Assembly: GCA_977017645.1 (NCBI GenBank)
Contig: OZ360222.1
Location: 206,956,001 to 207,020,000, forward strand
Length of the DNA: 64,000 bases
DNA from: Torpedo marmorata
Lineage: Eukaryota
Direction: 5' to 3'
Part shown: positions 1-64,000 of the stretch, piece after piece
How the letters are laid out: each line of letters opens with the position of its first letter
How positions within the stretch are numbered: position 1 is the first letter of the stretch
Notes under the pieces: model-generated
What the model saw: the letters and a program-made list of their open reading frames with translations, nothing else
The model's database searches: none
What the model was told of the DNA's origin: nothing
Translations under genes and position numbers: made by a program

Positions 1-2689
1 GACTCGATAAAAATTGACCTCAGGGTTTCATAATGATATTGAGAGGAGGTTTTTGTAGGTGAAAGGGCGGCGGTCACAGTTTTTTGACTTTGGGGTTAGA
101 GACACATTTTCTAATAAGGCTAGCAGAATCTACACTGCAACAACTGCATGGCTAACCATCAGCTAACTTGCTGAATATTGGTGCTTATTATTGGGACTCC
201 TCCCCTCCCAGTTTAGGGTCCTCTAATTAACAGGGCCAGGAAAGGCAGCAGAAACCTTAGTTGCTAGAGCAACCTCAAGGTTCAAAAGGTCTTGCAGAAT
301 AGGTCGATGAAGGTGGCATTTTGAAAAGTTAATTATATTCTTTTAAAAAGAGGGAAGAAAGATTTAATAGGACTTGATTCACGGAAGAATGATCAGCTTT
401 TAAATCACAGCTCTGACTGGAAAGTAAATTACTGGCCTGAAATAATAAAGGTAGAACAGAGCAGACAGATGTGGGAAACTATTGTCGTTTTAATTGTGGT
501 AGGTATTAGGGAGCAGTATTAAGAACCTGGAAGCTGCAATATTAAAAGAGTATTGATTACTGCCAATGTAGTGCAGCAGAGATTAGCTTCAAATCAGAAT
601 CTTTGACTCATGAACGAGATTTATTTTTGTCTATTTCTTCATCAAATGGCCTTTTTTCATTGCTCCAAGCATTTTTCAATAATTTGAATGAATTGCATTG
701 GAATTAAAGATTTTTTTTGATTTATTGGAGTTGCTATTAGGATCGTGGAGACTCTTGCATGTTATTAAGTCGAAGAAAAACATTTCCTGAATGCAAACTC
801 ATCCTCTCCCTCCTGCTACTTTTATATTTAGTTTCTCACTGATCTTTCTTCCTGAAGACTGATGTTGGAGGATGGATTACATGATGCTCCTTCATTATTT
901 GACTAAGTGACCGTTTTTATTCTGATGACGAGGCTTCAAACTGAAGTATTAACTCTGTTTCTTTTTTGACAGATTCTGCCTGACCATCCAGTATTTTCTA
1001 TTTTATTTCAGATTTCTAGCATGGCTGTACTTTATTTTTCACTTACTGATGACCATTTACACATGCAAGTCTAGTCAGCTTGCATTACCTCGCCACCTTA
1101 CTATTTTGGTCATTATTGCTGAGCAATTCCTGTTTTCAGCCATTATCGAATTCACGAATTGATCAGACAAAAAGTGTTTGAACTCTGGTTAATTTAGGTT
1201 GTCGGCTAGGACCACATCAAGCAGTCTCACCACTCATGGCTCTTCACTACCTTGAAATGAAGTTAATGACCTCAGTGCACACCTCTGGACATAACTTGTA
1301 TAAGTTGCCCAGAACTCTTTTACTGAACAGCAAAGGATGATTGAAACAAAAGTCCTATGAAGTTTGTCTTTGCGGTTTTAACTCTAACAACATAACATTT
1401 AAAATTCTGCTATCGAACGGCTTATCACTTTTTGAGTAAAGGCTTTGATTTAAAATAGTTATTAAAAATGTTATTTGTCATGGCAATTTTTCATTTGTCA
1501 GGATAGCCAAATTAACAATCTATAATGCCATGCTATTTTATTGCTCTTTGAAACAGTTCCTCACCTCTCAACCAAGTTTCCATTTAGGGCACAAAAGGTT
1601 TTGCTCCATTTAAATTATTCTTTGTTGCTCAACACCTTTACACCGGAATCATTCTTGTTTCTTTCCTCTATACAGTATCTTCTTTGCTGTTGAACCATGG
1701 CTCCCAAGATCTTACACACCAGAGTGTGCTTGGAAGACAGGCGATTGAAGTAGAAATATGCTGCACAGGATTTCCAAAATGCAGAATCAAAGATATATAG
1801 GTACATGAGAAGTGAGAGAAAAGTTATAGGAGCAGAGGGAGGGGCAGGGGTAGAGTTGGTAAAGGAGCAGCAAAGTTTGCTATGGTGCTCCAGTTCATAT
1901 TCAACACAATCAAGTTCACTGAAAGCAGATTATCTGGTCATTCACACGTTATTGTGGGATCTTCATCTACACAAATTACTTTTATATTTCCTTTATTAAT
2001 GAAGTATGATACTTCAAAACAGCTTTAAAATGGTTTGGAATGACGAGACATCTGAAGTGCTGTATAACTGCAAGATTTAGTTCTAGTTTCCTCTCAAAGT
2101 CTTCCTGTTATTTTGTTCCCTCAATTATTTTGATCAGTTCTCCATCCAATGTGGAGCACTTACCAGTGTTTAAAATGTAATTGGTTGTTTCATTTTGTAT
2201 TTTAATTTAACTGGCTTATAATCAGTTTCCCTTTGTGTCGTCTTTTATTTATCTTCAACATGCCTGTGAAGTTGACAATACCTGGATGCACTGAAGAAGG
2301 AAAAGGACCAGAGACCTGGTTCATAAGGTCTCTGCCACTCCTGTATTGCTCGGAGACTTTGCTGAGCCTCAAAGAAACATTCCAGAGCAGGTCTGGAGCA
2401 GCGTAGCAAAGTTAAGGAAGCAGGGAATCTTCTGTTTACAGCATGCTGGGATCTCAGGAAATCTGAGGCAAGCACATGTACCATTGATTAAGTTAATTAT
2501 GCTATGATGATACAAGTGCATTTTTCCCACCTGCCCCTTTCTCTGATTTCCTTAACTTCAGCTGGTCTTGGTACACATTTAATATACGGTAGTTATCAAG
2601 AAGGTCAAACTCTTGCCCTCACTCCTTCCTGAACCCCTCATCCTTACATCCTTGGTATTAAGATTGTCACTTCCATTTGTTCAAGCTCT

Positions 2690-3530
2690 TTCAACAGTAT
2701 TAGCAGCTGCTTCTGCTTGTAACAGTGCCTTTTAATGTGGTAAAAATGTCCCATAAGAGTGTTATCTAAATCTGATGCCAAATGACTGAAGTAGACACCG
2801 ACACATTGGATCAAAGAACTAATTTTTAACAGTTGCTTCAAGGAGGGAAGAGAAGTAAAGAGGTAGAGAGATTTATGGAGGAAAGGCCAGAGCTTGGGGC
2901 CCAGTTGGTTCAAAGCACAACTGGTAGCAGCAGAACAAAGTTAGTGATGTGGAAGAGGCTGGAGGAGCGTGAGTGTGCTGGAGGGTTCTGGAGGACGACA
3001 TGGAGGCAAGGCCTAGTTGAGGCTATAGGGGAATTTTAGGATGAAAGGATGGAATTTTAAAATTGAAGCATTGTGGCTTATATTGGTCAACAAGTGTTGT
3101 GTGATGGATGAATGGGATTTGGGTGAAGTTTATATGCGGGTGCCAAGTTTTGGATGACCTGGGTTTCAGGAATGTGGAACAGCATTGACAACTAGATGAG
3201 AACAGTCAAATCTGGAATTAACATTCAAATAGACGAGGGTCCAGGTGAACTGAGGCAAGGGCAGTGGTGGGTGACAGAACAGGGAAATAAATGTCTTTAG
3301 TGATGGAAAAGGTCCAGGTCCAAAACTCATTTCATCGTTGGATATGGCACCAAGCTTGGTTCAGTTTCAGAATGGTGCTAGGGAGAGAGTTGGAGCTTGT
3401 ATATTGGGAAATGACTTAGTAATAGGAATCAAAGATAGTGGCTTTGGTTGTCTGAAAATTAGTTGGAGGAAATCTTTGCTCTTCCTATCCCAGCCGTCTA
3501 ACAATTTTGGGAGAAGAGGTGTAAACTGGT
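2690..3530 (-). mobile_element. Old degenerate L2-like LINE 3' fragment
   Basis: Purine-rich stretch with 'ggaggaaaggccagagcttggggcccagttggttcaaagcac', resembling the reverse complement of elasmobranch L2 3' ends; boundaries approximate. Confidence 0.45.
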
Positions 3531-3619
3531 GATCTCAGGGTTGGGAGATGTGATGGTCAGTGTTGGTCATTTTGTCATGACCGTGAATGCATGTTCAGTT
3601 ATATATTTTTTTATCCAGG

Positions 3620-3800
3620 AGGCTCAAAGGTTCCTTTTATTGACAGGTAATAATACATTAAACATGCAATATACATGATATACTTCAACTTTTGTCTGCT
3701 GCAAGGGAAACAAAGAGTTGCCATGAGCATTGCCTGCTGCCTCTAACAATAGGAGAAAGAGAAGCAAAAGAGAGTCCCTTCAGAGACACTGAGTGTCCGT
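3620..3800 (-). mobile_element. Rex1-like LINE 3' UTR remnant
   Basis: 'tcaaaggttccttttattgacaggtaat' reads as the reverse complement of an AATAAA-containing LINE tail, like the 13662 end of the minus-strand Rex1. Confidence 0.35.
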
Positions 3801-3974
3801 GGATTCCCCTCCAGTGCAGGACATCTAAGACCTGTAATTCTGGCAATAGGAAGACCATTCAGGGCCTCTTGGTCTGTTCATTTCTCGAGGACAGTCCATA
3901 TGCAGTCCGGGATCTTGCTGACGTCAGCTCACAAGCTTTGCATTGTGCCTATCAATGGAAGAGTTGAGAACTTT

Positions 3975-4105
3975 TCCTGATGCAGGGTCTCTACCTGGAA
4001 TGTTGACCATACCTCTGCATCGACAGATGCTGCCTCACACTCTGAGTTGCTCCAGCAGTTTTTTTGCTCCATATTACAGCATCTGTGCAGTCTCTTGTGT
4101 CTCTA
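3975..4105 (+). mobile_element. Penelope-like pseudo-LTR remnant with decayed hammerhead motif
   Basis: ctgatgcagggtctctacctggaatgttgac...acagatgctgcc...ctgagttgctccagca...cagcatctgtgcagt, the same family as 62420-62560. Confidence 0.6.
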
Positions 4106-6573
4106 GAACTTTGGATGGACTTGACAAGAAGATTTAATAAAAAAAGTTAATTTTGACATTTTCTTCCACTTTCTACTTTTCATCTTTTTAATTTCGGACA
4201 GATTTTTTTTAAATATGTTCACCTGAAAGTATGTTTTTCAACTATTTAATCTCCATTATACTTGACTCATATCTCAAAGTGCACCCACTTTCCTTGTTCC
4301 CTTGTCGTAATGGATCCACCCAGTTTCTCTTCATTCAATTGAAGACTAACATGTTTCTGCTTTAGATCTTGTTGATGCCAAGAGAATTCAAAATTTTCTC
4401 ATAATGTAATCAGATATCCCCATCAGTTCTATTACTTCTAAGTTGTGGAAATGTATCTTTTGAGTTTGGCTGTCTTCAATCCTACTCAGTTTCTACTTTT
4501 GACACATCACAAGGTCCACTCAAAAGAAATTTGAATGAACATCAGTTTGGTTTCATAAATACTCAGGTCAGCATCTTGCGCACGAGCTATTTCCCAGGTG
4601 TGTTTTGTTGTTGATTGATCTAAAATGATTGGGTACATTCAGATTGTACACACGCTGGAGGCCCATCCCAAATAAGATTTAATTGCAGGCTGCTTGGATG
4701 CCTTACGTTCTCATCACATTTTGGCAAGAAGTAAATGTAATTTTTAAAAAGTTACTAGTCATGGCGAGCCTTATATTTTCATAGCAAAGAGAAAATGTGA
4801 TGATTTAGGAAGCAGAACTGAAGCACAATGTGTATTCAATTTCTCTCAGTCCCTTCAGGATTTAAAAAAATGCTATTTCCTATTCTTTTGGTTTCTCTTC
4901 CAACCTTATGATTTCCTTGGCTTTATTTGGAGGTAGGATCCTTGCCAGACTTGTGGCAGGAACATTTGGGAGAATCTGAAATATGGAATAATGTTTTTTC
5001 TTATTAAAGAAGCAAATAGAATTAGGCATTTTTTTGCTCTTTCATGGAACAAAACAGTTGTTTGGAAGTTTCTGCTTTTGCAGTTAGATCAGGGAATTGA
5101 AGTGCTCCAAGAGCCAAGCAATCCTCCCAGGGGTCACTACCTCTCTGCAGATGGTGGGAAACTTGAATATCTCATTTAACCAGCTGCAAACATGAGCAAG
5201 CAGCTGCTGCTGGTATTTCCTGGCAATGAGACGACCCTAAGCAAGGAGAAGTATACTGGGCTCTGATTGGGAGCACAGGAGCGCACTGGAGTGCTAATAT
5301 TGACATTCGTGCAACTGTTGAGACTGCCTGTTCAAACGGAGGATTTGGCATCCATGAGCATCACTGCTGAGTTCTCAGTTTAAAAAAAATATAGAAATAC
5401 CGTATTTCTGTAAATATACCTCGCTGGCCTAAATAATACTGTCGTCATTTGCAGGAGGTAGTAATTTGTCCACTTCTCCACTCAAATGGGTATGCCAACA
5501 TGATGGTGCCCATTGCGACGCTATGAATTTCCAAGTTACTTTTAAAGCCAGAATTGGATTGAGTTCATCACCTTTTTGGTGTTCCAGCCCAGATTCTGCT
5601 CTTTAAAACAAAATGCTGCAGGAAATGTTGGTATTGCCCTGATGGTGAAATAATTATTCACAGGCTAACATGTGTGGAACAGACATATGTGTTCACTTAA
5701 GCTTCATCTGTCAATTTGTTTCTTCAAAGATGTTAAAATATTGTTTTGAACATCAACATCACAACTGTCTGCTGAACAAAGTGTAATTACATTTCGACTT
5801 GATCCAATCACAAAATAATGTGTGAATATTTATTGTCCGGCTTAAAACAGATTTTATGGAGTATGCACGACTTCAACTGTCATCCCTCAGGGATCAAATG
5901 TGCATTCCTAATATGTCACTCTTCTGTCCATTTAATCCACGGGGATCTGAAAATGGAAGTTTTAAGTGGTGAAATAGTTAATTAATTGGACTGTTTAACA
6001 ATGTTATCAACTTGTGCAGTTTAGTTTTCATACAGTTGCATTTTGAAGGGGTGGGTAGGGGAGGAGGGAGGGACAATGATACAGAGTTGAGTGTGGATAA
6101 AAATATTTTGTTTGCAAGATTATTTGATGTAAGATGCTTCAAAGATGGTCTGACTGGAGACTGGACCAGGGGAAAGGTTTAAGGAACGACTTCTATCATT
6201 TGTTTGAATGCAGTTTTAAACGATCCCGCCATGGATGAATTACCTCGCAAACGATGGTCACCACATGGTAGAGGCACGTAAATCACTTGGCATCAATTGT
6301 GCACCATTTACATCCTGCTGTATCCAGACCAAACCAATTTGTAATGCTGTCTCAATTTTTACGCAGCCTATCTTACACTCTCAGCTTCTGTTATAGTCCT
6401 ACATTTCACAGAGTTTTCAAGATAGCAGTGCAAAACACAAAACTACTAGCACTAAAAGGAGTAAGAGAATGGACAAATGTGACCGAGTTAAAGACTCAGT
6501 GCCCCCCTCTTGCTGGGTACATTTCATAGATCCTGACACTGGATTGTGATCCTTCTGTCCACTGATGCCGGAT

Positions 6574-6713
6574 AAAGTTTAATTTGTTTCATTCGTACTT
6601 CTCCTACTCACTCCATAAAAAAACATGGAAAATATTTTTATAATTTCAGTCCATGCCCCCCCAAATGTGCTGTGGCCCCCAGGGAGACCGTATGGCCCCA
6701 GTTGAGAATGGTG
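6574..6713. mobile_element. hAT-type MITE, right portion
   Basis: Ends in gttgagaatggtg followed by 8-bp agctagat; the matching left TIR cagccattctcaac at 7058 is preceded by agctggat. Confidence 0.5.
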
Positions 6714-7099
6714 AGCTAGATGATGCCACTATACCCACTGACCAGTGTGGTCAATGTTTCTCAGTTTGATATTTTGCTCATCTTCTTGGGATTTCAGGAT
6801 ATTAGAAACTTTTGTTACACATAAGAAATTGCTCATTGAAGTTCGGTCAGCACAGAGAAAATACCTCCACCAATCACAGTCACTCCCTTCCATTATCTGG
6901 GCTCCAAGTCTGAATCAGTTGGTTTCAGCATGGTTTGCAAGGTGGTAATTCTTCAGCATAAACTTAGCTTGAATAATCATGAGGCAATCATGAATTGTGT
7001 CCTTCTGTCCACTGATGCCGGATGGAGTTCTGGGCTGCATATATTGGTGAGCTGGATCAGCCATTCTCAACCTTCTTTTGGCTATGGCCCACTTAGGAT

Positions 7100-8717
7100 T
7101 CTGCTCAAAGAGCGAAGAACCACCCCTCCGCACCCCTACGTCCCCTGATGATCCCACCCTGTCCGTATCTGAGGATGAAGTGCATGCTGCCTTCAGGAGA
7201 GTTAAACCGAGGAAAGCACCTGGCCGAGTATTAAAGATCTGTGCTGATCAACTTACCGATATCTTAAATATCTCACTCCAGCAGGGCGTGGTACCCACCT
7301 GTTTCAAACAGGCGTCAATCTGCCTTAATGACTATCGACCAATAGCACTTACATCAACAGTGATGAAGTGTTTTGGAAGGCTGGTGATGAAGCATATCAG
7401 CTCCTGTTTGAGCGGTGACATGGATCCATTCCAGTTCACCTATCGCGGCAACAGGTCTACGGCAGATGCCATCTCACTGGCTCTACACAAAGCCCTGGAA
7501 CACCTGGACAGCAAAGATGCATACATCAGGATGCTCTTTATCGACTACAGTTCGGCATTTAACACCATCATCCCCTCAAAACTGATCAACAAACTCCAAG
7601 ACCTGGGGGTTAACACCCCACTGTGTAATTGGATCATGAATTTCCTCACCTCCAGACCACAATCAGTGAAGATTGGTAAGAACTTCTCCTCCACAATCTT
7701 CATCAGTACCGGAGCACCACAGGGCTGTGTTCTTAGCCCCCTGCTCTACTCACTTTACACCTACGACTGTGTAGCTCAGTATGACAATAACACCATCTAC
7801 AAATTTGCCAACGATGCCACGGTAGTAGGTTGTATAAAGGAAGGGGATGAGTCAGCATACAGGATGGAGATTGAAAACCTGGCTGAATGGTGCACCAAAA
7901 ACAACCTTGCACTCAATGTCACCAAAACTAAGGAGCTGATTGTTGACTTCAGGAAAGGAAAGCCAGAGGTATACAATCCATGATCATTGGGGGATCAGAG
8001 GTGGAGAGGGTGAGCACATTTAGGTTCTTGGGAGTCACTATCTCGGAGGATTTTTCATGGACCCAACACACCAATGGCATCGTGAAGGAAGTACGTCAGC
8101 GCCTCTACTTCCTCAGAAGTTTCCACCACAGATGTGTGGTGGAAAGTGTGCTGACCAGCTGCATCACGGTCTGGTATAGGAACACCAATACCCCTGAGTG
8201 TAAAGCCCTCCAAAAGGTAGTGGACACAGCTCAGGGGACATTACTGGCAAAACCCTCCCCACTATTGAGTACATCTACAGGGAACGCTGCCGTCGGAGGG
8301 CAGCAGCAATCATCAAAGACCCACACCACCCAGCACACGCTCTGTTCTCGCTGCTGCCATCAGGAAAGAGGTATAGGTGCCACAAGACTCGCACCACCAG
8401 GTTTAGGAACAGCTGCTACCCCTCTACCATCAGAATCCTCAACGACAAAGTCAAATCAGAGACTCATTTAAGGACTCTTACTCGTGCACTTTATTGATTT
8501 TTCTTTGCTCTCTCTGTATTGCACAGTCAGTTTCATTTTCATTTTCAGTTTCATTCGTTACCTGTTACAAGTTCTTTTGATTGTTTACATGTTTACGCTG
8601 TGTACAGTTCACTTTTTGCACTACCAATTAGTGGTAGTTCTCCTGCGCCCGCAGGAAAAAGGAATCTCAGGGTTGTATGTGACGTCATGTATGTACTCTG
8701 ACAATAAATCTGAAATC
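7100..8717 (+). mobile_element. 5'-truncated Rex1/Babar non-LTR retrotransposon (RT pseudogene plus 3' UTR)
   Basis: ORFs 7078-7983 and 7980-8471: [46 protein letters not shown](D), FLGVTI; 3' end gacaataaatctgaaatc. Confidence 0.92.
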
Positions 8718-10069
8718 AATATTTAAATTTGTGGAGAGCAATGCTACAAGAGCATGTGACTACAGTGTTTGGTTACATGTCTTGCACTGTTAAAATATTG
8801 ACAAGGCAATACAATCTGTTCAAATGTTGACATGAATATTCTGTAAAGGTCAGACCAAGAACTGGGACTGTGAACAATGACACACATAAATTCACGCACT
8901 TACACTTTCCTGCAGGGGTGGCTGAAGTATCAGTCTGCATTTCATGTTCAAACCTCAGTAATGCTTCAGGATTTTGACTGTTACACCAGCAAAGAATTTC
9001 AATGTAATTGACCTGAACATGTGCCTATTAAACCATGTTTAGATCACAACAGATTAAATTGACAGAGGAGTGGCATATTAGGAATGCATGTTTGATCCAG
9101 AAAAACTGATGGTTGAAGTAATGCATACTTGTTCAACTCGAGGCAACGGAAATATATGTTTAATTGTTACAATAAATGTTCAGACATCATCTGTGATGGT
9201 TCCATTCATTTCAGTGTGCACTGTTCCCAGGAAAAGAATTGGCAATTTGGTGGGGAGCTCAACTGATGAATTACTGCATGTGGTAAACCAGAATGGGTCA
9301 AGGGTGAAGTTGTTGGGTTTATGCCCTTAGAAAAAAAATAAAAGATAGTGTGAGGTAGTCTGTGAGATCTGGTGAGGAAGCCCAGCCTGAAGGTTTGTCC
9401 GTAAGTGCAAAATTGACTAGGTTTAATGAGGACAAAAGTTAAATTTGAGAAGGAAGTGTGATTCTATTTTCAATCACAATCTCACACAATTGCTTTGAGG
9501 AAAAAGGACAAGCAGATGAATCACAACAAAACAGGCAATTTGTTTAGAATTATAACAGATTTTTTGGAAAATAAATGCTACTTTTATTAATAATTAGATT
9601 GGTGGCTTCCTGTACTTCTTTGAGGACAGTATGTCAATAGCTTATGTAAATCTTAAATTCCAGCATGTGATCACCTCCTCAAATAAGTTTGAAGCATGCA
9701 TTTATTTTTAAGTAGTCGGAGTTTCTCAAAGTGATCACTTGTCTGTGGTTGGCAGCATCTATTAACTGAAGCAGTTTTAATTGAATGGAAAGGTGACAGT
9801 CTTCACTCCTCATATATCTAAAAGCTATTTTATAGGTACATTTCTTGGCTGCTCTCCAGTTTTCTGGAGTAAATAAATGACTGATGATCATTTAAACATC
9901 TTTTAAAATTTTTTTTTACATCTATTGACATAGAAACAAGTGTATAAAATCCAGAAAGATTACGTGCAGTTATTCTCAGATGATGTAATGTCATTTCCAC
10001 GTAGGTGGGATCAGCAGTACATGGAAGTGTGACGTGGGATTGGCCTCAACAAATGTCATAGTCCTTGTG

Positions 10070-10270
10070 TCATAGAAAAACACCACATGGGAACAGGCCC
10101 TTCAGCCCACCAGGTCTATGGCAGCCCTCACTTAATGCAGCAATTTACATTTACATTAATCCAACATTAATCCCATTTTAAAATTCTCCTCATATTCTCA
10201 TCAACTCCCCCCAAGTTTCTGCCACTTTCGTTTACACCAGGTGCAAGTTGCAGCAGCCAATTAACTTCTC
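10070..10270 (-). mobile_element. SINE 3' portion (HE1-like)
   Basis: 'catgggaacaggcccttcagcccac...gccaattaac' resembles the reverse complement of the SINE tails at 20572 and 55960. Confidence 0.45.
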
Positions 10271-11014
10271 AGCAAGGTAAGATGCTCAGAAAAAGGCCTT
10301 GGTTCTCCCATGGAAAGCTCCATGTTTGCAGGATTGTCTTCCACTCGGTGACTCCTTGCTCTGGGCTTTGGTGAAAGGGCATTCAAAAAATTGGACACAT
10401 CAAATTGGTATTTGATCAGCAGGGACTGGATGCAAAGATTCTCCTGTTGCTTCCCCCATGCACGGATGGAGATAAGTCACAATACATTCCCATTGGTGCA
10501 TGCTGTCACGGAAGGCCCCAAGAGCTGACAACTGACCTTGCTGATAGATCTTAGAAATTGGACATAAACTTCAGATCATGTCGTCACTGCCAAGGCCAGC
10601 TTTCATTGCCCAAACCTAATGGCCCATCAGAAGGTGATGGTGGGTGTAGACCTCCCTGAATTGGACCTGATGACTGTGAAGGAAAGATGACATATTTCCA
10701 AGTCAGTGTGGTTTACAAGTTGGAGTATTCTCCAGTGAGTGAAGCCGTATCTTTGTCTGCGGATTTGGGCAAAGCTTTCAGAGAAGCCAAAGTGAGGAAA
10801 TGTGGATTGTTTAGTAGATGGTATATCCAGTAACTAAGTGCGCTGGTGATGGAAAGAATGAATGTGTAGGGTGGTGTCCTACAAGCAGCTTAGAGCAATG
10901 GACTTCACAAGGTAAAATAAAACTGCAGGTTCATTAAAATACCATGACTGATACTAGTTTAAAATTTGTGAGGAAGATGTGAATTAATTCAGAATACAAA
11001 GTGGTATTGTATTG

Positions 11015-11453
11015 TAGGAGGTTCACTAGGATGATTTCAAGAATGAAAGGGTTATCATATGAGGAGCGTTTGACAGCTCTTGGCCTGTACTCGTTGCGAA
11101 TTTAAGAGAATGAGGAGGGATCTCATTGAAAGATTTGGAATGTTGAAAGGCATAGACAGAGTAGATGTAGAAAGGTTGTTACCCATTGCGGGAGAGTCCA
11201 GGGCAAGAGGGCACAACTTCAGGATTGAAAGGCGTCTGCTTAGAACAGAGATGCGGAGGAATTTCTTCAGCCAGAGGGTGGTAAATCTGTGGAATTTGTT
11301 GCCACAGGTGGTTATGGAGGCCAAGTCATTGGGTGTATTTAAGGCAGAGATTGAGAGGTTCTTGATCAGCCAGGGCATCAAAGGTTATGGGGAGACGGCC
11401 GGGCAGTGGGGTTGATTAGGGAAATGGATCAGCTCATAATTAAATGGCGGGGC
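11015..11453 (+). mobile_element. CR1 LINE 3' fragment, tail truncated
   Basis: ORF 11080-11415 RMRRDLIE...RARGHNFRI...RNFFSQRVVNLWNLLP is the CR1 ORF2 C-terminus; the 3' UTR stops abruptly at aatggcggggca. Confidence 0.9.
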
Positions 11454-11513
11454 ATCTTTATTGTTTGTTATTTTCTTCAATGATTTTATCTGCTCCATTA
11501 TCCTCCTGCTGTT

Positions 11514-11760
11514 GGGTGTGGGGATGTGCGTGTGTGGGGGTATGCGTGTGTGGGGGTGTGCGTGTGTGGGGGTATGCGTGTGTGGGGGTGTGCGTGTGTG
11601 GGGGGGTGCGTATGTGGGTGTGTATATGTGGGGGTTGTGTGTGGGGGCATATGTGTGCCCATATTTTTTACCCCCACATGCCCCACCCCCCACCACACAC
11701 CTCCCACACACACATCCCCACACTTGCACCCCCACACACGCACCCCCTCACCCCCCCACC
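11514..11760. repeat. GT-rich minisatellite (unit about 16 bp, gtgtgggggtatgcgt) followed by a CA-rich mirror tract
   Basis: Direct reading; G-run arm 11514-11650 and C-run arm 11670-11760. Confidence 0.85.
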
Positions 11761-11976
11761 TGGAGAGTGAGGGGCTGGGGTGAGGTGTGGGCAGTGGCGT
11801 ATCTAGGGAAAATAGTGCCTATGGCAAGCACTGAAATTGCACCTCCCCCTGGTGGGGATGCGGTGTGGGGAGCTGGGGATGCGGTGTGGGGAGATAGGGA
11901 TCGGTGTGGGAAGGCGGGGGTCGGCATGGGGAGGTGGGGATTGAAGAGGGGACTGATCCATCTGTGCCTCCGGCAG

Positions 11977-12247
11977 TCCCAGGGTTCCAACAGCAGTGCC
12001 GTTAACCCCTGCCACTTGCATAAGCCCCAACGACTTCCTCTCCCAGAGCCACGTCTTCGCAGGTCCCTGCACCCAGGACATGCAGCCGGCTGATTACTTC
12101 CCCGGCACCACCGTCACCTTCAGCGGCTCCTCCAACCCAGCCAGATGCCACCGCGCCGTCATTGCCATCTTCGACTTTGCCTCCTGTGACCGCGGTGACT
12201 GCGGTTTCAACAATGTCTATCAGCCACCCCTGACTGGAAACTTCCTG
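11977..12247 (+). pseudogene. Isolated exon of an ecto-NTPDase (ENTPD1/2/3/8, GDA1_CD39 family), frameshifted
   Basis: Acceptor cctccggcag at 11976 and donor gtaagt at 12248. Translation SQGSNSSAVNPCHLHKP/NDFLSQSHVFAGPCTQDMQPADYFPGTTVTFSGSSNPARCHRAVIAIFDFASCDRGDCGFNNVYQPPLTGNFL matches the NPC..PCT..G.+P..C..F.F..C..C.F..VYQPP..G.F exon of cell-surface NTPDases. Length 271 nt = 90 codons + 1. Confidence 0.85.
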
Positions 12248-12263
12248 GTAAGTTTCTGCGCAT

Positions 12264-12360
12264 CCCCCGTGACCCCCTGCAGGGACGGGGAACCCCCGTG
12301 ACCCCCCTGCGCGGATGGGGAACCCCCGTGAGCCCCCTGCACTGACGGGAAATCCCTGTG
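12264..12360. repeat. About 30-bp GC-rich tandem repeat (ccccgtgaccccctgc...ggggaa), about 3.3 copies
   Basis: Direct reading, just downstream of the ENTPD donor site. Confidence 0.85.
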
Positions 12361-13661
12361 ATGGTGTGGGAACATACTCGAGAGTGAGAGGCTGGAGTGA
12401 GTGTATAGAACAAAGCATTCACTGCCTGCGAGAACGTAATACGTCACTCAGGACGTCACTGCTGGAGGCTGGGTCCCCCTCTGCTCCGCAATACGGGTAG
12501 GCAATGTGAAAGGGCGCACGGAACCGGGTTTTCTTGGTCCAGTGTGAACGGCCCTACCGGTATTTCAAAACGGGTTGTTCACACGCCAATTTAGCAGGTT
12601 TCCAATGTGAAAGGGGCTAGTATCTACCATTCCTAGTTTGATTCAGAATCCTGCTCACAGGTCACACACATATTCAGAAAGACCCCGGGCTAAGGTTTTA
12701 CCCTAAATGTGGTGGCTCCCACAGTGCAGAACTCCTTCAGTGTGCACTGTGGTGTGGGTCTGGGATTTTTTTGTTGTTGATTATAAAGCTGTGAGTTTTT
12801 ATCAACTGAAATATTTTTTCATGGTATTCTACTCAAAACAAAATTGAGGTAGGTAAGCCAAGAGCTTACTAAACTGTCTGAAAGGACCTGAAGCAAAATG
12901 ACAGGTTTTAATTTTTATCATTGCGATCAGCTTTGTTAACGAAGAATCCTAGCACATTAGAAAATTATTACTTGGATACGATGTATGTCATACTGTAGCT
13001 GTGATGAGTACTCACTTATCTTGTTTTAAGAAATGCGAGTCTTTGCCTTTGTAGGTAAAGATTTTTGTGTATTTTGCACATGACTAGAAATTGAATATTG
13101 AATCCTGAAAGACATTAAGGGTTTGCTATTTGTAAAGACAGAGTGTTTGCTGGACAATCTGACCTTAATGTATTTGCCTGAGATTCCTTTGTCTACAGTA
13201 GTGGAGGGGTTAACTTGGTTTAAATTTTTCTTGACATAACATGCACAATGATGCCTTTGGCTAATATAATCTGCAGTCATTTTTAGGTTTTGTATTCTGA
13301 CTGAACAAGAGACTTTCTTCTGGCCCAAAACACGTCAGTGTGGACAGCGTAGAGGGGCTATTGAAGAATACAGCAGAATGTAGATATGGGCAGAGATATG
13401 GCAGATGGAGGTTAATCTGGACAAGTGTGAGGTTTTGCACTTTGGGAGTTCAAATGTAGCGGGAAGATACACCAAGAGTTCGTCTATTCTCTCTCTGTCC
13501 GCTCCCCTACAGTGCAGGACTATGAACAGCATTGATGTGCAGTGTGATCTGTGGGTCCAGGTCCATAGCTTCCTGAAAGTGTCCACACAAGTGGATAGGG
13601 TGGTAAACAAGCTATATAGTGTGCTTGCCTGCATTGAGTATAAAAATAAGGAAGTCATGTT

Positions 13662-15446
13662 CAAAGTCAAAATTCAAATTTATTGTCAGAGTAGAAACAG
13701 GACGTCATGTACAACCCTGAGATTCTTTTTCCTACGGGCCAGACAGTTATTGGTAGTGTAAACTGTACTCAAGAAAAAGATACATATACAAAAGAGAGAA
13801 ATTTAAACAAAAAAAGAAATGTCAACAAACTGACTGTGCAAATACAAAAAAATAAATATTCAGTAATAGAAAATGTGCAAAGTGTGAGTCCTCTAATGAA
13901 TCTCTGATAGGAGTTTGATGGTGGAGGGATAGCAACTGTTCATGAATCTGGTGCTATGAGTGTTGTGGCACCTATACCTCTTTTCTGATGGCAGCAGTGA
14001 GAACAGAGCATATCCTGGGTGGTGTGGATCCTTGATGATTGCTGCTGCTCTCCGATGACTGCATTCCATGTAGATTTTCTTGATGATGGGGAGAGTTTTG
14101 CCTGAGATATACTGGGCTGTGACCACTATATTTCCACTCAGAGGTATGGGGTGTCCCATAAGGGTGTGATGCAGTCGGTCAGCGCACTTTCCACTACACA
14201 TTTGTGGAAGTTTGCCATGGTGTCCGATGTCATTCTGAACCTCCACAAACTCCTGAGGAAGCACAGGCGCTAATGTGCTTTCTTCACGATGACATTAGTA
14301 TGTTGGGTCCAGGAAAGGTCACGATAGTGACTCCCAAGAATTTAAAGTTGCTCACCCAATGATCACTGGATCTAACCCTAACCCTCTGGTTTTCCCCTCC
14401 TAAAGACTACAATCAGCTCCTAGGTTTTAGTGACATTGAGTGAGAGGTTGTTGTTAGTACACCATTCAATCAAGTTTTCAATCTCCCTCCTGTATGCTGA
14501 CTCATCGCCCCTTTTTATGCAGCCCTCTACTGTGGTAACATCAGCAAATGTGTAGATAGTGTTCTTGTCGTACTGAGTTCTCTGGTTATAGGTGTAAAGC
14601 GAGTAAAGCAGGCGGCTAAGTATGCAGCCCTGTGGTGCTCTGGTGCTGATGGAGCATCCGGATGTATGCGTCTTTGCTGTCTAGGTGTTCCAGGGTTTTG
14701 TGTAGAGCCAGTGAGATGGCATCTGCCGTAGACCTGTTGCTGCAGAAGGCAAATTGAAATGGATCCATGTCACTGCTCAGACAGGAGCTGACATGCTTCA
14801 ACACCAGCCTCTCAAACCACACTCCGGAATAATTGAAGCCTGGTTGAAACAGGTGAGTACCACGCCCTGTCAGAGTGAGATGTTGAAGATATCCATGAAA
14901 ACACTGGCCAGTTGGTCAGTACAAGTTTTCAGTACTCAGCTGTGTCCTCCGTCCAGACCGGATGCTTTCCTTGGATTCACTCTCCTGAAGGGAGCCCGCA
15001 CGCCATCTTCGGATGCTGACAGTAGAGTATCATTAGGGATCATGAACGTGCGCAGAGATTCTTCCTTGTTCTGTTGGTCAAATTGGGCGTAGAAGGCATT
15101 GAGTTCACCTGGGAGTGAAGATTTGCTATCTCCTATTGCACCAGATTTGGTTTTGTAGCGGTTTATGTCATTTAGGCTCTGCCACAGCTGTTCGGTATCC
15201 CTCATTGTTTCCATTCTCGATGGGAATCTCCACATCGCCTGGGAGATTGCTTTCCATAGGTCGTACCTGCACCTTGTGTAGTATTCTGGATCTCCAGACT
15301 TAAATGCCTGTGATCTGGCTCTCATCACGTTCTGGATTTCATTGTTCATCCAGGGCTTCTGTTTATGGAAATCCTGAACAATTTGGTGGGGACGCACTCA
15401 TCCACAGCTGTTTTGATAAAGTCTGTAATGGCCCTGGTGTAATCAT
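13662..15446 (-). mobile_element. 5'-truncated Rex1/Babar LINE inserted in CR1
   Basis: Minus-strand ORFs 14936-15397 (QKPWMN, ELNAFYAQFD), 14616-14822 (DPFQFAF, STADAIS) and 13893-14264 (IIKDPHHPG); 7-bp TSD tcatgtt at 13655-13661 and 15447-15453. Confidence 0.9.
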
Positions 15447-15750
15447 TCATGTTGCAGCTATCTAAAACTTTGGTTCAGCTGCACTTGGAGTATTATGGGC
15501 AATTCAGGTCACCCCATTACAGGAAGGATATGGAGGCTTTGGAAAGGGTACAGAGGTGATTTACCAGGATGCTGATTGCATTAGTAGGTATGAGTTATGG
15601 GGAGGGGCTGGACAAACTTGGATTGTTTTCTCTGGAGTGTCAGGGGCTGAGGGAAGACCTGGTAGCCACAGATCGGATTGACAGTCAGGATCTTTTTCCC
15701 AAGGTAAAAATGTCACATACCAGAGAATATGTGTACAAGATGAGGGGGTG

Positions 15751-16593
15751 TTCAATGTTATTAAACGATGTTAACGTGGTGCTTAAACGATGCACCACGT
15801 CAACGATAGACGGTCAACAGAAATTGTCGACACCTAACTCACCCTCCTCAGATCTCCAACTGACCACTCGTGCGGGGGAACCTATATTTAAACTCCCACC
15901 CGTGCGTGCTCCTTTGTGCACGCGCTGGCCCCGGCTCCAACGGTTCACTGCCGGGGCCGAGCCAACCGCACATGCGCCTGCCGTCACCCGCGCGCAGTGA
16001 TCAACATTGCTGCGCACGGCCTACTAACCTCCAGGACGCCGTCGACGCCCGTGGGGTCCATTGGGATGCTGCCCAACAACAGGTAAGGAGCGAGCCTTTG
16101 GCTCTTACACCGGCCCCTAATTATTATAATGAGACACTATGGCTATAATTATAATAATTACTATCATAAAGAAAAACAAATACACAATATATCAATATAA
16201 TAAACAATTACCGGTAACTACGTAACATTCGAAACGTTACGCAGGTCTTTTTTCATCTTTACCAATTTTTGTTTACCGTCAAGTCATCTTTTAAGCACCA
16301 CGTTAACATTGTTTAATAACATTGAACAACCCTTAAGCAACCTTTGAGCATCGTTAAAGAAAGTTAAGCATCCTAAAAGAACATTAAAGATCATTGAACA
16401 TCATTAAGACATTGAATATCGTTGAATGACCTTAAAGATTGTTAAGCATCGTTAAGCCACGTTAACCTTTATACCAATACTTTTGTTATTAAGAATCAAC
16501 CAGTTAGAATGTTACTTAGACTTTTCATAGAACAATAAACAAAAAGGTTACAAGTTTTGTGTGTTATAAATAAAGCATTTAAATACAAAAAAA
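15751..16593 (+). mobile_element. Unidentified polyadenylated retroposed insertion
   Basis: 14-bp TSD aagatgagggggtg (15737-15750, 16594-16607), AATAAA at 16569, A-tract from 16587, internal inverted repeat. Confidence 0.8.
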
Positions 16594-18739
16594 AAGATGA
16601 GGGGGTGGGCGTATCTGGCGAGGGGGAGTCTAAAGAAGATGTATGGTGCAAGTTGTTTAACAGAGAGGCTGAGCGGTAGGTGCCTGGGACGGACTGTCGG
16701 GTTGGAGATGGAAGCAGATACAATACATTTAAGAGACTTCAAGATAGATATGAATATGCAGGGTTACAGTTGAATTTAGCCTCATGTTCAGTGCAGATAT
16801 CGTGGGCTGAAGGGTCTGTTCCCGTGCTGCACTGTTCTACTTCCATGAACTGTGTTCTTGGGGCCTATTAAGCCTGAAATATCCCTAGTGAAGTAAGATT
16901 GTTCCTTCAATTAAAGAGGTATCCTTCTGAGCATCCCAAATTTGCACTTCGTCAACTGTTTTCAGTTTGCCGGTCTTGTTGGAGAATGTTGATCTTCAAG
17001 ACCGTCAGGCTTGTGGGCTTGATTATACTTCCACTTGGAGACTGTGGTCCAGAAGTCTTATCCATGTGGTTGGATGGCTGCTTTAATTTAAAGCTGAAAT
17101 GTTGCAAGGTTATATCTTAATCCAGATGGAGCTGCATGGTTTGACTGATTTTTTTTTTGTTCAGTGCGGCTGTTTTTGCAAATTCCTTTGAGGGTTATTT
17201 TCAGAAGGGCAGGGTGAGCAGGCGGAGTTAAGTAAGTCAAGGCCTGCTAGATCCTGAAAAGATAAACAGAAGGCAGGACTAAAAGGTCTGTGAACTCTGC
17301 TATTTCTCAGTGAACAGTAAACCTACAGGCTTTATTTACTGTATTTACTTGCTGGATTCCTGGCAGTATGGCATTTGTAAAGAAAAATACAGTCATTGGC
17401 CGTACTCCATCTTGATCAAATACTTATATCTCAGAAACTATTCTGCATGCAAGAAAACCTTTTACTTATGGGTTATGTGGAAATGAAGGCCTCAGGCTTG
17501 GAAGGGTTCAGAGCAGACTGAGTATTGTGGGGTATGCACGGTCTGCTTCTTTGGAACAGCATTGATTTTCCTTGGGTCATCTATACTGCACAGAAACGGA
17601 GAGTATAGATCACCATGAAATCTACTCCTGCCTTAGTGGGGCAGTTGCTAGGTGAGGGAATACTTTAAAAAGATTTTAAAAAGAGCTTGTGTTTCTCTGT
17701 TGGTGTTACTTTATATAAAAAAAAATGCATCTGTCAGGGGAGCGACAACAAAATGCTGTGGAGTTCATTAATCCTGTCTCTGCCACCTCTCATTCAATCC
17801 TGTCTTTAGGAAACATTACTCCATTTACGAAGGTCTGTTTGTGCTGATTTTTTTCATGATCAGAAATTAGTGTGCTTTTTGTCTCTCCAGGTAATTAAGT
17901 TTTCAAATAGTTTTCTTTTAGCTGAATTTGTAGTTCTTTTGATGTGAAAGATGACATGCCAATAAAAGAAATAAGCTTCACTACCAACCGCCCACCCTAC
18001 CTCACACCCCCAATGCCTATCTCCCACTCCTCAATTAGTCCACAGGATTTCTTCTTCTAAACCTGAGTACGTCCATTCTCTCTTTCCCTGATCCCCTTCA
18101 AACCCAATTCATTCCTGCAAGATTGTGCATTGTCTGGGGTCCATATTATAGACCAGCGGTTATGCAAACAGGATGTTTAGCCTAATTATTAATGGTAAAC
18201 GCTTAATTTTGGTGAAGTGATGTCATGAATCTCTAATTCAATTTAAATTATTGTAAGGCTTAAAATCCTGGACTATGCAATAAATTAATTCATCTTAATT
18301 GGCAAATGTTCTAATTTCCTATTCTCAGTGGGTTTTTTTTACCAATGATGTCATTGATCAGCTGTTGTCCTGTCACCTTGCACCAATTACATGCTTAACC
18401 CATTTTCCTTCTGAAAAAGAAGCACCGATTTGGAACTCATCTTTAAGGTATAAACTCAAACAATGACATCTTAAATGACATTTTTAAAATACTGCAACAA
18501 TAAACTATTAGAAATTTCACAGTTTTGTTGGTTTAATGTCTTTATGTATTTGAGGATTTTTTAAAAAATTGTCACTGCCTTAACTGGATTTGGAGCTAAG
18601 AACTCAATGCTTTCACACTTGGTGTCTTTTGTTCTGGGTATCCATTGCAAAACAGTTCAATCTTTGCATGTGACTGCACTTTCATGATCAATTACTGGAT
18701 CATGAATGAGGTTTGCCTGTTGTCCCAATGACTTTCCAT

Positions 18740-19030
18740 CCATTCAAAACATCTATCCAGGATGCTGCCTCTAGAAGGCAGGCAACATCATAAAAGACCC
18801 CCATCACCCTGGTCACATTCTCTTCTCGCTGCTGCCTTCAAGCAAAAGGTACAGAAGCCTGAAGTCCAACATGATCAGGTCAAAGAACAGCTATCAGGCT
18901 TTTGAACCTCCCTATCCTACCCTAATCCTAACCATAAACTACTCTGGGACCACCGAAGATCTGTCTGCCCTTTTGAAACATCATTTCTTTTTGCACTAAC
19001 TGCAAATGTGAATATTTATTTACCTATCTT
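18740..19030 (+). mobile_element. Rex1-like LINE 3' fragment
   Basis: Encodes NIIKDPHHPGHILFSLLPSSKRYRSLK, the Rex1 C-terminal motif. Confidence 0.75.
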
Positions 19031-19049
19031 TTTATAAATTATTTTTTTT

Positions 19050-20570
19050 AAATTTCATGGCGTATTTGGTCATTTACATTGTTGGTGGTGTTTCGAGACT
19101 GCAATTTTAAATTTAATCGAGTGGACAGTCCAGTATGGGTAGCAATGGAGTTGAATTCTGCAAAAAACATTTCCATTCCAACATTTCTTGGATCCTCACT
19201 TCCCTTCTCTTTAAATAAATCAATTGATAATCTTATTGTCAAACATGCCGTTAGAGTTTGGGTGCAGTTCAGAAAACATTTTGGACTTTATGGTTTTTCT
19301 CTTTCAAGCCCTATTTTATGCAATTTTCTTTTTCTACCTTTTTTATAAGATTCTGTTTTTCAGGATTGGTTTAGATTAGGTATTGAACGTTTCAAAGATC
19401 TTTTCATTGATAATAGTTTTGCATCATTTGAACAGCTTTCTAAAAAGTTCAACTTACCAAATACTCATTTTTTCAGATACTTGCAAATTAGACACTTTCT
19501 TAAATCTCAGATACCGGATTTTCCTCGGGCACCTGATGCGAATATTGTTGATGTGATATTTAGTCTACAACATTTTCGCACAGGTTTAATATCCATTCTT
19601 TATGATAAGCAAGTGGGTTTGAGACATGCCCCTCCAGCTAAAATTAAAAATGGCTGGGAACAGGTTTTAAGCCTTACATTATCAGACGAAGTTTGGGATC
19701 TAATTTTTAAGCTGGTTAATACTACATCTTTATGTGCCCATCATTGCTTATTACAATTTAAAGTTGTACATAGGGCTCATATGTCTAAAGTTATCTCGTA
19801 TCTATTCAGATGTAAATCCTTACTGTGATAAATGACAGAGAGAAGAGGCTCCTTTAATTCATATGTTTTGGACGTGTCCTCGCCTTGAAAAATACTGGAG
19901 GGAGGTATTTCAAAATCTTTAATTTTAAATGTAAATTTAGAGCCTAGTCCTCTGATTGCTCTTTTTGGCACAACTGGAGAAGATGATATTCCTCTAACTC
20001 CAATTAAATGTCGTATTCTGTCTTTTGCATCTCTCCTGGCTCGACGTGCAATGCTGATTAGATGGAAGGATGCTGCCCCACTCACTCATGCTCAATGGCT
20101 CAGGGACATCATGTCCTGTTTAAATTTAGAAAAGATACGTTATTCAATTAATAATTCAAATATAAAGTTTCAAATGTTGTGGGGACCATTCTTGAATTAC
20201 TTTCATAACCTCTACACTTAATATTATTCTTAAAATTTTTATATTTGCCGTTTTATTCTATGAACGAAGTACATATTTTCTTTAGTCATACACCTTGGGT
20301 TAGGGAATAGGGTTTAGAATCACGCTGTATGTGAATTTTTTTTTCTTTTTGTTATCATTTTGAATTATGGTTATATGTGCTTTATAGCTTGATGAGTTAT
20401 CAAATTTGTCATTTGTTGTTAATATTATATATTTCATAAATGTTTTGTATATGCTTGCTTGATGAGTTATCAAATTTGTCATTTGTTATTAATATTATGT
20501 ATTCCATAAATGTTTTGTATATGCATGCTTATTTTTGAAATTAATAAAAATATTTAAAAAGAAAAGAAAG
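19050..20570 (+). mobile_element. L1-clade LINE 3' fragment (ORF2 C-terminus plus 3' UTR)
   Basis: VRVWVQFRKHFG, LLQFKVVHRAHMSK, HMFWTCP zinc-knuckle region, LEKIRY; aataaa followed by an A-rich tail at about 20543-20570. Confidence 0.88.
20387..20530. repeat. About 70-bp tandem duplication in the L1 3' UTR
   Basis: gcttgatgagttatcaaatttgtcatttg...gttttgtatatgc occurs twice. Confidence 0.85.
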
Positions 20571-20571
20571 A

Positions 20572-20813
20572 CATGCAGCATGATAACAGGCCATTTTGGC
20601 CCATGAGCCCATGCCACCCAATTACACCCAATTAACCTACAACCCCCGGTACGTTTCGAACGGTGGGAGGAAACCGGAGCCCCCGGGGAAAACCCTAGCA
20701 GACACTGGGAGAACGTACCGACTCCTTACAGACAGCACAGGATTCGAACCCAGGTCCTGATCGCTGTTACTGTAACAGCGTTGCGCTAACCGCTACGCTA
20801 ACCATGCCGCCCC
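20572..20813 (-). mobile_element. tRNA-derived SINE (HE1/V-SINE-like)
   Basis: Reverse complement: gggcggcatggttagcgtagcggttagc (A box)...gggttcgaatcc (B box)...gtctgtaaggag...gtacgttctccc. Confidence 0.85.
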
Positions 20814-20849
20814 AATGTTTTGTGTTGAACTCTTTATCGAAACTCAATA

Positions 20850-20930
20850 AAGTCTCAATGAAGGGTCCTGACCCGAAACATTGACTGACCATTTCTGCGC
20901 ATGAGTACTACCTGAGTTTCTCCAGCTATT
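20850..20930 (+). mobile_element. Penelope-like pLTR remnant with hammerhead-like core
   Basis: tcaatgaagggtcctgacccgaaacattgactg...ctgagtttctccagc. Confidence 0.6.
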
Positions 20931-21224
20931 CATTTTTTCCCCTTGTTTTCTCTTTCTCTTTTTGGATGTAAGTGTATTGTAAATTACAGCATTTATTGCC
21001 CATCACATTTCCTGGCTTGCTGGGCCATTTTCGAGGATGACTAGGAGTCAGTCACTTTGCTGTTGACATTAATGGGTAAGGTATATTTCTTTCTCTCTAG
21101 CCATATTAGAACTGGACAATCCAATGGTTTCATGTATGCTGTTACTGATATTCTGGATTATTTAACAAACTGGATTTAAATTCTCCAAATGACATGGTGT
21201 GACATAAGTTTGTATCTCTCAATT

Positions 21225-21680
21225 AATATGCAAACGTGCTGGAGAAACTCAGCAAGTCACGCAGCATTTTATAAAATAAAGAATAACCAACATTTCGGCA
21301 TGGGCTCTTCGTCAGATACAGGTATACCCCGCTTTACGAAAGTAGAGCGTTCCTATGAAACCTTTAGTAAACCAAAATGGCTTAAAGTGAAGACCCATTC
21401 ACTACTATTGAAGGCTATTTTCGTAAAAGCAAAAACCCATTCAAATGTCTTTCAGATAGCGAACACAGGTTTCTTCGTAAAAGTGAATTTGCGTAAAGCG
21501 AGTATACGAAAAGCGGGGTATACCTGTACAAGCAAACACGGGCAGGCACCTCAATAAAAAGGTGGGGGGAAGGGGGAGGAGAGAACCACCTTTTAGGCAC
21601 CTACATTTCCTATGGATGTTGTGTGACCTGCTGAGTTTCACCAGCATTGCCCCCGACCCCAGCATCTGCAGACCTTATTG
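21225..21680. mobile_element. Palindromic Penelope-like pLTR derivative, interrupted by a MITE
   Basis: Minus arm tgctggagaaactcagcaagtcacgcagcat...atttcgg at about 21238-21300; plus arm atggatgttgtgtgacctgctgagtttcaccagca at about 21612-21647. Confidence 0.6.
21319..21526. mobile_element. Tc1/mariner (pogo/Tigger-like) MITE
   Basis: TIR caggtataccccgcttt / aaagcggggtatacctg, TA on both flanks. Confidence 0.88.
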
Positions 21681-22861
21681 TTTAACCCTCTCAATTAATA
21701 GTCTGGGCTTCTGGGTTACTCATCCACTCTGCTGGCATACTTTGACTGGGGGATTCAAATATGTCCCACAAAGAAGATGTCTTCCTAGAACATGGAATTA
21801 ATTGTTTATTATTTGGTGAAAGCACTCATAGCTCATCTGTCAGTTCCATGTTCTGCTTCTGGAGCTCATCCGAACAGTGATGGGTTTTCTGTAGCAGAGC
21901 TGTGCCAGCAAGATATCCTCCTATTAAAGCTATATAGGTAATTTAAATCATATCAGAAGCTGCTGCATGAAGTAATATATTTTTGTGTCTGAAACCCTAC
22001 TGTTGCTGGGATGTTGGAACATCAGAGGTTAGAAATCGAAATGCATAGCTACTCACCAAAATGTACTTAATTGGAACAAAAGTTAGCACTGTGCTTTTTC
22101 AGGGAAATAACCCCAAGGCAGCAGCACATCATTTCTCTGAGCTACCAAATCACAACAGCTTGAATGATTAAAAGCCAAACTGGGCAACTTGCTTTGATCT
22201 CCAGCTGGGAAAGATAGTTAAAGGATAGAGTAAACCTAAATATTATTGTGGTTTTTCAAATTTGGCAATATTTCACATGTGAGGAGTTTGACTAGCTGTC
22301 AATTAATAAAAAAACCCAAATATTGATCTCTGATAGCTGGTAAGAAAATAATCTTGGCAATGAATCTGTTCCTTGGAGCTAATCATATTGCAATTGATCA
22401 ACACGAAAAGTGCATCTAGATTGGCAGGAATTCAGCTTATAAATCTGCAAAAATTTTGAACTCGGGATTCCAGCATTGATGGCAAATCTGATATTTTTTG
22501 GATAAAATGATCCCATTGAGCCCCTAAGGCTAGGAAATGAGAAGCAGTACAAATATCCAGCTGTGCACCTTTGGAAGCCCACACTCTGTACAATCAAGCA
22601 AACTAACTTTCAACTGTTTGGTGGTGAATCTTTTGCACTCTGAGAGGATTCTGATGAAAGTGGTGCTAATTGGTTAAATCCATCACAATGCTGTCTAACT
22701 GCCCAAAAAGATTTATATTTCCTGAAACAACAAGTCATCAAGTGATGGCTCTTGCCACATCAGCTCCCCCCATCCTGAGTCGGAGTGGCCACCCTGGTAA
22801 CCACACACTGCGCTCTATTGATAATGAATGGCATTGGTTTTGTACTCAGTTCCTGTCCTCT

Positions 22862-22864
<3 letters not shown>

Positions 22865-22893
<29 letters not shown>
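22865..22893. repeat. (GA)n microsatellite, continued at 23865-23881
   Basis: Direct reading. Confidence 0.95.
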
Positions 22894-22895
<2 letters not shown>

Positions 22896-23864
22896 CCCTT
22901 TTCACACTGGCTAACCTGTAAATTGGCCGTTCAGTGAACCGGTTAAAGAAGCCGTTTTTGCTGTTCACACTGGACCACTGTTAACCGGTTCTCTGCGTCC
23001 TTTCACACTCACCACCAGGCATCCCCGGGGAGAAGGGCGCCTATCCTCCACCGGTGACGTCTGAGTGATGCATCGAGCGAAGGCGGGCCTGCCCTCCCAG
23101 AATTCTGTGCGGCAGAGAAACCCTTCCATGAGTGCTCCGTGCATACAGCCCTTTCTCTGCCGCACGGAATTCTGGGAGGNNNNNNNNNNNNNNNNNNNNN
23201 NNNNNNNNNNNNNNNNNNNNNNNNNNNNNNNNNNNNNNNNNNNNNNNNNNNNNNNNNNNNNNNNNNNNNNNNNNNNNNNNNNNNNNNNNNNNNNNNNNNN
23301 NNNNNNNNNNNNNNNNNNNNNNNNNNNNNNNNNNNNNNNNNNNNNNNNCCCACTTCGTTGTGTGTGTGTGTATTTCATCCCCGCTGTGACTTTCCCACGG
23401 TCTTTATAAATTGTGCGCCTATATGTTTTATTGCCGCTACCACTTTCCCACGGTCCTTTATAAATTGTTTTATACTGTGCTGTACATAATGCTTAATTAT
23501 GTTATAATGGTTAGGCATGATTAATTTTGTTTAAATACAAGATCATAATACATTGATCAGGATTTAGTAAATTGAATACAAAGTTTATACCTTTTTAATC
23601 TTTTGTATCCTTCACGTTCTTGCACTCACGCAAAAACGTCATCAACGCGTCATTACTTTGTCCCTGGATAGTCCATGTCCCTTTCACACTGGGCTAATCA
23701 ACACGCAGGCATCAGATGACCCTGGGGATGATACACCCTACCTAGGCGGTCCATCCCCGTGGTGATTTGACGCCTGCGTGCCGATTCGCGAGCGTTCACA
23801 CTGGCCCTTTAACTGGTATATTGGCCGTTAATTACTAGGATAAGGTGCCAGTGTGAAAGGGGCT
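22894..23864. mobile_element. PIF/Harbinger-like non-autonomous DNA transposon inserted in (GA)n
   Basis: TIR agcccttttcacactggc / gccagtgtgaaaggggct (17/18), repeated ttcacactgg subterminal motifs, flanking aga/aga. Confidence 0.82.
23180..23348. other. Assembly gap (169 N)
   Basis: N run immediately after a hairpin at 23093-23179. Confidence 0.99.
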
Positions 23865-25104
23865 AGAGAGAGAGAGAGAGACGCTGAAGATCGATCTAGG
23901 TGGCACTGAACTGGAAGAAAGTGACTTTGCTGGCAGAAAGTCTCAGGGGTCATTGGTTTCATTTCTCCCAGTTGCAATACAAACAACACACAGCTTGAGC
24001 TTTGCAGACCTGCTTTTCACTGCCATTAGTCTGAACATTTTTTTTTAATTGGTGTGTTCATCAAATAAAAATGGAATTTGCACTTGCCAGCAGATTGTTA
24101 TTTCAGAACACTCTCCAAGTCAGCTCCTTTGCAACACCTCTGCATATTAATAAGGAATTTAAATAAATAATTGCAAAACGAGCTTGCTATAAATATGATG
24201 GGATTTAAGTGTCCTTTGAGAAAATTGGTGCACATGTGAGTAATATTCATATGTTTGTACAAGTTAATTAGTTCTCATTATACAACTTTGCAGAATAAAT
24301 GAATGAACAGTTCACATTTTAATAGCAAACCTCAGCATTAATATAGACTCAAGGGATTTATGTTAACCCTTTAGCTATTGATATAGAATATGCCAGACTA
24401 GAGTACTATATGTTTCATATTCACAATGAGCCTTTGATGTTTCCTATGGGTCACACTGTTTCTTAAGGGTTCCGGACTGTTGGTATGATTTGGTTATAAT
24501 ATCCCACTGACATCTTTGCAAGTTTAGTCAATGAATGCTGGAACTATACAAACCAGGAAGGATTAAATTTCATTCTCCAGTCTGTGCCCAGTTGGTTAAT
24601 TTCAATCAGGATTGGTTGACTATTAGGTTCCCTGTCTTGAACAGCTTGCTGGCACTTCCTGATAGGGTCACGTCTTCCTCTTCCACATCCCTGAAGAATG
24701 GATCAAGGATGACTTACCTCCACTCTGGTTTTGTAGTTACACTCTGTCAGCTTTGTTGGGCAGATGATGCTATTTGTACACCTGACACCAGACTCTTAAT
24801 TTATTCCAAGTTTTGACATGGGAAGAGATTACCAAGTGAACAGAAAAAGATTCAAATATGCGCTCCCATAATTCACCTGGTGCCTTTGGAATTACATCCT
24901 GACAAACAGTTAATAATTTGCAGAGAGAAGGGGAAGAATATAATTTACTGCAATGATTGGATTAGAAAGAATTCAGTCACAACATTTTGCAGCCAAGAGG
25001 AAGGAAAACTTTGATTAAACATAATAGGAGGTAAAAATACAGAGCTCAAGTAAATTGTAGGGACGGCAAATAAGGAATGAATTTCTGACTCGAGTTCCCT
25101 GGAT

Positions 25105-25872
25105 ATAAATGATTGTAAATGGCAAGCGATTGCAGCATGCTGCCGTACAGAAGGACTTGGGAATGCTTGTGCATGAATCACAAAAGGTTGGTTTGCAGGT
25201 ACAGCAGGCTATCAAGAAGGAAAATTGAATGTTAGCCTTCATTGCTAGAGGGATTAAATTTAGGAGCAGGGAGGTTATGCTGCAAATGTACAAGGCACTG
25301 GGGAGGCCACATCTGGAGTACTGCATGCAGTTCTGGTCTCCTTACTTGAGGGAGTATGTGCTGGCTTTGAGGGGGTGCAGATGAGGTTCACCAGATTGAT
25401 TCCAGAGATGAGGGGGTTAGCCTATGTGGAGAGATTGAGTCGTCTGGGGTTGTACTCGCTGGAATTTAGAAGACTGAGAGGGGATCTTATAGAAATGTAT
25501 AAAATTATGAAAGGCATAGAAAAGATAGAGGTAGGTAAGTTGTTCCCATTGGTGGGGGAGACTAGAACCAGGGGACATACCCTCAAGATCCAGGGTAGTA
25601 GATTTAGGATGATGAGGAGGAACTGCTTTTCCCAGAGGATGGTGAATCTATGGAATTCGCTGCTCATTGAAGCAGTGGAGGCTACCTCAGTGAATATATT
25701 TAAGACAAGGTTGGATACATTTTTGGAAAGTAAGGGAATTAAGGGATATGGGGAAAAGACAAGTAGGTGGAGATGAGCTTATCATCAGATCAGCCATGAT
25801 CTCATTGAATGGCGGAACAGGCTCGACAGGCTGGATGGCCTACTCTTGCTCCTATTTCTTATGTTCTTATGT
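25105..25872 (+). mobile_element. CR1 LINE 3' fragment
   Basis: RPHLEYCMQFWSP; ORF 25375-25776 RLGLYSLEFRRLRGDLIE...FSQRMVNLWNSL; tail tcctatttcttatgttcttatgt. Confidence 0.93.
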
Positions 25873-26129
25873 AAATAAATAAAATTTGAAGTTGTATGTA
25901 AATTCAGATAATAAAAAATGTCAGGACATTCTAATATAGAACAAGGAACTAAGATCTCAGAAAATTGGAGAAAATTAGCAAAAAAAGAAACAAGAGTCGG
26001 TACTTAGAGAAATGGGTTTGAAAAGTATAACCAGGCAGTCGTTGAGCTGTGAGAGATGAGGTGAACCTGCAGTGAATGAGTGATCAGATAACAAACCGAA
26101 GGCCTATCTGCCCTTAATTGGATACACAC

Positions 26130-26760
26130 AAGTGACTGCAGATGGTGGAATCTGAAGCTAAACACAATCTGCTGGAGGAACTCAGCAGGTCAAGCAGAAT
26201 CAGTGAGAGAGAACAAGAATGGTTGATGTTTCAAGCAGAAACCCTTTTGCGATACTGGGGAAATGTAGAAGAGAAGTCAGTGTAAAGAGAGGAGAGTGGG
26301 AGGGATAGTGCAGGGACCCCATGGGGATTGATGAACCAGGTGGAGGTAAAATGTGACGGACAGAGGCAGAAGGTTGACAGATGCCAGACAAAAGGAGAGA
26401 GGCGCAAGGAAACAAAGGGTCAGGTGGTAGAACATGAGTCATACGTGGTGGAGTGGGTGATTAGAAGACAACAGAATCCAATAAGAAGGTGAAAGTGGTG
26501 GTATATAGGGAGCCCAGATGGAATTGAAGTAAGGGGATGGGGTAGAGATAGTGGGAGAATCCATTGGGGAGATGGGGGTGGACCCAAAAAAGATGGGTGA
26601 TGAGAATGGGAGGGGGTGGGTGGGAAAGGGAACAAAAAAGGTAGGGGGAGGGGCAGAGCAGAGAGGACAGAAAAAAGAGAGAGGACTCATTACCTGAAAA
26701 TAATATGTCTGTAAATTCGACTGCTTCATACACCGAACAGGCAGTCTGCAGCCTAATGAT
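26130..26760 (-). mobile_element. Penelope-like element 3' end/pLTR remnant
   Basis: ctgcagatggtggaatctg...ctgctggaggaactcagcaggtcaagcag...gatgtttc, followed by the purine-rich tract seen in the other copies. Confidence 0.65.
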
Positions 26761-27079
26761 ATGAACATAGTGTTTAATAGGTACATGGTTTTAGGTTTTA
26801 TGCTCGTCACCAAAGGTGGTAATGGAACAGTTCATGGTGGTGATTATTCAAAGATCCGGTACTCAAAGTTAAAGCAAATTACCTGGACATTTGGTTTGAA
26901 GAAACCCAGAAAGAAATAGAGGAGACTCAGTCTGGAGTTTTCCAGTATCCATGGGAAGGAAATCTATGCTGGAATATTGGGATTACACGTGCAGGCTCAA
27001 TTCATCATGCTGTCTGCCCTCTCATGCCTTTGATTTTATTGCCCACCCTCCTCCTACCTATTTTTTTCCCTCCACATAA

Positions 27080-27450
27080 ATTTTCACCTGGCTCAGCTCA
27101 AAGCCCTTGGCTTTGGTTACCTCAAAACTTGATTGGCCTTTCTCATTCTTCTCTCTCCAAATAGGGTTGTACCATTCAACATGTCCAGTTCATTCATCAA
27201 CTCTCTGTTTGATGACATTCAGTGGCTTCTTGTTGAGCAATGTCTCAATTTTGAAACCTTTTCATGATATGGGTCATTCTCCCTGTTGTTCTAACCACGT
27301 CCTACCCTGTATCCCTCCGAGATCTATGGCCTCTTGATTATTCCTGAATTTAATTGTTTCCGGATTGGTAGTTGTGTCTTCAGCTGCCAAGAATTCTTTC
27401 TATTAACCTTTCCTTCTCCATCTCTTTTTTTAAAGCACTTTGTGAAACAT
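27080..27450 (+). mobile_element. Old L2 LINE 3' fragment
   Basis: ALVTSKLD (compare L2 ALVTSRLDY) and cagtggcttcttgttgagcaatgtctcaattttgaaa (compare LHWLPV..RI.FK). Confidence 0.45.
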
Positions 27451-30400
27451 AAATTTTGGTTCTGTCTGCTAATACCTCTGAAAGACGATTACCTGTTAAA
27501 GGTGGAGGCAGGTAGGTTGGAAGGTGAGCGCAGGGGGAACACTACACTTGTTCTGGCCGGAAGGAGGAAGGTTGAAAGCAGAGGTGTGGGAAATTGAGGA
27601 GTACTGAAATATTGTGCTGCATTCAAAGTGCTATACAAGGTTAGGCTGTTGTTTTGAGCCTATCACCCTGTTTCTCCACATTCACTCCTCCCCCTCCCAA
27701 CCAGAACCAAAGTCGGGTGTAAATCTTGGCAGGTATTTTGATGAGGCAAATAGTGATATATTGTTTCTATTGGTCAGCAATGCAGTAATGAGAGGTCATA
27801 AATTTAGAAAAGAATTTATTACCCTGGAGGGTGCTTAGACTGTGGGACTTTCTGCAACAAAGCACACTGAAATATATTCCATAAATTCTTTGCAAAGGGC
27901 ACTAGATGGTTGCGTGAAAACAAGGAATCTCAAATAGCATGGGAGTAAGCAAGAAAATGAGATTAGACCAGGAAAATCATTCAGGGAAGTGATAAAGTAG
28001 ATTTGATAATCAACCTGTTTCTGTATTGTGATATTCAATATTTTTCTCTTATTATGAATGTGCCTGTGCATACAAAAGAGACAACCTGTGGGATTAATTT
28101 TAGTTTCATCTGTTCAGTAGATTTCTGACTGGGTCAGACATGATTGTGCACCCCATGTAATTTCAATTCTCATTGACTTCAATGGACCTGACTTCATCAG
28201 TTATGATGCTGTGGACTGTGAGGAGTTATGTGAATCTGTGTAATTCTACTGTGGAACAATGTGATATTTGTTAAAGCTTTAGATCAGTGTGGTGTTCTCC
28301 ATTAACCACTCCGTTTATTGGCAAAATAGCTCTTGCAGCTGATGAAATGGTTTATGAAACTTGATATCTTCACAGCAGTGCATGATTTGGGGATGGGTAT
28401 TAAAGGATTTGAAGCTGCATTCCTTTTGCGCCGATTATGAAGAGTTAATCCAACGGTATCTGATGCTGACACACAAGATTGAAAGGCAGGATGAGGTGGC
28501 AGCAGAAGGGAAATTACGGACTTGCCGTGGGCTCGACGAAACCCGGACCTTCATGTATGATATGAGAAAACCTTGGACGTAGCCACTCATGCCCACTGAT
28601 GAGCAACACCTGCCTTGCTGTCACTTCTGCGCTTTTTGATGGTTGTTAAGCAAGTGCAGGCAGCACTTCAAAGCATTTGTGTGGGTCTGCTTCAGCCCTG
28701 CTTAAAGGGAACCTGGCTGAACAGGTGTAAAGCCTTGCTCTCAGATTATGTCCCCTTTAAGCTTTCTCCAGTCACAACTACCATCTCCATTACCCACCCC
28801 TATCAAGGTGTCCCATCTCCATCCATCAATCTTCCACTTGACCTTCATTTCCCCTTCCCTTTTGACCAATGAGCTTTCAGCTAATCCCAGCTTCTCTTTC
28901 CCCCCCACCCCTATCAATTCTCCATGCTTCATTCACTCCTTCCAACTGGCCACGGATGACAAGCCCCGTGTTCCCGCGCCTGGATATTCTGGAGGGAGAT
29001 TTGACCATAACTTGTTCATTGGCAAGGTCAGCTCTGGGTGAATGAGTTTGCAGAGGGAGGAGACTGGCAGGTTACAGGATGGATGAGTCCTTGATCTTCA
29101 CATGGATGGGCCCTTCTGCAGATACTAGAATTGGAGGTACAGATGGAATGGTAGTGTTTCCTAGGTGGGGGATGAGAGGTTCGCTTTATGATTGCACTTG
29201 TCATCATGTTGTAACTTTTGGGCAGTAAGATCCAGATCCTCGTTTCAATATTACTGGCCAGCTCCCTGCCCCAAATGCATGTTCCAATGCAGCTCATTGG
29301 ATCCAAACTTGTGCAAAATCCTGCTCCTCCTGGGCCCACACCATTAAAAACAACCTTTCACTGCCTCTGCAGCTCTACTGTCTGTAAAGCAGCCGAGTGC
29401 ATTGTCTGGCACAATCTTTCTTCACACGATCAGGATCTTTTGCAAGCAATAGCAGCCCGATTTATACGACTTTACTGATAACGACATTTGGGCGCTTCAG
29501 AATTCCAGACGACAGGCTCTGTAATAAAAGTCTGTTGTCATTAATTAAATCTGCTGATCCGTTTTAAGACCATTACTGCAAATTTTTTTTCATTAAATTA
29601 AAATCTGTGTTTTTACAATACTGTATATAAGTTTCTGATTGACAGCCTCCTTACTAAATTCAGCTAACTGATGTGTCCTTCAATGAAATACAACTTTCAT
29701 GAAGTTGTATATGTTTCAAAGTTTGCTGAAGCAGTTTGGGAATCATTGTACGTTAATCATCTATTTTGTTAGAGTCTTCATGGTAAAAGATGATGTCCTT
29801 GCACTGTTTTAACTGTACTTTTCTCCACCCCCTGCACTTTGTCCTTATAGCACTGTACCCTGCAACATGTTGAGTAATAAACAGAAGAGACATGGTAAAG
29901 GTAAAGAACACAAAGTGGTATATTTAACCCAGAAAGGGTTAAATAACCTTTGTGTGGATTTCATGCAATGCTTGATCATTTGGCAGGTCTTTGGGGTAAA
30001 AGTATCTCAAGCAGACTTTCTGAATGCATTTTCTTACCTTGATTTTATTAATTTTCAATCCTGTAAAATCAGATTTCCAAATAAACTAAATTTGAATCAT
30101 CAGAATTATTACTTATAAATGAAAATATTTTAAAGCACAATCATGTCCTTCCAAATGGCTCTTATGCCATATTAATGTTATGCTGGTACTGAGAGCAGCT
30201 TGTTTTAATGGTTTTCCAATCAGAGTAATTGAATTTGTCTGTTCTACGGTCAATTAACCTCCCTGAGTTAACCTTTCAAGCGCACAGTCCAAGCCATCAA
30301 GTAAGTTTTAACTGAATTAATTTCTCAGCAGAGGTGTTGACAAAAACAAATAAAATCCATCCAGTCAAGGCAGGGACTGATTGGGTAGCCAGTCACCATT

Positions 30401-30949
30401 GCTATAGAAACAATGGAACTTGTCCAGCAGTGCAACTGGCAGGAATCAGTGTTTATGTAAAGCCACACAAAATGTAACACAAAGATGAACAGATGCATGG
30501 ACCATTGTTCTGATATAATCTACATTAACGACTGGGAAATGGTCCTGAGAGCAGAGAAGAAAAAAAAAGAATAACATTGGGAATTCCAGTTTTTGTTTGT
30601 CAGGATACCCTGGTATAACATGCTACTGTGTCACCATGACCTTCGTAATGCCATTCCTACAAAAATTTAGATTTACATCAAACCTTTCATGTAGAAAAAT
30701 ATCCCCGGTTGTTGTCATTGAAATGACACAGATGTTATGACAATGTTCGGGGAAAATCTTAAGGGAAGTCTTAAAGGAGGAAAGAGATGAGACACTTGTG
30801 GAGGTGGATTAGTTTAGGATGGAAATTCCAGTGCTTAGTCCAAAACTGGCTGAAGGCGTGATAGTCAGTGGTGGGAGAGAGGATTGGTTAGTATGGGCAA
30901 GGCCAGAATAAAATGACTATGGGATATCAGGGGAAAAAGTAATAAATTG

Positions 30950-32110
30950 GGGAAAGACTCATGACAACATTGTTAGGTAGGAACTGAGGCGAGTAGATTA
31001 GGAGCGGCTGTTACTGGGTAAGTACACATCTGACATATGGGAGTCATTTCAAAGCTAGGTGATCGGAATTCAGGACCAGCATGTTCCTGTGAGGAAGGAA
31101 GACAAGGACGGCAAGATTCAAGATCGTTGGATGACGAGAGGTGTTGCAAATTTAGTCAAAAAGGAAAAGGAAGCACATTTAAGGTTTAGAAAGCTGAAAT
31201 TGGAGAAGGCCCTTGAGGAATGTGAAGCGAGCAGGAAATAACAAAGGGGAAATTACGAGGAATATAAGGGGCCATGGTATGTGCATGGTGAATTGGATAA
31301 AGGGAAATCTCCAGGCATTTGATATATGTGTTAAAAACAAGAGGATGCTGAGGGAGAGGATAGATCACTCAAAGACAAAGGAGGAAATTTATGCCTGGAG
31401 CCAAAGGGAGTGGGTGAGCTAATGAACGAGTACTTTGCATTGGTATTAACCAAAGAGGAGAGTGAGATTATGGATAAGTGTGCTGATAATCTAGAGCATG
31501 TTTATATCAAAAGATGTTGGGTCTTCTGAAGAACACTATGGTTGATGTGACCCCAGGGACTGATGGGATTTATCCCAGGTTATTGAGTGAGGCATGAAAT
31601 GAGATTGCTGAGGCTTTGCCAGAGATCTTTGCATTCTCTTTAGCCACAGGAGAGGCCCCAGAGGATTGGAGAATAGCAAATGTTGTTCCTTTGTTGAAAA
31701 AGGCCAGTGAGTCTTATATCAGTGGTTGGGAATTTATTGGAGAAGATTCATAGGGATACGATCCACTCCCACGTGGAAAAGTATAGGCTTGTTAGGGATT
31801 GTCAGCATGGCTTTGTGCAGGGCAGGTCTTACAAACTTGTTGAGGGGTGACGAAGATGATTGACAAGTGTAGGGCAGTGGATGTTGTATACGTGGACTTT
31901 CATAAAGCATTTGATAAGGTCCCTCATGGTAGGATGATCCAAAAGATCAAGACATACGGGATCCACGATGACTTGATGGATTGGATTCAAATTTGGTTTA
32001 GCCATAGGACACAGAGGGTAGAGGTGCGGAGGTTTTATTCTGACTGGAGTGATGAGTAGTACTGAGTGATGAGGGATCACTGCTGAGACCTCGATTCTTT
32101 GTAATATGTA
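30950..32110 (+). mobile_element. Degenerate CR1 ORF2 (RT N-terminal part)
   Basis: PGTDGIYPRLL, PEDWRIANVVPL, QHGFV; ORF 31847 VDVVYVDFHKAFDKVPHGR. Confidence 0.88.
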
Positions 32111-32559
32111 TGGTATAAAACCACAGCCTGGACTGCAGAGATGGAGATAAGGGATCACGAAGTTGGTTCATGTCAAAGTGGGCAAAAGCCCACAGAATAA
32201 GGCGACTGTGTGCCATGACAACTAAAGTTTGGAGATCTGAAGATTATTTTTACTCTTGCAGTTTCAAGTGTGCACGTGGCTTTCTGTGTGTTTTATGCTA
32301 CTGAGAATTGCTAGCCTGCTAAAATCATCTTTACAAAATGCAAGCAAATTATTGGGAAATAATTTTGAAACTGATTGACAAATTGTGTCTTTTGAGGTGA
32401 CATTTGAAGCTGTAAAGTTGTACAGCACCAAAATAGGCCCTTTCACCCATGTCCACTCTTTGCTCAACTAATTCCGTTTGTCTCCGTGAGGACAGCATCC
32501 ATCTCTGCTTTGTCTTTCTAAATGTAATCATGTCAAAACAAGCGTGAAAATCAATGCCC

Positions 32560-32765
32560 CTTGGTTATTGAGGATGGTCAAAGTCTGGAACATTATCTGA
32601 AGGGATGGTGGTGGAAGATACCTTCAGTGCATTTAAAAACAACTTAGAGGAGAATAATAGAAACAACTTGCAAGCATATAGATTATGATCTCGGTGGCGA
32701 GGTTCACTAAAACTGTGTTTTCTCAAGCAGCATGAACTCAATGGGCCCAATGGTCTGCTTCGGCT
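32560..32765 (+). mobile_element. CR1 3' end remnant
   Basis: gaggatggtcaaagtctggaacattatctgaagggatggtggtggaag...gcatttaaaa...atgggcccaatggtctgctt. Confidence 0.55.
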
Positions 32766-32771
32766 CCGAAT

Positions 32772-33015
32772 GGGCGGACGGTTAGCGTGGCAGTAAGCAC
32801 AACACTATTACAGCGCCAGCGACCCGGGTTCAAATCCGGCACTGTCTGTAAGGAGTTTGTACGTTCTCCCCATGACCTGTGTGGGTTATCCCAGGGTGCT
32901 TTGGTTTCCTCCCACCCTCCTAAACGTACAGCATTGTAGGTTAATTGGGTGTAATTGGGCAGCATGGGTTTCAATGGCCGGAATCGCCTTCCAGTGTGGT
33001 GTGAATAAAATTTAA
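32772..33015 (+). mobile_element. tRNA-derived SINE (HE1-like)
   Basis: gggcggacggttagcgtggcagtaagc...gggttcaaatcc...ctgtaaggagtttgtacgttctcccc. Confidence 0.85.
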
Positions 33016-33724
33016 AAAATAATGTTAAAAAATCTTATAACTCAACATATCTTTAAAATGGAGCATGTCATGTTGGGAGAAAAAATGATACTGTTATGAA
33101 GGTTATGGTCGAGCCTGGCATTGGCAAGGTTACAGATCCTAATTCGAGGGTGAAATCTGTAGTCACAATGGATAAATAATTTAAACCTTTAATCCAAGTG
33201 GTTTTCTGCTATTTTTAACCAGGATGCAATTTTTATGTCATGTTCCTCAGGGGTTCTCAGGTTTTTGTTAATAAACTTTAAACAGCTTTTAATGTAGACA
33301 CCTTAGCCAGTGGGGATTAATTGTGCAGCCACAATTTTTTCTTTTTTTTTTTTTTTTGCTTCCTTTGATTAATGTACAGCCACAGGGAGCTGATAGCAGA
33401 GTGCGCTATCAGGGTTGCAGGTTCCTTCAGAAAACTGTAAATCTTTACATTTGTAAATTCCATTGCAGAATCTCCAATGGAAGTAATTGATAATTTTTTA
33501 TTGAAAATAAATTTGCATCTGAAGGGGCAAAGGCTGAAAATTGCATGGAGAAATTTGAGGCGAAATAAATGAGGCGCCACTTAACCCTCTTCTGTCTGCT
33601 CTACACATTTTAGTGTCTCCTACTGCCTTCAAATATCCGCAGAGTGCAAACATATGGAATCCAGAGATGATGACAAACAGGGTTGTGTATCGTTAAACCA
33701 TCACAATATATTTCTACTTAAACA

Positions 33725-33905
33725 GGAAAGTCTGCAGACGCTATTATAGTGCAATGCACACAAGTGCTGAAGAGACTCAGCAAATCACGCAGCATCCATA
33801 GTAAGCAAAGGTGTATCACCAACGTTTCATGCCTGAGCCTGAGCCTGCCTGCTTTCTGCTCATACCTTGTCAAACGGCTCAGGCCAGAAACATTGGTTAT
33901 AGATC
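33725..33905. mobile_element. Palindromic Penelope-like pLTR derivative
   Basis: Minus arm ending accaacgtttcatgcctgagcc; plus arm ggctcaggccagaaacattggt. Confidence 0.6.
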
Positions 33906-34359
33906 TTACAATATCTTTCTAAATTGCTGCTGGTATCTTACCAGGTTAAGGATGGGCAAGTTGGCTTCAAAAATAAACTATTTCAATTTTCTTGCTGGTT
34001 TAGCAACTTTATTCAGTGTGCAGCTGAATCACTTGGAGGAGGAATACCCAGAGTTTCTGTTAAATAAGCTAACACATCTCAGCAACGGCAGTAGCCGACT
34101 ATATTTAGACTGGGGATTGGTGTCTGTTCTTGTCAGCTGTCCAGCAGCGTCAGCTGGCATAGGTGGATGCAGATTTGGAAATGATTGGCACCACCTTGGA
34201 CAAAGTGTTAGAGGGAACGAGGTACCCTTGGGATTGTACGGTTTTAGTGGTCATCTCCTTCAGGAGACATGAGAGATTTGGGAGGGGGGAAAAAAAGATG
34301 TGTATTGGTCCTTTCTATGAGGTATAATAAAAGAAAAACATTTCTCGAAAAATATCAGC

Positions 34360-34550
34360 TGTTCAAGCAGCATCTGTGCAAAGAGAAACAGTTAACATTT
34401 CAGATCCAGGATTATTGATCTGAAATTTGAGTTCTGATGAAAGGTCCTGAACCTGAAACATTAGCTGTTCTTCTATCGACAGATGCTACCTGACATGCTG
34501 AATATTTCCAATATTTTGTATCAATTTCAGGGTTCTAGAATCTGCAATTG
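34360..34550. mobile_element. Palindromic Penelope-like pLTR derivative with hammerhead motif
   Basis: cagcatctgtgcaaagagaaacagttaacatttcag versus ctgaaacattagctgttcttctatcgacagatgct; CTGATGA at 34434 and GAAA at 34455. Confidence 0.65.
34434..34470 (+). ncRNA. Minimal type I hammerhead ribozyme-like motif
   Basis: CTGATGA, stem II (agg...cct), GAAA, stem III aca/tgt, then a GUH-type site; stem I not confirmed. Confidence 0.5.
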
Positions 34551-34603
34551 TTTTAATGTTTGTTTCTTGTTATAAGATTGTAGGTTGTTGCAATATCACA
34601 ATA

Positions 34604-34824
34604 CAGTAAAACCCCCGGTATCCGGCACCTATGGGGATTGGTAGATGTCGGATAAGTGAATTTTCTGGTTGCTTGAAACTGCGTGTTGCGTGATTGGCAA
34701 ACTAACCGCTAGAGGGCATCAATTTTAAACTTTTGTATTTTTTTCCTATTTATTTTCTGCAATTATTTTTGCCGATTGCTTGAGGCTGCCAGTTGCTTGA
34801 ATTCCGGATAACGGGATTTTACTG
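34604..34824. mobile_element. Tigger/pogo-like MITE
   Basis: TIR cagtaaaacccccggtatccgg / ccggataacgggattttactg, TA flanks. Confidence 0.85.
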
Positions 34825-37800
34825 TATCTTATTTCTTTCTGGTTATCACATATGCTGCTGAGTTCTCTCACTAATATAATCCCACATCCAATTTATCACT
34901 GCATGCTTCAGCCTCCAAAATATAGCTTGGCCACACCTTACCTTCTTGCTGCATCTGCTGAGATCTTCATTCAAAGCTTAGCTATCTCCACATTTGAATA
35001 AACCCGTGTTTATTTGGCAGTTGCTCACCAAAGAAGCTTACCCAGGACTTTACGAATTACTTCCTTTACCATTCTAAATGCTGGTCATTTTTAACCATAT
35101 GCTCTTTGTTTCCCATGGTCCCAACACCTTAGTTTCAAAATATTTGCCCTCATTTACATTCTTGTTTTACTATCCTCTGATTTTAGTTCCTGTCTTGTGA
35201 TTTTCTTTGCCTTTAGTTGTTTTCCTGATTTATCTAATAGCACAAGTGAAATTCACACGCAATGCTTGTTTGCTTGGCATTTTTAAGATTGCCAGTGCAA
35301 GATTAATTTTTTTCTCTATTTTGAGTCAGAGGAAGCAAATTCTTTTGAGTTGTTTCCTACCACCAGACTACCTTGTTTTTGAAGAACACACGATACAAAC
35401 ACTGGAAACTGGGTGAAATACATGCCCTCTTGCTGAGGGATTGATTTTCTTGAACAAAGAAAGATCTGTCAGCAAAGAGCAATCAGTATGACCAGAAGTA
35501 CAAAAATTGTTTTCCTCTTGTATATAAAAATTATAAACCACTCTTCCATACAAGTGGATATTCCTCTTGTCAGATGCCCATGAACTCTATATACAATGAT
35601 ACATTCAATAGCTTTGTTTGCAACAAGCCTGTACTGATTGAACTCGTCATCATTTCTGTTGTTGTGTCCGTGCACCTGTAGAAGGGAGATAATAGGACTC
35701 GCATATATTTTTGTTCAATCAGCAATTCTTCCTATATTGTTTGATAGCCTGTAATAAGCTGGCTCACTGCCTTGCCGCCGTTAGCTTGCGGAGGAGGCAG
35801 GTGCTGTGGTGCGATTACTTGGCAGGGTAGTAAGCCAAACTTGTCATTCTTCTCTGACAAGCACTCAGGAATAATTAGTGCTGTGAGGATTTTTACAAGA
35901 CCAGGAAGAAAAGTAACATTTTGCGAACAATACCACTGTAGTCCCTGTTTATATTTGTAAAGGATTACCTGATAAGAACTGATGGGGAACACTCTGTCTT
36001 ACAAGGCCTTATCAGCAAAGGGAAATAAGGAGGTAAACAGAGCCCTGACTTGGTCGTGGCTGTTTCTGCGATGGTGATGTGTAGATGCTGCAGGACTGCA
36101 GGAAGGTTATGATGGAGCGATGTTGTGTTCCAGGCAAATTGTTGTGGCAGCTATTTTGCTTTTCTGGATAATACCCATTACATTGTAAAAACTTAGTTTG
36201 CAGGTGCAGACACATCTGTGCAGCAGATCTTTGCAGTAAATGGAGATCCACTAAAATCAAGACTTCATTCTGACCGATGAACAGAGGGGCTTAAAATGAG
36301 AGGGTTGGCATCCAGCTTTAATTCTACAGTATTATTTTTAAATGATTGTTAAGGATGCCCGCCTGTGGCTACTAACACCCTAATATAAGTATGTGATTGA
36401 GTCTCATTGTCTTCAAGATCTTTCTATCATTTTGATGTTGGCCAGAGTGTGAAGCAGCCTGAATTCCTGCTGCCAGAACCATACTAAAGCTGTATCCGTG
36501 AGATATCTTTGTTTGTGGGGCCAGGAGGAGGAAGTGAGCTTATTCAGATCCCACTGGGGATTCGTAGTCTTCCCTCTCCTGGACTTCCATCTCTTCCCAA
36601 ATACTAATCATCCCGAAATCCACTTTTTATCCCACCTGGACATCACAATTATTCTGGGCCTGGCTGTCCACTTTTAATGGTGACTTCTCCAGACTTCATG
36701 ACTGTTAGGATGAAGAGGTCATCGAACAGTGCGTTAATATGGCCTGCTGTGTGTCTCCTGCATATATGTTAGGCCAGTTTTGATTCCAAGAGTGAAATTT
36801 CCCAAAATGTGTCACAGAATTGGAAGCCTTGTGTTGTTTTGCTTGACCTTTATGTTATACGACCTGCAGAGGGGAGAGGGTTCCAAAAGGGGAGGGAAAC
36901 AAAGCAAAAAATGAGAGGGTGCTATGACTGTTATATTGGTCTGTGTCATGGACTGTTCTTATGCAGTCTTTGACAAAGCAGAAATATACTTATTATAGTT
37001 TGTAAACCTGAAGAGTCCAGTCTCTCTCTTTTCTCTCTCTTTTATGAGAGAGGTAGTGGAGTGTATTCCCCAAGGCCAACAATAAAGCTTTCTCTTCATT
37101 CATCAGTTTCCTTTTAGCATCACCTCCACACATCCCTTGGCACACACCATTTATATTTTCTTGCAATAAATAAAGCAATATCCCAGCAACCTTTCTAAAA
37201 AAAAATCATTTTTTTTAAGCTATTATCCCTGAAAGATGAGAGAAACCACACCTATCTATTTGACATGCAGCACACATTGGATTAAACAGAGCCTGAGCTA
37301 ACAGTGGAAGAGGTGATGGAAGGAAGGAGCTGAGACATTGAACTGCAATCTTAAAGTTTGCAGGGAAATCTCAGGTTTCTCTATTTTGTAACACAATCAC
37401 TTCTTAAAAATAATGTCAAGGGTTTTATTCATTGTTAAAATATTCAGCATTGGGGCCTTACCCATTCTGTAAATTCAATATGTGACAGAACTTTGCACTT
37501 CTAATGGGGGTTCTATTGACCAATGGTTAAGAACACCGCATCATATTCAATATCAGAATGTGTCTTGGTTCTGTACATCTGCAAAATGAGTTGGAACATT
37601 TGTTATCATCATAATTAGAAAAATAGATTGAATGGACATATGGATTTACTATCTGCCAGTTGCCTATGTCACTTCTAATTGTTTAAAATAACCAAATAAA
37701 TCAGAGTAATATGGTTAAAAGGTTTACAAGGAAATCAGCCTGTTTTATGTAAGTGGGAAATTTATTAATGTATGTAGCTTATCCATTAGTTCTGTAAAAG

Positions 37801-38699
37801 AGTCACTGAAACACAGAGAATGCTTGCTTTCTGATCCCTAAATTAAAAAGAATGAGATTTTAAATTTTAATCTTTCACTGACCTTGCAGATTGCATGTAG
37901 CTTTTGGCAGCAAAGTTGAGAAATCTTATTAAATTTACCCTTCATGAACCTTCAGAAAAAAATATGATTAATGGTTCCATTTTTTAAAAAGGAGAAGCTT
38001 AAAAAATCCCATCAGCTCCAGTAGTCACACTGACTTGCTCAGTCATGGAAAAAGTGTAGCACCAGTTGTGCTTTTTTTAAAAGAAGAAAATGCTCAGTCT
38101 GTCAACTTGAATGATCAAAAATGTTTGATAAACAGACTGAGTTAATTTGAGTTGGAAATAAGGCAAAAAACTTTCAGCTTGCCTGGATGAATTGTGCACT
38201 TAAAGCTAGTCTTCTTTCATTTGGTTTTATTAATTTAGCACTGTCTCAGAACTGCTGTCCTTTTCTGTAACATGAATGAGTTTTCTGCATATTTTTTGCA
38301 TTACAAAATCACATTTACAATCCTCAGTCTCATAAATCCACCCAATATTCCATCAATGTTTTTGAAATGCTTAATACCTGTATGGAGACAAAGCACTTTG
38401 ATTCATTCGTTGAGAACAGATCACTCTATGCATATTGATTAATTCTGAGTTTCTTCTTTTAATTGTTGAACATGGTTTGTGGCAGGCTCCAGTGAAATAT
38501 CCCATATTGGATGTAGTTTATCACTGAGCATTAAAATAAAAGCATTTCCTGCATTTATAAAGACTCATGGGTGCGCAGTCCATCTTTATTAGCTGTTTGG
38601 AAATGTGATGGCTACTGCTGTGTAACCAAGTATAATAATCATTTGATATACATCAAGATTTCACAAACAGGCTTAACTAGAATTTTCAGATGGTCAGTT

Positions 38700-38940
38700 C
38701 AAGTGTGATGGTTGGGAGAAGAGTATTGATTAGGGTTAAGAGTTAGCTCCATACTGCTCTTCAAATTATCATCGAATATTTAAAGTTATCCAAGACTAAC
38801 AGAGGAGGCAGATGGTACTTTTAATACTTTAGTTGAAGGATGGCTCCACTCTCATTGTTCTACTCCCCCAGTACTCCAGGGTTGCCAGCTTTAATAGTTT
38901 CAAGTCCTATCATAGGATTTAAAGCAACAACTTCCTGACT
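38700..38940 (-). mobile_element. Old Deu-domain SINE (SacSINE1/AmnSINE-like) remnant
   Basis: gaaggatggctccactctcattgttctactcccccagtact...caagtcctatcataggatttaaagcaacaacttcctgact; weaker copies near 12690-12770 and 47880-48000. Confidence 0.4.
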
Positions 38941-39519
38941 TTAATATGTTAAATACAAATATTGCATGATCTTTGTTTCATGAAACTTTTTTCTGTACAA
39001 CACTGGATTGTTATAAACAGTTGCATCATTATGTGAGGCTTGTTTGTTCCTTGATGTCATCTCGTGCAAAAAGCAGAAAAATCTTGCAGTTCGAAAGCCA
39101 AAATATTTTTGTGGTTTTGCATGGTTTGTATTTCACATTTTAGATTACTTCAGTACAGCTGTTGTAGAGTTGGATACTTGCTGTCAGTTCAAGTTGGCTG
39201 CTTGCGAAGAGTTGGACAGAATTTTTCTTTCTCTTTTGTTTGTGAGACTTGAAAGTCATCCCAATTGAGTTGCCTTTGAGCTTCTATCTATGTCTCATTT
39301 GGCCTGAAATTGTAAAGTCTTGGTGGTATATTACTGACCTGGCCCTATCTGTTTACTTGTGTCACAGAGAATATTCACCAGTTTCCCACTCTGTTCTGTA
39401 TCAGATAATCCAATAAATAAATAGGCTTTAAAATAAGTTTGAAGGAACTTGATGTCCAACAAAGTGTGAACCTGCCATGATGGGACAAAGATAATTTGAC
39501 TAACATGGTTCACTGCTTG

Positions 39520-39700
39520 CTTTAAAGAGGTATGGAGGTGATACATTGCTTGCCCGTGAAAGGTTTGCATTGGAAAAGCTGGAGCGAAGAAGGATGAAAG
39601 GAGATTTGATGGTGGTGCACATGAAGGGTTTGGATGGCTGAAATAGAGGGAAGTTGTTCCCAGTAACAGATGATTCAAAGGCCAGGAGAAACAGAATTAA
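39520..39700 (+). mobile_element. Degenerate CR1 3' fragment (resumes at about 40450-40640)
   Basis: ggagcgaagaaggatgaaaggagatttgatggtggtgcacatgaagggtttggat...gaagttgttccc. Confidence 0.6.
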
Positions 39701-39704
39701 AGAG

Positions 39705-40445
39705 GAGATACAGGAGATGGTGGATTTTGGAGTGAAAACAGACTGCTGGAGAAACTCAGTGGGGTCAGGCAGCATCTGTGAAGGCAGAGGAATCGTCGAC
39801 ATTTCAGGTCAGCACCTTGCATCAGCATGAAGGAAAGAGAGCCAATATAAAGAGGCAAGGAGGACGGGTGAAGCAGGAGTTTGCAGGTGATAGGTGGAAC
39901 CAGGTGAAGGCAGGTGGAATTCCAATGTCAGGTAACCCACCCACACTGTGTTCCTTTCTCTCTCCTTCTGATCTTCCTCGACACCTGGGTTCTCTCACAC
40001 TTTTCTTTCTGACCCTCTTCCCCTGTACCCAGTTCCTTTTCCCTCCCCCAACTGTTTCCATCTGCCCATCACCCACACGTTTAACCCACTGGGTCTCCCA
40101 TCCCCTCCTGCAACTGAATCAATCAGACCTCCGTATCTGGTCCCACTTATTATCTTTTTTATTTTTCAGTTTCCAGAAACTGCAGCCCTTTGTTGGCATC
40201 ACATCACCTCTGCCTCTATCTCCCCTCTGCTCACCTGGCTCCATTTGCCCATCATCTCACTCCTCACCTGGTCCCACTTATCACCTGCCAGCTCCTGTCT
40301 CACTCCTCCCCCTCACCTCTTTACACTGACCATCTCCCCCTTGCACTCTCCGTCCAGATGCAAGGTCTCGACCCAAAATGTCAACTATCCCTCTGCCTCC
40401 ACAGATTCTGCTTGATCTTTTAAGTTTGTCCAGCAGTTTATTTTT
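39705..40445. mobile_element. Palindromic (tail-out) Penelope-like derivative inserted in CR1
   Basis: Left arm ctgctggagaaactcagt...aggcagcatctgtgaaggcagagg...gtcgacatttc...gcaggtgataggtggaaccaggtga is the reverse complement of the right arm tcacctggtcccacttatcacctgcc...atccctctgcctccacagattctgc...tccagcag. Confidence 0.75.
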
Positions 40446-41685
40446 TTGACACAAAATTAAAGGTTTGGATAGAAAAAATAAGATGCTGGAAAAAAATCTT
40501 TTTTCAGGCAGAAAATAATTAATAACTGGAATTCATTGATGGTAAGAACAGAATCAATCAGGGCCTTCATAAGACAATTGGTTAGGCACTTGAGAGAGAA
40601 TAATTTGTAAGTTTTGGGGAAGAGCGATGGAATGGGTCTGATGGAGGAGTGGGGTGTGCATGAGGAAGAGGATGTTTGCTTCTCCTAGGCCCTAAAATTA
40701 AGATTAATTACCGTAGCTATTTGAACAGCACAAACATGTGCACACTAATCCCCTGGTGTAAACTGCCCATTGCATCTCCTCTGTTCCCTCCACTTCTCCA
40801 CCAACATGAAAGGCTGGCGCCACCTTTGGACGAGATTCTACTCTACTTGGAACCATCATGGATTTGATAGGCCAAATGGCCTCCTGCTGTGCTGTTATGA
40901 TTCCATGATTCCCTTTCTGTTGTTCCATGAAAGGAGTTATTTGGCACAGGGCAAATTACACCCTTAATTTGGCTGATTGCAAGCAAGATCAACAGATGCA
41001 AAGCTGACAGTCAGCCCTCTGGGCAGGGGTGTGCTCTGGAACACTGATGTATCTTTAAAAAAAAGATTTACCGGTACTTCCTGTAAAATCAAAAAAGAAA
41101 CCACGAACATAGAAGTGAAAGATTTAGGCTGGCATGCACTTCAATCTGTTCACCAGGTCTAATAAAAAAAGCACGTGCAGTTGGTATAGGTAATGCAGAA
41201 CAGAAACAGAGTATAAGAAATCAAAGCAGGAGCAGGTTTTACTGTCTCTTTAAGTCTGCACAATCATTATGATAATGACTGATCATGCGCCTCAAATCTA
41301 ATGTGCTCTGCGAATCCCAAATTTCGACAAAGGAAAAGAAACATTAGCTGTTACCTATTTTATGTTCCATGAAAGATTTATAAGTAGAAGTAGCATCATT
41401 GTTCATGGATTGTAGGGTGAAGAAAGGGTTGTGTGTTAAGCTTGTGGATGCTCCTCGGATAGTTTAAATTGCATAGTGAGGAAAGAAGTTACATATGTGC
41501 TTCTGCAGATAACATTTAGTGTCTATTCAACGAGTTTTATTTCTGCTCATCACACATATTCCAGGGATACAGTGAAGTAGCACTGTTGGTGCAGAGCTCA
41601 CTGCATGGGGATGACTCGTTTTTTATATCATTAGAATTCTCCTAACACCCTAAGTGCTTGTAGCTTTTGAACATAATCATGTTTG

Positions 41686-43600
41686 ACCCTGATTGTTCGA
41701 TTCCAGCTATTTTATCACTCCTTCATCAGTTTGGTCAATTTTCTGGATATAAATTAAATCTCAAAAAAGTGAGTTGTTTGTCTTAAACTCCTCTTGCTCT
41801 CGAGATTTTGCCATTCCTTTTAAAATTGTTAAAAATCAATTTAATTATTTAGGTGTTACTATTACTAAAAATTTCAACAATCTGTTTAAGGAAAACTTTC
41901 TTACTTTAATGAACCATGTTAAGAAATCCCTCGTTCAGTGGTCTCCTCTTTCAATGTCCCTGATTGGACGTATTAATGTTATTAAGATGAATATCCTGCC
42001 TAAGTTCATATATTTTTCAAGCTGTACCTGTCTGTTCCCAAAACGTTTTTTGATTCGCTCGATTCTATTATCTCTTCCTTTATCTGGAAAAATAAATGCC
42101 CCCGTCTTAATAAAACTTTCCTTCAAAATCCTAAAAAGAAAGGGGGATTGGTGTTGCCTAATTTTATATTATATTATTGGGCAGCTAATAATAGATATAT
42201 TAATTTTTGGATTCATCATAAGGACAGACAGGATGTTGCTAGTTGGATCAATTTGGAAATTGATTCTACCAAGAAGTATTCCCTCATTTCGATAGTTGGA
42301 GCACCATTACCCTTTTCTGCTTCTAAATTAACTGATAACGTTGTTGTTAAACATACGTTGAGGATTTGGTTTCAATTTAGAAAACATTTTGGATGCCATA
42401 GATTTTTATTAATCAGTCCCCTTTTACCTAATTCCTTCTTTTTTTTTACCTTCGGTATAAGATTTTGGTTTTTGCCGATGGTCAGAGTTTGGTATCCAAT
42501 CTTTTCAAGATCTCTTTATTGACCAAAATCTGGCCTCTTTTGAACAATTATCTTCTAAATTTAAAATAACTAAACATTTTTTTTAGATATTTACAGATTA
42601 GGAGATTTTTAAAAATTCCTTGGTATTAAAACTCCCTCAAGATTTGGAATTAAAGATGATAGAGAAGATTTATAATCTTAAACCGAATGCTAAAAAGTTG
42701 TTATCAGTTTTTTATGAGTTATTATTGATGTCTAGTGGTAATTCCCTAGACAAGACTAAAAAACTATGGGAGCAAGATTTTCAACAAGAATTTTCTGATG
42801 CTACATGGGATTCTATCTTGAAATTGGTTAATTAATCTTCTCTATGCACCCGACATTCATTATTGCAATTTAAAGTAGTACATCGAGCTTACTTCTCCAA
42901 AGTTCAATTGGCTAAATTTTATTCTAATTTCTCGTCAAAATGTGATAGATGTAAGACTGAAGAAGGTACATTATTTCATATGTTTTGGTCATGTTCCTCG
43001 CTTTCCAATTATCGGGAAAGTATTTTCCGTACCTAGTTCTTAATAGTAATTTGGCTTCTAACCCTTTTCTAGCCCTATTTGGAATAAGTAAGTCAGCTGA
43101 TTTAAATTTATCTAGGCTACAATCCCACGTAGTTGCCTTTGTTCTCCTTATTGCCAGAAGAGCTATACTCATGAGATGGAAGGATGCTGTCCCTCCTACA
43201 CATACTGAATGGTTATCTGATGTGATGGCATGCTTGACTCTGGAAAAAATCAGATGCTCTACTAATGAAATGAACCTTAATTTTCTAAACTTATGGGGTT
43301 CTTTCCTTAATTATTATCAGAATTTATAAGATTATTGAATCCCATTTTATGGTTTGGTTGCTTTTTCTTTCATACATTAGTGGAACATATATGTTTAATA
43401 ATAACTTCACAAGGGAGGGGTTAGATTATTAGAGTAGTTTTTTTTCATTTTTTTTTGTCTCTTTCATAGGGTGTTTACAGCCATTTGTTAATATATATTT
43501 ACTTTGTTGGATATATATTCTTGTTGTTACCTATGTATGAGCAGTGTGTATATATATATATATATATATATAAAACTTAATAATAAAAATATTGGAAAGA
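41686..43600 (+). mobile_element. 5'-truncated L1-clade LINE (late RT plus C-terminus, frameshifted)
   Basis: FGQFSGYKLN, FNYLGVTIT, LSMSLIGRINVIKMNILPKF, LPNFILYYWA, HMFWSC, LTLEKIR; 17-bp TSD gaacataatcatgtttg at 41669-41685 and 43601-43617. Confidence 0.93.
43549..43572. repeat. (TA)n microsatellite in the L1 3' UTR
   Basis: Direct reading. Confidence 0.9.
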
Positions 43601-44534
43601 GAACATAATCATGTTTGGCACAGAACATCATCTGTGATAATCATTCCCTATACTCTGTACAGCTCTAATTCTGAAATAAGTGAGGACAAAGGGCAGAATA
43701 CATCCTGTCACTTTTCATTACGTGTTAACAGAAAGGAATTAAGCCCTGTTGTCTTTGCGAAGTGCCAATACAGGCCCGATGTGCCATCCCATCTTAAATA
43801 ATGATCTGTTTCTTGAAAAAAGAAAATAAGAGGCTGAGAACAGACATTGTAAACTGCTTGAAGATCTAGGTGATGGAAGTTGTAGGAGTGGCGTGGCACT
43901 GGATTTAATCCTTATTCATAAGCCATGGCACTGTACAGTTCAAAGCCAAATTTTATTTTATAAATGTGAATTTTTAAAAATTTTTGTTTCCTCATTTTAT
44001 CTCTTTCCATTTGTTTAAAATTGAGTTCTTTTTCATGTCACCTGAACAAAGTCTTCAATTGAGTCATGTCACAAACCGGAGATGATGTGGGTTTGGCTAA
44101 TGTTCTCCCAATTATATCATGAGACTCCATTTAATCGAGACAGCGAAGATTTATTCTCTTACAAAGGAAGCCTCACCCGTTTTCTTGTTCAATTGCTTTT
44201 TGCACCATGAGACACTAATGTAGTGATCTGGGTTTTGCTGAAGCAAGCGGTTTTAGTTGGAACCTTTCTCTCACCTTTGACCTCGGGGAATGACAGAACA
44301 ATCAGATGCAAGAACAGAGAAGGAACAGAGGATGGAGAGAGAAGAAACTGGGTTGGATTGGAGTCACTCAGCTACAGAAAGAGAAATAGAGAGCAAAAGA
44401 AAGATTGAGTTAAGGGTGAAAGAATAGATAGGAGAGATGAAAAATAAAAGTTGAAATAAAAAAAAATTTAACAACAATTTTGGCAGCTGTGGTAATATCA
44501 TTGGCAACACTGGCACCATCATTCAAAAGTAGAG

Positions 44535-44795
44535 GAATTGCAAACTAACTATAGGGTGTAGATTTAAGATGAGAGGGGAAGGATTTAAAAGGGTGCTGAG
44601 GGGCACCTTCTTCACACAAAGGGTAGTGGATAGATGGAACAAGCTGCCAGAGGAAGTAGTAGAAGTGAGGACAATTGTTATGTTCAAAAGATATTTGGAC
44701 AGAAACATGGAGAGGAAAGGTTTTGAGGGATGTTGGCTGATTGCAGGCAAATTGAACTAGCTTGGTCGTCATGCGATAGAACTCTATGACTCCAT
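44535..44795 (+). mobile_element. CR1 3' fragment
   Basis: ORF 44569 RGTFFTQRVVDRWNKLPEEVV...FKRYLD; tail actctatgactccatg. Confidence 0.85.
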
Positions 44796-45099
44796 GGTAA
44801 ACAATTTACCGTATTTGATGGAATATAGGACCCACTGGTATATAGGACCCCCCCCCATTTTTAGCGTGAGATTTCAGGAAAAAATTGTTTTAGTGTATTT
44901 ACCTTCACAGCAGCAACACGTCCTCCTGCTCACCGCACGCCGAGGCTCAGGCTGCTTCCCCCCCACTATCCAAACACTAATTGATTGACAGGTGTGCCGA
45001 GACCTGTGGGCGTGCGAGGGTGGGAGGGAGAGAAGCCAGGAAAATGGGCAGGGCCCAGGCCCACTGTCGCGGGGAGCAGACAATCACTCACTTGCTTTG

Positions 45100-45343
45100 C
45101 TTTGAGGGGAGCACTGGGCCTCGGTGATCAGGCTCAATGCTGAGCCTTTGTTCGACGCGCACAGCCCCCCGAACAGATTGAATAAGGTGCGGGGGCGGGT
45201 GGCAGTGAGCGAGCGGCCTGTCAAGCTCAGCTCAACAGGCCGCTCGCTCACTGCCACCCGCCCCCGCGCCTCATTCAATTTGCTCGTGGGTCTGTGTTCG
45301 TCGAACAAAGCCTGATCATCGAGGCCCAGCACTCCCCTCAAAG
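45100..45343. repeat. About 240-bp imperfect hairpin with a perfect 33-bp core
   Basis: 45189-45221 is the exact reverse complement of 45235-45267 (13-nt loop); the outer arms pair out to ctttgagggga / tcccctcaaag. Confidence 0.9.
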
Positions 45344-45349
45344 TACTGT

Positions 45350-45680
45350 TGGTGAGAGCGAACGAGCGAGCGAGGGCGGGGAGAGCGAGTGGGCGAGGGC
45401 GAGCGAGTGAGATGGCGAGGGCAGATAGTGAGTGGGCGAGGGCAGAGAGCGAGCGGGCGAGGGCGGGGAGCGGGCGGGCGGGGAGAGCGAATGGGCGGGG
45501 AGAAAGTGGGCGAGAGCGAGCGGGCGAGGGCGAGGCGAGCGAGTGGGAGAGAGCGGGCGGACGGAGAGAGCGAGCGGGCGGGCGGGCGGTGAGAGCGGGC
45601 GGGCAGGGAGAAAGCGGGCGAGAGCGAGCAAGCGAGCGGGCGGGCTAGGAGAGCGAACGGGAGGGAGAGAGCGAGCCTTC
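45350..45680. repeat. Purine-rich (GAGC/GGGC)n low-complexity tract
   Basis: Direct reading. Confidence 0.9.
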
Positions 45681-48005
45681 TTACCGGGGGAAGTGAGCGG
45701 TGGCGGCGGCGACTCCGGAAAGCATGGGCCACTCAAGGGAAGGTGGTCCGCGAAGCTGCGGGCCCGCTTCCTGGACTCCACTCGGTGCCCAAAATGGCGG
45801 CACCAAAATGTCACCTTCGCGTATAAGACCCGGGGTCGTTTTTGAGGCGATTTTTTGGGGAAAAAAGGGGGGGTCTTATATGCCGTCAAATACGGTACTC
45901 CCTGCTGGAATGAGTATTGACAGTTGCAATTGTTCCCTTCAGAGTTGGAGAAGCTGAGTATAATTTGCATAAAATAGATTATAAATCTCATTGTTAAACA
46001 GATACTCGGTAAATGCCAGCCCTATGATTATGTAACAATTTAAGTAGGCAAATAATGTCCAAATGTTGCAATAACTTGAATACCTCTTTTGAGGGTTGTT
46101 TTTAATAATATTGATATGCATCATCTGGCAACTTTGTTTTTGTGATCTTTGTGATTCACGTAGCATTTGTTCCTCATCATACATTGATACATTAATAACG
46201 GGGAGCACTATTAAACTCATTTGTATATTTTCACATATATCATCTGCATATCGGAATGGTTTTCAATTAAACTTTTGTACTCATCCTGCTGAAAGATATT
46301 ACCTTGAGGTCTCTGAAATCCTCAGCCTTGTGTTCTCAGCAAGACTGGAAGAGGATGTTGCCATCAGCCAGGTTGTTTACCTGATCTGCTCTTCAGTCAG
46401 CATCAACCACGGAAACCTGACAGTGGACGTTTCATCATGTGGATTCCTCAAGACAAGTGAACTGCCATTTCTGCCAAGAAGGCTGGAGTGCACGTCGATT
46501 CATCCTTGTGAGGGTTGCCTTGATTCAGAGGTGCCTCCTTCAGCAAAGTCCAAGTGATGAGAAAAACCAGAAAGCAGCGGAGAAGGGACAAGGGTGAGGA
46601 AGTTACAGAGGAGGAACATAAGCAGATGGTTGTCTGAGGAGTGCAGCCATCTAGTTGTGATGGTGGATAAAATGTCAGTGCAAATAAAAAGTAGTTGCAA
46701 GTCAAACACCATAACTGCTGAGCTCAGCTGTCCTGAGGTTTAACCTGGACCACTGATTTCCAAGGCTTCATGCTACAGAGTTTAGAGGAGGGCGGAGGAT
46801 GTAATGTAAAGGTACCTTTTCTCCACTTGTCTTTCATTCTGGGGTGGCATTGATATCGCATTCATTTACATTCGTTTCCAGTCTGAAACCATCTCAAATT
46901 TTGTCATTTCGATTTCAAAACTTTCCCAATATCCTTAAACTCATAATGTCTTATCATATCTGTTTTCTGACTCCTTGTGCATTGCCTGATTTATTTATTT
47001 CACAGTTCATATTCATTTGCAAAGCTCTTGACCTTCCTTAACCTCCCTATCATCCTGTACTTCAACAAGTCCCTCCTTAAACAACACCCTTTTCGACCAA
47101 GCTTTTGATATCTGTCATTATTACCTCTTGTCTATAATGCTCCTGTGATGTTTTATTTTGCTGCTGTTGTTATATGAGCAGAGGGTTTTGCAGTAGATAG
47201 ATTTTGGAATTGCAGCTGAAAACTCACCCTCATTTTGATGTAAAAACACAAAGAAACAAGTAACCCGATGGTGTTGACCCAATACTGTTTCCTGTCAGCA
47301 ATGCAGGAAAGAGACAATCGTGGGTGACTCAAAATCTTGTCCCAGCCTTGTGCAACGTGTCTTGTGGAACTGCATGTTTATATTACATGACATGAATGGA
47401 GTACACATCTTATGTGTTATCAAGCAATATTTCCAATCTCGGAAACAACTAAATGTTTGTTAATTTTCTACAGTCCAATCTGATAATCTCCTGTAAAGTT
47501 CTACCTATCCAATGTTATCTATGACTCTCTTAAAGGCATAAAAGTGATAATTCATTCTTGACATGAAAAATTCATTGAATGTGGCAGTGAAGATCCATCT
47601 TTACATAAAAGCCCTGGTGGCCATGCATCAGGAGGAGCTCAGACCTTAGTATCTAATTAAACATCACAAGCGGAAGATTAGGATGATTCATGTCTGACAT
47701 TTATCACGGTGTAGTATTTTTGGTGCTGTATGTTTAGAGGATCACTGATAGGTCAGTATCTAATTTACACTTCAGTATTTGTACAGCTTAGCTAATGTGT
47801 TATCAGTTAAACTCCAGTGATTTTTTTTTAACGTATATTGTCCAATTTTGAATTCCAGGAAATGGTTGTGCTGGAATTTAAAATCCCATGGGCTAAAGTT
47901 TTATCCAAAGAGTGACATCCCCATAAATGCAGCAATCCCTCACTGTTTACTGTCAAGATTGGGTCATTAAGCCATGGAATAAGTTTAAACTTACTACACT
48001 CCTAT

Positions 48006-48256
48006 TGTAATATTACAAAGTTATTCTTTCATTGTTAATGAGTTTGCATTCTCCTCAGATCACCTGACCTCTCTTCCTCCAATCAGCTTCTAGCTGCTGC
48101 CCCGCCCCTTTCTTTTAAACTCTAACGGCTGCCATTAGAATTTGGAATGTGTTGTATGAGCTAAGTAGGTTTTATTTCTCATTTTCAACTGTAACTATAC
48201 AATTAAGTTGAGTAAAGCTTGGAAAACAGTCACCAAGTCTTTTCATTCTCATAACA
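48006..48256 (+). repeat. 5' LTR (251 bp)
   Basis: tgtaatattac...ctcataaca; CCAAT, GC box and tttaaa motifs; differs from the 3' LTR by about 8 substitutions and a 21-bp indel. Confidence 0.95.
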
Positions 48257-48257
48257 A

Positions 48258-48275
48258 TTTACTCAACTTAATTGT
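48258..48275 (+). promoter_or_regulatory. Self-complementary primer-binding site (no tRNA TGG PBS)
   Basis: tttactcaacttaattgt is the exact reverse complement of LTR 48199-48216 acaattaagttgagtaaa. Confidence 0.8.
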
Positions 48276-48280
48276 CAAGC

Positions 48281-51200
48281 ATGGAGACGGTGTGGAGGCC
48301 CAAGTACTTAGACATCGACCCCAGCTCACCAACAGCTGCCAAGGAGTGGTGACACTGGCGTATGACTTTCATGAACTACGTCGACGACTATAGGGACAAG
48401 ATACCGAACAAGTACAGAACACTGTGTGAGCTGCAATGTTTTCGAATACATAGAAGGATGTGAAAATTTTGACTCAGCTATCTCTAAGTTGGACAGTTTA
48501 TATATGAAAACTCCCAATGAGGTTTTTGCCAGACATTTACTGGCTACCAGGCAGCAGAAGCCAGGAGAATCATTAGCTGATTTCTTCAGGGAGTTGGAAA
48601 AGTTAAAGAGAAACTGTAATTTTCGAGATCATAGTACAGAGCAGTGTGGTAACGAGGCAATGTGTTACACGTTCATCGCTGGCATTGCCTCACCTGCAAT
48701 ACGCCAGCGTCTCTTAGAAAACAAAACACTGGATTTACAGACTGCTTATAACCAAGCTACTGTGTTAGACGTAGCTCAATGCACTAATGATGCATACGCT
48801 ACCCCGGCAGCCCATACAGCTGTAGTAGTGAACCCTGAACCACCACAGGTACCACAGGTGTGTGAGAAGGATTCTTTAGCAGGGCTGCCTGATAACCTTC
48901 CAGTTGCTCTTGAGAAACCAGCTGTGGCTGTCACTTATAATACAAAACGGAAATGTTTCTTCTGTGGTTTCTCTTACCATTCACGGGATAACTGTCCAGC
49001 CCACGAGGCTACTTGTAATAAATGTGCCAAGAAGGGACATTATGCCCAGGTGTGCAAATCCAAGGCCTCACCAAGCTCAGTGGCAACAGTGGTCAATTCT
49101 CATGTACTGGCTACACTTATTAATGTGCCACAAGGACTCGCTCAAGCTGCAATCTTTGTGACTGTGAATGGTAAAAGGTTAAGTGCTCTGTTGGATTCAT
49201 GCAGCACTGATAGTTACATTAGCGAGAAAGTCACGCGGGAACTAAAACGAAAGGTTCACCCATCCAGTAAAGACATTACTACGGCTCAGAAAACTTTAAA
49301 CACTAGTTCCCAAGGATATCTTGTTGTTGACCTAACTCTTAGTCTTAATAGCCAGTCATACGCTGCCACACGACTTGATGTATTGAAGGACCTATGTTCT
49401 GACTTAATACTTGGCCAGGATTTCCAGCGCCAGCATCTGAATGTGAAATTTGAATACGGAGGACCCTTGTCTGAGCTAACTGTGAATGGTGCTGACCATT
49501 ACTGTGCACTGACAGCAGCAAAAATAGAAGAGCCTTCCCTTTTTCCAAACTTATCACCAAGCTGTAAACCAATTGCTACCAAATCAAGACGCTTTAGCAA
49601 AGATGATCAGCACTTCATTGCAGAGGAAATTCGCCAATTACTTTCAGAAGGCATAATTGAGACGAGCATATCACCATGGCGAGCCCAAGTGGTAGTGGTG
49701 AAGGATCCTACCCACCAACACAAGAAGCGAATGTGTGTGGATTATTCACAGACAATCATTCAATACACAGAATTGGATGCTTACCCCTTGCCAAGGATTG
49801 ACAAAATGGTGAACGAACTTGCAAAATATAGTGTTCTCTACCTGCGACCTGAAAAGTGCCTACCACCAAGTGTCACTGAAGGAGTCAGATAAGAAGTATA
49901 CGGCTTTTGAAGCCAATGGACGTTTATACCAATTTTGTAGGATTCTATTTGGAGTCACAAATGGGGTAGCCGCCTTCCAGCGTGCTATGGACAAGTTAGT
50001 TAGAGAAGAAAAACTGCAAGGTGCCTTCCCTTACCTTGATAATATCACTATTGCTGGACATACACAAGAGGGACATGATCAAAATATAACGAAATTCCTA
50101 AAGACCATCAGTCAGAGACACCTAACACTTATTGATTCATAGACTGTGGAGTCTGTGAATTCCATTAATGTCCTTGGGTACTGTGTGGGGAATGGTATCA
50201 TTAAGCCAGATCCTGAGAGACTTCGCCCACTACAAGAGCTTCCTCCACCAGAAAATTTGCGATCCTTAAAAAGGGTACTCGGGATGTTTGCTTATTATGC
50301 CAAATGGATTCATGGGTTTTCCAACAAGATTCAACCGATGGTAAATACAGAGAAGTTTCCAATGGAGGAAACGGCCCTGAACGCCTTTAACTTACTAAAG
50401 AGAGAGTTTGAGGAAGCCACCCTGCACTCGGTGGATGAAAACTTACCCTTTGAGGTAGAGTGTGACGCATCTGATGTGGCTATTTCTGCTGTCCTTAACC
50501 AAGGAGGACGGCCTGTTGCATTCATGTCAAAGACGCTACAAGGAAGTGAATTGCACTACCACATTGTAGAGAAAGAAGTGACTGCCATCATTGAGGCAGT
50601 GCGCAAATGGAGCCACTTTAGCTTGGTTACTGATCAGAAGTCAGTGGCCTTTATGTTTGACAGTAAAAAGCGTACAAAGATAAAGAACGCAAAGATTCAA
50701 GAATGGCGGCTGGAACTTGCAGCATTTAGTTACACAATAAAGTACCGTCCTCGGAAAGAGAATGTGGTCCCTGACGCATTTAGTCGGGCGTACACTTGTT
50801 CAGCCTTTACTACCTCCACACTCGCTGACATTCACAACGGACTTTGTCGTCCAGGAATAACTCGGCTGCTGCATTTTGTTAGAGCAAAGAATTTCTACTT
50901 TTCTACAGAAGATGTCAAGAAGACTTGTACTTTATGCAGGGTCTGTGCTGAACTAAAGCCTCAATTCTACCACCCACCAGGAGGGACTCTTATCAAAACA
51001 ACAAAACCTATGAAACGGCTTAGTATTGATTTCAAGGGACCTTTGCCACAGCTTCGCATAACCCATATCTACTTACAGTAGTTGATGAATACTCGCATTT
51101 CCCCTTTGCCTTTCCATGTCCCAATATGCATACTACAACAGTGATCAGATGCCTGGATCTGCTATTTAGCCTATGCGGAATGCCAAATTACATACACTCT

Positions 51201-51866
51201 GATCGAGGCACCACCTTCGTGTCTAAGGATCTGAAAGATTATCTCTCCCAGAAGGGGGTTGCCACAAGTCATACTACCCCATACCACCCAATCGGGAATG
51301 GACAGGTAGAGAGTTTCAACGGCATCATATGGAAGGCAGTCCATTTGGCCCTTAGATCACGTAACTTGCCCGAGAAGCATTGGGAACTGGTGCTTCCTGA
51401 GGTACTACACTCCCAAAGATCGCTGTTGTGTGCAGCAAGAAATACTACACCCCATGAAAGTTTTTTTGCATTCCAACGCCGCTCATCCCATGGAAATTCA
51501 CTGCCCTCCTGGCTAATGACCCCTGGACCCATACTACTAAGAAGGTTTGTGAGGAGTAACAAGAACGAACCACTTGTAGATCAAGTTGAACTCCTTGACA
51601 GTAATCCAACATATGCAAACATCAGGTACCCAGATGGACGGGAGTCTACTGTGTCTGTTCGTGAATTGGCACCTTGTCCAGAAGCCCAGGCAATCCCCAC
51701 ATCTCCTATTGTGGAACAAGATAAACGAAATCTGGTAGTACCAATACGAGAGGAGGAGGAAGATATGACATACCATAGTGTGGAGGATGATGAAACAGTC
51801 GCTCCACAAGAACTAAGGAGATCCGGTCATGTATCAAAACCTCCCAATCGATATGGATGGGAGTAG
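48281..51866 (+). pseudogene. gag-pol polyprotein pseudogene (Gag with two Zn knuckles, protease, RT, RNase H, integrase), disrupted by stops and frameshifts
   Basis: METVWRPKYLDIDPSSPTAAKEW*; CFFCGFSYHSRDNC and CNKCAKKGHYAQVC; ALLDSCS; LDAYPLPRI, YLDN; ECDASD, EKE; IHSDRGTTF, GNGQVESFNG; no chromodomain or env. Confidence 0.93.
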
Positions 51867-51910
51867 TCCCGTAAATTGTTGCTTGATACTGCTAGTGTTT
51901 TATTTTTTTT

Positions 51911-51922
51911 AGGAGGGAAGAA
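51911..51922 (+). promoter_or_regulatory. Polypurine tract
   Basis: aggagggaagaa abutting the 3' LTR, preceded by a T-run. Confidence 0.9.
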
Positions 51923-52152
51923 TGTAATATTACAAAGTTATTCTTTAATTGCTAATGAGCTTGCATTCTCCTCAGGTCACCTGACCTCTCTTCCTCCAAT
52001 CAGCTTCTAGCTGCTGCCCCACCCCTTTCTTTTAAATTTGGAATGTGTTGTATGAGCTAAGTAGTTTTTATTTCTCATTTTCAACTGTAAATATACAATT
52101 AAGTTGAGTAAAGCTTGGAAAACAGTCACCAAGTCTTTTCATTCTCACAACA
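51923..52152 (+). repeat. 3' LTR (230 bp)
   Basis: tgtaatattac...ctcacaaca followed by the TSD cctat. Confidence 0.95.
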
Positions 52153-52339
52153 CCTATTTAAAACAAAAAAAATCATTTAGACAAGCCTTGTTTTCCAAAG
52201 CACTAGCTTGCACTTTCAATGTAGATTTTTCATTTCTAATTAATTAAATAAACAAATGGGTGTAATGATAAAAAAAACACAGACTATTTACCATGAACAT
52301 AATTATAATTTCCTGGATACGCTCACTAGATGGCAGTTA

Positions 52340-55300
52340 TGGGAGGCGGCGCGACGTAGCACGCAGCGGCCTCTCCAAGACCGTTTGTTTATTTTTATTT
52401 TTTAGTTATATAGCGTTAAATAGTGTGTCTAATTTTTTATAAAACACATGTAATATGGTTACCCAACGCAACTACAACCTCCAGTATTTAATGATATTCA
52501 GAAACTCCTCTACTTACCTCCGGGAAGGTCTGCGGGTCAAGCTACGCGACCACGGGCTGTTGCGGGGACTAGGCCTTACGGCCTCGGGATTGCGGAGAAG
52601 ACGGAAGCGGTGCGTGAGGTGGAGGAAGCGCGGTAAGCGAGCAGGGGTTCGCGCTAGGCTGAGAGCGAACCCCTGCCGCCCGGCTCTCCAGTCCATCCTG
52701 CTCGCCAATGTCTGTTCCCTGGAGAACAAAATGGACCACATCCGACTCCAGAGGTCTGCGTAGCGTGAGTACAGGGACTGCTGTGTTTTGGTCTTCACTG
52801 AAACGTGGCTCAGCGACAGAGTCCCGGACGCCGCCATTTAGCTGGATGGGCTCACTTTATTTCTGGCTGACAGAGATGCTGCTCTGAGTGGTAAAGTCCG
52901 AGGCGGTGGCTTGTGTGTTTACATCAACACAGAATGGTGTAAGGACTCTGTATTATTCTCCAGTCACTGCTCAGCACTGGTGGAATTTGTGACTGTCAGA
53001 TGTAGACCATTTTATCTACCGTGGGAATTCACCACGGTCCTCATAGTTGGAGAGTTCATCCCCCCCAGCACTTACGCTAAGGAGGCGATCTTGGAACTGT
53101 ATGGGGCTATAAGCGAACTGCAGACCACACACCCTGTTGGACTGTTTATTATCGCTTGGGATTTCAACCAGGCGAACCTCAAGTCAAGGCTATCTATATT
53201 TCATCAGTATGTGGACTTTGCTACGAGAGGGACGAACGCGTTGGACCTTGTGTTTACGAACATTTCCGACGCGTATCGGGCAGAGCCCCGCCCCCCACCT
53301 CGGATACTCAGACCATATCTCTGTAATACTAACCCCAGCATACAGACTGCTCATCAGACGCTCCAGACCAGTTCTGAAGCAGGTTTAAACCTGGCCAGCG
53401 GGAGCCATCCATGCACTTCAGGACTGCTTCGAGCGCACTGACTGGCACATGTTCAAGGAAGCAGCAACCGATGGAGACTGCATCAATCTGGAGGAGTATA
53501 CGGCATCAGTGACTAGCTACATTAGTAAGTGTACTGACGAAGTCACTGTGCCCAAGACCATCATTACTCGCTCTAATCAGAAGCCATGGATGACTGTGGA
53601 GATGTGTGTGCTGCTGAGGAGCCGAGACTCTGCCTTCCGAGTGGGCGACAAGGTAGCCCTAGCTATTGTGAGAGCCAAGCTGTCTTAAACCATCAGGGAG
53701 GCAAAGCGTGTGCATGCCCAGTGAATTCATAGTCACTTTCAGGACAGCAAGGACACGCAACGCATGTGGAAGGGCATTCAAGATATCACCAACCACAAGA
53801 CCACACCATCTGCCTGTGCTGGTGATGCCTCCCTCCCAGATGCACTGAACAACTTCTACGTGCGTTTTGAGGCGAAAAATGATGTGGTGGCGAAGAAGAC
53901 CACCTCTCTAAATGATCAGGTGCCATGTCTTACAGTGGCCAATGAGAGTGTTAGGCAAGGTCGACCCACAGAAAGCTGCTGGTCCGGATAACATTCCCGG
54001 CAGAATGCTCAGGGGATGTGTAGCTCAGCTGGCAGATGTTCTCACCGACATCTTTAACATCTCCCTGAGCAGCGCCGTGGTTCCAACGTGCTTCAAAGCC
54101 GCCACCATTGTTCCCGTGCCGAAGAAGTCATCAGTGTCCTGCCTCAATGACTACCGCCCTGTCGCACTCACGTCTATCGTCATGAAGTGCTTCGAGAGTC
54201 TCGTCATGGGGCACATCAAGCTCTTGCTGCCCCCCTCACTGGACCCCCTGCAGTTCGCATATAGATCCAACTGCTCTACGGACGATGCCATCGCCACTAC
54301 CCTCCATCTAGCCCTCACCCACCTGGAAAATAAGGACACGTATGTTCAAATGTTGTTTATTGACTTCAGTTCGGCATTCAACACAATCATACCTCAGTAC
54401 TTGATAGGGAAGTTGAGCCTGCTTGGCCTAAACACCTCCCTCTGCATTTGGATTCTTGACTTCCTGACGGGGAAACCTCAGGCAGTCCGGATCGGAAACA
54501 GCACTTTCAAGACCATTACACTGAGCACAGGCCCCCCCCCCCAGGGCTGTGTGCTTAGTCCATTGCTGTTCACTCTGCTGACTCATGACTGTGCAGCAAA
54601 ACACAGCTCGCACCACATCATCAAGTTCGCTGACGATACGACTCGTCTTATCAGCAAGAACGATGAGTCAGCGTACAGAGATGAGGTGCAGTCGCTAATG
54701 GACTGGTGCAGAGCCAACAACCTGCATCTGAATGTTAATGAAACAAAAGAGATGGTTGTCGACTTCAGGAAGGCCCGGGGGGATCACTCTGTTTCTTGGT
54801 GTGCACTTGGCAGAGAATCTCACCTGGTCCCTCAACACCAGCTCCATAGCCAAGAAAGCCCAGCAGCGCCTCTACTTCCTGCGAAGGCTTAGGAAAGTTC
54901 ATCTCCCACCCTCCATCCTCACTACATTCTACAAAGGATGTATTGAGAGCATTCTGAGCTATTGCATCACTGCCTGGTTTGGAAACTGTACTATCTCAGA
55001 CCGTAAGACCCTGCAGAGGATAGTGGAGTCAGCGGAGAAGATCATTGGGGTCTCTCTTCCTACCATGACGGACATCTACAACACACGATGCATGCGGAAG
55101 GCAAATAATATTGTGAAGGACTTCTCACACCCCTCTTGTAAACTTTTCTCCCTTCTGTCGTCTGGAAGGAGGTACCGTAGCATTCGGGCCCTCACGTCCA
55201 GATTGTGCAAAAGTTTTTTCCCCCAAGTCATGATGCTCCTCAATTCCTAGAACATATGTGTACTAGTATATCATGGATTTTTATTGTATTATGACTTAAT

Positions 55301-55420
55301 ATTTAACTCCTATTTATGTAAATTTGCTCCATGGTCCTAGAGAAACTCTATCTCGTCTTTACTGTGCACTGCATTAGTAGTTATGGTATGAATGACAAAT
55401 AAAGGTTACTTGACTTGACT
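52340..55420 (+). mobile_element. Near full-length Rex1/Babar LINE (APE endonuclease plus RT), pseudogenised
   Basis: ILLANVCSLENKMD, VFTETWL, RGGGLCVYIN, WDFNQ, GYSDH (APE); [38 protein letters not shown] (RT); 3' tail aataaaggttacttgacttgact. Confidence 0.95.
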
Positions 55421-55784
55421 AGCAAATTAGCAGTGATTCTATTCTGGGGTCGAATTATACAGTACTGCTATCCCTTAATTAAAGTTGAAATGTAATTCTC
55501 AAAATTGTAAATAGATTTTGCAGATACTTCAAATTATGAAAATTTATTGTGAAATATTGTGTGTATGAACTCTGTTCTTTCACTTAGTAGAATGTTATTC
55601 AGTTATCTGGAACATCAAACTAAGTGTAGGAGTGCTAAATTCCTGGTGAATACATCATTACAGGCAAAGGTTGCACATCGAAATATTTTAAAGGCTTGTT
55701 AAAATGTTAAATAAATGCCAAAGATGGACTTAAATCATACATTGAAAAGAACTGTTTTGGTATCAATTTTTTCTTCATGTGTTA

Positions 55785-56030
55785 GGGTGGCATGGTTATC
55801 ACAGCAGTTAGCACTATGCTATTAAAGTGCCAGGTACCTGGGTTCGAATCCGCTGCTGTCTGTAAGGAGTTTCTATGTTCTCTCCGTGTCTGCGTGAATT
55901 TCCTCCAAGTACTCCGGTTTTCTTCCAAAGACGTACGGGGTTAGTTGGTTAATTGGTCACGTGGATGAATTAGGTGGCGCGAGCTCATGGTCTGGAAGGG
56001 CCTGTTCTTGTGCTTTATCTCTAAATTAAA
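55785..56030 (+). mobile_element. tRNA-derived SINE (HE1-like)
   Basis: gggtggcatggttatcacagcagttagc...gggttcgaatcc...ctgtaaggagtttctatgttctctcc. Confidence 0.85.
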
Positions 56031-56509
56031 TTCTGAGAGAAGAAATTTTTTTTTGGATGCACTGTCATGTAATTTCAAAGAATTACTTCATGAAGGGAAA
56101 CCTGTGGGGAATTCTCAACTAAAAGTTGCAATCTTATCCCCAAACCTCCATTTGCTTTTAATATTGTTCCAAAATGCACTTAAGCTGCTGTTTCAAACAA
56201 TGCCACCATTCACAGCATTAACATCCCCACAGAGAAACATGGCTTTTAAATTTCTTATGTTGGTTCTCTCATTGAATTATGGGGTCATTTTTTAAATATC
56301 AGTAACCAGTTGCAAAAATAATATATTGTGCATAAAAGCTGTGAGATTTTTGTTTTACTTATGTTGCTGATTGAGAGAATATTCTGAGGAGTGTATTGGG
56401 CCGTGTAAGGGGTTGTAGAAAATATTAAAAGACCTTTGTGCCTTCAGAACCTCTAAACTTTCAACAAACCTATTGTTCATGCTATGAGAGGGACTGCATT
56501 AATGGTGAA

Positions 56510-57010
56510 ACCTGGAACAAAAATGGAACACTGGAAAAACTCAGAGGTTCAAGTAGCATCTCGGGCAGAAGAAGATCTAAGTCGATGTTTTGGGTTGAAA
56601 CAGTGCATCAGAGAGGGAACAGGAAAGTTTGCCAAGTGGAACAAATAGGAAAGGTATGATAGGCAGATGAATCCAGGGGAGGGAGGGGCTGGTAGGTGAT
56701 GGGTGGAGTTACATGGGGAGGGGAAGAGATGGAACTGGGTGCAGGAGGGATGTACAAAAGGAGAAGGAAACTAGCTGGACAGGTGAGTGTGTATGGCAGG
56801 CAAGCACCAGGGTGTGGGTTACCTTTAATTGGAAAATTCAGTATTCAAACTATTGGGTCATAAGCTACTCAAGCAGAATATGAGATTTTTTTCATCTTAT
56901 TTGCATTTGGCCACTCTGGCACAATGATAGACAGGTCAGTGTGGGGGTGGGAGGAGGTGTTAAAATGGCATACAATGGGCAGCTCAGGTGCTCTGCAAAA
57001 AGTCATCTCA
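56510..57010 (-). mobile_element. Degenerate Penelope-like 3' fragment
   Basis: ctggaaaaactcagaggttcaagtagcatc...gtcgatgttt, a purine tract, then a decayed reverse copy of the GIY-YIG C-terminal region. Confidence 0.6.
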
Positions 57011-57370
57011 TCTACACTTCCATCTAGTTTTCTGAACTTTACTCAGAAACATCGCACTCTGTTTTATTTTTGTACTGACCTTTTGTACTTGGGTATGGGT
57101 TAACTTGCCTGGATAGCGTGCAAAACTGTCGCTTGGTACACACAATAAACAATTTAAAACAAGCAATTTGTGGAGAGTTGATGGTAATGGAGAAAGAATA
57201 GATTGTAGGGAAAATTGGGAGGGGGGAGTAGTGTGAAATGGAATTGCTTTGTGAGCCAGTATCGGTTCATGAAGCAAAAAAGGTTTGTGGAGGTCCCAAT
57301 TGATTGCAAGGCAAGATGGTGTATGAATAGTTTGAATAGTTCTGATGAGGAGGGCCATAGTAACTGAAGG

Positions 57371-57667
57371 ATTGTTTTCCAGAAGATGGTAACCAGGCCT
57401 TGGACTGAAGCTGAAAGAGCAAAAATTATGTTAAAGGAGAATGCATTATTCAGATTTGGGGGGGGGGGGATTGTGCAGGATTTCCAAAGACTTTGATGTT
57501 TTTGAGTGGGAATGTGGTGTAATATGGAATGCAGAGGGCACGGAGTGTACAAAATGAGGGATTCTCTGCTTTGATATTTAGAACTCTAGAATAATCGGAG
57601 ATTATGCAGTTCAGAGGAGGAGGCGAGAAGGCATCTCCAATGTCATTACCTTGTGGATTAAGTTTTC
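57371..57667 (+). repeat. About 300-bp direct repeat, copy 1 (copy 2 at 58432-58732)
   Basis: attgttttccagaag...gtggattaagttttc occurs on both sides of an L1 fragment with few differences. Confidence 0.92.
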
Positions 57668-58431
57668 TTTTTAAAAAAAATATATTTTATTTTCATTTTT
57701 AACAAACAATAAAACAAAATACTTCAAAAACAGATATCACATTATATAGTAATACAATAAAAGTAACATACCGGTATATAATAAAAAAAAACCCAATTAT
57801 CCCAAACCTCCCCCCCCCCAAAGAAAACAAAATACGAAACAAAACAAATGGTCGACAATGTTTATATAATTACTAATTTCAAATATATAAAAGAAAGAAA
57901 AACTCCAAAGCTTCCCGGCAACAGGGCTTATCGCGTGAAGGAACCCAAAACAAATTAATAGCAAATCTTCTTTGATTTAATTTATCCTGACCCCAAATAA
58001 TCTAAATAAGGTTGCCAAATTTTATAAAAAATAACCTGTTTGTTTTTAATGTTCTACGTAATTTTCTCCAATGGAATACACTACGGTATTTATTTCTGAG
58101 GTCCATCTATCAATAGACAATGGGGAATCTGACTTCCAAGTAGTCATTAAACACTTTCTTGCCACACAAAAAGCTATTCCCAAAAATATAATTTGATATC
58201 TGGTTAAGGTGTCCTTAATAGTAGTAAAATTTCCCAAAAGGCATATCTCTGGATCTAAAATTAGAGTAACTCCAATAACTTTAGATAAGATGTCACAGAG
58301 ATTATGCCAAAATTGTCTCAACTTACAGCACATCCATGTTGAATGTAAAAAAGAACCAACCTCCGTTCCACATCTAAAACACATCTCTGATAATTCTGGT
58401 TTAAATTTATGTGATTTCTGTGGAGTCAAAT
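57668..58431 (-). mobile_element. L1-clade LINE 3' fragment
   Basis: Minus ORF 58046-58486 YLTPQKSHKFKPELSEMCFRCGTEVGSFLHSTWMC...LDPEICLLG; AATAAA/A-rich tail at the 57668 side. Confidence 0.88.
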
Positions 58432-58732
58432 ATTGTTTTCCAGAAGGTGGTAACCAGGCCTTGGTCTGAAGCTGAAAGAGCAACAATTACGTTAAAGGAG
58501 AATGCATTATTCAGATTTGGGGGGGGGGGGGGAACTGTGCAGGATTTCCAAAGACTTTGATGTTTTTGCAGTGGGAATGTGGTGTAATATGGAATGCAGA
58601 GGGCACGGAGTGTACAAAATGAGGGATTCTCTGCTTTGATATTTAGAACTCTAGAATAATCGGAGATTATGCAGTTCAGAGGAGGAGGCGAGAAAGCATC
58701 TCCAATGTGATTACCTCGTGGATTAAGTTTTC
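58432..58732 (+). repeat. About 300-bp direct repeat, copy 2
   Basis: Matches 57371-57667. Confidence 0.92.
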
Positions 58733-60040
58733 AGCATCAGACTGGAAGAGGCAGTGTGCTAGCAATGGAGGAATGTGGTTTTTGCAATGACTGGATGTGA
58801 GGGAAGAAGGACATGTTGGGGTGAGGCAAAACTCTGAAGCTTCTGAAGTCTAGTTCAGTCCAGCAATGTCGAAAATCTTTGGAGCTGGAGCCAGAAATGT
58901 CGGTGCTGGCAGGAACCAAAAGAAATAGTTTCTGATTTTGTCAACATTGTACATAAAAAAAAATGGCTCTTTTATTTTCCACTGTACTGAATTCTAGTGA
59001 ACCAAGTTACTTCCATTGTATGTGAATACAGTGGACTGAGGCATTGGCTTAACATTCCTGATGCAGACGCATCATATGCTCCAAAATTAGTTTTAATGCT
59101 GAGCACACTAAATGTAGTCAGCTGCTGCCAAATGTCATGAAGCATTTTTTTCAAAGCTTTATAGTTATTATGTAATAAAACAAATGTTTCTGAGAATTGT
59201 GGTGTTTTTTTTAAAGATGGAATTGCTGAATGTGCAGTTTATTAGTCTATATATGAGGAGTTTTAAATGGTTTATTTTTATCTGCAGCTAACAGAGCACT
59301 GATCCTGTCAGTCGTTGCAAATGAGATCCATTTATTTGGGCAGCGTGGGCTTGTGGGCAGGAAGTGCCAGTTACCGTGCTGTATCTCTAAATTTAAAAAT
59401 ATACCCCCATTGCCCTGACTCTAAACCCCATCCCTCCATCTTTCCGACTCACCTGATTTTTTTCTTCCCCATCCCCCGCAGCAAGGACCCCAATGGATAT
59501 GCTGCCTAGCGCTCTCCACCCCAATCCCAGCCATTCACATGAAAGGTACGCTGAGCCCCCTCTTCATGGAGCTTCTGACCTGCTGTCCTCTCTTCCTCCT
59601 GGGTTACCAAGCCCAGCTATAGTGCCAGCTGGCACTATATGTTTGTGTGCCAAAACATACAATGTCTATTTCCACTATTCATAACAGGTGAGACTTGAGC
59701 CCCAATTTTATGCTGTCACTGCAGTACAGAAAAGAAGAGGTGATGGACAGTTCAATGGGATGTTAAACTTAGATGCTATTTGCTCTGTCATATTGACATA
59801 AATGATCTTACAACAACACAGTTCAGCTTGCACAAGACTTATTCCTGAAGTCTATGCCAGGACTTTTGGTTGTATGTGAAATTACACAGAATCACCATTT
59901 CAGGTTGATGACCTTGCATCCGTCATTTGTTTCTCTCTCCACGGATGCTGACTAACCTACAGAATATTCCCATCATTTTCTGTTTTTATGTCAGATTTCA
60001 GACATCTTTGATTTATTGCATCAATTTTATTGCTTGATAA

Positions 60041-60653
60041 CACTGGACAACAATTTTTTTTCCAAAGGTTTGCTTCCTAAAAAATTGGGGATTATGATAG
60101 ACAACTTCAAGCTGAACACAAAGATAATTCCAGATTTGCTGTATCATGTAGGAAGTTGGAGAAACATTAAATTAACTTTTATTGAATTAGGCATATTTAA
60201 TTGCATAATGATGCTGACACATTGCTTTAGTTCAACTGACCTAAAAATATTTTGCCACTGATTTTCATTTGTACTCAGCATCTGATGCCTCTCATGTCAG
60301 TGTCCAACAATAGTCGGCCAGCATTGATGGATTCCAGTTGCCCTGACACCGCTTTTCCATGGTCGCAATGTCCTAATGAAACCTTTCACTATGTTCGTCA
60401 CTGACTGCACCAAGATCAGCAGGGAAGAAGTCCAAGTGCGAATGTAGAAAATGAATTTTCAATGACATGTTGCACTTTATGGTTTTGTATGCTTGAAGTA
60501 GACTTAAGATATGACAGGAAATCAGAAAAATAGGTTATATCTAAAAAACGGTACTTGATAGAAAAAATTTAAGGCATTTTTCTTGATCAGCAGCCCAAAA
60601 TCCATAAAATACAACCAAAAGTGTTCAGAAAGCAAAATCTATGGTGTCCAGTG
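60041..60653 (-). mobile_element. Chapaev3 (CMC superfamily) DNA transposon, internal-deletion derivative
   Basis: TIR cactggaca / tgtccagtg, TAA on both flanks, transposase remnant inside. Confidence 0.88.
60245..60502 (-). pseudogene. Chapaev3 transposase C-terminal remnant
   Basis: Hand translation LLQAYKTIKCNMSLKIHFLHSHLDFFPADLGAVSDEHSERFH*DIATMEKRCQGNWNPSMLADYCWTL matches the Chapaev3 MSLKIHFLHSHLDFFP..LGAVSDEHGERFHQDI motif; absent from the ORF track because of stops. Confidence 0.88.
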
Positions 60654-61829
60654 TAAGTTGTATTTTCTGGCCTTTACCCATTTTCCCAAGTACATCCAAA
60701 GCTGGTTGTGACAGGTATCAGTGAGAGATATAAAGTTGTAAAGTTCTAACTTATTGATGGCATTCAACTGAAATGCGATATGTTGGCATTGTAATGCTTC
60801 ATTACATAATAACTACTGGAGACCTGCCACTTTACATTTCATATTTATCACTTGAAATTTATTAACTGGCATGCTATTGTAAATATTAAATGAAGTGCCA
60901 TATTCAAAATATTAAAATGCATGAAAGTCAAAGTCTTTCTGGTCTGTGTCAGTGGGAAAAAATACTCTGTTCCTTCTCTGAAATCTCTGGGGTATTAAAA
61001 GTACTTAAATAGATTCTAAACACGGAAAGGTGGTTTTTAAAAAGCTGAGGGTTTCAAAATATTATTAGCACCAAGTGCAAAATTTGGAACATATTGCTAT
61101 CTCAGCAGAAGGAGGTTGGAGCGAAGGCAACAGGAAAGATTAGGGCTGAACATTAACAAGGAGCAATAGTATGGATAAAGCTAAGTGCATTAAAATGCAG
61201 ACCACTGTAAAGGAAAAAGGATCACACAAAACTTGTGTTGAAATTATGCAGAGATATTTTAAGCAGATTTTCAATTCTGGTAAAATAAAGAGGTTGCAGA
61301 TGAGTACATTAGTATTCAGTCACATATCTCACAATACAATGCTGTTCAGCCACAGGGTCTGGAACATTGACCAACAGAGATATATTGATTTGTCAAGTAT
61401 TTACAAAGCATGATATTTTCTGTAAACTGGTGATTTTGAAAGTCCCATGTGGTGAGAACTTTACTAATCTTTCAGGTACAGCTTTTATACACTTTATTAT
61501 TTTGCCATCTGTGGTGGTCTTGAACACCATCAAATCAGTCCAACAGTGGAAAGAATAATAATTACTTTAAATAAATTCTAAATTGTGTTGCTATGTTTTA
61601 TATCAGGACTTTGCCAGTGAATTGATAAAAGTAATCTAATTGCAAGAAGTGCTCATCTGATGATTCACATTGGCATCAGACCCCCTCAATTAGATTTACA
61701 GAGCTGTAATTCACTGATTTGCATTCCTGCCCCAATTGCAATCATTTTTAAATGTTTCTTTTATTTGCCTAACTCCTTTTGAATTTGACTGTTGATGTGA
61801 GCATCAGAAAGGTGGAGGCCACCTTCAGT

Positions 61830-61900
61830 GAGAAGGTACAGAAGCCTGAAGACTTGGTTCAAGAACAGTTTTTTCCCCAATGGCTATTAGGCTCTTGAGG
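61830..61900 (+). mobile_element. Short Rex1-like 3' coding remnant
   Basis: agaaggtacagaagcctgaagac...ttcaagaacagttttttcccc (RRYRSLK...FKNSFFP). Confidence 0.5.
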
Positions 61901-61914
61901 CTCTTACTACTCTG

Positions 61915-62560
61915 GCACCAGAAATAGGACTGTTTGCACGTTTAAAACACATCGGAGAGACTGGGCGCAGACTGGGAGATTGCTTCGTTGAGCACCTCGG
62001 CTCTGTCCACCGCAATAGTGTGGATCTCGCAGTGGCCACCCATTTCAATTCCCAGTCCCATTCCCTTGCCGACATGTCTGTCCATGGTCTCATGCACTAC
62101 CAGACTGAGACCACCCGCCATTTGGAGGAACAACACCTCATCTTCTGTCTGGGCACCATCCAACCGGGTGGCATTAACATCAACTTATTCGGTTTCCGTT
62201 AACCACCCCCCCCCCCCACCTATCTTCGTCCCCCTGTCTCCTTTCCTCCAGCTCTGTCTCTATCTCTCTCTTCCCTTTTCCCTCTGTCTCCTTTCACAGA
62301 GCCAAAATCAATTCTCACCTTTCCTCTTATCATATTCAATTAACACTTTTTGTTGGTCTGGACTCCTCCCCCTGCCATTCTTCCCCCTTAATTTCTAGTC
62401 TTTAATTATGATTTTTGCTTATACCTTGAGGAAGGGCTCAGGCCGAAAACTTCAGTAATATACCTTTACCTCCTATGGACGCTGCGAGACCGGCTGAGTT
62501 CCTCCAGCATTTCTGTGTGTTTTTACTACAATCTCAGTATCTGCAGACTTTTGAGTTTCA
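61915..62560 (+). mobile_element. Penelope-like element 3' end: GIY-YIG endonuclease remnant plus pLTR with hammerhead-like motif
   Basis: HIGETGRRLGDCFVEHL...VATHFNSQSHS...LEEQHLIFCLGTIQPGGINI*; then ttgaggaagggctcaggccgaaa and ggacgctgcgagaccggctgagttcctccagca. Confidence 0.88.
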
Positions 62561-64000
62561 CTCCTGAGTCTTTTGCACAGGAGTGCACAACTACTAAAGT
62601 GAAGCGGCAATTTTGGCAATGCTCGCTGACCATTTGATAGCTTCCAGCTACTGCCCAGCATCCAGTAGTCCAACTGCTGCAACTTGGAAATAAGTGTTTA
62701 TTCTTCTGTGATTGAATCTTAGAATATGTGTTTGGTTTCTGATCTGCATTCACTGTAAAGCACAGTTGTGAGTGAAAGGGTTATTTTGTGCACAGTGCGA
62801 TTAACTCTAATCCTGTATTAACCTATTTGATCAAAGTAAGGTAAAAAGGGAGCCTTTGTAATTAGGGCTAAGCACCTGGAGTCATGAGATAATCCTCAGT
62901 GTATGACTGTCTTGCACACACTCTTAGATTGGGTAGATCTTTGTTAATAGTGAGTGTATTAGGCATTTACCTTATCTCTGATTTGGGTCATTCTGTCAGT
63001 CTTTGAAGTCAACAGCAGTACAACTCCCTAATTAGTGTAAAGAGATCAGTTATTCTCTGCCGATTGCTGTCCGCCATGGAATATTCCAGATAAGGCTATC
63101 AGTATTTCCTACCATTCTGATTTTCTTTAAATAGAGGTTTCAGCTTGAAGGCTTTTCTCTGCATGAAAGAGCTCCCTTTAAATTATTTTCAATTTTTGAA
63201 GTATTTTTCTATGTGATTGTTCATGAAGACACTCTTTATACAACCCAGGGAGAACTGCGTCCTACTTTGGGAAAGAATATTTTACGGCAAATAAAACATT
63301 AATCTGACCCTGGTTTTCATGCCACATGCATATTTAATGCGGGTGAGATTACCTATTTCCATGTTATGAATTCTATCTGATTTAATTCAATATCTAAGAA
63401 TTACAGTGTCCATTCTGCAGGAAAGATGCATGTGTCATTAACTTGACTGCTGAATACCTGTTCAAGATGCTAAACAAATTCACACTGACTCACCAGCAGT
63501 GCAGCTTGTCTGCTTTCAAATACTCAGCTGGTTTGCTGCAGGTGATATTCCGTTCACTCAATTTACACCATATGGTTACAGCAGGGTTGATGGAGATACT
63601 CATCAGCCATAGAGTGGTAGAATTACTTGCCTTATGCGTAACATGTAATATCTAGGTTCTGCTGCTATCACTGCTGTTTCTGCATATTTTCAACGGTGGC
63701 TTTATGTATAAAAATGAAAAATTAACTATTATTGACCACCTTTTCATCACGGCCAGACTGATTTATTCTCATCTCATGGGCTTCTGTGTGCATTCAGCTA
63801 GAGCATGTTCTGTGCTTGAACATAATTTGAATGTGCAATCGACATAGGTCAGAGCAGCTGAAATGTGAACAGTGCCTGATGTCTCACACATAACTCGAAA
63901 TGAACCAGTGGTAGCTGTTTGTTAAAAGTAGAGGTTCACTGGGATTCTCTCAGCAGCATAGTGCTGTGTTCCCAAGCACAGCTGGGGTAACCTAAACTGA

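Follow-up and report, generated by a model that had tools for sequence, protein, structure and literature searches.

The window, that is, the whole 64,000-nucleotide stretch of DNA analyzed here, contains at 11453-12618 a transposon copy that carries a whole ENTPD-type coding exon together with both of its splice sites and parts of the adjoining introns. The exon, which lies at 11977-12247 between an AG acceptor (11975-76) and a GT donor (12248), stands out in composition, with a GC content of 0.60 and a CpG o/e of 0.68 against 0.41 and 0.38 for the window, and the DNA contributed by the ENTPD donor was confined to 11851-12362. The features discussed below are the following.

11000..11454 (start approximate), + strand: 3' part of a LINE forming the left flank, compared with one full-length LINE end
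11453..12618, + strand: left-truncated, exon-carrying, non-autonomous PHIS/Harbinger element, family consensus positions about 761-1870
11453..11791, + strand: remnant of the transposon left arm, found in empty elements and not in the parent gene
11516-11751, + strand: GT-rich/CA-rich tract within the transposon left arm
from 11762, + strand: one 38-bp internal unit of the left arm
11785..11791, + strand: left one of the two GTGTGGG copies (7-bp duplication) that flank the cargo; the 8-bp site GGTGTGGG runs from 11784
11792..11849, + strand: 5'-terminal ~58 bp of a hAT-like element; family with 8-bp TSDs and 1,966 genome-wide pattern matches
11851..11976, + strand: captured ENTPD upstream intron, with 20-bp minisatellite remnant, pyrimidine tract and AG acceptor
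11977..12247, + strand: captured ENTPD2-like coding exon, 271 nt in the window copy and 270 nt, phase 0-0, in the family and the parent
12014..12033, + strand: copy-specific patch of clustered substitutions with a net gain of one base (frameshift)
12248..12362, + strand: captured downstream intron, from the GT donor through what remains of the 30-bp minisatellite to the variant last unit of the parent array
12364..12370, + strand: right copy of the 7-bp duplication GTGTGGG
12371..12618, + strand: transposon right arm with subterminal TGTGAA motifs and a 19-bp TIR at 12600-12618
12619..12621, + strand: presumed right target-site copy AGT, deduced from the 3-bp TSDs of the family; the left copy is gone with the truncation
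22894..23864, - strand: related MITE of a different family, without the exon, with both TIRs and the TSD AGA inside an (AG)n tract

The window copy begins at consensus position 761 and lacks both about 760 bp of the left arm and the left TIR, a truncation that leaves it no longer mobile. Its left edge abuts a LINE, the two sharing the 2-bp microhomology CA at the join; compared with one full-length LINE end, this LINE lacks its last ~50 bp, and we infer that a deletion removed the LINE end and the left arm of the copy. The frameshift patch (about 8 substitutions and one extra base) matched the genome only once, which ruled out a subfamily origin, and no template for it was found within the window at up to 3 mismatches; it represents either a clustered mutation event or a local assembly error. 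The donor motif GTAAGT was likewise specific to this copy, the parent and the family having GTACGT.

The preliminary description had presented a GC- and CpG-rich ENTPD exon in AT-rich DNA, and the composition, the borders, the ENTPD identity and the phase 0 (for the 270 nt of family and parent) were all borne out, although the GTAAGT donor that it listed is peculiar to this copy. What it took for a 1-nt frameshift in a C-run near 12025 is the extra base of the copy-specific patch, family and parent being in frame. Its minisatellite-bearing intronic flanks hold within 11851-12362, but the tract at 11516-11751 belongs to the transposon and 11792-11849 to the hAT-like end; the right TIR is real, but the element at 22894-23864 said to share it is only a relative of the exon carrier (71-73% over the arms); and the left edge is a truncation. 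A Helitron/Helentron reading of the copy, based on its TC...CTAG ends, was rejected because other copies extend 760 bp leftward to a second TIR. Among 150 of the 169 window open reading frames of at least 75 aa, a domain scan returned retroelement domains only, at a length limit that short host exons could escape. The window further contained LTR-retrotransposon frames for protease, reverse transcriptase, RNase H and integrase (48375-51863), pieces of LINE reverse transcriptase (7051-7980, 14423-14680 and 53912-54889), and a GC- and CpG-rich island (o/e 0.97) built of a 21-bp-type tandem repeat (45363-45676).

The family to which the window copy belongs is non-autonomous and 1.4-2.2 kb long, with 19-bp TIRs starting AG, 3-bp target duplications, and a consensus of 1,870 bp built from 11 two-TIR copies. 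Across all fetched loci, the 3-bp TSD was exact in 11 of 22 two-TIR elements, agreed at two of three letters in 9 and at fewer in 2; the exact TSDs were TAA, TAT, ATT and AAT (two each), ACA, ACT and AAA, and the target read WNW, followed by G in 42 of 55 distinct right flanks. Arms shared with empty elements lie on both sides of the non-transposon DNA, and the window copy keeps both in part. A short TIR starting AG, a 3-bp TSD and related elements that encode DDE and Myb/SANT ORFs are PHIS features, the superfamily being defined in the available part of Han et al. 2015 (PMC4482050) by short TIRs starting A or G, a short TSD, and a DDE transposase plus a Myb/SANT ORF. The strict TWA target of PIF/Harbinger was not seen, the consensus being WNW. 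Pangu, to which the same partial source ascribes an ANT TSD, a TIR starting AG or GG and a second ORF without known motif (a point on which the paper is inconsistent), fits in TIR start, and several TSDs of the partner family are ANT, but just 5 of 11 exact TSDs of the exon carrier were ANT and the second ORF of the partner family described below has a Myb/SANT domain; NuwaII (TNA target between C and G, TIR starting GG) fits in the flanking G but differs in TSD (WNW) and TIR (AG). Because the TSDs match none of TWA, ANT or TNA cleanly, the family was placed at the level of the Harbinger superfamily only. A possible partner family of 3.8-4.5 kb, with 3-bp TSDs and with DDE_Tnp_4 and Myb_DNA-bind_4 on opposite strands, resembles the exon carrier in just two places, TIR bases 1-14 and a single 61-bp subterminal patch (77-85%); the copies of this autonomous type that were seen contain stops. 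A two-ORF PHIS family (L180-L184, L190, L192) combined AG-starting TIRs, mostly ANT TSDs and a Myb/SANT ORF, a mix of Pangu and PIF/Harbinger features as these are defined in the available portion of PMC4482050.

The donor of the exon was an ENTPD gene on another chromosome than the window (C2, about 99.80-99.81 Mb). A PF01150 search of the genome found ENTPD exons at C2:99.805-99.812 Mb, directly upstream of the parent exon (L024), which is in frame, 270 nt long, and set between a 1.2-kb array with a 20-bp unit and a 1.1-kb array with a 30-bp unit; five further coding exons were found upstream and downstream of it. The parent locus matched the family consensus solely over positions 987-1613, the consensus exon differed from it at 11 of 270 positions, and comparison with the consensus revealed no transposon-arm or hAT match in the 40 kb around the parent exon. 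In its main frame the exon matched rat NTPDase2 at E 5.6e-12 and NTPDase1 at E 3.3e-7, and Pfam GDA1_CD39 at E 2e-4, below the curated cut-off; a homolog search using the exon peptide gave no match. The upstream parent exon scored 89.6 bits to NTPDase2 and 73.6 to NTPDase1, two exons in all scored better to rat NTPDase2 than to NTPDase1, and NTPDase3 and 8 were absent from the matches; by similarity the parent gene may be called ENTPD2-like.

A 1,989-nt spliced contig of sequencing run X1 (presumed RNA) aligned to 11973-12248 and extended on both sides into neighboring parent exons. It departed from the window sequence at both splice sites, allowing 4 and 1 shared letters, and was without the extra base at 12014; it fixes the splice sites for the parent gene and has no bearing on the copies. 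The X1 sequence shared 7 of the 11 parent-specific exon bases, and 3 of these 7 are CpG losses relative to the consensus, which suggests that the family consensus is ancestral and that the capture predates the split from the lineage of X1.

The 6.2-Gb genome yielded 178 candidates in an exon search, 40 of which were scored and, except for the window itself, lay at 88-92%; the 30 loci fetched comprised 29 transposon copies and the parent gene. Near-complete exons were aligned from 42 distinct insertion loci, with duplicates and rows of more than 40 deleted bases left out, in a sample chosen by likeness to the exon that favors complete copies. A 25-mer from the exon, which would catch 31 of these 42 copies, had 124 genome matches at up to one mismatch, about half of them from one amplified insertion (about 63 copies): all 20 small-contig copies tested share one flank, and of 71 matches to the junction between hAT end and donor DNA, 61 lay on small contigs and 2 more bore the same signature. 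With this insertion subtracted, we estimate 80-115 independent insertions. Segmental duplication of the gene as the source of the family was rejected, as the flanks are distinct; it holds only for the amplified small-contig insertion. In a derived subfamily (69 matches, all on large contigs), what remains of the exon is its 3' part, and 10 bp past the donor site lies another insertion of the hAT-like family whose end opens the cargo; at loci of this subfamily (L128, L129, L137, L145, L147, L149, L155-L179), the exon was progressively lost from the 5' side.

The small-contig amplification concerns a 174-kb unit present in ~60 repeats of 98-99.7% identity (C468: L193-L197, L228-L240; about 60 other small contigs), with a repeat period of 173,986 bp at 99.74% identity. 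Each unit carries one exon-bearing element, a long 41-bp satellite, retroelement pieces and the first coding exon of a choline-dehydrogenase-like gene (L228:798-1532; PDB 9lq0, E 6.5e-52). Amplification of that whole gene was rejected, its C-terminal exon having a single genomic match, elsewhere (C22), and an Rfam scan of 150 kb gave no match. The repeat is a macrosatellite-like amplicon.

These counts and the parent locus bear out the core of the preliminary description, namely that a Harbinger-like element captured its cargo at the DNA level from a GC-rich donor: the parent has the same introns, and two-TIR copies have distinct 3-bp TSDs. Retroposition, which it had set aside, disagrees with the presence of both introns and the lack of poly(A). 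The copy count that it proposed returned at least 42 distinct insertions, two-TIR versions with 3-bp TSDs among them, and the search for a parent and its breakpoints led to the C2 gene and to consensus positions 987-1613. The exon is not single-copy, the TIR does not lie in the donor intron, and no ENTPD gene is present at the window; the genome-wide PF01150 search, a strict first look that sets a floor, listed no other ENTPD exon in or near the 64 kb, and on this ground the window as a piece of an ENTPD gene was rejected.

How the exon entered the element can be read from copies that lack it. A right-arm pattern had 145 genome matches, and the 30 loci fetched comprised 20 with the full exon, 4 with cargo remnants and 6 that were empty. 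At the insertion point, two of the empties (L101 and L119) read GGGGTGAG-GTGTGGG-AACATAC, and the filled copies read GGGGTGAG-GTGTGGG, cargo, GTGTGGG-AACATAC, so that 7 bp were duplicated and no element sequence was lost. The empties lay farther from the filled consensus, at 11-21 differences in ~243 bp, than did the filled copies, at a mean of 4.2%. The first 58 bp or so of the cargo are the 5' end of another family, whose right end lay within 1.5 kb at 6 of 30 loci and was not seen at the remaining 24; elements with both ends had 8-bp TSDs at no more than one mismatch in 5 of 6 cases. Such 8-bp TSDs are a hallmark of hAT transposons, and the assignment as hAT-like rests on them and on the short TIRs. 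Many filled copies have since deleted the hAT end. The cargo duplication, at 7 bp, is one short of the 8-bp hAT TSD. At the other side of the cargo, the junction falls in the variant last unit of the parent 30-bp array, five bases before TGTGGGAA, which also starts the right arm; where hAT end and donor meet there is an uninformative microhomology of 1-4 bp of C/G-rich sequence, and at the right junction only near-microhomology. The 30 fetched junctions between hAT end and donor, from the total of 71, all lay in transposon context and represented 9 independent insertions, the rest being the one amplified insertion. An exact-pattern search for an intermediate with a whole hAT element at this site had no genome matches.

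The hAT-like family was also active alongside, as its second insertion founded the derived subfamily. Of the first 30 loci, 9 have in their left arm another element, with TAGGGTGGCCA ends and an 8-bp-like duplication, indicating that hAT-like elements entered the carrier family repeatedly. The hAT-like family (L126 and others; compare window 23040-23180) has internal sequence in common with Harbinger-type small elements, and pieces were thus exchanged both ways.

The nested hAT end, missed by the preliminary description, probably explains the capture. We consider it reasonably likely that the window holds a truncated, frameshifted copy of a multicopy PHIS/Harbinger exon carrier, that the exon was captured from the ENTPD locus during repair after excision of a nested hAT, and that a Harbinger-type transposase spread the cargo as a neutral passenger. 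The starting point would be an empty element with one GGTGTGGG site, of a kind that still exists in the genome. A hAT element would have inserted at GGTGTGGG and duplicated 8 bp; upon its excision, abortive repair would have copied about 58 bp of the hAT end, then switched template to the GC-rich ENTPD intron and copied the exon along with the 20-bp array before it and the 30-bp array after it, and finally connected to the right flank one base into the duplication, perhaps aided by TGTGGGAA, which in the parent lies 5 bases past the breakpoint. Excision-triggered gap filling is described for P elements in the accessible part of Tan et al. 2021 (PMC8277862), and that of PMC3260210 suggests break repair after excision as the source of Ds gene capture. 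The filled element is found at many loci with distinct 3-bp TSDs; its mover may have been the local two-ORF Harbinger-type family that shares the first 14 TIR bases. Copies then acquired nested insertions, deletions and about neutral substitutions, and the left end of the window copy disappeared. With copies about 4% from the consensus, the event is old, and the order of steps is deduced from one junction pair.

The same relay of two transposons, with a different place of capture, would result if a Pack-hAT containing the exon had arisen first and inserted into the Harbinger element, generating an 8-bp TSD, and a later deletion had then removed its right hAT end along with one base of that TSD. 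The exact start of the cargo at the hAT end and the 7 of 8 bp on either side of it agree with this, and maize Ds elements carry exon-intron fragments according to the part of PMC3260210 at hand. We regard it as unlikely nonetheless: no free Pack-hAT appeared among the fetched junction matches (the other 41 being of the small-contig, amplicon type), all 42 exon copies have at least one Harbinger arm, and an extra deletion is required that ends within 1 bp of the TSD edge. A hAT transposase would be dispensable if replication template switching (FoSTeST or simple gap filling; Tan et al. 2021) had stitched a hAT scrap to the ENTPD segment, leaving the 7-bp duplication as a switching scar in G-rich repeats. 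This is distinctly unlikely given that the left junction coincides with base 1 of the hAT TIR, that the right junction is no more than 1 bp away from the expected start of an 8-bp TSD, and that no element sequence was lost, even though both donor breakpoints are in minisatellites, the target is a tandem 38-bp unit, the right junction shows the TGTGGGAA near-microhomology, and one copy lies 190 kb from the parent (about 0.6% by chance given 100 copies).

The 42 aligned copies differed from the consensus at a mean of 10.6 of 270 positions (2.6% at non-CpG sites), and 54 of 181 distinct non-CpG changes were synonymous where 46.6 were expected, which is neutral decay within error. Acceptor AG, donor GT and frame were intact, with no stop, in 13 of the 42 copies, the window copy being among the broken ones. 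From these substitution patterns the copies look like decaying passengers, not working exons, and the exon shuffling that had been envisaged found no support: changes are about neutral, the window copy is frameshifted, and no chimeric transcript appeared, the sole contig placed being of parent type. We give almost no credence to the idea that some copies serve as cassette exons or regulatory RNA and thereby helped the filled form outnumber the empty one (24 to 6 among the 30 right-arm loci), since the 13 intact copies and the slight synonymous excess (ratio 0.82) that speak for it are set against an excess of about 1.3 standard deviations, 29 broken copies of 42 in a sample picked by likeness to the exon, a single placed contig that is a parent-type transcript, and a derived subfamily that dropped most of the exon.

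The copy 190 kb from the parent, at C2:99,988,000-99,991,300 (L035/L036), has the family junctions and arms that have aged normally (4.1-4.2%). Of the 11 parent-specific bases of the exon, however, it shares 9; its upstream arrays are long and parent-like, and its private changes amount to just 2 substitutions and a 10-bp deletion. That it is an unmodified founder was rejected, because its arms are as old as those of other copies while its exon has just the 2 private substitutions; by its pattern of differences, the exon was likely overwritten recently by gene conversion from the parent. The copy itself sits within a relative from the same transposon family that lies in inverted orientation. 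A bolder reading, in which the hAT-to-Harbinger relay built a vertebrate exon carrier comparable in scale to those of plants and took a splice-ready symmetric exon to about a hundred sites, one copy still exchanges with the parent, and at least one intact copy is spliced into a host transcript, appears highly improbable.

How TIR transposons capture host DNA is still debated, with gap filling, FoSTeST, end bypass and fusion of neighbors all under discussion. Here, the parent, the empty progenitor, the filled family, the derived subfamily and the footprint of a second transposase are all in one genome, and with these stages surviving side by side the capture steps become readable from the junctions. 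A copy number far above that of the animal multicopy Pack-TIRs in the available part of the published survey suggests that, among vertebrates, genomes of the cartilaginous-fish type with active DNA transposons correspond to Pack-MULE-rich plants. With 13 intact symmetric exons dispersed over the genome, exon shuffling is open to a direct test by RNA-seq; absent evidence of splicing, the element is neutral cargo and an annotation trap that can yield false ENTPD paralogues.

By its arms flanking host DNA, its parental copy outside transposons, and its several loci with distinct TSDs, the element is a Pack-TIR. Gisby and Catoni reportedly described Pack-PIF families in maize in 2022. The available part of Tan et al. 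2021 (PMC8277862) lists 370 animal Pack-TIR cases, 4 of them multicopy and none in elephant shark; its multicopy examples have 3-5 copies, e.g., Pack-hAT-N8_XT of Xenopus tropicalis and Ssk-FB4 of Drosophila, and its Supplementary Data 1 contains 21 PIF-Harbinger cases, in frogs and alligator. Like those multicopy Pack-TIRs, the family described here is a non-autonomous TIR element with host DNA inside, an identifiable parent, distinct TSDs and a GC-rich cargo; unlike them, so far as that part of the survey goes, it comprises no fewer than 42 independent insertions and carries an entire coding exon together with its two splice sites, its empty progenitors survive, and a nested hAT end marks the junction. 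Maize Pack-PIF, in the portion of PMC8903248 available, shares the Harbinger-superfamily carrier and the high copy number (cluster 18 has 72 filled and 52 empty elements), whereas capture there was proposed to proceed by fusion of neighboring insertions in a plant, and the cargo here was cleanly inserted in mid-element. Maize Ds2 and Ds-l4, as far as presented in the accessible text of PMC3260210, also join hAT ends to exon-plus-intron filler, with an origin suggested in excision-break repair, but they retain both of their hAT ends and are mobilized by hAT, whereas the present unit retains one and was spread by another superfamily. Bat Helitrons (PMC4224331, partial text) are likewise vertebrate DNA transposons that amplify captured exons and introns; they are rolling-circle elements with neither TIRs nor TSDs, unlike the present element, which has both. 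The literature searched, mostly without subscription papers, contained nothing on this element or on a vertebrate relay from hAT to Harbinger. The animal Pack-TIR class is thus already known, and what is unusual here is the copy number in a vertebrate TIR element, together with a hAT-to-Harbinger relay that can still be read.

Follow-up and report, generated by a model that had tools for sequence, protein, structure and literature searches.

The window, a 64,000-nucleotide stretch of Torpedo marmorata DNA, contains a broken member of a Ty3/Gypsy family that is present in high copy number (Table 1). Pfam searches of its open reading frames recovered protease, reverse transcriptase (RT), RNase H, and integrase in that order, and this order, together with the paired TG...CA long terminal repeats (LTRs), a short target-site duplication, and a polypurine tract, assigns the element to Ty3/Gypsy. 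The translations also include two CX2CX4HX4C knuckles in gag and the integrase peptide quoted in the original prediction, which had been made from the letters of the window and had described a double-CCHC Gag and no chromodomain. Pfam detected no chromodomain in the window element, and none was found in any of 35 aligned relatives. Between the two LTRs there are 8 differences in 230 aligned bases, and 21 bases just past the TTTAAA motif of the 5' LTR are missing from the 3' LTR (51923-52152). The RT catalytic motif, at 50050-50070, is YLDN and not YxDD, as it also is in five of five relatives (P0001, P0002, P0014, P0024, and P0068); the sister locus L103 has YLDD.

Table 1. Features of the Ty3/Gypsy copy, in window coordinates
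Feature	Position	Strand	Description
Whole element	48006-52152	+	Decayed Ty3/Gypsy copy
Left target-site duplication	48001-48005		CCTAT
5' LTR	48006-48256	+	251 bp, TG...CA
CCAAT, GC-box, and TTTAAA motifs	48079-48119	+	Candidate promoter; not lineage-wide
LTR arm	48199-48216	+	Complement of the PBS; predicted self-primer
LTR arm, maintained part	48201-48216	+	
LTR arm, lineage-wide core	48204-48216	+	
AGTAAA hexamer	48211-48216	+	Poly(A)-signal type, at the 3' end of the arm; putative function
Hairpin	48217-48238	+	6 bp; begins at the first base past the arm
Primer-binding site (PBS)	48258-48275	+	One base beyond the LTR end, without TGG; complements 48199-48216
gag-pol remains	48281-51866	+	Single frame, interrupted by stops and frameshifts
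Polypurine tract	51911-51922	+	Adjoins the 3' LTR
3' LTR	51923-52152	+	230 bp; has arm and hairpin, no PBS partner downstream
Right target-site duplication	52153-52157		CCTAT

The lineage is very abundant in the Torpedo marmorata genome. A DNA search returned 1,507 candidates; the 40 that were scored had identities of 95-100%, and at least 359 copies fit the exact LTR-PBS junction pattern. When a distant Gag was used as the query for other families of the lineage in this genome, the window family was the only one found among the 30 loci read.

The 3' end of a mature tRNA is CCA, so the PBS of a tRNA-primed element opens with TGG. As the original prediction had noticed, the 5' LTR ends at its CA without being followed by such a start; the first TGG past the LTR does not come until the gag ATG at 48281, with which it overlaps, and because none adjoins the LTR, no mature tRNA 3' end fits the PBS. 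What lies there, after a single spacer base (48257), is an exact reverse complement (18/18) of the LTR arm, separated from it by a 41-nt loop. The small stem that had also been noticed within this loop is present and extends to 6 bp (48217-48222 with 48233-48238). The predicted fold of 48201-48295 gave z = -2.95, with none of 200 shuffles as good, and that of the longer segment 48130-48300 gave z = -2.0.

Conservation of the LTR arm-PBS duplex

Other perfect inverted repeats of 12-33 bp occur in the window, and the complementarity could in principle be a coincidence or stem from a local duplication restricted to this copy. We give this a negligible probability, as the 30 closest copies in the host genome all retain at least 16 of the pairs (18/18 in 23 copies, 17 in five, and 16 in two) and 21 other families have the duplex with differing sequences.

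These families come from related DNA drawn from metagenome and genome collections. Full-length relatives of ~1,200 aa, most of them 1,150-1,250 aa, are present in crustaceans, tunicates, and cnidarians; the viral_contigs collection yielded no relative. Some animal-type Gypsy elements (L101, L102, L104-L109, and L111) are on contigs filed under bacterial genome bins, and these labels probably reflect contamination by host-animal DNA. In all, 78 related loci were examined, the gag start was present in 35, and the 31 with at least 150 nt upstream made up the testable set. A perfect inverted repeat of 10-19 bp was found in 30 of the 31 loci, the exception being L074 with a run of 7 (11/13 pairs), and 29 loci exceeded all 30 of their shuffles (shuffle means of 5.9-7.2). 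SH3_Tf2-1 matches retrieved in the host were mostly integrase-first elements with a TGG-type PBS and served as controls; across ten TGG-type controls (nine integrase-first elements from the host plus L111), the best LTR-PBS repeat was 4-7 nt.

For column-by-column comparison, we used 22 families with one representative each, the window included and 10 near-duplicates omitted; LTR ends were anchored by a 3' LTR in 10 of them. The PBS begins one base after the CA in 21 of the 22, and the loop ranges from 24 to 68 nt. Over the 13 PBS-proximal pairs, 280 of 286 are Watson-Crick, six are mismatches, and none is G-U. Columns 5-9, 12, and 13 are paired in 20-22 families versus 9-14 expected, with 0 of 5,000 permutations as high, although such permutation values overstate significance because the families are related and do not represent independent events. 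Pairs 14 and 16 are likewise above the permutation expectation (16 versus 10.6 and 14 versus 7.5, respectively), pair 15 is borderline (12 versus 8.8), and pairing is at background from pair 17 onward. Each PBS matches its own arm at an average of 11.8 of the first 12 positions, compared with 8.4 for the arms of other families. In addition, L035 and L040, which are 98.9% identical, are distinguished by a paired double change at pair 7, found in both LTRs of L035 as well as in its PBS. Compensatory change between PBS and LTR, to which the original prediction had looked for support, is thus present among related families, and arm-PBS pairing is a feature of the whole lineage.

The duplex does not extend evenly over all 18 pairs, nor is every change in it compensated. 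A host subfamily has A at PBS position 17 and keeps the LTR C in 61 of 63 copies, which gives a mismatch, so pairs 17 and 18 are not maintained. The 18-bp pairing is real in the window copy, but the family maintains only 16 of the 18 pairs. LTR pair 5 is changed in six host copies and compensated in none of them, and L034 has a PBS change without compensation. These changes are compatible with decay after insertion and lend no support to pairing. Another host copy, L185, carries a short inverted duplication of the PBS directly after the PBS, resembling a local template switch at the palindromic end of the PBS.

A stem of at least 4 bp begins at the first base past the arm in 17 of 22 families. 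The expectation from shuffled loops was 10.5 (2 of 1,000 reached the observed count) and fell to 6.4 when the first four bases were held constant (0 of 1,000), but the position is less sharp than these shuffles suggest, because offsets of 3 and 4 still give stems in 14 and 15 families. G-U pairs are tolerated in this adjoining stem (15 of 79), so their complete lack in the main duplex points to copying and not just to structure.

In 16 of the 22 families, the last six bases of the arm are AATAAA, ATTAAA, or AGTAAA, and in most families pairing probably conceals the 5' copy of this poly(A) hexamer as well. Since the pairing partner exists only after the 5' LTR, it might be argued that hiding the 5' LTR poly(A) signal is all that the duplex does and that priming depends on something else. 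This is unlikely. The duplex is kept although six families have no arm-end hexamer and, in L038 and L042, a canonical hexamer lies outside it instead; occlusion needs neither the fixed one-base register nor the absence of G-U, and the element would be left with no primer at all.

The CCAAT, GC-box, and TTTAAA motifs from which the original prediction had suggested a transcription start near 48140, with the primer possibly internal to R, are indeed in the window. They lie ~100-140 bases upstream of the arm end in the window family, and among 30 close copies they persist in 30, 25, and 29, respectively. Across the 22 families, however, there is no TATA-like motif at a fixed distance from the arm, and the proposed start is so far unsupported; the sharp end of pairing at pair 16 fits a primer at the RNA 5' end at least as well. 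In Logan contigs assembled from seven runs, some loose ends were suggestive of shorter LTR variants in which a TATA-like motif sat close to the arm, an idea that was dropped as the host genome held no amplified form of such a variant (7 matches, mostly point changes).

Comparison with tRNAs and placement of the lineage

The original prediction had also considered that a host tRNA, or a piece of one, might match the PBS as well as the LTR does. Among the 3' ends of 28 host tRNA sequences of nine isotypes, the best duplex reached -7.7 kcal/mol, versus -22.7 kcal/mol for the LTR arm. Within the same nine isotypes, an internal segment, the D-arm of tRNA-Thr, gave a partial match that was weaker than the LTR in all 22 families.

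This partial match was unexpected. When the arm is extended by two bases, the best tRNA match falls at the same tRNA-Thr D-arm position in 18 of 22 families (11-14 of 15 bases), and the summed identity is 250 versus 175 by column permutation, with 0 of 20,000 permutations as high, or 93 of 20,000 when the last six, A-rich columns are fixed; the test was post hoc and covered nine isotypes. In the window, the likeness to host tRNA-Thr genes of the L226 type spans 48204-48218 (12 of 15 bases), and in L068 it reaches 14 of 15. It is conceivable that the primer, either now or as a back-up, is a 5' piece of host tRNA-Thr that stops in the D-arm, and that the LTR arm is its relic or mimic. We find this quite unlikely. 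The LTR arm pairs better than the tRNA-Thr segment in every family. For the window PBS, the LTR offers 13 Watson-Crick pairs and tRNA-Thr 10 (-14.3 versus -5.5 kcal/mol); in L039, L068, and L107, the tRNA-Thr segment pairs almost as well as the arm. The PBS also tracks changes in the LTR and not the invariant tRNA, and dihydrouridines in the D-loop would weaken pairing with tRNA-Thr. Furthermore, when the whole genome was searched by pattern for a 10-nt wobble match lying upstream of a T-loop, 12 matches were obtained, one of them a divergent tRNA-Thr gene. The resemblance could be due to ancestry, or it could be a chance product of an initiator-like motif next to a poly(A) signal.

The lineage falls outside the chromoviruses, as represented by proxies. 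The tree was an unrooted RT-RNase H tree of 75 rows from a quick search with SH-aLRT support only. In it the lineage forms one branch (SH-aLRT 96, or 100 with L103) apart from 16 chromodomain-bearing proteins, which included fish P0166 and the sister row P0147 and stood in for Tf1 and sushi themselves, and apart from Mag-like and integrase-first elements. Loci L131, L148, and L149 and proteins P0158 and P0238 were excluded for short coverage. In a 30-row AU test, joining the lineage to the fungal and fish proxy pair P0147 and P0166 was rejected (p-AU 0.011). With respect to these proxies, the earlier view that the element does not belong with Tf1/sushi is borne out. The host genome itself had 15 chromodomain matches, none of them beside an integrase.

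Elements of the Mag lineage of Ty3/Gypsy have two CCHC knuckles in Gag and no chromodomain, and our lineage resembles them in both respects. Mag membership was nevertheless rejected, as four host elements that are presumably Mag-like by their RT motif (L151, L154, L156, and L162) form a separate branch and RT identity is ~27-32%. Another candidate is Cigr-1, reported by Simmen and Bird in 2000 and said to have 245-bp LTRs and one 3,630-bp ORF (~1,210 codons); in comparison, the window LTR is 251 bp and the single polyproteins of the lineage are ~1,200 aa. This likeness in size suggests that the lineage possibly belongs to the Cigr-1 clade, and no Ciona-named match appeared among the 120 matches listed in each of two protein searches. 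The clade is known from Ciona intestinalis and has also been reported in molluscs and annelids. The accessible portions of two papers list it within Ty3/Gypsy and say nothing of its primer (PMC6238403, PMC8556966). "Selgy" and "Smaug", considered as names for the lineage, turned out to be unrelated or uninformative, and the protein atlas offered generic names only.

A proposed model of self-priming and its relation to known systems

Taken together, these observations make it likely that a non-chromoviral Ty3/Gypsy lineage primes itself much as Tf1 does, with the PBS paired to a segment of its own 5' LTR. The RNA would fold back and bring 48201-48216 (13-16 nt) into a duplex with the PBS, and the element's own RNase H would cleave it at 48216/48217 or immediately beside this point, at the junction between the duplex and the small hairpin. 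RT would then extend the new 3'-OH through U5 and the remainder of R. The resulting strong-stop DNA of ~40 nt would transfer by way of the ~20 nt that remain from the cut to the poly(A) site, and during plus-strand synthesis the retained primer would serve as template for a renewed PBS.

Such re-copying would explain both the purely Watson-Crick duplex and the paired change between near-identical copies, and it would put the 5' end of the primer where pairing stops, 13-16 nt from the cut. The working primer is probably 13-16 nt long, since excess pairing stops at pair 16 and the host subfamily breaks pair 17. The constant start of the PBS one base past the CA is the place where the 3' end of such a primer would have to sit. 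We lean toward a primer made of the first bases of the RNA, with transcription starting near 48201-48204. This start is favored over 48140 because a long 5' tail would also be copied unless it were removed. The arrangement in the original prediction, with the primer internal to the RNA, seems to us somewhat less probable, though a serious contender.

Complementarity alone cannot separate pairing in cis from pairing in trans, and the arm might be supplied by a second packaged RNA or by a short transcript ending near the hexamer, since short RNAs might arise where a hexamer of the poly(A) type closes the arm. This is very unlikely. A loop of 24-68 nt favors intramolecular folding and the predicted fold forms readily, while a polyadenylated short RNA would need a further cut in order to end at the arm.

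Self-priming of this kind has precedents. According to the accessible portions of published accounts, the PBS of Tf1 and Tf2 (Schizosaccharomyces pombe), of Tj1 (S. japonicus), and of Tf1/sushi elements complements the element's own 5' LTR, which is predicted to be cut and extended (PMC5341516, PMC4600332, 10.1101/2022.12.06.519325); in Tf1, the 5' end of the RNA serves as primer, and roughly half of the cDNA has a copied PBS (10.1101/2022.12.06.519325, PMC11042837). The lineage described here is like Tf1/sushi in that its PBS complements its own 5' LTR and not a tRNA. It differs in lacking a chromodomain (35/35), in occupying a separate RT-RNase H branch, and in having a double-CCHC Gag. The Tf1 primer is 11 nt long, whereas that of the lineage is predicted to be 13-16 nt and ends in a poly(A)-type hexamer. 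The layouts of the RNA may also differ: Tf1 has a demonstrated three-duplex pretzel, while the lineage has one stem right after the primer (17/22 families), stems adjacent to the PBS having been viewed by eye in the window copy only.

It is plausible that self-priming in this lineage arose independently of Tf1. A more specific, and doubtful, scenario is that the lineage took into its LTR a copy of a tRNA-Thr D-arm that had once been its primer, that its self-priming arose independently of Tf1 in this way, and that the resulting 13-16 nt piece now serves as self-primer, transcript start, and poly(A) signal at once, re-copied in each cycle. If this were true, the D-arm capture would be a visible transition from priming by a tRNA fragment to self-priming.

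Self-priming has also been predicted from LTR-PBS complementarity for TAR (Houba/Osr-1) elements of Ty1/copia and for Tcn1 in the accessible part of a study of plants (PMC6317226), and TAR shows that it is found beyond the chromoviruses. The lineage is like TAR in being outside the chromoviruses, but TAR is a copia group, Tcn1 is chromoviral, and both are plant lineages unrelated to the animal lineage. Within Ty3/Gypsy, the accessible literature describes self-priming for Tf1/sushi-type chromoviruses only. Its open full-text portion, exclusive of subscription papers and Repbase, contains no account of self-priming in a non-chromoviral animal Gypsy element (including PMC3601003, PMC6934838, PMC7472051, PMC3670739, and PMC13524379). 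It is quite possible that an earlier description of self-priming in this lineage exists. Repbase may hold entries for self-primed animal Gypsy families.

If the model is correct, a widespread animal lineage primes itself with an RT and an RNA layout distinct from those of the Tf1/sushi type, and it would provide a second system in which to ask how RNase H cuts an RNA-RNA duplex. The lineage would also escape the silencing in which tRNA 3' fragments target the PBS. A self-complementary PBS explains, too, why annotation based on the PBS misses such elements.

The host and the window contain other mobile elements as well. Loci L131-L146 represent an abundant host Gypsy family in which integrase precedes RT (Gmr1-like), with LTRs of ~860-900 bp and a TGG-type PBS, presumably of the tRNA-Pro type. 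Within the window, 44807-45897 is bounded by 27-bp terminal inverted repeats (44807-44833 and 45871-45897) that enclose a long imperfect palindrome (45124-45332) and a G-rich repeat tract, and it looks like a non-autonomous DNA transposon. A broken non-LTR retrotransposon with endonuclease-like and RT-like frames, which we take from its motifs to be Rex1/Babar-like, occupies 52443-55250 on the plus strand. Finally, at 57371-58732 on the minus strand, a tandem duplication of ~300 bp, with a spacing of ~1,060 bp, lies within an L1-like fragment.
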